Source: an uncultured virus (IMG/VR IMGVR_UViG_3300017763_003721) (taxonomy: Duplodnaviria > Heunggongvirae > Uroviricota > Caudoviricetes). Taken from it: a stretch of 20,000 bases of DNA. The translations under genes and the position numbers were made by a program. The stretch is from IMG/VR virus record IMGVR_UViG_3300017763_003721, one strand, 5' to 3'. The notes under the pieces were generated by a model. That model did no database searches. It worked only from the letters and a program-made list of their open reading frames with translations, and was not told where the DNA came from. This document shows, in pieces, positions 1 through 20,000 of this stretch (positions are counted from its first letter, which is position 1; each line of letters begins with the position of its first letter).

Positions 1-1583
1 ATTGTACCAGTTAAATTTCCAGTAACTGTACCACTAAGATTTCCTGAAATAGTGTCGGTTGCTGTTATTGCGCCCTCCAATCTAATATTTGTAGGAGTCA
101 TCTTTATTTCGGTCCATTGGCTAGCCCCAACATCCTCACTGATGAAATTTAAATAGCCCCCACTTGATCTTTGACGTATAGTAATTGTATCATCGTCACC
201 AACGTTACTTTGTAAATATATACTTGTTCCGTCAATTGACAAACCTGATACTACTTGGGCAGTTCCGCCATCGTCATCTATATTACCAAGTATAACAGTG
301 TCCCCTAAACCCAATGGTGACAAACTTAAACCATTCCTCAATGTGTCTCTGGTGTTTCCTTTAATTAATCTCAATCCTGCTTTTGTATGCGAATAACTAG
401 TACCCGTCACAGGTGCCCAACTAGCTTCTAATGATTTTGAAGCAACCATAGCAGGAGAAGCTTCATAGCCTGCACTAGACGCTCCACTTGCAAAGGCTGA
501 AAGAACTAAAGCATCACGAACTGACACATCGTTATTTTGTGTGTAATCATTCTCTAATGCAGGAGCAAATCCGTGTATCTTAATACTTTCGGTTGCTGTT
601 ACTGTTCCTAAATTACCATGCAAAGTATTGCTTACACCGTCAACTAGTATCGTAGAGTCATCACCAAAAACACTACCAGTTAGATCACCATCAACGCTGT
701 CTGCTATAACACCACTTAGTGTACTAATATAAGCACCAGTTACTCTAGTGTCAATAGCACTATTAGCTCTTGTGTCTGTATAGTATAAATTTGTGCCTTC
801 TGCTAAATCACTAGTTGATTTAAGTGCAAGTCTTGTATCAAATCTATTATCTACTCTTGTGTCAGTATAAAATAAATTTGTGTTTTCTGTAATAACTGAA
901 GTGTCAATAATTTGATCAACCCACTTTGTGCCATTATGATACAACACTTTGCCAATACTAGGACTTGTCAACAGTACATCGCCCATGTCAACTAGATTTG
1001 TTGTTTGATACTCAGCTGTAGCAACGCCACCGCTGGTGTAAGCAGTAAAAGCTGTTCCGTCTAAACTAGCTGATAACACTGCGTCTGTATAAAGAGCAAA
1101 CGTATTACTAGTAAGAATATCCATAAAATATTCATTACCGTTGAGTTGCGTCATACCTACAATATCTGTAAGTGTTACAGGAGTTCCTTCAGTAAATCCG
1201 TGTGCGGTGTTAGTTGTAATAACAACTGGATTGGCAGCTGTAGCATCTGTAACTGTTTTACTATTTCCACCTACTGTAGAACTTAATACAAGTTCACTAC
1301 TACTATTTCTAGTAATAGTAATGTTTGCACCAGCTGATAATGTAATATCTTTTTGATTAGCGTTTACATCTTGCAGGCGTAGAATACTTGTTCCAATAGG
1401 AACACTAAATGAATAGTCTACGTTCAAGTCTAGCGTGTCACTGCCTTCTGCGGAAGCACTAAGACTAAGTCCTTTATTTGCGTCTGCATTGATAGTAAGT
1501 GCATCAGAAACACCATCTGCTAGTAATGTTATATTATCTGGTGTTAAAACTACGCTTCTAAACGTGTCAATATATGCTGTCAT
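1..1583 (-). CDS. Tail fibre / virion structural protein, 3'-partial (runs off window start)
   Basis: Not in ORF track; read manually. ATG is CAT at 1581-1583, preceded by an AGGTAGGA SD-like sequence, and the frame is open to the window edge (MTAYIDTFRSVVLTPDNITLLADG...). Contains ANPVVITTNTAHGFTEGTPVTLTDIVGMTQLNG (E1-FCCH-like module), two TNL(F/Y)YTDTR repeats and a GDLTGSVFGDDSTILVDG repeat shared with the other fibre genes. Confidence 0.85.
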   Translation of the reverse strand, partial: MTAYIDTFRSVVLTPDNITLLADGVSDALTINADANKGLSLSASAEGSDTLDLNVDYSFSVPIGTSILRLQDVNANQKDITLSAGANITITRNSSSELVLSSTVGGNSKTVTDATAANPVVITTNTAHGFTEGTPVTLTDIVGMTQLNGNEYFMDILTSNTFALYTDAVLSASLDGTAFTAYTSGGVATAEYQTTNLVDMGDVLLTSPSIGKVLYHNGTKWVDQIIDTSVITENTNLFYTDTRVDNRFDTRLALKSTSDLAEGTNLYYTDTRANSAIDTRVTGAYISTLSGVIADSVDGDLTGSVFGDDSTILVDGVSNTLHGNLGTVTATESIKIHGFAPALENDYTQNNDVSVRDALVLSAFASGASSAGYEASPAMVASKSLEASWAPVTGTSYSHTKAGLRLIKGNTRDTLRNGLSLSPLGLGDTVILGNIDDDGGTAQVVSGLSIDGTSIYLQSNVGDDDTITIRQRSSGGYLNFISEDVGASQWTEIKMTPTNIRLEGAITATDTISGNLSGTVTGNLTGT

Positions 1584-1604
1584 TAGTTATCCTACCTGTT
1601 ACAG

Positions 1605-1618
1605 TATTTATTTAAATA
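1605..1618. promoter_or_regulatory. Overlapping divergent T4-late-type promoters (AATAAATA on minus 1605-1612; TTTAAATA on plus 1611-1618)
   Basis: TAAATA core on each strand within the 39-bp gap between two divergent genes; resembles the T4 late -10 box TATAAATA. Confidence 0.55.
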
Positions 1619-1622
1619 CAAC

Positions 1623-2213
1623 ATGATACTAGTTGTAGGCAACGGTGAAAGTCGCAAAGATGTAAACATTAATAATATACCTATGAAAAAAATTGGGTGT
1701 AATGCTATTTATCGAGATTATTATGTGGATCACTTAGTTTGTGTTGATAAAAGAATGTGTCAAGAAGCTATTAACGCAGGATTTCAAAAGAATAGTAAAA
1801 TATACACACGTCATGACTGGGTTGGATATTTTCAAAACAAAAGGAACTTAAGAACTGTTCCAGAACTGCCTTTTACAGGTTACGAAAGATGGGACGTACC
1901 TTGGCATTGGGGAGCAGGACCATATGCAGTGTTATTAGCTACAAAACATAGTGACGAAATACACTTGTTAGGATTTGATTTATATAGTAAAGACCAGTTT
2001 ACTAATAACATATACAAAGACACAGATAACTATAATGTAGCAACAAAACGAGCAGTTGATCCTAGTTACTGGATACACCAAATAGGTCGAATATTTAAAC
2101 ACTTTTCAAATAAAGAGTTTATTATTCATCAAGATGAAGATTGGGTAATACCAAAAGAATGGAAAAATAGTAATGTAACGGTTGACAAATTAGCAAATCT
2201 ACGCTATAATTAA
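1623..2213 (+). CDS. MptE-like (DUF115) / GT42-sialyltransferase-like Rossmann-fold protein
   Basis: Motifs VVGNGESR, IGCNAIYRD, LVCVD, GAGPYA and IHLLGFD are typical of this superfamily. Exact activity unknown. Confidence 0.6.
   Translation: MILVVGNGESRKDVNINNIPMKKIGCNAIYRDYYVDHLVCVDKRMCQEAINAGFQKNSKIYTRHDWVGYFQNKRNLRTVPELPFTGYERWDVPWHWGAGPYAVLLATKHSDEIHLLGFDLYSKDQFTNNIYKDTDNYNVATKRAVDPSYWIHQIGRIFKHFSNKEFIIHQDEDWVIPKEWKNSNVTVDKLANLRYN
2182..2210 (+). promoter_or_regulatory. sigma70-type promoter for queD-glycosyltransferase
   Basis: TTGACA (2182-2187), 17 bp spacer, TATAAT (2205-2210): perfect consensus, embedded in the last codons of the upstream gene. Confidence 0.85.
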
Positions 2214-2237
2214 TAATACAATTAAAAGGTAATCTAT

Positions 2238-2717
2238 ATGGCATATTATTCAACTAAAACATACGGACACAACATCGGACTATCAGCGGTGTTCCGTCAA
2301 CCACATGCAGATCATTCACACTGTAGATTCTTGCATGGATATAGTTTGCAATTTAAATTTACATTTGGAGCAAGCGAATTAGATCATCGCAACTGGGCTG
2401 TTGACTTTGGCGGGCTAAAGCCTTTGAAAAAATGGTTAGAAGATACATTTGATCATCAAACAGTGATTGATGTGAACGATCCTATGAAGGACGATTTGTT
2501 ATTACTTGAAACAAAAGGACTAGCACAGATTACACAGCTTGATGGCGTAGGTGCAGAGAAGTTTGCTGAACATGCATGGGCATTTGCAGACAAACTTATA
2601 CGTGAAGGAACTGATAACCGTTGTTGGTGCGAGTCAGTTGAGTGTTCTGAACATGGTGCTAATAGTGCTATCTATACACCATACGAAGTTCAGAAGTTAA
2701 AATTTACAGATGGCTAA
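2238..2717 (+). CDS. queD: 6-carboxy-5,6,7,8-tetrahydropterin synthase / PTPS family (QueD-like)
   Basis: HSHCRFLHGYS, VDFGGLK, FDH, AEKFA and ECSEH motifs of T-fold PTPS/QueD enzymes; 159 aa. Confidence 0.85.
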   Translation: MAYYSTKTYGHNIGLSAVFRQPHADHSHCRFLHGYSLQFKFTFGASELDHRNWAVDFGGLKPLKKWLEDTFDHQTVIDVNDPMKDDLLLLETKGLAQITQLDGVGAEKFAEHAWAFADKLIREGTDNRCWCESVECSEHGANSAIYTPYEVQKLKFTDG

Positions 2718-3555
2718 AAAATATATTCCAGGCGAAACCAAAGCACAACGGAAGGCGAGGAAAAATGCTAGCAAGGGTATAACTCCAAGTGCCAACGCAC
2801 CTCAGTCCGAAGCTCGAAAGCCTGAAATATATAATGAACCAGATCCTAATAAAAAATACTATGTAGTTTGTTTAAAATGGGGAGACAAATACGGCCCTGA
2901 ATATGTAAACAAACTATATCATATGGTTCAGCGTAATTTAACTATCAATCATGAATTTATTTGCTTTACTGAACAACCAGCTAATCTAGTTCCAGGTATT
3001 CGAGTAATAGATTTAGAACTAATGCCTGGAATAGAAGGATGGTGGTACAAGCCCATGTTCTTTAATCCTAATTTAGGATTAGACGGTGTTGTATTGTTTC
3101 TCGATCTTGATATGATAATTTTTAAAAACATTAATAAACTATTTTCATACAAGCCAAACGAATTTATAATCATACAAGACTTTAATAGGCATGTTGTACG
3201 CAATTATGATAAATTTAATTCTAGTATTTTTAGACTAAACACTGGACAACATGCTCAAGTCTATCATGATTATATGGCAGATAAAAATAATATCAGTAGA
3301 AGGTTCCAAGGAGATCAAGATTGGATACGGCATTCAATAAAAGATGAATATAATTATTGGCCTGTAGATTGGATACAAAGTTATAAATGGGAAATGAGAG
3401 GAAAGCCTCAAATGACTGGAGGTCCAAGAGGTACTAGGGATTTTGTAACTAAAGGAGAACCTGCTCTCCTAGATGAAACATCTATTGCTGTCTTTCACGG
3501 AGATCCTAATCCACATTATTGTAAAGACGACTGGGTTCAAAGAAACTGGAAATAG
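2710..3555 (+). CDS. Glycosyltransferase, GT-A fold (GT8-like), with basic N-terminal extension
   Basis: VVCLKWGDKYGPEYVNKL, GWWYK, DxD motif (FLDLD), FNSS, GDQDWI and FHGDPNPH. Overlaps queD by 8 nt. Confidence 0.8.
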   Translation: MAKKYIPGETKAQRKARKNASKGITPSANAPQSEARKPEIYNEPDPNKKYYVVCLKWGDKYGPEYVNKLYHMVQRNLTINHEFICFTEQPANLVPGIRVIDLELMPGIEGWWYKPMFFNPNLGLDGVVLFLDLDMIIFKNINKLFSYKPNEFIIIQDFNRHVVRNYDKFNSSIFRLNTGQHAQVYHDYMADKNNISRRFQGDQDWIRHSIKDEYNYWPVDWIQSYKWEMRGKPQMTGGPRGTRDFVTKGEPALLDETSIAVFHGDPNPHYCKDDWVQRNWK

Positions 3556-3558
3556 TGG

Positions 3559-3587
3559 TTGACAACGATAAATAGGTGTGTTATAGT
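3559..3587 (+). promoter_or_regulatory. sigma70-type promoter (extended -10) for leader/tRNA operon, with nested late-type GATAAATA
   Basis: TTGACA 3559-3564, 17 bp spacer, TG-n-TATAGT (3582-3587). GATAAATA lies at 3567-3574 inside the spacer. Confidence 0.85.
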
Positions 3588-3612
3588 AAATACACAATAA
3601 GGAATTAGAGTA

Positions 3613-3678
3613 ATGAAGAACACAAGACAAATAATATCTAATATATGGTGCCCACCTTTTGGGAGGGGTTTGTTTTGA
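3613..3678 (+). CDS. Attenuator leader peptide, 21 aa (MKNTRQIISNIWCPPFGRGLF)
   Basis: SD TAAGGA at 3598-3603, ATG at 3613, TGA at 3676-3678. Codons 11-14 are ATA TGG TGC CCA, cognate to the four downstream tRNAs. The 3' end overlaps the antiterminator strand. Confidence 0.8.
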   Translation: MKNTRQIISNIWCPPFGRGLF

Positions 3679-3713
3679 TGTGATTTATTTACATTAAGTT
3701 TTAAACAAGCCCC
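3665..3713 (+). promoter_or_regulatory. Antiterminator helix (2:3) of attenuator
   Basis: GGGGTTTGTTT (3665-3675) pairs over 11 bp (one G-U) with AAACAAGCCCC (3703-3713), which includes the terminator 5' arm. Confidence 0.78.
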
Positions 3714-3737
3714 AAGCGAAAGCAAGGGGCTTTTTTT
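3707..3737 (+). terminator. Rho-independent terminator (attenuator 3:4 hairpin) immediately upstream of tRNA array
   Basis: AAGCCCC-AA-GC-GAAA-GC-AA-GGGGCTT followed by T-run (T7 at 3731-3737); ends 2 nt before tRNA-Trp. Confidence 0.88.
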
Positions 3738-3739
3738 AT

Positions 3740-3813
3740 GGGTGTGAAGTGTTACGGTAGCACGGCGGTCTCCAAAACCGTAAGCTGGGGTTCGACTCCC
3801 TACACGCCCGCCA
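3740..3813 (+). tRNA. trnW: tRNA-Trp (CCA)
   Basis: Acceptor GGGTGTG/CACGCCC, anticodon arm GCGGT-CT CCA AA-ACCGT (anticodon 3772-3774), TTCGA T-loop, G73 and encoded CCA. Confidence 0.93.
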
Positions 3814-3890
3814 CGGAGCATAGCACAGCTTGGTAGTGCGCCTGGTTTGGGACCAGGAGGTCGTAGGTTCGAATCCTACTGCTCCGACCA
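3814..3890 (+). tRNA. trnP: tRNA-Pro (TGG)
   Basis: Acceptor CGGAGCA/TGCTCCG, anticodon arm CCTGG-TT TGG GA-CCAGG (anticodon 3848-3850), A73 and encoded CCA. Confidence 0.96.
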
Positions 3891-3897
3891 ATTTTAC

Positions 3898-3974
3898 GGG
3901 CTCTTAGCTTAGTTGGTTAAAGCTGTCCGCTCATAACGGATCGATCGTTGGTTCGAATCCAACAGGGCCCACCA
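3898..3974 (+). tRNA. trnI: tRNA-CAT, most likely tRNA-Ile2 (lysidine-modified, reads AUA)
   Basis: Acceptor GGGCTCT/AGGGCCC with C4:G69, anticodon arm GTCCG-CT CAT AA-CGGAT (anticodon 3932-3934), A73 and CCA. Lacks initiator hallmarks (C1:A72 mismatch, three G:C pairs in the anticodon stem). Overall sequence resembles bacterial Ile2 rather than elongator Met. Confidence 0.85.
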
Positions 3975-3975
3975 G

Positions 3976-4049
3976 GAGGGTATGGCAGAATGGCTATGCA
4001 TCGGATTGCAAATCCGCTTATCTCGGTTCGACTCCGGGTACCCTCTCCA
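3976..4049 (+). tRNA. trnC: tRNA-Cys (GCA)
   Basis: Acceptor GAGGGTA/TACCCTC, anticodon arm TCGGA-TT GCA AA-TCCGC (anticodon 4008-4010), U73 discriminator typical of Cys, encoded CCA. Confidence 0.94.
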
Positions 4050-4058
4050 AGTTATTAG

Positions 4059-4087
4059 TTGACATATGAAACAATAGATAGTATAAT
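4059..4087 (+). promoter_or_regulatory. sigma70-type promoter for 2OG-Fe(II) oxygenase
   Basis: TTGACA 4059-4064, 17 bp spacer, TATAAT 4082-4087: perfect consensus. Confidence 0.85.
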
Positions 4088-4113
4088 TATATGTAAGCTA
4101 TGAGAGGATTCTG

Positions 4114-4731
4114 ATGTCAGAAGAATTAAAAATAACTGAAGTTACAGCTTTCCCTACATTGTTTTTAGGATTTGATTTAAGAGAATTGTATGACAAAGAC
4201 AAAGTAGTAGAAGGAGTAGACAAACTAATTACTCCTCATGGCTTAATAGAGAGCAAAAATGAAGGAGACGGTAGCACATGGGGCTCTTCAAGTTATTTGG
4301 AAGAACATCCTGAACTGACGAATCTTATGCAGAGATGTGTGGATGCATATGTAGAGAAGTTGAAGTTAGAACCTCTTGGAATTTGGAATAGCTGGATTAA
4401 CAAAGGAAGTCATGGTAGCAAAACAAATCCTCATCGGCATGAAGGCAGTGTAATCAGCGGTGCATTTTATCCTAAAATAGTAGGAGATAATCGAAATAGT
4501 CCACCTTTACAGCTTCATAGTCCACTAAAGCCTTATCATATGTCTACAATTTTTGTAGAACAAAACGAATATAATTCATATGTACAAGAAGTACCTGCAT
4601 GGGAAGGCATGCTATGGTTATTTCCTAGTTGGTGTGAACATAGTACAGCAATAAATTACACCGAAGCGAGATACTGTATTAGTTTTAATACCTATCCAAG
4701 AAAATTTGAATCGTTAAAAAAAGTTGACTAA
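4114..4731 (+). CDS. Putative 2OG-Fe(II) oxygenase (TIGR02466-like phage family)
   Basis: FPT near the N-terminus, SWIN, PHRH...ISGAFY, EGMLWLFPSWCEH and RYCISFN; SD GAGAGG upstream. Confidence 0.85.
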   Translation: MSEELKITEVTAFPTLFLGFDLRELYDKDKVVEGVDKLITPHGLIESKNEGDGSTWGSSSYLEEHPELTNLMQRCVDAYVEKLKLEPLGIWNSWINKGSHGSKTNPHRHEGSVISGAFYPKIVGDNRNSPPLQLHSPLKPYHMSTIFVEQNEYNSYVQEVPAWEGMLWLFPSWCEHSTAINYTEARYCISFNTYPRKFESLKKVD

Positions 4732-4752
4732 TTTGAAAAAACGTGTTATACT
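4724..4752 (+). promoter_or_regulatory. sigma70-type promoter (extended -10) for uvsE
   Basis: TTGACT 4724-4729, 17 bp spacer, TG-n-TATACT 4747-4752. Confidence 0.75.
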
Positions 4753-4794
4753 ATATAAACAATGGTAAAAGCAACTACAACATGCGGAGATTAT

Positions 4795-5871
4795 ATGAAT
4801 GCTACAAAACGCATAGGTTTTGCATGCAAGTACATGCATCCAGATCAAACACAGAAGAAGAAACTGCTAGAAGAAATTCAGCGTCCGCTAAATACTCGTA
4901 GCACTACTGTTCAATGGTTGAATAGACAAACTGTAGATGTTGCTGAAGAACGCTTGTGGGATATTATGGTCCACAATATTGCGTCATATGGAAGGCTAAT
5001 TGAATATGTGGGATCTCTTACTCCAGAACTTAGAATGGTCCGATTGGGTAGCGATGTACTTCCTGTTTATACCCAGCCTGACTGGTCTTATTTTTGGCGC
5101 AAGCCTGATGTGGTGGCGTACTGTGAAAAACACTTCGCAGAAGTTGGTAGACGAGCAAGAGAGCTCGATGTTAGACTCAGCATGCACCCAGGCCAATTTA
5201 CAGTCCTTGCTTCAGATAGTGAAGAAATAGTTGAACGTAGTATAGAGGAGTTTGAATATCATGTGGATTGTATCAGATGGATGGGCTACGGCCAACAATT
5301 CCAAGACTTTAAGTGCAACGTACACATCTCAGGTCGCCAAGGTCCAGCCGGTATCAAAGCCGCCCTCAAGCGACTCTCGCAAGAGGCGAGAAACTGCATC
5401 ACAATCGAAAATGACGAAAACAAATGGGGCATCGAACACAGCCTCGAACTTGCAGACGACCTCGCACTTGTACTTGACATACACCACCACTGGTGTCGTG
5501 AAGGAGAATACATCAGCCCAACCGACAATAGATTTGCTCGCGTAATAGATAGTTGGCGTGGTGTGCGTCCTGTAATACATTACAGCTACAGTAGAAACGA
5601 GCATTTGCCCGAAGGCTATGCACACGATACAATGCCTAGTATGAGTAGGCTACTAGAAGCAGGACACAAGAAAGCTAAACTTAGAGCTCATAGTGATTAC
5701 TATCCTAATCGTCTTGTAAATGATTATGCACTATCATTCTTAGACTATGCAGATATTATGTGCGAGAGCAAGTGTAAAAATCTTGCTAGTATCGAGCTAC
5801 ATAAATACTACACAGGAGAACAGTATGACATACTTGAACAAGATGTACGGTCGTTCAGCGCCGTCGCCTAA
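4795..5871 (+). CDS. uvsE: UV DNA damage endonuclease (UvsE/UVDE family)
   Basis: RIGFAC, RLSMHPGQF, IENDE, LVLDIHHH, IHYS, AHSDY and DIMCESKCK motifs. Start placed at ATG 4795 after GGAG; the longest ORF starts at 4762. Confidence 0.92.
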   Translation: MNATKRIGFACKYMHPDQTQKKKLLEEIQRPLNTRSTTVQWLNRQTVDVAEERLWDIMVHNIASYGRLIEYVGSLTPELRMVRLGSDVLPVYTQPDWSYFWRKPDVVAYCEKHFAEVGRRARELDVRLSMHPGQFTVLASDSEEIVERSIEEFEYHVDCIRWMGYGQQFQDFKCNVHISGRQGPAGIKAALKRLSQEARNCITIENDENKWGIEHSLELADDLALVLDIHHHWCREGEYISPTDNRFARVIDSWRGVRPVIHYSYSRNEHLPEGYAHDTMPSMSRLLEAGHKKAKLRAHSDYYPNRLVNDYALSFLDYADIMCESKCKNLASIELHKYYTGEQYDILEQDVRSFSAVA

Positions 5872-6106
5872 AGAATCAAACAAAAATCCAAACAGAGTTG
5901 CAGGCGGTATTAGAGGTCAAGGGGCTGACACTATCGCAATGTTAGGCGAAGATGGAGTTGAAAGAATTTTGCCTACACAAAAGTATGTCCAGGCGTTAGA
6001 AGAGCAAATTCGAAAGCAGCAGGCTGCTATTAATGTTCTCGAACGTAAGTTGAATAGGATTTCAACTGCTCAAGATCAGCTGGCTACTAGAATTACTTCT
6101 TCTTAG
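5825..6106 (+). CDS. Hypothetical protein with C-terminal coiled coil (93 aa)
   Basis: ATG at 5825 after AGGAG, with CATAAATA late-type box at 5800-5807 inside uvsE. Heptad pattern YVQALEEQIRKQQAAINVLERKLNRI. Overlaps the uvsE end by 47 nt. Confidence 0.75.
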   Translation: MTYLNKMYGRSAPSPKESNKNPNRVAGGIRGQGADTIAMLGEDGVERILPTQKYVQALEEQIRKQQAAINVLERKLNRISTAQDQLATRITSS

Positions 6107-6338
6107 AATGTAAATCCTTAAATTCTTTAATCATATTGACTTTTGTTTTGCGTCTATCAAGTTCTACACCATGTGTACGAGCTAGTTCTTCCAACTCTTT
6201 TTTGGTTAATCCTTTTAGTACGCTATCAGCAGGAAACTTTTTAGGTGCTTTTCCTGTGTCTACTACACCAGCTTTGATTACAGGCTCTTTCTTTACAGGT
6301 TCTGGGCCTTTAAACAAGTTTGCTAAAAATTTGAACAT
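6093..6338 (-). CDS. Small basic protein with Rho-N/SAP-like helix-extension-helix motif (81 aa)
   Basis: Start MFKFLANLFK after GGAGAAAGGA SD. LKGLTKKELEELARTHGVELDRRKTKVNMIKEF fits the HeH pattern. Confidence 0.72.
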   Translation of the reverse strand: MFKFLANLFKGPEPVKKEPVIKAGVVDTGKAPKKFPADSVLKGLTKKELEELARTHGVELDRRKTKVNMIKEFKDLHSKKK

Positions 6339-6374
6339 AATCCTTTCTCCAGTTTGGGTTAATAATGTCAACTT

Positions 6375-6382
6375 TATTTATA
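6375..6382 (-). promoter_or_regulatory. T4-type late promoter TATAAATA
   Basis: Exact TATAAATA on the minus strand 36 nt upstream of the 6338 start. A divergent CTTAAATA is present on plus at 6413-6420. Confidence 0.7.
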
Positions 6383-6450
6383 AGTATGCATATAACTACA
6401 TTTAGATAGTGGCTTAAATAGTAGTGTTAACAAACTAATGGAGAAACATA

Positions 6451-6621
6451 ATGAACCCAATTGATTGGATCAAAGCTCGACTTGAAGAACGTACATCATG
6501 GGATGGTGCAGCACTTATTGCACTTGGAATTGTTGTACTTATTGCAAAACCTTTAGCAGGTATCTTAGCATATGCGGCAATTGCATATGGCGCTTGGACT
6601 ATTTGGAAACAAGAAGACTAG
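6451..6621 (+). CDS. Small membrane protein, 56 aa, two predicted TM helices
   Basis: Not in ORF track. GGAG SD, then MNPIDWIKARLEERTSWDGAALIALGIVVLIAKPLAGILAYAAIAYGAWTIWKQED*. Confidence 0.8.
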   Translation: MNPIDWIKARLEERTSWDGAALIALGIVVLIAKPLAGILAYAAIAYGAWTIWKQED

Positions 6622-6625
6622 TTCG

Positions 6626-6844
6626 TTGGTTAAGCCTAACACAACTTTTAAATTATCAGTAAGAGACATAGAAGTTATTGAACAAGCATTGCGGGCGAAG
6701 GCAGGTCGAAGAGGCTTAGCTATTGCTGAAGGGGAGACTTCTCCCCAACTAAGAGAAGAAATGAAAGAAATACAAGAACTACTAGGAAGAATATACCATC
6801 AGAAAAATTGGTATCGCCCTAAAGGTAAATTCGTAAGCGGCTAA
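6626..6844 (+). CDS. Hypothetical protein (about 72 aa)
   Basis: Open frame from the track (6572-6844). Start moved to TTG 6626, just after the upstream stop, to avoid overlap with the membrane-protein gene. Confidence 0.6.
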   Translation: MVKPNTTFKLSVRDIEVIEQALRAKAGRRGLAIAEGETSPQLREEMKEIQELLGRIYHQKNWYRPKGKFVSG

Positions 6845-7128
6845 AGTTTACCAATAGGCGTAGTACTAGAAGCAGTCATATTCCACACTTGTTTCTTTTC
6901 TACGCCTTTTTTTTGTGCAAACCTTTTTGCATCGCAACTACTACACACATGGAAATAGTTATTTGTTAACCGCTTAGGATCCATAGATCCTCTAGGTCTA
7001 GTAAATTCAGTATCGCAACTGTCGCACCTTAGTACTACAAAAGTTTGAAATCTATTGTATCTATGTGTGTTTCCTAGCTTGCTAGTACGTGTGTGCCGGG
7101 TTTCTTTTTTAAATTCTTTTAAGAACAT
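6841..7128 (-). CDS. Basic zinc-ribbon protein (CxxC...CxxC), 95 aa
   Basis: RCDSCDTEF...HVCSSCD. Start chosen at MFLKEFKK (CAT 7126-7128), 5 nt downstream of a GTTAAATA box. Confidence 0.72.
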   Translation of the reverse strand: MFLKEFKKETRHTRTSKLGNTHRYNRFQTFVVLRCDSCDTEFTRPRGSMDPKRLTNNYFHVCSSCDAKRFAQKKGVEKKQVWNMTASSTTPIGKL

Positions 7129-7162
7129 AACTATATTTAACATTAAGATTATAAAACTGTTC

Positions 7163-7170
7163 GATAAATA
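7163..7170 (+). promoter_or_regulatory. Late-type promoter GATAAATA for iscA and giant fibre operon
   Basis: CGATAAATA followed by TAAGGAG SD and ATG 7192. The same 9-mer occurs at 3566-3574 and 17864-17872. Confidence 0.65.
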
Positions 7171-7191
7171 CATATGAATTAAGGAGCTCCA

Positions 7192-7563
7192 ATGACCATT
7201 TGCACACTAACTGAAGCAGCCAAACAACAAGTCAACACATTATGCGAAGAAAATAATTGCTATGCAGTTAGTTTAAACCTCTCTGGTGGCGGCTGTGCAG
7301 GTTTCCAGTATGACTGGAATTCTGTAGAAAAAGAGGAAGACGTAGAGAAAATGGATATTACTATTGATACAGGATCGGGGAATTTTGTTATTGGAGCTCA
7401 TAGTATAATGTTTTTAGCAGGTACAGAAGTAGATTATGTAAAATCTTTTGTAGGACAAACATTTGAGATTAGAAACCCAAATACAAAATCAGAGTGTGGA
7501 TGTGGAGTGAGCATTAACTTTGATATGGATAAATTAGATAACTCGCTGGCAACAGCGGTATAA
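7192..7563 (+). CDS. iscA: A-type Fe-S cluster carrier (IscA/ErpA/HesB family)
   Basis: TLTEAAK, GGGCAGFQY, GTEVDY and NPNTKSECGCGVS: all three conserved Cys are present. Confidence 0.9.
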   Translation: MTICTLTEAAKQQVNTLCEENNCYAVSLNLSGGGCAGFQYDWNSVEKEEDVEKMDITIDTGSGNFVIGAHSIMFLAGTEVDYVKSFVGQTFEIRNPNTKSECGCGVSINFDMDKLDNSLATAV

Positions 7564-7578
7564 CGGAGCATTTAGAGA

Positions 7579-10500
7579 ATGGCAAAGCAAAATGTAGACA
7601 TTGGTGTAGAAGGTAATGACGGCACTGGTGATAGTATTAGAGAATCGTTTCGTAAGGTAAACGAAAACTTTACTGAACTGTATGCTGTATTTGGTATTGG
7701 TGGACAAATATCTTTTACAGATCTAAGTGATACACCGTCAACATATCAAGGTAACGAAAATAAAGTGCCTGCCGTTGCTGGTGATGGCAGTGGTATGAAT
7801 TTGTTACAACTTGCTTCTAATAATGCATTAGATGGTACTATTGATACTATTGGTTTTGATTACAGTGTAAGTGGAAAACTTATTATTAGACAACTTGTAT
7901 CCAAAGTGTCTAATGACCCAATACCTGTATTAGGTGGACCGTTAGATGCGGCAACTCAGCCAATTGCAAACGTAGCAGTAACGCAAGCAGCTATTGATAC
8001 ATTTAATGCTGTACACAATACACAGTATACAGTTTCAGACTTAGTTATTAACAAAGCGTATGCTGACAGCAATTATCAAACTAAAGACGTGCCAGGTGGC
8101 GGAATTAGATTAGCAGATGAGCCTAGTGATGCTTCAGCTTATACAATTACCATTACTAGTCTAAACTTAGGCAACATGATAGTTAATAATCATGGATTGC
8201 CTGGTTCATATACTGGTTCTCCTTTTGTTTGGACTTCAACTGGTACTGATCCTACAAATGTTACTACCGGTCAGCAATATTTTATAAGAGTTATAGATGC
8301 TAATACACTAAGCTTCCATTCTACATCAACAGGCGCAATTGCTGGAACTGGTAGACTATTAATGTCAGGTGGTTCAGGAACGTTTACTATTAGAGATGCT
8401 GCTTATGATTCTTCACTTAGTGGTAATTGGTTAAACAATGTAGCACTTCCTAGAAAATCAGTAGTACGTAGACAAGGTGATACAATGACAGGTGCTTTAA
8501 ACTTGTTTGATCATCCAGGCGAACTTTCAGGTAAAGGTACACCATATGGTCCAGATGACTTACAAGCAGTATCAAAACTATATGTAGACAATGTTGCGGC
8601 TACTAGTGATGTAAACATATTTGTTACTATGAAAGGTGATGACACACAACGCTTTACTCCAGATGGAAAGCAAGGTCGTGCAATTGGATATGCATACAAA
8701 ACTATAAATGCTGCATCAAGAAAAGCTGAAGAAATAATTATTTCGGCACCGCCTGAGCCAGGTCCGTATATGCAGACACTGACTTACAACACAGGTGTTA
8801 ATTTATCAACAATTAATACAGCAGGTATTACTTCACCAATTAGCGGTCGAACAAATGCTAGAACACTTATTATAAACAACAAAGAATTTGTTGCTAAAGA
8901 AGTTACAGCATACATGAATGCAACATATCCAGATCATGTAGGTGATTATAATGAAGAAGATTTTGAAAAGCGTATTGAAGAAATACTTGATAGTGTTTCT
9001 TTAGATTCTTTGTTAGGAAACAACGCAAACTTCTTATCTAGATATGCAGGTTTAACTTACTATGCAAGCGTTGAAGGCCAAACACTCATTGGTACACAAA
9101 AAACAGAAACAGTTGCAGGTATTACCTATGCTAAAAATATTGTTAAAAATTATATTTTAACAAACACAGCAGTACCAACAAGTTATCAAACACAAGTTAC
9201 ACAATTTATAAACGGTTCAATCACTCCAGATGCGACTGCTGACGATGCTATCGATGCAAAGTTTCAAATTGTATTAGATGTAATTAATAATGGAGCATTG
9301 AATGCTCCGCAAATTGTTGATGGTACAACGACCTATAAGATTAATGCAAACAATGGTAACTTTGGTTTCTTAGATCAAGCTAATCCAAACAACACAGATG
9401 TTATTCCTGGTAAAGTTATAAGAGGTAAAACATCTGGTGCTATCGGACTGATGGTAGATTATAAACACGAGTCTGGATCACGAGCAGTAAGTATTGCTAC
9501 TACAGACGAAATTGAACTACAATTATTAAAACCAATTGAATTTATACCAGGTGAAGAATTAGAATACGGTAACGTACAAAATGAAACACAGGTTGTAATT
9601 GTTGTTGAGTCAGGCATTTATGACGAAGACTTTCCAATTAAAGTTCCAAACAACGTTTCTATTAGAGGTGACGAGCAACGTAGAGTTATTGTAAGACCTA
9701 AGAATAGAATATCTCAATCAAGATACGCTGATACGTATTTCTATAGAGACGCTGAATTTGATGGTATGGTTCTAGGTGTTTCAGAAATAAACACACTTAG
9801 ATTTGAAACTCAAATTAATTCATCTAGAACAGCAGGAACCTACACTGTAACTAGTGCTAATATGACTACAAGCAATATTGGCACTGGAGCAACTTTAACA
9901 ATTATAATTGATAGTAATGGTGCAGTAACATCTGCAACTCCTACAGTAAAAGGTAAAAACTTTGTTAAAGAAGAATTAATTACTATTGAAGACTCTCAGT
10001 TAGGTAGTGGCGGCGCACCCGCAATTAATATTACTGTTGATACTATTCTTAATGGTGACGTGTATAAAAACCCGCTCACAGGAACATTTGATGGATACTT
10101 TGGTTATCACTATTTAGAAAAACCAGGAAGTTTAAAAAATATAGGCGCTGGTTACACTAACGTAGGAAACTGGGAAACATCGGCACTTACATTTATTGAC
10201 AACAAAGAATTTATTCAAGAACAGGTCGTAAACTATATTGAAACGACATATCCTTCATTGCCAGCAGGAGCAGTATATTCTAGGGCAAAATGGTTCGGTT
10301 GGACTGGACAAATAGTTGATGCTATTATAAAAGATTTAAGATTAGGTGGTAATGAATTTGTTTTGCAAGAGCAAGGCGACATTTACCAAGAAGGTTTAAC
10401 TAGTCCAAATCTAATTAGCAGTGTACATGACGAATGGGTAGCAGGTGTTGCACACATATACACAATGGCAAACAAATTGCTACAAGGACAAGCACCTAGT

Positions 10501-13500
10501 ACATTATACAACCAATCGGGCGGGACTGCAAGTGATAGAGTATATGCACAAGATTTAACTAATGGTGATTCTGCTCCAGCTACTTGGACTACAGGTAAAT
10601 TATACAAATTGCAAGATGTAGTTAAATTTACATCAGCAGGTGTTATAAGATATTATGTTCCAAAACTGCAACATACTTCTGGTGTTACATTTGATGCAAC
10701 AGAAATTGCAACATATTGGACTGAAATAGATACAATAGATACTACTATACTTAATTTTATAAACTCTGTAAACTTTGCATTTAATACATCTTACAATCCA
10801 CCTAAGCACAATAGAGATCAAGACGTATTTTTATTAAACGATGCTACTATTCTACGTAATATGACTGTGCAAGGTCATGGTGGATTTATGGGTGTGCTTG
10901 ATCCAGATGGACAAATACTTACTAAATCACCGTACATACAAACAGGATCTAGTTTTGCTGCAAGTTTAAACAAGCAAGCATTTAGAGGCGGACTATATAC
11001 AGATGCATTTGTAGGTAACTCAGCTATTCAAGTTACTGGCAGAGTAAGTAATGATCCTTTTACTCTAAATATTAAAAGTTTAGGATCACAATCACAACCA
11101 CAAGGGTTGTTTGTAAGAAAACCGCAAACTCCTTGTGCGTTTTACATTGATGGCAGAAGATTCCAAGTTAACGCAATTACAAATTATGATAAATCATTAG
11201 GAACAGCTATCCTTGTACTAGACAGAAGTTCAAATAGCGGTACAGGATTTACAGGCACTACTAGTGAACTTATTACAGGATTTAATCTTACACAAGTAGG
11301 AACATTTCAATTTGAAGTTGCTAAATGCGAAAGAGATACAGGTTATATTTTAGACGCTGTACAGTTTGATTTAGCACTTGGCACAAATTATAACGCGGTA
11401 ACAAACGGATTAGCATATCAACGTAACGTTGTAAGTACATACTTACAATCAAATCAAAAAGCACAAACTATTGCAGCTATCCAAGTTACTAAAGCTAAAA
11501 CTGCCGCACTATCAAGTGTTGCAGGTGACGCAACAGCATTATCAAGATCAAATGCTGCTTTCGATGAAATTATTGATATACTTGACAATGGTGCATTAGG
11601 AACTGAAACTGCTGCAGATACAATTACTTTCTCAGCACCGAGTGCATTACCTTACGCTAAGTCAGTAGAAGCACGTACAAAGCTACAAGAAAATAGAACA
11701 TTTTTAGGTGCAGAAGCAGTAGCATTTATTAATCTTAATAGTCCAGCACCAGGATATGATGAAGTTAAATGTGCTAGAGATGTAAGATTTATTATTGATG
11801 CTATTACTTACGATATCAACTACGGTGGTAATACTGCATCAAGACAAGCCGCACGTTCATATATTGATGATGGTGTAGCTGTATTAGCAGCAGCTGAAGT
11901 TACTCCAACAGTTAATGCAATGAATCATATTAAAGGATTATTGTCAGATATTGTAAACGGCGTAAGTTTTACTAAATCAACAGGCAACGCAGAAACACAG
12001 GTAACAGCAGGCTTAACAGCTGATGCTACTACAGCAACACAATTAGGTGTGTTGATTGATATTATAATCAATGTAATTCAAGCATCAAACTTAAACAGTG
12101 TACCAGCAATTGTTAAACCATCGATTACATGGGCAACAGCAGGACTACAAGCTGCACATGGTGCAATTGACACTAACAGAGCATTAATTATTAGGCAAAC
12201 TGTGCAAAGTGTTGCATCGCCGATCGACATTACACTACAAACAGCTGGTAACAGAAGTATGTTAGGTAATGACTTTACACAAATTAACGACTTGGGCTAT
12301 GGTCTAGTTGCTGTAAACGGTGGCATATCAGAAATGGTATCTATGTTTACATACTACTGTCATGTAAGTTACTATTCTAAAAACGGTTCTCAAATTAGAT
12401 CTTTAACAGGGTCTAGTTGTTACGGCGAATTTGGATTAGTTGCTGAAGGATCAGATCCAAACGAAATTCCAGACGCTGTATCTCTAGCAGAAGATATGGT
12501 TATGCCGGGCAAGATATTCTCAGCTTCAGTTATATTACAAACTACAGGACCTGTAGTTGGCGTAGCCGGCGAAACATTTACACAAGCATCAACAGGTGCA
12601 ACAGGTGTAGTTGTTATATCAACAGGTGCTAACGGTAATAGTCAAATTTATTTACGAGATACTACAGGAAGTTTCGACACAACAAACACAATTACAGGAA
12701 GCACCACAGGCGCATTAGGTGCTAACAGTGTACCCCTTTCAGTTGATGCAACAGGTTACACAAACGCAGCAGCTACAGCTTATATGTATGTGTATGATAT
12801 GAAAGATGTACCGTCAAACAGATCAGAATTTGATATCTATCATACTAATGCATCACCAAATGCTGTACTAGGAAGATACGAAGTAAGCAATGTAGAATTA
12901 GCTACTCCGCACCTGGGTGCATTTAATGGAGTAGGTGTAGGTGGCACACCGCCCATTACAGCAACACAGACCGTTGCAGAAGCTGGAGCTACTGGTGCAA
13001 GATTCCAAGTACGCAAAACAAAAACTGATGGATATACTGTTGTAATTAAAACACCAGGTACAGATTATAGAGAAAATGATACATTCTTAGTTACAGGTGA
13101 TAAGCTAGGCGGAGCAACTCCTGCAAACGATGCTACTATTACAGTAACACAAGTTGATGCGGGAGATAGTACTCCAAGCACAGGTGCAATAACAGGCGCA
13201 AGTATCTCGGGTACAGCTCTTACTACAACAGATGACACGCCAACTTACAGTGGAGCAGTTTATAAATTAAACTTCTCAACATCATCTGCACAATATGCAC
13301 AAAACGGTATTGTTGCATCTCCAACGCACAACGATCTTATAAACTATAGACGCAACGAAACACATATATTTAATGACTTAGCACAGCCAGATTTACTTAC
13401 TATTAGACCAAGTACTGCGGTATTGTTTAATGAGAATCCAGGAAACTTTTATAGATCAATATCATTTTTAACTAGCAACAGTTTAGGTACAACATTAGGT

Positions 13501-16377
13501 GCTAATAGTATCCAAGCAGGATTTGATAGTGGGTATGATTATATTAGATTAACTATCGATAATACTAGAGCAGCGGAAACAGCATTAAGCGGCACTGGAA
13601 CTACTAAAGGTGCAACAGCAGGTGATGTTAGACTAGCACTTCAAGCAGTAGCAGATGCTAACGAGAAATTTAGACTTAACAATAATGCAAGGACACCTGA
13701 AGCATACAGACCAGTAGGTTGGTCAACTTCGACGTTAACTGAAGCTCCAATTATTTCTTGGAAAGGTAAGAAACATTATGTTTACAACTATAGAGGTGTA
13801 ACAGGCGGAGGCGCAGAACAAGTATCAGCTTCAGATGATGTTTACGCTATTGTTGATCTAGCTGAAGTAGGAGAAACAATTAACTCTACTAATGCAACAG
13901 GTATACATGGCACAGTTGTATTGTCAGGGTTAACTAACACTATTAGAGCAGGTTTACAAGCAGGAGCAACAGGTACAGTTACAGTTAACATTTCAACTTG
14001 TAGAGCTACAGGACATGATTTCCTAGATATAGGTACAGGCGGCTTTAATGCATCAAACTATCCAAACTTTATATTTGGACCTCCTGGAGAGAAGAGTGAA
14101 GCTAATGAAGTTGTAGAAAAGAACAAAGGTAGAGTATTCTTTGTAAGTACAGATCAAAATGGTATTTTCAAGGTTGGTAAATTCTTCCAAGTTGACCAAG
14201 GTACTGGTACAGTTACATTTAGTGCAAGTATTGCACTTAGCGATGTTGACGGACTAGGATTTAAACGTGGTGTTGTTATTACTGAATTCTCAACAGATAC
14301 AGCAATGACAGATAATGCTTCAGACACAGTGCCAACCGAAGGTGCTGTACGGGGATATGTAAACAGACGTTTAGGATATGATGTTAATGGTACAGCAGTA
14401 AGTAACAAACTAGGACCAGGCGTACTTGCACCAAATGGTGTTGTACCAATGACGGGTGATTTAAATGCTGCAAGTAATACAATTACAAACTTAAAAGCAC
14501 CGGCACAAGATAGTGATGCTGCAACAAAGGTATATGTTGATAATATTGCTGGTTCTACATCAGTAGAAGATCTAAGAAGTTCTGAATACAATGACTATGC
14601 TTTAGGTAACTTGTTTGTTGCTACAGGCGAAAAGAAACTTATTATAAATGCAGGATCGATTGTAAGTGGACCGTTTGTACAAGGACAAACTATAAGTGGT
14701 AACAACAGTGGCGCCACAGGTACTATTGTTGACTTGAAAACTACAGTAGGTGTTGAAGGTAATGTTATTGAAATAACATACACTCCTGTTACAGGAACAT
14801 TCCAAGACGGATTGCCTGCAGGTAGCGGCGAATCACAAGATGTAGTAAGTGTTGTAGGTGGTGCTCAAGGTACCCTTGTAAAAGGCCCAATTGATGTTTG
14901 GGCAAATGGTATAACAACAGCAAATAGTGATATATCATTTACTCCATCCAGAAATAGAACAATTGTAGGCGGTGTTGTAACTGACAGACATGTAGACCTA
15001 GATGTTCAAATCAAAGTAGGCACTATTGTAAACGCAGATGTCAACGGTGCAGCGCAAATATCACAAAGTAAACTAGCAATGAATTCTGCTAGTACAAGAA
15101 TAAATGCAACAAATATAAGTCAAGCAGACTTGGGCGTTGTTGCTTTTGATAGCGATGTGTTTACTACAACAAATGGTTGGACTACAATATCAGATGGACA
15201 ACTTGATCTTAAGAAAATCAAACGTGTAAGTGACGGCACTGTGCTAGGTAACTGGAGTGGCGACAGCAGTGACAATGACATTGATGAAATATCATTTGCT
15301 ACAGTAGTTTCAGAAGGCGGCGGAATAGGTGATGCTGATTTGACTACAACAATAGCAGTAGGATCAGATCCAGGTGAAGCTGTAATTAAAACAGGCACAG
15401 GAACTTATGCTGTATCAAACGTTACTAAGACAGGTGAAGTAAACAGTATTATTAAAAGTGATCTAAACGGCAGTATACAAGTAAACTCATTAATACTTGG
15501 CGGTGATTCATCATACGAAATATTAGCACTAGATACTACGACAGTTATAATGAAAACACCTGCACAAGGTGAAATACTTAGATCCACAGGTACTACAGGT
15601 GTTAGTGCAAATGGTAAACCAGATTTATTAATTGCAGGTAGTGTTAATATAGACGGAACAGGTGTTGCAGAAAGTGTACTACAAGATGCTTCAAACTTTA
15701 ACGGTGAAGCAGTACTAGGTGTTGACTGGATCTACTCTAGCTTTATTGAAGCACCAGGCGAAAAAGGTGCAGCAAGTACAGCTATAGCAATTGGTGCTAA
15801 TACTGGTAAAACAGCGGCAGGACAAATAGGTATTGTGACAGCGGATAGTGCTACAACATCAAGTGTTGTACCATTTATCTTTAGCAGTAGCGGAGCAGTG
15901 CCAGATGTAACAAATGCATACGATATTGGTAGCTCAACATTTAAATACAAAGACATATATGCTACAACATTCTATGGTACTGCAACCGAAGCTTACTATG
16001 CTGACTTAGCAGAGAATTACTTAGCAGATAGTTTGTATGAGCCAGGCACTGTACTAGTTTTTGGTGGCGAAGAAGAAATTACAACAACAGAGATTAAAGG
16101 CGATAGAAAAGTTGCTGGTATTGTATCTACTAATCCAGCACACTTAATGAACTCAGCATTGTCAGGATTAAATGTTACTGCACTAGCACTACAAGGAAGA
16201 GTGCCTTGTAAAGTAATTGGCAAAGTTGAAAAGGGCGACTTGTTAGTTACTAGTGCAATCGCAGGCTATGCAATTGTTAATAATGATCCTAGTGTAGGTA
16301 CTGTAATTGGTAAGGCTGTAGGATCTAAACAAGATGGTGATCGTGGTATAGTTGAAATTGTGGTAGGTAAACACTAA
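7579..16377 (+). CDS. Giant tail fibre/spike-like virion protein (2932 aa)
   Basis: N-terminal T4 gp9/gp10-like motif (KQNVDIG..NDGTGDSIRESFRKVNENFTELY). Pectin-lyase-like beta-helix segments (SGIYDEDFPIKVPNNVSIRGD; SPYIQ; GNDFTQIND). Helical KCxRD repeats. C-terminal peptidase G2 / intramolecular chaperone-like domain (YADLAE...GIVSTNP...ALQGRVPCKV). Confidence 0.85.
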   Translation: MAKQNVDIGVEGNDGTGDSIRESFRKVNENFTELYAVFGIGGQISFTDLSDTPSTYQGNENKVPAVAGDGSGMNLLQLASNNALDGTIDTIGFDYSVSGKLIIRQLVSKVSNDPIPVLGGPLDAATQPIANVAVTQAAIDTFNAVHNTQYTVSDLVINKAYADSNYQTKDVPGGGIRLADEPSDASAYTITITSLNLGNMIVNNHGLPGSYTGSPFVWTSTGTDPTNVTTGQQYFIRVIDANTLSFHSTSTGAIAGTGRLLMSGGSGTFTIRDAAYDSSLSGNWLNNVALPRKSVVRRQGDTMTGALNLFDHPGELSGKGTPYGPDDLQAVSKLYVDNVAATSDVNIFVTMKGDDTQRFTPDGKQGRAIGYAYKTINAASRKAEEIIISAPPEPGPYMQTLTYNTGVNLSTINTAGITSPISGRTNARTLIINNKEFVAKEVTAYMNATYPDHVGDYNEEDFEKRIEEILDSVSLDSLLGNNANFLSRYAGLTYYASVEGQTLIGTQKTETVAGITYAKNIVKNYILTNTAVPTSYQTQVTQFINGSITPDATADDAIDAKFQIVLDVINNGALNAPQIVDGTTTYKINANNGNFGFLDQANPNNTDVIPGKVIRGKTSGAIGLMVDYKHESGSRAVSIATTDEIELQLLKPIEFIPGEELEYGNVQNETQVVIVVESGIYDEDFPIKVPNNVSIRGDEQRRVIVRPKNRISQSRYADTYFYRDAEFDGMVLGVSEINTLRFETQINSSRTAGTYTVTSANMTTSNIGTGATLTIIIDSNGAVTSATPTVKGKNFVKEELITIEDSQLGSGGAPAINITVDTILNGDVYKNPLTGTFDGYFGYHYLEKPGSLKNIGAGYTNVGNWETSALTFIDNKEFIQEQVVNYIETTYPSLPAGAVYSRAKWFGWTGQIVDAIIKDLRLGGNEFVLQEQGDIYQEGLTSPNLISSVHDEWVAGVAHIYTMANKLLQGQAPSTLYNQSGGTASDRVYAQDLTNGDSAPATWTTGKLYKLQDVVKFTSAGVIRYYVPKLQHTSGVTFDATEIATYWTEIDTIDTTILNFINSVNFAFNTSYNPPKHNRDQDVFLLNDATILRNMTVQGHGGFMGVLDPDGQILTKSPYIQTGSSFAASLNKQAFRGGLYTDAFVGNSAIQVTGRVSNDPFTLNIKSLGSQSQPQGLFVRKPQTPCAFYIDGRRFQVNAITNYDKSLGTAILVLDRSSNSGTGFTGTTSELITGFNLTQVGTFQFEVAKCERDTGYILDAVQFDLALGTNYNAVTNGLAYQRNVVSTYLQSNQKAQTIAAIQVTKAKTAALSSVAGDATALSRSNAAFDEIIDILDNGALGTETAADTITFSAPSALPYAKSVEARTKLQENRTFLGAEAVAFINLNSPAPGYDEVKCARDVRFIIDAITYDINYGGNTASRQAARSYIDDGVAVLAAAEVTPTVNAMNHIKGLLSDIVNGVSFTKSTGNAETQVTAGLTADATTATQLGVLIDIIINVIQASNLNSVPAIVKPSITWATAGLQAAHGAIDTNRALIIRQTVQSVASPIDITLQTAGNRSMLGNDFTQINDLGYGLVAVNGGISEMVSMFTYYCHVSYYSKNGSQIRSLTGSSCYGEFGLVAEGSDPNEIPDAVSLAEDMVMPGKIFSASVILQTTGPVVGVAGETFTQASTGATGVVVISTGANGNSQIYLRDTTGSFDTTNTITGSTTGALGANSVPLSVDATGYTNAAATAYMYVYDMKDVPSNRSEFDIYHTNASPNAVLGRYEVSNVELATPHLGAFNGVGVGGTPPITATQTVAEAGATGARFQVRKTKTDGYTVVIKTPGTDYRENDTFLVTGDKLGGATPANDATITVTQVDAGDSTPSTGAITGASISGTALTTTDDTPTYSGAVYKLNFSTSSAQYAQNGIVASPTHNDLINYRRNETHIFNDLAQPDLLTIRPSTAVLFNENPGNFYRSISFLTSNSLGTTLGANSIQAGFDSGYDYIRLTIDNTRAAETALSGTGTTKGATAGDVRLALQAVADANEKFRLNNNARTPEAYRPVGWSTSTLTEAPIISWKGKKHYVYNYRGVTGGGAEQVSASDDVYAIVDLAEVGETINSTNATGIHGTVVLSGLTNTIRAGLQAGATGTVTVNISTCRATGHDFLDIGTGGFNASNYPNFIFGPPGEKSEANEVVEKNKGRVFFVSTDQNGIFKVGKFFQVDQGTGTVTFSASIALSDVDGLGFKRGVVITEFSTDTAMTDNASDTVPTEGAVRGYVNRRLGYDVNGTAVSNKLGPGVLAPNGVVPMTGDLNAASNTITNLKAPAQDSDAATKVYVDNIAGSTSVEDLRSSEYNDYALGNLFVATGEKKLIINAGSIVSGPFVQGQTISGNNSGATGTIVDLKTTVGVEGNVIEITYTPVTGTFQDGLPAGSGESQDVVSVVGGAQGTLVKGPIDVWANGITTANSDISFTPSRNRTIVGGVVTDRHVDLDVQIKVGTIVNADVNGAAQISQSKLAMNSASTRINATNISQADLGVVAFDSDVFTTTNGWTTISDGQLDLKKIKRVSDGTVLGNWSGDSSDNDIDEISFATVVSEGGGIGDADLTTTIAVGSDPGEAVIKTGTGTYAVSNVTKTGEVNSIIKSDLNGSIQVNSLILGGDSSYEILALDTTTVIMKTPAQGEILRSTGTTGVSANGKPDLLIAGSVNIDGTGVAESVLQDASNFNGEAVLGVDWIYSSFIEAPGEKGAASTAIAIGANTGKTAAGQIGIVTADSATTSSVVPFIFSSSGAVPDVTNAYDIGSSTFKYKDIYATTFYGTATEAYYADLAENYLADSLYEPGTVLVFGGEEEITTTEIKGDRKVAGIVSTNPAHLMNSALSGLNVTALALQGRVPCKVIGKVEKGDLLVTSAIAGYAIVNNDPSVGTVIGKAVGSKQDGDRGIVEIVVGKH

Positions 16378-16544
16378 TGAGCGATAGTCACCAAACATTA
16401 TTAAGTAAACAATATATGAACAAACTTGTAACCGAAGGAGCTTCAAAGGCCGAGGATACTAAAAATCCACAGAAAAGAGAAGTTATTGTTACTGCTGGAA
16501 AAATAAGAATACAAGTTGACAAAGGAAACCTAACAAATGGCTAG
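16377..16544 (+). CDS. Small hypothetical protein, 55 aa
   Basis: Not in ORF track. TAATG overlap with the upstream stop and ATGGCTAG overlap with the downstream start. MSDSHQTLLSKQYMNKLVTEGASKAEDTKNPQKREVIVTAGKIRIQVDKGNLTNG*. Confidence 0.65.
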   Translation: MSDSHQTLLSKQYMNKLVTEGASKAEDTKNPQKREVIVTAGKIRIQVDKGNLTNG

Positions 16545-17856
16545 ACAAACTATTAATATCGGTACAAGTGCTAACAAAGGCGATGGTGATCCTTTACGTG
16601 TTGCATTTACAAAAGCTAATAGTAACTTTAACGAGTTATATGCTGGTAACTTCGTAAGTCCTACTTCATTAGAGAGCAGCTTAATTAGTTCTCAAAATGG
16701 AACACACGATCTAGGAAGTGGCACTAATCAATGGGGTAACTTACATGTAAAAGATTTTATTTACTTAGGTGGTAAAAAATTAAGTATGAGCGGAGGCGGC
16801 GCATTACTTGTTGATAGTGGTGTTGTAGAAGTTCGAGACTTGGTTGGAAGTATATTTGCAGATGACTCTAAAATGATGATGGACGGACTAACAGGTACAC
16901 TGTATGGTCCAATGATTGGTGATGTAACTGGTAGTGTATTTGCAGATGACTCAACTATTATGGTTGATGCTGTAGGTAAATTGTTTGTAGGAAGCTTAGT
17001 AGGAGATGTAACAGGAACAGTTTCAAGTATTGCTAATCATACTACAGCTGACCTAACAGAAGATACTAATTTATATTACACACAAGCAAGAGCTGACGCT
17101 AGAGTTGACGCAGGATTCACTGCAAAATCAACAACAAATTTAAGTGAAGGTACAAATTTATATTACACAGATGCTAGGGCAGATGCTAGAGTACAAAATG
17201 CAATAGTTGATTCAGACACTATGGCAGGCGCAAGTGCAACTAATGTACCATCAGCAGAATCAGTAAAAGCATACGTTGATGCACAAGTACAAAGTAAAGA
17301 TGCACTAAGTGAATTAAGCGGTGATACTGATGACGTAACAGAAGGTACAACTAACTTGTATCATACTACTGCAAGAGTAAATTCTGCAATTGATACAAGA
17401 GTAGATCAAACTTTTGTTAATAGTTTAAACATTACAGCAACAAGCTTTACAGAAACAGATCCAGTAGTAGGTGCAATAACAGGAATAGTTAAAGCAGATG
17501 GTTCCGGAAACATTAGTGCGGCAGTAGCAGGAACAGATTATCTAACAACAGTTGCATTTGCTGATGTTACAGGTAAACCAACCACTATTGCAGGATATGG
17601 AATTACTGATGCATTAGCATTAGGTACAAGTTCTACAACAGCACTTGCAGGCGATACAACTTTTAGTTTTGCAGATATTACAAGTAAACCAACTACACTA
17701 GCAGGTTATGGAATCACAGATGCGGCAACTTCAGCTCAAGGTGCATTAGCGGCAAGTGCATTACAAGCTGAAACTATAACATTAACTACATTAAAAGCAG
17801 AGGTAGCGGCAAGCACCGACTTTGCTGACTTTAAGACAAGAATTGCGGCACTATAA
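16537..17856 (+). CDS. Tail fibre/baseplate-associated protein (439 aa)
   Basis: gp9/gp10-like N-terminus (RQTINIGTSANKGDGDPLRVAFTKANSNFNELY); 2x GS(I/V)FADDS, 3x TNLY(Y/H)T and 2x KPTTxAGYGITDA repeats. Confidence 0.85.
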   Translation: MARQTINIGTSANKGDGDPLRVAFTKANSNFNELYAGNFVSPTSLESSLISSQNGTHDLGSGTNQWGNLHVKDFIYLGGKKLSMSGGGALLVDSGVVEVRDLVGSIFADDSKMMMDGLTGTLYGPMIGDVTGSVFADDSTIMVDAVGKLFVGSLVGDVTGTVSSIANHTTADLTEDTNLYYTQARADARVDAGFTAKSTTNLSEGTNLYYTDARADARVQNAIVDSDTMAGASATNVPSAESVKAYVDAQVQSKDALSELSGDTDDVTEGTTNLYHTTARVNSAIDTRVDQTFVNSLNITATSFTETDPVVGAITGIVKADGSGNISAAVAGTDYLTTVAFADVTGKPTTIAGYGITDALALGTSSTTALAGDTTFSFADITSKPTTLAGYGITDAATSAQGALAASALQAETITLTTLKAEVAASTDFADFKTRIAAL

Positions 17857-17864
17857 TGAGTTAC

Positions 17865-17872
17865 GATAAATA
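17865..17872 (+). promoter_or_regulatory. Late-type promoter GATAAATA
   Basis: In the 39-bp intergenic gap, upstream of AGGA SD and ATG 17896. Confidence 0.65.
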
Positions 17873-17895
17873 TATTAAACAGGACGTAGATAACA

Positions 17896-20000
17896 ATGGC
17901 AAATAGATATCCACTAGTAATTGACACGCTCGATGCGAATAAGATCAAAGAACTCCAAACCGGGGATAATCTAAATCTTGCTGACAACAGTATTGTAGGC
18001 GTACAAAACATTACTGCACTAGGCACGATAGAAGCTGCTGTAATTACAGTTCAAGGCAATAGACTTGTTGCACAAAACTTCTTACAATTATCAGATACAC
18101 CTAATACGTTTACAGGCAATGCAAATAAGTTTGCGGCGGTAAATGCTGCAGGAACAGCCCTTGAATTTCGCCCTTTAAGTGATTTTGGAGCAGTAGGAAT
18201 TACAAGTTTAGATATCACAGGTAACATTACTCCTACAATCAACAACAATTCACTACTTGGCAGTAATACAAATAAATTTAACAGTGTATGGGCTAGTAGT
18301 TTATACGGTGACTTAAAAGATTACAATGGTACACTAATTTTTAATGCTACCACAGGTAAAATTGCGTATGCAGCTATACAAGGTGCTCCTACAAATATAT
18401 CAGAATTTACAAACGATGTTGGGTTTGCTACAACTGCAGGAATTAATCAATACATAAATGATTACTTTAGTGGTGCTACTGGAAACTCATTACAAGCTGA
18501 CTTAACTGGCAGTGTGTTTGCAGATGATTCTACTGTAATGATAGATGCAGTAGCAGGTAAAATTGTAGGCGATATACACTATCCAACAATAGGTTCTATT
18601 ACAGCAGGAACTAAAGTTCAACTAGGAACAACAGAATTAACAAGCACATTTACTCCACCTACAACTAATACAGGAGAAATTGGTACTTCGGCTTTACGTT
18701 TTGGTACAGGTTATTTCCAAAATATTAATGCTAGCGGAAACATAACAGCATCTACGTTCAATGGTACGTTAAATGGTATACTAATTGGTGATCAAATTGG
18801 TAGTGTGTTTGGAGATGATTCAACACTACTAGTCGACGCAGTTAGTGGCGTACACTATGGCGCACTGGTAGGCGATGTAACTGGTTCAGTATTTGCAGAT
18901 GACTCAGGTGTAATTATAGACGGAATAAATGCTAAAGTTGTTGGTGTAGTTGATACAACAAGCTTACGCACAAGTGAATCTGCTATTGCACTAGGTAAAA
19001 ATGCAGGTAAAACATCACACGGTACACGAGCAATAGCAATCGGTGAAGACGCAGGCGAAACTAGTCAAGGTGGTAATGCAATTGGTATTGGTACTGACGC
19101 TGGTAAATCAGCACAAGGTTCAGCTTCAATAGCAATTGGTGCTAGTGCCGGACAAACAAACCTAGGTCCAAACTCAATAGCAATTGGTACTAGTGCCGGT
19201 ACAGCTAATCAAGCAGCAGGTAGTATTGTTATAAATGCTTCAGGAACTGCATTGGAGAATACAACATCAGGTAGTTTTGTTGTCAAACCAATTAGAGGTG
19301 CATCAAATGCTAACTACTTAAAATACAATGCCGGTACAGGTGAAATCACATATGAAGCAGCTGCGGAAGGTGTGTTTACTGGAGATTTAACTGGTTCTGT
19401 TTTTGCAGATGATTCAACACTACTAGTTGATGTTGTTGGTGCAAGACTTAACTTTGCTAACAACGTGCTAGCTGATCTTTCTAATGTAAGTGGTAACTCA
19501 CCAGGCGTAGGACAAGTTCTAAAATGGGATGGCGCACAGTGGGCACCAGCAGCAGACGCAACATCAGGTGGTGGCGGGCTTGATGCTGATACACTCAATG
19601 GACAAAATGGTGCATACTATTTAAATTGGGGCAACTTTGCAAGTACACCTACTACATTAGCAGGATACGGAATTACTGATGCTGCTACAGCTACAAGCAC
19701 AACTGAATTTACAAACAAAACCGGTAATATTAGTCAATGGACTAATGATTCTAATTACTTAACATCAGTTCCAGCACAGTCATTTGCTTCATTAACTAGC
19801 AAACCAACTACAGTAGCAGGTTATGGAATAACTGATGCATTTGATGGTGCATATGGTTCACTTAGCGGTACTCCTGTTATACCTTCAGGCAATCAAATTA
19901 TAGATTGGACAGCTGCAAGTGCAGGAACTATTCATGCTAGTAATTACACAAATACAGTTTATGCCGATAGTGATGTTGACACGCATTTAAATCAAGCCAA
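17896..20000 (+). CDS. Tail fibre protein with YadA-head-like repeats, 3'-partial
   Basis: Not in ORF track; read manually and open to the window end (MANRYPLVIDTLDANKIKELQTGDNLNL...). Has 4x GSVF(A/G)DDS, about six 16-aa AIAIG repeats, GQVLKWDGAQW, LDADTLNG and 2x PTTxAGYGITDA. Confidence 0.88.
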   Translation, partial: MANRYPLVIDTLDANKIKELQTGDNLNLADNSIVGVQNITALGTIEAAVITVQGNRLVAQNFLQLSDTPNTFTGNANKFAAVNAAGTALEFRPLSDFGAVGITSLDITGNITPTINNNSLLGSNTNKFNSVWASSLYGDLKDYNGTLIFNATTGKIAYAAIQGAPTNISEFTNDVGFATTAGINQYINDYFSGATGNSLQADLTGSVFADDSTVMIDAVAGKIVGDIHYPTIGSITAGTKVQLGTTELTSTFTPPTTNTGEIGTSALRFGTGYFQNINASGNITASTFNGTLNGILIGDQIGSVFGDDSTLLVDAVSGVHYGALVGDVTGSVFADDSGVIIDGINAKVVGVVDTTSLRTSESAIALGKNAGKTSHGTRAIAIGEDAGETSQGGNAIGIGTDAGKSAQGSASIAIGASAGQTNLGPNSIAIGTSAGTANQAAGSIVINASGTALENTTSGSFVVKPIRGASNANYLKYNAGTGEITYEAAAEGVFTGDLTGSVFADDSTLLVDVVGARLNFANNVLADLSNVSGNSPGVGQVLKWDGAQWAPAADATSGGGGLDADTLNGQNGAYYLNWGNFASTPTTLAGYGITDAATATSTTEFTNKTGNISQWTNDSNYLTSVPAQSFASLTSKPTTVAGYGITDAFDGAYGSLSGTPVIPSGNQIIDWTAASAGTIHASNYTNTVYADSDVDTHLNQA
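18979..19245 (+). repeat. Tandem 16-aa (48-nt) YadA/Hep-Hag-like repeats
   Basis: SAIALGKNAGKTSHG / TRAIAIGEDAGETSQG / GNAIGIGTDAGKSAQG / SASIAIGASAGQTNLG / PNSIAIGTSAGTANQA / AGSIVINASG. Confidence 0.8.

Follow-up and report, generated by a model that had tools for sequence, protein, structure and literature searches.

Amino-acid-operon attenuators are known from the trp, his, leu and phe leaders of E. coli and Salmonella, and from the multivalent thr and ilv leaders. The phage locus described here resembles them in its promoter-proximal mini-ORF with a Shine-Dalgarno (SD) sequence and regulatory codons in mid-ORF, in its mutually exclusive 1:2, 2:3 and 3:4 helices, in a stop codon sited such that a terminating ribosome would mask segment 2, and in an intrinsic terminator just 5' of the regulated genes. 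As in the thr and ilv leaders, several different codons would be sensed together. It differs in that the module would control tRNA genes and not enzymes, with an output that feeds back on the sensed quantity. It is also phage-borne, it has single Trp and Cys codons instead of tandem runs, and the start codon of its leader lies itself in the closing helix.

Two further systems are close. In the pheST operon, synthetase control acts through the leader pheM, which is rich in the cognate codon. There too attenuation governs part of the translation apparatus and not an enzyme of biosynthesis, but the target is a synthetase, with one amino-acid input and a chromosomal location, whereas the phage module targets tRNA genes. 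T-box riboswitches bind tRNA directly, without an ORF. They share with the phage locus the sensing of tRNA status and the choice between terminator and antiterminator upstream of translation-related genes, but the phage leader has an ORF and no T-box match.

Phage tRNA genes are usually seen as constitutive cargo, either compensating for a codon-usage mismatch or replacing tRNAs destroyed by host defence. The listings and abstracts returned by our literature search held no account of leader-peptide attenuation of tRNA genes, and the passage of PMC3082878 that came up deals with pheL frameshifting, which is not relevant to tRNA-gene attenuation.

Here, we analyzed a 20,000-nt stretch of DNA from an uncultured virus (hereafter the window) and its relatives. 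We interpret the leader in front of its four tRNA genes as a trp/his-type, translation-coupled transcription attenuator, which gates the phage tRNA block and acts as a supply sensor, a reading to which we give a probability of about 60%. The phage would probably make the four tRNAs mainly when ribosomes read the matching codons slowly.

Organization of the leader and the tRNA block

A promoter, an SD-like sequence, a short leader ORF, an intrinsic terminator and four tRNA genes follow each other on the + strand (Table 1). An earlier note on this DNA had placed these elements, and every one of its coordinates is correct in the sequence.

Table 1 Features of the leader and the tRNA block in the window.
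Feature	Position	Strand	Evidence or remark
Sigma-70-type promoter, TTGACA-17-TATAGT with TG extension, 11/12 matches	3559-3587	+	Conserved in relatives
SD-like AAGGA, 8 nt 5' of ATG	3600-3604	+	Similar spacing in relatives
Leader ORF, 21 codons and TGA, MKNTRQIISNIWCPPFGRGLF	3613-3678	+	Kept in 26 distinct leader sequences
Anti-antiterminator hairpin, 3620-3632 : 3668-3681	3620-3681	+	Fold, covariation
Candidate regulatory codons ATA ATA	3631-3636	+	Leader codons 7 and 8
Candidate regulatory codons ATA TGG TGC CCA CCT	3643-3657	+	Leader codons 11-15
Antiterminator, 3665-3675 : 3703-3713 and 3676-3683 : 3689-3696	3665-3713	+	Fold energy, relatives
Intrinsic terminator, stem AAGCCCC 3707-3713 / GGGGCUU 3726-3732	3707-3737	+	Fold, covariation
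tRNA-Trp (CCA)	3740-3813	+	ARAGORN, Rfam; starts 3 nt past the T run
tRNA-Pro (TGG)	3814-3890	+	ARAGORN, Rfam
CAT-anticodon tRNA, most likely tRNA-Ile2	3898-3974	+	ARAGORN, Rfam
tRNA-Cys (GCA)	3976-4049	+	ARAGORN, Rfam
Next promoter, TTGACA-17-TATAAT, 12/12 matches	4059-4087	+	End of the tRNA unit

As a class, promoter-like sites in this region are at chance level (11 found vs 9.6 expected in positions 2500-5500), so the leader promoter counts only through its conservation: relatives retain its TTGAC -35 element and a TATAAT-like -10 element. It is the sole + strand promoter-like site from the upstream gene to the promoter at 4059, and the leader ATG sits 26 nt past its -10 element in the window. 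The tRNA genes have no promoter of their own. The earlier note had named a separate start for them downstream of the terminator as a point against its reading, and between 3587 and 4059 no + strand promoter-like site was found; the T run ends at 3737, directly before tRNA-Trp, leaving no space for one. The promoter behind the tRNA unit serves a 2OG-Fe(II) oxygenase gene (4114-4731).

The four tRNAs score 56-70 bits against the Rfam tRNA family. Judged from its sequence, the one with a CAT anticodon is most likely a lysidine-modified, AUA-reading tRNA-Ile2. Its sole match in the E. coli collection has 80.6% identity and is annotated as tRNA-Ile, and its sequence gives the pairs G1-C72, C4-G69, U12-A23 and C29-G41, for which we take the E. 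coli identity rules to be the yardstick. The link between ATA codons and this tRNA in the family, described below, fits such an identity. The phage codes Ile by ATA in 116 of its 347 Ile codons. The regulated genes are these four tRNA genes, and not amino-acid biosynthesis genes as in the classical attenuators.

Leader codons 11-14 comprise one cognate codon for each tRNA of the array. The chance of four such consecutive codons in 18 windows along a leader is 1.9e-5 with the codon usage of the phage and 1.3e-4 from base composition, which is of the same order as the 3e-5 estimated before.

Four RNA runs, of 23 listed, gave low-depth contigs only, none of them over 3552-3764. In run X1, one 151-nt contig spans 3784-3934, from the 3' end of tRNA-Trp through tRNA-Pro into the CAT tRNA. 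It fits an unprocessed precursor, and could equally be DNA.

Related loci and conservation of the reading frame

Two scans, which took motifs other than the core codons as anchors, found the module of promoter, leader, terminator and tRNA-Trp in 54 loci of uncultured marine phages; their leaders comprise 26 distinct sequences. Of the 68 pattern matches, 15 were dropped as unrelated chance matches, without promoter, leader or tRNA. As the loci are metagenomic and related, the counts given here are not independent.

In all 54 loci but one, tRNA-Trp is the first tRNA past the leader. For the 37 distinct loci whose downstream sequence extends 400 nt or more, the blocks contain tRNAs for Trp (37), Pro (21), Cys (16), CAT (4), Ala (3), Ser(tga) (2), Tyr (2), Glu (1) and Ser(gct) (1). 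The same set has 46 tRNAs upstream of the leaders, and none of these is Trp, Pro or Cys. Two loci, L088 and L112, carry a related tRNA-Trp directly after a similar promoter, without a leader. Among relatives recognized by their neighbouring genes, 60 of 80 loci were scanned (all but L062-L081), and the tRNA block was found in L002 alone. Cultured phages gave no match to the window leader, and matched the main-clade leader query by its tRNA part only. No comparable leader-terminator module was found in the other tRNA clusters of related phages, nor in five gaps of unrelated Trp-containing arrays.

The length of the leader ORF is 60, 63 or 66 nt in all 28 aligned regions, thus changing in steps of three only, whereas the flanks shift by 1, 2, 6 or 7 nt (5' UTRs of 53, 59, 60, 61 and 67 nt; spacers of 26, 28, 29 and 30 nt). 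The frame-preserving indels include the loop, where the structure fixes no length. Relatives also retain the SD and the ATG, and with them the short ORF typical of trp/his-type attenuators. The exception is L183, in which a 1-nt insertion 3' of the core takes the frame to a second TGA, 5 nt further.

Within the core, the order of codons is W-C (TGG TGC) in the clade of the window and C-W (TGT TGG) in the main clade, suggesting that codon content rather than order is conserved. Synonymous changes occur at the Cys and Pro codons of the relatives.

Three mutually exclusive RNA folds

When folded without a ribosome, the window leader forms the anti-antiterminator (the 1:2 helix), with inner pairs at 3635-3638/3647-3650 and 3651-3656/3661-3667. 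Its outer helix, which joins the start region of the ORF to its stop region, is part of the minimum-energy fold in 28 of 28 relatives. The differing 5' strands GTCACAGAC, TTCAAGAC and GTCAAGTAC all pair with the conserved 3' strand of this start:stop helix.

The antiterminator consumes the entire 5' arm of the terminator in its longer helix, so that the two structures exclude each other. Its energy in the window is -23.2 kcal/mol, vs -12.6 ± 3.0 kcal/mol for dinucleotide shuffles (4 of 1000 reach it, z = -3.6), and over the family it is 93.5% paired, vs at most 64% when the partner strand is slid. Covariation is nearly absent (2 pairs only, matched by 24 of 500 shuffles), and the case for the antiterminator is therefore one of conservation and pairing potential.

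The terminator has a 7-bp stem, an inner 2-bp GC stem, a GAAA loop and seven T at 3731-3737. In 28 sequences its helix is 97.6% paired, with compensatory change in 3 pairs; the start:stop helix carries compensatory changes as well. The structure of the termination state as a whole is 92.6% paired, and 11 of its pairs have changed on both sides, which none of 500 shuffles reaches. A simple terminator scan missed the terminator at 3707-3737.

To model a ribosome stall, the fold was computed for the RNA that lies 3' of the ribosome and for no other part. Merely forcing the footprint to be unpaired let the flanks pair across the ribosome, which is unphysical, and this method was replaced. In the window, stalls with codons 11-14 in the A site give the antiterminator, and those from codon 15 through the stop give the terminator. 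The four codons that match the array are thus the last four stall positions that yield the antiterminator. A stall stays productive up to W in 11 of the 28 relatives, up to P in 14, up to C in 2 and up to G in 1, which puts the stall boundary on W, P or C in 27 of them, as regulatory codons are placed in attenuators. The stop codon (TGA, 3676-3678) also lies where an attenuator has it, within 3665-3683, and with the stop in the A site the terminator folds.

With a ribosome at the Trp codon and the RNA made up to the 3' arm of the terminator, the antiterminator folds in 28 of 28 relatives (-15 to -24 kcal/mol, vs -14.7 to -20.2 kcal/mol for the terminators). At equilibrium, with the whole terminator present, stalls at the core codons give it the lowest energy of all folds in 2 of 28 only (the window and L171). 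The terminator wins in most relatives, which counts against a switch, and the model has to invoke kinetics, as is usual for attenuators: the antiterminator comes first in the transcript.

This preference for the terminator would also suit a unit that encodes a structured non-coding RNA, or one whose terminator is constitutive and leaky and fixes a low tRNA level, with the ORF being incidental. The leader RNA is strongly structured as a whole (-39.6 kcal/mol, z = -3.2), its start codon is base-paired in the final fold of 27 of 28 relatives, and its 3' half (GGGG...TTGAYGTGAY) is more conserved in nucleotides than the coding 5' half, all in agreement with such an RNA. A non-coding element would, however, not be expected to conserve an SD and an ATG, nor to change length in threes within the ORF and otherwise in the flanks, even in a loop of free length. 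A fixed terminator gives no reason for a conserved strand complementary to its own 5' arm, and the association of ATA codons with the CAT tRNA described below has no non-coding explanation. Further, an Rfam search of positions 3000-4600 (E up to 1) returned tRNAs only, with no T-box and no other family in the leader region. We therefore regard a leader without a translated ORF as improbable.

The layout of the module, its conservation, the competing pairings and the geometry of the switch are seen in the sequences themselves and their folds; we infer from there that ribosomes translate the leader, that readthrough hangs on their stalling, and which of the codons matter.

Leader codons and tRNA cargo

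ATA codons of the leader go with a CAT tRNA in the cargo. In 37 loci, both are present in 4, the codon only in 0, the tRNA only in 0, and neither in 33. Where the CAT tRNA is present, 10 of 10 Ile codons are ATA, vs 0 of 53 where it is absent. A fifth case, outside the 37-locus count, is L182: its leader has ATA at four codons, and its CAT tRNA belongs to another sequence family. As its leader belongs to the main clade, the association has two independent origins. For Cys codons and tRNA-Cys the association is weak (15/15/1/6 in the same order, p = 0.11). No significant association was found in the family for Tyr, Ser(UCN), Ala and Pro codons with their tRNAs, and TAT occurs in 32 leaders lacking tRNA-Tyr. 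The L163 leader has a TAT, and its array is without tRNA-Tyr.

The earlier note had held that the leader senses exactly the tRNAs it precedes. This is true of codons 11-14 in the window, but it is not a rule of the family, since 9 of the 37 distinct arrays carry tRNA-Trp only and yet their leaders retain the Cys and Pro codons along with the Trp codon. The co-variation of leader codons with array anticodons, for which it had proposed a test, was borne out for ATA and the CAT tRNA, and was not significant for Tyr, Ser and Ala. The trp/his-type architecture that it had proposed is supported, being conserved in 54 loci with the frame kept, with compensatory pairs, and with an antiterminator possible in 28 of 28 relatives.

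These family patterns raise the question of how many codons are inputs. The Trp codon alone could be sensed, with the Cys, Pro and Ile matches as by-products of structure and ancestry. In line with this, the TGG codon and tRNA-Trp occur together in 37 of 37 distinct loci while the remaining cargo varies, the C/W/P core survives in the Trp-only arrays, and in 11 of 28 relatives no codon past Trp gives a productive stall. The Pro codons (CCnCC) sit in helix P3 and the TGT/TGG codons in helix P2, so their conservation can be structural. A single input does not, however, account for ATA being found only with the CAT tRNA, in two independent lineages, nor for four codons having become ATA in L182. 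The Cys codon was preserved through the swap from W-C to C-W, and of the 7 distinct loci whose leader variant lacks it, 6 are without a tRNA-Cys after Trp. In addition, no other tRNAs are as common behind the leader as Trp, Pro and Cys, and none of these three lies upstream of it. We thus consider sensing of Trp alone unlikely, to the same degree as the non-coding explanation.

Together, these patterns suggest that Trp would be the universal input of the attenuator, and ATA the best supported extra input, while the Cys and Pro inputs are likely, but entangled with constraints from RNA structure. Tentatively, the leader may be an evolvable, multi-input sensor of decoding capacity, whose codons are rewritten to follow the tRNA cargo. 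ATA would have been gained twice, on both occasions with an Ile2-type tRNA, and W and C swapped with both kept. We hold this wider reading to be possible, though on balance doubtful.

Arrest could also lie in the nascent chain and not in codon reading. Pro-Pro motifs stall ribosomes, and TnaC relies on conserved W and P residues; a W-P-P or W-C-P peptide might act in either way, as a polyproline stall relieved by EF-P or by sensing free tryptophan as TnaC does, and the terminator would then answer to this arrest and not to tRNA supply. All 26 distinct leaders keep a W with P or C-P after it. But the order of residues varies (W-C-P vs C-W-P), L127, L128 and L176 have no Pro-Pro, and ATA is left unexplained. 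Moreover, in the main clade the GGGG of the antiterminator is already masked when the ribosome stalls with the second Pro codon in its A site, and such a stall would favour termination. An arrest peptide is thus very unlikely.

Least credible of all is direct binding of uncharged tRNA by a T-box-like riboswitch, with UGG as specifier codon: the terminator/antiterminator choice and a UGG displayed near a helix junction would fit, but against it stand the absence of any Rfam match, a leader of about 150 nt, frame-preserving indels that point to translation, and an antiterminator bulge that in the window reads AGUUUU (3697-3702), without the UGGN that in T-boxes pairs with the tRNA 3' end.

Proposed mechanism of the attenuator

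In the translation-coupled attenuator that we favour, host RNA polymerase would start at the leader promoter and a ribosome would load onto the 21-codon leader. A ribosome that is quick to reach the TGA would cover 3661-3688, and with it the 5' strand of the antiterminator, so that the terminator would form and transcription would end 3 nt short of tRNA-Trp. If no ribosome loads, the start:stop helix would tie up the same strand, leading to termination too. A ribosome that is slow at codons 11-14 (ATA, TGG, TGC, CCA) or at the ATA codons 7-8 would leave 3665-3683 free. This segment would then pair with 3689-3696 and 3703-3713, capturing the 5' arm of the terminator, and the polymerase would continue into the genes for tRNA-Trp, Pro, Ile2 and Cys. 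The sensed codons are read by the very tRNAs so produced, which would make the loop self-limiting. As a supply sensor, the attenuator would top up scarce decoding capacity.

Implications for phage tRNA genes

If the attenuator works in this way, a textbook mechanism would reach a further class of regulated genes, the tRNA genes. Regulated tRNA blocks could then be sought in metagenomes by a sequence signature, and a compact natural part of ~180 nt would be at hand to report how well specific tRNAs are supplied. The association of ATA with Ile2 offers a clean, testable prediction.

For the phage, it would mean gauging the decoding speed at given codons and making the matching tRNAs only as needed, in a direct feedback loop on translation capacity. 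Leaders that follow their cargo, should they prove real, would give phages a means, not described so far, of producing spare tRNAs when these are needed. The circuit would then also switch on when host tRNAs are cleaved or depleted, and could be an inducible counter-defence.

Anatomy of the tRNA unit

The promoter, leader ORF, terminator and four tRNA genes described in an earlier note were all recovered in the window (see table). Promoter-like sites occurred at chance frequency between 2500 and 5500 (11 found, 9.6 expected) and a simple terminator scan did not detect the hairpin at 3707-3732, so that both elements gain weight only from their conservation. The probability of four consecutive codons, one per tRNA, arising by chance in a 21-codon frame was between 1.9e-5 (phage codon usage) and 1.3e-4 (base composition). 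The T run of the terminator stops 3 nt ahead of tRNA-Trp, and from 3587 to 4059 the + strand has no promoter-like site. Terminator readthrough is thus the only transcription route into them.

The CAT tRNA was not initiator-like. Its sole match in 5,426 E. coli genomes was annotated as tRNA-Ile, and it carries C4-G69 and C29-G41, which we take to be Ile-type identity pairs. In an oligo-dT RNA library (run X1), one contig of 151 nt was identical to window 3784-3934, running from the 3' end of tRNA-Trp across tRNA-Pro into the CAT tRNA. Its source could be a polycistronic precursor before processing, or carried-over DNA.

The window is part of a 30.5 kb virus record (IMGVR_UViG_3300017763_003721), the other 10.8 kb of which had no more tRNA. 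The glycosyltransferase had its closest cultured relative in Pelagibacter phage Mosig (38% amino-acid identity).

Table. Features of the leader-terminator-tRNA unit and its surroundings in the window
Feature	Position	Strand	Basis or remark
QueD-like gene	2238-2717		Phage auxiliary gene
Glycosyltransferase-like gene	2710-3555		Phage auxiliary gene
Promoter TTGACA-17-TATAGT with TG extension	3559-3587	+	11/12 matches; rank 2 among sites in 2500-5500
Ribosome-binding site AAGGA	3600-3604	+	Sequence reading
Leader ORF MKNTRQIISNIWCPPFGRGLF	3613-3678	+	ATA at codons 7, 8 and 11; TGG, TGC, CCA, CCT at codons 12-15
Terminator hairpin	3707-3713/3726-3732	+	GAAA-capped inner stem; seven T, last at 3737
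tRNA-Trp(cca)	3740-3813	+	tRNA prediction and Rfam
tRNA-Pro(tgg)	3814-3890	+	tRNA prediction and Rfam
CAT tRNA	3898-3974	+	tRNA prediction and Rfam
tRNA-Cys(gca)	3976-4049	+	tRNA prediction and Rfam
Promoter of the next unit, perfect	4059-4087	+	Promoter scan
2OG-Fe(II) oxygenase gene	4114-4731		Phage auxiliary gene
UV-endonuclease-like gene	4762-5871		Phage auxiliary gene
Tail-fibre-like ORF, single, 2932 aa	7579-16377		Tail-fibre-type PHROG matches over several parts

Related loci

A search with the upstream gene (60 scanned of 80 related loci kept) found the tRNA block in one relative, L002 (75% identity). There the promoter was the same, the leader had 19 codons (MRQAIWLFYIWCPAQLGLS), the terminator differed in sequence, and the array behind them read Trp, Tyr, Pro, CAT, Cys. 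With an anchor inside tRNA-Trp, 40 loci were retrieved; the upstream region was read in the 11 where Trp came first, and four of these had the leader. A pattern scan based solely on two conserved motifs, one in the 5' UTR and one spanning the stop codon, and leaving the core Cys, Trp and Pro codons free, yielded 68 loci (9 viral, 59 metagenome). A recognizable leader ORF was present in 52, or 53 with the window, and one further match, L183, had a leader with a 1-nt insertion; 15 unrelated chance matches were dropped. There were 26 distinct leader sequences. Trp was the first tRNA behind the leader wherever enough downstream sequence was available, L153 (Cys, then Trp) being the one exception. 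Since the search pattern demanded the two flanking motifs and the TGA, their conservation is built in; that of the frame, core codons, terminator and tRNAs is not. The counts are non-independent, the loci being metagenomic and related. The leader was not found in any cultured phage of the GenBank collection.

In two other loci, L088 and L112, a tRNA-Trp (at 885) with the same first bases as that of the window stood directly behind a similar GTGGTTGACA promoter, ~40 nt upstream, with no leader or terminator between; the array continued with Glu, Ser and more. This arrangement suggests that leader and terminator form an added module, placed between the promoter and the tRNA gene. Many relatives (L130, at 1660-1750, L124, L125, L128, L129, L131 and others) carried an extra element of ~95 nt between terminator and tRNA-Trp, absent from the window, with a long inverted repeat (ACTACACTA ... 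TAGTGTAGT). A similar motif, AAAGATAGTGTAG, recurred by other tRNAs of L130, and the element could serve in processing or as a second regulatory element. Behind the leader of L123 (1659-1743), L149 and L188, ARAGORN called an 85-nt tRNA-Trp(cca) with a 5' sequence unlike the usual 74-nt gene. This may be a variant with an intron or a long arm, or else a wrong call. Other unusual calls in related phages (in L143, L146 and L164 ~226 nt before the leader stop, in L130 at 155-242, and in others) were a tRNA-like gene whose anticodon has four bases (taat) and tRNA-Ser with anticodon ACT. L124 encoded a GroES-like co-chaperonin (MKIRPLHDRVIVRREEEEKK..., 259-545) between tRNA clusters.

The leader as a probable coding frame

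We aligned 28 distinct regulatory regions from 45 of the 53 loci, leaving out five loci cut by a contig end, one with N and three without an exact TTGACA. In these regions the distance from ATG to TGA was 60, 63 or 66 nt only; the 5' UTR measured 53, 59, 60, 61 or 67 nt, and the spacer 26, 28, 29 or 30 nt. Some of the 3- and 6-nt leader indels fell in the loop between the Pro codons and a G run, where the RNA structure imposes no length. The TGG TGC of the window clade occupies the position of TGT TGG in the main clade, two substitutions inverting the order while one Trp and one Cys codon are kept, and synonymous variation was found (TGC/TGT, CCA/CCG/CCT). Counter-evidence came from L183, which had one extra G after the Trp-Pro codons, leaving the frame open to a second TGA 5 nt downstream. 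This TGA is part of the conserved TTGACGTGAC motif, in which two frames have a TGA; the shift reflects either an error of sequencing or a variant that is tolerated. A leader RNA that is structured but non-coding, or a terminator with a fixed leak, appears unlikely beside the frame-preserving lengths.

Leader codons and tRNA cargo

Where the sequence continued for 400 nt or more downstream (37 distinct loci), the tRNAs behind the leader were Trp (37), Pro (21), Cys (16), CAT (4), Ala (3), Ser(tga) (2), Tyr (2), Glu (1) and Ser(gct) (1). The 46 tRNAs upstream of leaders were Thr, Leu, Gly, Ser, Asn, Gln, Glu, Ala and an odd four-base-anticodon call, with no Trp, Pro or Cys. By these counts, the core residues correspond to the three commonest tRNAs behind the leader, which are confined there.

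The covariation of leader codons with array anticodons, proposed for testing in the earlier note, was clear for ATA and the CAT tRNA and loose otherwise. ATA codons occurred in all four distinct leaders with a CAT tRNA and in none of the 33 without; they made up 10/10 Ile codons in the former and 0/53 in the latter (51 ATT, 2 ATC). In the window's phage, 116 of 347 Ile codons are ATA. L182, outside this count (its contig ends 268 nt after the leader), had a main-clade leader (MIKTISICIICWPPEGGMS) with four codons changed to ATA, and an array of Trp followed by a CAT tRNA from a sequence family other than the window's, giving two independent origins of the ATA-CAT association. For Cys, codon and tRNA were both present in 15 loci, the codon only in 15, the tRNA only in one and neither in six (p = 0.11). 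Tyr, Ser and Ala tRNAs had no significant association with matching codons in the 37 loci, and L163 had an L002-type leader with TAT, yet no tRNA-Tyr. Arrays with Trp only (9/37) still kept Cys and Pro codons in their leaders. The universal tRNA-Trp would suit the same switch with Trp as its sole real input, which we consider improbable beside the ATA association.

Alternative RNA structures

All 28 aligned sequences shared one ground-state fold. In its closing helix the regions around the start and stop codons are paired (window 3620-3632 with 3668-3681); this helix encloses two inner helices, one of them formed by the Pro-codon CCnCC and the G run; a small A/U hairpin and the terminator follow. 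On the alignment this fold was 92.6% paired, compared with 35-51% for versions with slid partners. Both sides had changed in 11 pairs, a level not reached in 500 column shuffles. Varied 5' strands (GTCACAGAC, TTCAAGAC, GTCAAGTAC) matched the nearly invariant 3' strand of the closing helix, and in the "NWPP" variants a Thr-to-Ile and a Cys-to-Asn change together made a double compensatory change within one inner helix.

The same invariant strand can instead take the 5' arm of the terminator as partner. In the window this antiterminator pairs 3665-3675 with 3703-3713 and 3676-3683 with 3689-3696, at -23.2 kcal/mol compared with -14.7 for the terminator and -12.6 ± 3.0 for dinucleotide shuffles, 4 of 1000 of which reached it. 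Across the alignment it was 93.5% paired (slid versions at most 64%), covariation being nearly absent because both strands barely vary.

Ribosome position

Folding was limited to RNA lying 3' of a modelled ribosome, with the ribosome edge set 13 nt downstream of the first A-site nucleotide, an assumption from general knowledge of ribosome footprints. The minimum-energy fold of the window held the antiterminator with codons 11-14 (ATA, TGG, TGC, CCA) in the A site. With codon 15 or any later codon up to the stop in that site, it held the terminator. The four matched codons are thus the last four predicted stall positions able to prevent termination. Folding RNA made before the terminator 3' arm exists gave the antiterminator in 28/28, the last productive stall codon being Pro in 14, Trp in 11, Cys in two and Gly in one. 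At equilibrium with the full terminator, the antiterminator was favoured at core codons in only two of the 28 (the window and L171), and in most relatives the terminator was favoured at every ribosome position. The switch model therefore depends on the order of synthesis and not on equilibrium, as do classical leader-peptide attenuators.

A putative attenuator of tRNA genes

The unit has the conserved anatomy and pairing geometry of an attenuator, and we read it as probably a translation-coupled one of the trp/his kind that precedes tRNA genes (roughly 0.6). The case rests on the conserved family, the alternative structures and one clean codon-to-cargo association (ATA). The earlier interpretation is supported in part, the exact match of codons to array seen in the window being loose across the family. 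An arrest peptide built on W-P-P is highly improbable. A T-box-like tRNA binder is less credible still, and Rfam had no family matching the leader.

The window element has every structural feature of leader-peptide attenuators that could be tested. It differs from known ones in regulating tRNA genes, in being phage-borne, in its single Trp and Cys codons and in the pairing of its own start codon. Searches of the literature outside subscription journals brought up no account of leader-peptide attenuation acting on tRNA genes, whether phage or cellular.

We infer that the leader is translated, that stalling acts on the switch and which codons are effective. Without a ribosome, the closing helix would form and transcription would terminate; a ribosome reaching the stop codon would cover the antiterminator strand, again giving termination. 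Slow decoding of the first Pro codon, or of ATA, TGG or TGC/TGT, would let the antiterminator form, with readthrough into the tRNAs reading those codons. The attenuator reading is open to direct testing with simple reporters. As its products relieve the stall, the circuit would keep the supply of these tRNAs at the need of translation, and a trigger by host tRNA cleavage, the counter-defence raised in the earlier note, is compatible with such a circuit.

Follow-up and report, generated by a model that had tools for sequence, protein, structure and literature searches.

A putative leader-peptide attenuator gating a phage tRNA operon, with leader codons that match the tRNA genes behind its terminator

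Introduction

Why should a phage place a 21-codon open reading frame (ORF) and an intrinsic terminator between a promoter and a cluster of tRNA genes? The question is raised by a short segment of the window, i.e., the whole stretch of 20,000 nucleotides from an uncultured virus that was analysed here. For amino-acid operons, leader-peptide attenuation is textbook knowledge, and an earlier note on the window had proposed antiterminator and terminator helices that exclude each other under the control of a translating ribosome. All coordinates given in that note hold. In the following, we describe as results of computation the parts of the element, the alternative helices and how well they are conserved, the covarying terminator state, the geometry with respect to the ribosome, and the match between leader codons and tRNA genes. 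With the modelled effect of ribosome position included, we consider it likely that the element is a ribosome-mediated (leader-peptide) transcription attenuator gating the phage tRNA operon. We infer from the same data that ribosomes would indeed stall in the leader, that termination or readthrough would follow, and that the signal would be the supply of tRNA rather than of amino acid.

Architecture of the leader and the tRNA operon

All features described here are on the plus strand. A sigma-70-type promoter at 3559–3587 (TTGACA, a 17-nt spacer, and TATAGT with a TG extension; 11 of 12 matches) is predicted to drive both the leader and the tRNA genes. It is followed by a Shine-Dalgarno-like AAGGAA motif (3599–3604), and 8 nt downstream by the ATG of the leader ORF (3613–3678), which encodes MKNTRQIISNIWCPPFGRGLF in 21 codons and ends with TGA at 3676–3678. 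The putative control codons span 3631–3657, with ATA ATA at 3631–3636 and the run ATA TGG TGC CCA CCT at 3643–3657. The first regulated gene, tRNA-Trp (CCA; 3740–3813), starts straight after the U-tract of the terminator, and is followed by tRNA-Pro (UGG; 3814–3890), a tRNA with anticodon CAT (3898–3974) and tRNA-Cys (GCA; 3976–4049), the last gene of the unit, with the next promoter at 4059. No promoter was found between the U-tract and the four tRNA genes. The CAT tRNA is assigned to Met by ARAGORN but, as judged solely by codon association, it is probably tRNA-Ile2, which reads ATA. Given this assignment, the codon run at 3643–3657 holds the codons of exactly the four tRNAs behind the leader. 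The control codons thus correspond to what the operon supplies, with tRNAs in the place of biosynthetic enzymes.

The same anatomy recurs among related loci, where a leader ORF with its ribosome-binding site likewise shares the promoter of the regulated genes. Of 72 unique relatives, 66 carry a promoter with at least 10 of 12 matches 5′ to the leader, and an SD-like motif is present in 68 of 74. An ORF of 14–24 codons that ends at the switching strand (segment 2, see below) is found at 74 of 75 unique family sites, the single exception being a site cut by a contig end, and a Trp codon is present in the leader at 74/74 sites.

Contigs from RNA libraries of two studies cross the terminator into tRNA-Trp with 0 differences from the window (X3, 3628–3778; X5, 3615–3814), but could be carried-over DNA. 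As these sequencing runs consist of contigs only, transcript starts, ends and levels are not readable from them, and uncovered parts carry no meaning.

Mutually exclusive helices in the window

According to the earlier note, the last codons of the leader can pair over 11 bp with a strand that overlaps the 5′ arm of the terminator. This 2:3 helix (GGGGTTTGTTT at 3665–3675 with AAACAAGCCCC at 3703–3713) consists of 10 Watson-Crick pairs and one G·U pair (T3669·G3709), and the note is confirmed on this point. The best duplex between the leader (3613–3699) and segment 3 (3700–3713) is located exactly at the proposed site, and its energy of −16.1 kcal/mol is equalled by 1 of 2000 dinucleotide shuffles (mean −7.9, s.d. 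2.0). Eight inner pairs (3676–3683 with 3689–3696) add to the 11 outer ones, giving an antiterminator hairpin of 19 bp at 3665–3713 (−21.6 kcal/mol). The intrinsic terminator (3707–3739; −15.3 kcal/mol) lies between the leader and the regulated genes, and pairs AAGCCCC (3707–3713) with GGGGCTT (3726–3732) below a GC-GAAA-GC cap, followed by U7 at 3733–3739. The hairpin at 3707–3732 is missing from the output of a simple terminator scan because its 12-nt apical part exceeds the loop limit of the scan. Since the antiterminator shares strand 3707–3713 with the terminator, the 2:3 and 3:4 helices exclude each other; this arrangement is present in the window, goes beyond chance, and is kept in relatives.

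Segment 2, the switching strand (3661–3683), has a second partner in segment 1. For this role as protector, the earlier note had suggested weak pairing of the Pro codons with the G run. Such pairing of CCCACC (3651–3656) with the run at 3661–3667 does occur in the minimum free energy (MFE) fold, with five pairs (3651–3653 with 3665–3667, and 3655–3656 with 3661–3662), but it forms only a side arm. The main protector, absent from the note, is a 13-bp helix in which segment 1 (3620–3632), the 5′ strand of the anti-antiterminator, pairs with 3668–3681. Both helices share a strand with the antiterminator. The MFE fold also contains a small hairpin inside the ORF (3635–3650, with 3635–3638 paired to 3647–3650) that includes the Trp codon and the codon preceding it. 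The fold of the whole leader has z = −4.18, and 0 of 200 shuffles are as good. In its order of promoter, 21-codon ORF, 1:2 protector, 19-bp antiterminator and terminator, the element has a four-segment layout of the classical type.

Ribosome position and choice of fold

In the trp attenuator, stalling upstream of segment 2 leads to readthrough, and termination follows when the ribosome has reached the stop codon. A similar chain of events can be proposed for the tRNA leader. After the promoter has fired, the 21-codon leader would be translated immediately. With ample charged tRNAs for ATA, TGG, TGC, and CCN, the ribosome would reach the TGA codon and cover segment 2, the terminator hairpin and U7 would form, and transcription would end 1 nt before tRNA-Trp. 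Should any of these tRNAs run short, the ribosome would pause at 3643–3654, parting segment 1 from segment 2, and the free segment 2 would pair with 3689–3713 once this region is transcribed, sequestering the 5′ arm of the terminator. RNA polymerase would then continue into tRNA-Trp, tRNA-Pro, the CAT tRNA (probably Ile2), and tRNA-Cys. The output would restock exactly the tRNAs whose shortage was sensed, i.e., it would close a negative-feedback supply loop. Because the key codons of the leader are read by the same downstream tRNAs, more tRNA would probably be made only when the ribosomes run short of it.

To model the ribosome, positions A−15 to A+12 were masked in the RNA of 72 relatives, cut before the 3′ arm of the terminator. 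The antiterminator is predicted in 69–71 of the 72 truncated RNAs for A-site positions from four codons before the Trp codon to that codon itself (W−4 to W). The count falls to 41/72 at W+1 and 15/72 at W+2, and is 0/72 from W+3 onward and at the stop codon. The decision boundary of the modelled ribosome is located directly after the Trp codon, and within the model the stalling geometry claimed earlier is borne out.

Constrained folding with ribosome-masked segments, which the earlier note had named as a check, was run on truncated and on full-length RNA. The antiterminator forms in truncated RNA, but at equilibrium the full-length leader folds to the terminator in 65–71 of 72 relatives at every position of the masked ribosome. 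A purely thermodynamic switch was rejected on these grounds, which leaves a co-transcriptional one whose function would depend on kinetics. In the window, the terminator state has an energy of −39.6 kcal/mol versus −36.5 kcal/mol for the antiterminator state. The trp attenuator also has an antiterminator that overall is not more stable than the terminator state, hence its choice is kinetic, and the tRNA leader resembles it in this respect as well as in the proposed stall logic.

The earlier note had further suggested that weak 1:2 pairing could give termination of an untranslated leader. Truncated RNA without a ribosome prefers the antiterminator at equilibrium, both in the window (−28.1 versus −24.4 kcal/mol) and in 63 of 72 relatives, and protection of an untranslated leader by the 1:2 helix can therefore only be kinetic. 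For the same reason, the default state of the untranslated leader in these models is uncertain.

Family size and distribution

A search pattern built on segment 2 retrieved 100 viral loci, with a downstream tRNA in 88 and tRNA-Trp as the first tRNA in 87. The segment 1 pattern gave 62 loci, of which 60 are family members, and a metagenome scan added 120 further loci. Together, 256 loci from viral and metagenome contigs belong to the family, and their leaders encode 102 distinct peptides. The peptides themselves show little sequence conservation, in contrast to the reading frame with its start and stop and to the RNA strands, which are retained; the most conserved peptide feature is a Trp followed by one or two Pro residues. 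Among 120 pattern matches in cellular genomes (26 of 64 parts of the collection scanned), 0 were members.

Other anchors yielded less. The exact 17-mer of the control codons occurs in one identical copy (L082) and one chance match in GC-rich coding DNA (L083). A pattern for the anticodon arm of tRNA-Trp was too generic, with one family member (L176) among 116 loci. When relatives were sought through the upstream glycosyltransferase-like gene, only one of 80 related loci (L002) carried the tRNA cluster, which shows that the neighbourhood is not conserved. In the cultured-phage collection, the window leader gave tRNA matches only and the leader of L200 gave none, i.e., no cultured relative or host was found there. 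The protein of a neighbouring UV-endonuclease-like gene shares no more than 47% identity with jumbo-phage proteins.

Correspondence between leader codons and tRNA genes

Across the family, 88 of 89 complete clusters open with tRNA-Trp. The other tRNAs vary, and the codons beside the Trp codon vary with them. In the smaller set, 80 of 87 non-Trp tRNA species had their cognate codon there (permutation 52.0 ± 3.0, reached by 0 of 10000). In the larger set, the match is 116 of 128, where permutation gave 78.5 ± 3.4 with a maximum of 91, and 116 was reached by 0 of 10000 permutations. Codons for Gly, His, Gln, Tyr, and Ser(TGA) stand beside the Trp codon when the corresponding tRNAs are in the cluster. 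The 12 unmatched species fall largely into poorly matched types, namely Ser(GCT) (0/4), Arg (0/5), and Ala (0/1), and include one tRNA-Glu (TTC); Ser(TGA) is matched in 7 of 8 cases. In phylogenetically independent pairs, about 10 changes in seven tRNA types go in the same direction and 0 in the opposite one, with a few opposite pairings for Ser(tga) among the pairs listed; with few supported pairs per type, no single tRNA type reached p < 0.05 in this test.

The Ile codons follow a synonymous switch, ATA being confined to leaders that have an ATA-reading tRNA behind them. All 12 leaders with such a tRNA contain 2–3 ATA codons and 0 of the 12 has ATT or ATC in the sensing window, whereas ATT or ATC occurs in 31 of 44 leaders that lack it. 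The counts for ATA against CAT/TAT tRNAs in the larger set are 15/0/5/69 (p = 4e-13); for the CAT tRNA, they are 8/0/9/39 against ATA codons and 0/8/0/48 against ATG. Because the switch is synonymous, the relation is at the codon level and not at the amino-acid level. As to the identity of the CAT tRNA, the 60 database matches listed comprise 30 labelled tRNA-Met, 2 labelled tRNA-Ile, and others with a different label or no annotation.

On balance, we are inclined to see in this correspondence a programmable tRNA-supply homeostat carried by marine phages, in which the leader codons are edited to match the tRNA genes behind the terminator. With a change in gene content, the codon beside the Trp codon would change as well (Cys to Gly, Asn to Gly, His to Tyr, ATT to ATA), accompanied by compensating changes in the ORF-internal hairpin. 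How long the ribosome waits at each codon would then directly set how strongly the tRNA relieving that wait is transcribed.

The same attenuator hardware could instead serve as a general sensor of translation stress or amino-acid supply, in which case readthrough would raise tRNA output under starvation or stress, independently of the levels of the operon's own tRNAs. Uncharged tRNA would cause the stall at the Trp codon; alternatively, the ribosome would be held up at Trp-Pro-Pro by the slow joining of the two Pro residues, with dependence on EF-P. A stalled ribosome cannot distinguish a missing tRNA from an uncharged one. The conservation of Trp followed by Pro would fit such a sensor, as would the frequent codons that have no matching tRNA in the cluster (Pro in 42 leaders, Cys in 31). 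However, the choice between synonymous Ile codons tracks the ATA-reading tRNA, and the codons for the five other amino acids named above likewise track the tRNAs of the cluster, to an extent that permutation did not reach. A Pro-Pro stall also appears ill-placed for antitermination, since a modelled ribosome whose A site holds the second Pro codon already covers part of the GGGG in most members, and the antiterminator forms in only 15 of 72 relatives at W+2. We regard a general stress sensor as unlikely for these reasons, and retain feedback on the supply of the operon's own tRNAs as the preferred reading. A point against the latter is that conservation of the Pro codons may be structural, because CCNCC pairs with GGGG.

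Conservation and covariation of the folds

A MAFFT alignment (A1) analysed with RNAalifold recovered only the terminator and scraps of other helices because gaps misplace the helices, and it was replaced by folds of the individual sequences mapped to alignment columns. The terminator is present in the full-length fold of 70 of 72 unique relatives, GGGG:CCCC pairing in the isolated segment 2–3 RNA of 68 of 72, and the 1:2 helix in 56–61 of 72. The terminator-state structure has 90.8% of its cells paired, and both-side changes affect 11 pairs and 100 cells, which 0 of 500 shuffles reach; for the terminator by itself, the covariation is also reached by 0 of 500. It is as a whole that the terminator-state structure covaries, the 1:2 helix and the CCNCC:GGGG arm each having 1 pair changed on both sides. 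In the ORF-internal hairpin, both-side changes are found in 4 of 6 pairs across the family, and the arm between CCCACC and the G run has 91.6% of its cells paired.

For the antiterminator, 89.8–90.9% of the cells are paired versus 39–59% with the partners slid. In the larger set, 1 of 500 shuffles matched this paired-cell share, a measure that can arise without structure. Covariation in homologous leaders, a check named in the earlier note, is not significant for the 2:3 helix, whose score was matched by 355/500, 123/500, and 182/500 shuffles. Segment 2 is partly fixed in the family by the search patterns used; in relatives found from other anchors it is also near-invariant, with 58 of 60 differing at no more than one fixed pattern position.

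These observations bear on whether there is any regulation at all. The element could be a small early gene or RNA with a leaky terminator, which provides a fixed low level of tRNA transcription or insulation, and the alternative pairing could be a by-product of the G and C runs. With CCNCC as one partner of GGGG, and the GGGG of the terminator as the partner of CCCC, complementarity between GGGG and CCCC is automatic, and both the non-significant covariation of the 2:3 helix and the equilibrium preference for the terminator at all ribosome positions agree with such a by-product. Against this, 83.6% of cells are paired for the seven antiterminator pairs beyond GGGG:CCCC (six of them also beyond the terminator stem), versus 39–56% when slid. 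Three lineage types with different inner sequences (the type of the window and L292, the main type, and the TACGTT type) all close a continuous hairpin. An absence of regulation would also leave unexplained the codon/tRNA match with its synonymous ATA switch, and is hard to reconcile with a modelled decision boundary directly after the Trp codon and with a reading frame and RNA strands kept through 102 peptide variants. Such an unregulated element is in our view quite improbable. Still less credible is a function of the terminated leader transcript (about 145 nt) or of the peptide itself, e.g., as a trans-acting small RNA of the kind reported for a Sinorhizobium attenuator RNA, with the tRNA link being secondary: the strong promoter and stable fold of the leader would suit it, and attenuator-derived small RNAs are known (PMC6614838, PMC7968998), but the data indicate no target, the peptide is not conserved, and the fusion of the element to tRNA-Trp in nearly all complete clusters means that such a function could add to an attenuator but not replace it.

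Comparison with known attenuators

The proposed attenuator is similar to the E. coli-type trp attenuator (trpL; Trp_leader, RF00513), with which it shares a short translated leader containing Trp codon(s), four segments with alternative 1:2, 2:3, and 3:4 helices, and an intrinsic terminator with a U-tract. Unlike the trp attenuator, it is phage-encoded and would regulate tRNA genes instead of Trp biosynthetic enzymes. The two are also unrelated in sequence, with a Trp_leader score of 13.0 bits in the window against a gathering score of 41. Thr_leader (17.5 versus 55) and Phe_leader (14.9 versus 55) are far below threshold, and no non-tRNA Rfam family reaches its gathering threshold in the window.

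In the ilv, Thr, Phe, His, and Leu leaders, control codons are mixed, and several shortages each raise readthrough. The tRNA leader resembles the multivalent ilv leaders of branched-chain amino-acid operons in having codons for several amino acids. Whereas those leaders contain many repeated control codons and regulate biosynthetic enzymes, each of up to about six tRNAs is represented by one or two codons in the leaders described here, with the matching genes behind the terminator. Regulated genes of classical members encode amino-acid biosynthesis enzymes or aminoacyl-tRNA synthetases, whereas here they are four tRNAs. Control of a component of the translation machinery by the state of a specific tRNA is a feature of the pheST attenuator (pheM leader) and of T-box leaders, and is one that the proposed attenuator would share. 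In pheST it is the synthetase that is regulated, rather than the tRNA itself, and T-box leaders recognise uncharged tRNA by direct binding, with no ribosome involved. A T-box match was obtained neither in the window at the gathering threshold nor in 3540–3760 with E up to 10.

No description of leader-peptide attenuation of tRNA genes or phage tRNA clusters was found in full-text searches of the literature or in Rfam 15. If the homeostat is real, an attenuator would for the first time produce the very molecule that it senses. Should the attenuator model hold, it would account for how a phage doses its own tRNAs, a question left open in discussions of the purpose of phage-borne tRNA genes. The element would also represent a compact natural sensor of how available each tRNA is, a natural experiment on the co-evolution of regulatory codons and gene content, and a context-based route to assign CAT-anticodon tRNAs to Ile2. 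The element is small enough for a cell-free test, with a DNA fragment of about 190 nt.

Tandem control codons are usual in classical attenuators. In the leaders described here, the sensing position holds one Trp codon only and, unlike in the trp attenuator, its neighbours specify other amino acids. A second TGG occurs within segment 2 of some leaders, where a stall would favour termination.

Organization of the tRNA locus

Downstream of a glycosyltransferase-like gene that ends at 3555, the window carries a sigma-70-type promoter (TTGACA-17-TATAGT, 3559–3587), followed by a ribosome-binding site (AAGGAA) and a leader ORF of 21 codons (3613–3678; MKNTRQIISNIWCPPFGRGLF). A G+C-rich hairpin and seven T residues (3707–3739) form the terminator, and tRNA-Trp(CCA) starts directly after the T run at 3740, followed by tRNA-Pro(UGG) from 3814, a tRNA with a CAT anticodon from 3898, and tRNA-Cys(GCA) from 3976. 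The hairpin was not listed by a simple terminator scan because of the loop limit of the scan. No promoter was found in the window between the hairpin and the tRNA genes, and the tRNAs can therefore be transcribed only by readthrough of the hairpin; the next promoter downstream of the tRNA genes is at 4059. Two studies of marine RNA yielded library contigs that match the window with 0 differences and extend from the leader through the terminator into tRNA-Trp (X3, 3628–3778; X5, 3615–3814). They fit readthrough precursors but may also be DNA carry-over, and contigs do not show RNA ends.

Two perfect (12/12) sigma-70 consensus promoters (TTGACA-17-TATAAT) flank the tRNA region at 2182–2210 and 4059–4087, and precede a QueD-like gene and a 2OG-Fe(II) oxygenase gene, respectively; transcription of this gene block seems to depend on strong promoters of the host type. 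The PHROG matches of the surrounding genes comprise these two functions, the glycosyltransferase, an endonuclease family whose cultured-phage relatives are annotated as UV-damage endonuclease, and a tail-fibre-like ORF of 2932 aa (7579–16377). The viral record holding the window is 30.5 kb long and rated 8% complete, which hints at a very large phage genome. No close cultured relative of this phage was found in leader and neighbour-gene searches of cultured phages.

Alternative helices and ribosome position

The earlier note had proposed that the last leader codons pair with a strand that includes the 5′ arm of the terminator, and all of its coordinates proved correct when the sequence was re-checked. 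Segment 2 pairs with segment 3 (2:3 helix, 3665–3675 with 3703–3713) over 11 positions, ten Watson-Crick and one G·U, and the terminator 5′ arm (3707–3713, pairing with 3726–3732) lies within the partner strand, confirming the overlap. The strongest duplex between the upstream leader and 3700–3713 (−16.1 kcal/mol) falls exactly at this site and was equalled by 1 of 2000 dinucleotide shuffles (mean −7.9, s.d. 2.0), with z = −4.18 for folding of the whole leader. Eight further pairs on the inner side (3676–3683 with 3689–3696) bring the antiterminator hairpin to 19 bp and −21.6 kcal/mol; the terminator hairpin has −15.3. The minimum-energy fold of the full-length leader places segment 2 in a 13-bp helix with segment 1 (3620–3632) instead, and has the terminator formed; this state has −39.6 kcal/mol, compared with −36.5 when the antiterminator is forced. 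The weak protector suggested previously, CCCACC with the G run, is present in the same fold as five pairs that also bind segment 2, but the main protector is 3620–3632 with 3668–3681.

To model stalling, the RNA was cut before the terminator 3′ arm and the ribosome was taken to cover A−15 to A+12 relative to the A site, with no pairs across it. With the A site at any codon from the fourth before the leader Trp codon (W−4) to W itself, the antiterminator forms in 69–71 of 72 family leaders. The number falls to 41 at W+1 and 15 at W+2, and is 0/72 from W+3 onwards and at the stop codon, so that this model bears out the stalling geometry put forward in the earlier note, within two limits. At equilibrium, the full-length RNA of 65–71 of the 72 leaders folds into the terminator at every ribosome position, and the median energies of the two hairpins are equal in the family (−19.7 for both); this leaves only a kinetic switch, as in classical attenuators. 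In truncated RNA with no ribosome, the antiterminator is preferred in 63/72 leaders (−28.1 versus −24.4 kcal/mol in the window), and termination of untranslated leaders is thus not assured. Any protection that 1:2 pairing gives an untranslated leader could be kinetic only. With the amendments on the protector and its kinetics, and that on 2:3 covariation given below, the reading in the earlier note is supported.

Distribution of the leader family

A search anchored on segment 2 gave 100 viral loci, 88 with a tRNA downstream and 87 with tRNA-Trp first; the others are an unrelated coding hit (11 loci) and one leader with too little downstream sequence. Anchoring on segment 1 gave 62 loci, of which 60 are family members, and a pattern with no constraint on the 5′ half of segment 2 gave 120 metagenome loci; the pooled family counts 256 members and 102 different leader peptides. 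None of 120 segment-2-pattern hits in the bacterial and archaeal genomes sampled belongs to the family, and nothing similar to the leader was found in the cultured-phage collection. The neighbourhood is not conserved: among 80 loci having the upstream gene, the tRNA cluster is present in one (L002), where the order is Trp-Tyr-Pro-CAT-Cys and the leader reads ...F-Y-I-W-C-P....

Conservation was counted on 75 unique family sites. An ORF of 14–24 codons ends at segment 2 in 74, the remaining site being cut by the contig end; all 74 ORFs contain Trp, and 68 have an SD-like motif. A promoter match of at least 10/12 is found at 66 of the 72 sites used for this count, and tRNA-Trp is the first gene in 74/75. 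The only family site where ARAGORN places tRNA-Cys first is L258 (leader MIKTNTLQFWCSPTPRGMS); the gap of ~78 nt between its terminator and that tRNA-Cys has the size of a tRNA and may contain a tRNA-Trp that has diverged or decayed. In two other loci (L340 and L347) the leader frame is 15 nt longer and stops at a TAA within the inner hairpin, and in L346 a TAG just ahead of GGGG ends the leader; segment 2 would still be covered by a ribosome terminating at any of these shifted stops.

Putative sensing codons and downstream tRNAs

Across the family, the codons that neighbour the leader Trp codon vary with the set of tRNA genes downstream of the terminator. Counting a match when a cognate codon lies within W−5 to W+2, 80 of 87 non-Trp tRNA species are matched in 56 unique complete leader-cluster pairs, compared with 52.0±3.0 when clusters are shuffled among leaders (0/10000 reach 80). 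With metagenome loci included (89 pairs), 116 of 128 are matched (permutation 78.5±3.4, maximum 91; 0/10000 reach 116). The codon is present wherever the tRNA is for Pro (41/41), Cys (39/39), Ile-ATA (15/15), Tyr (5/5), Gly (3/3), Gln (3/3), and His (1/1), and in 7/8 cases for Ser(TGA); unmatched are Ser(GCT) (0/4), Arg (0/5), Ala (0/1), and one tRNA-Glu (TTC). The strongest single point is a synonymous switch. Leaders before a CAT- or TAT-anticodon tRNA have two to three ATA codons in 12/12 cases and ATT/ATC in the sensing window in 0/12, whereas those lacking such a tRNA have no ATA in 38/44 and ATT/ATC in 31/44. From this codon association the CAT tRNA is probably tRNA-Ile2, which reads ATA; with ATG codons it shows no association (0/8/0/48), and database annotation gives CAT tRNAs mixed labels.

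In closely related leaders, codon differences coincide with differences between the clusters: TGC becomes TAC with loss of tRNA-Cys, TGT becomes GGT with a Cys-to-Gly tRNA swap, AAT becomes GGT with gain of tRNA-Gly, and CAT becomes TAT where the 660 nt of available sequence show no tRNA-His. In a tree that leaves out the sensing codons, the presence of a tRNA changes at least 14 (Cys), 12 (Pro), 7 (Ile), 4 (Tyr), and 3 (Gly) times. Among the seven tRNA types covered, independent pairs on supported branches go the same way in about ten cases and the opposite way in none; no single type can reach significance.

The best explanation is probably an attenuator under feedback from tRNA supply, in which readthrough past the terminator would supply the sensed tRNAs. 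The converse fails: 42 leaders have Pro codons but no tRNA-Pro in the cluster, and 31 have Cys codons but no tRNA-Cys. A general sensor of stress or amino acids is an unlikely reading of the leader.

Helix conservation and covariation

When 72 unique leaders were folded one by one, the terminator formed in 70, the 1:2 helix in 56–61, and the CCNCC:GGGG side arm in ~53, while the GGGG:CCCC antiterminator pairing was found in 68/72 with segments 2–3 folded alone. For pair counts, the terminator state was taken as the 1:2 helix, ORF-internal hairpin, side arm, and terminator. In this state 90.8% of cells are paired, with both-sided changes in 11 pairs and 100 cells, a level reached by 0/500 shuffles; for the terminator alone (123 distinct sequences), 93.7% are paired and 73 cells changed on both sides (0/500 shuffles). 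The ORF-internal hairpin (3635–3650 in the window; columns 32–37 with 49–54 of the family alignment A2) holds the Trp codon and the preceding codon, and may serve in pausing or in keeping segments 1 and 2 together. Both-sided changes occur in 4/6 of its pairs, and the opposite strand follows when the sensing codon changes, as from CAACA/TGTTG to CAATT/AATTG where a Cys codon becomes Asn.

The covariation that the earlier note named as a check in homologous leaders is present in the terminator state, but for the 2:3 helix, with its nearly invariant strand, the score equals the shuffled mean (72 and 123 sequences), and the variation is nearly all one-sided (G-C to G·U, A-U to G·U). Antiterminator cells are paired in 89.8% (72 sequences) and 90.9% (123 distinct) of cases, versus 39–59% with slid partners, and seven pairs outside GGGG:CCCC, six of them also outside the terminator stem, in 83.6% versus 39–56%. 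Inner-helix solutions differ between lineages. The case for the antiterminator is therefore made by conserved complementarity, the window statistics, these lineage-specific solutions, and geometry, and does not include demonstrated covariation. Relatives found through other anchors likewise show almost no variation in segment 2, which fits a strand that must code and pair in two ways, and also leaves little variation to test. A leaky terminator with no regulatory role is quite improbable.

Comparison with known attenuators

The feedback attenuator proposed here would work in the same way as the trp, his, thr, phe, and ilv attenuators and has their defining structural features, but unlike in those systems the regulated genes are tRNAs. 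The product of this otherwise classical attenuator would be the very tRNA that is sensed. That the leader RNA or peptide has a separate function is very improbable. The leader is not similar to any Rfam leader family (Trp_leader, 13 versus 41; Thr_leader, 17.5 versus 55; Phe_leader, 14.9 versus 55), and only tRNA models score above threshold in the window. No report of a leader peptide controlling tRNA genes or the tRNA clusters of phages was found in the literature searched, in which subscription journals are largely absent.

Additional features of related loci

In one contig (L233, 1–1418), the leader and terminator (~1043–1177) lie inside a larger tRNA array, with at least nine tRNAs upstream and Trp and Pro downstream, so the attenuator would control only some of the tRNAs of that phage. 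Another locus (L318) has a match to the manA RNA motif at 868–1078 (RF01745, 58 bits versus a gathering score of 55.2) that ends ~25 nt before the leader start codon, so that a structured RNA already known from the marine environment immediately precedes the attenuator. An insert of 80–95 nt between the U-tract and tRNA-Trp, absent from the window, is found at 61 of 151 unique family sites (L204, 225–316, and likewise L205, L318, L345, and others). ARAGORN makes no tRNA call in it, and in the four named loci no Rfam match reached the gathering threshold. The insert folds (~−25 kcal/mol) into a cloverleaf-like four-way junction that is closed by a stem of 10 bp and carries three hairpins, one of which has a TCGAAAG loop.
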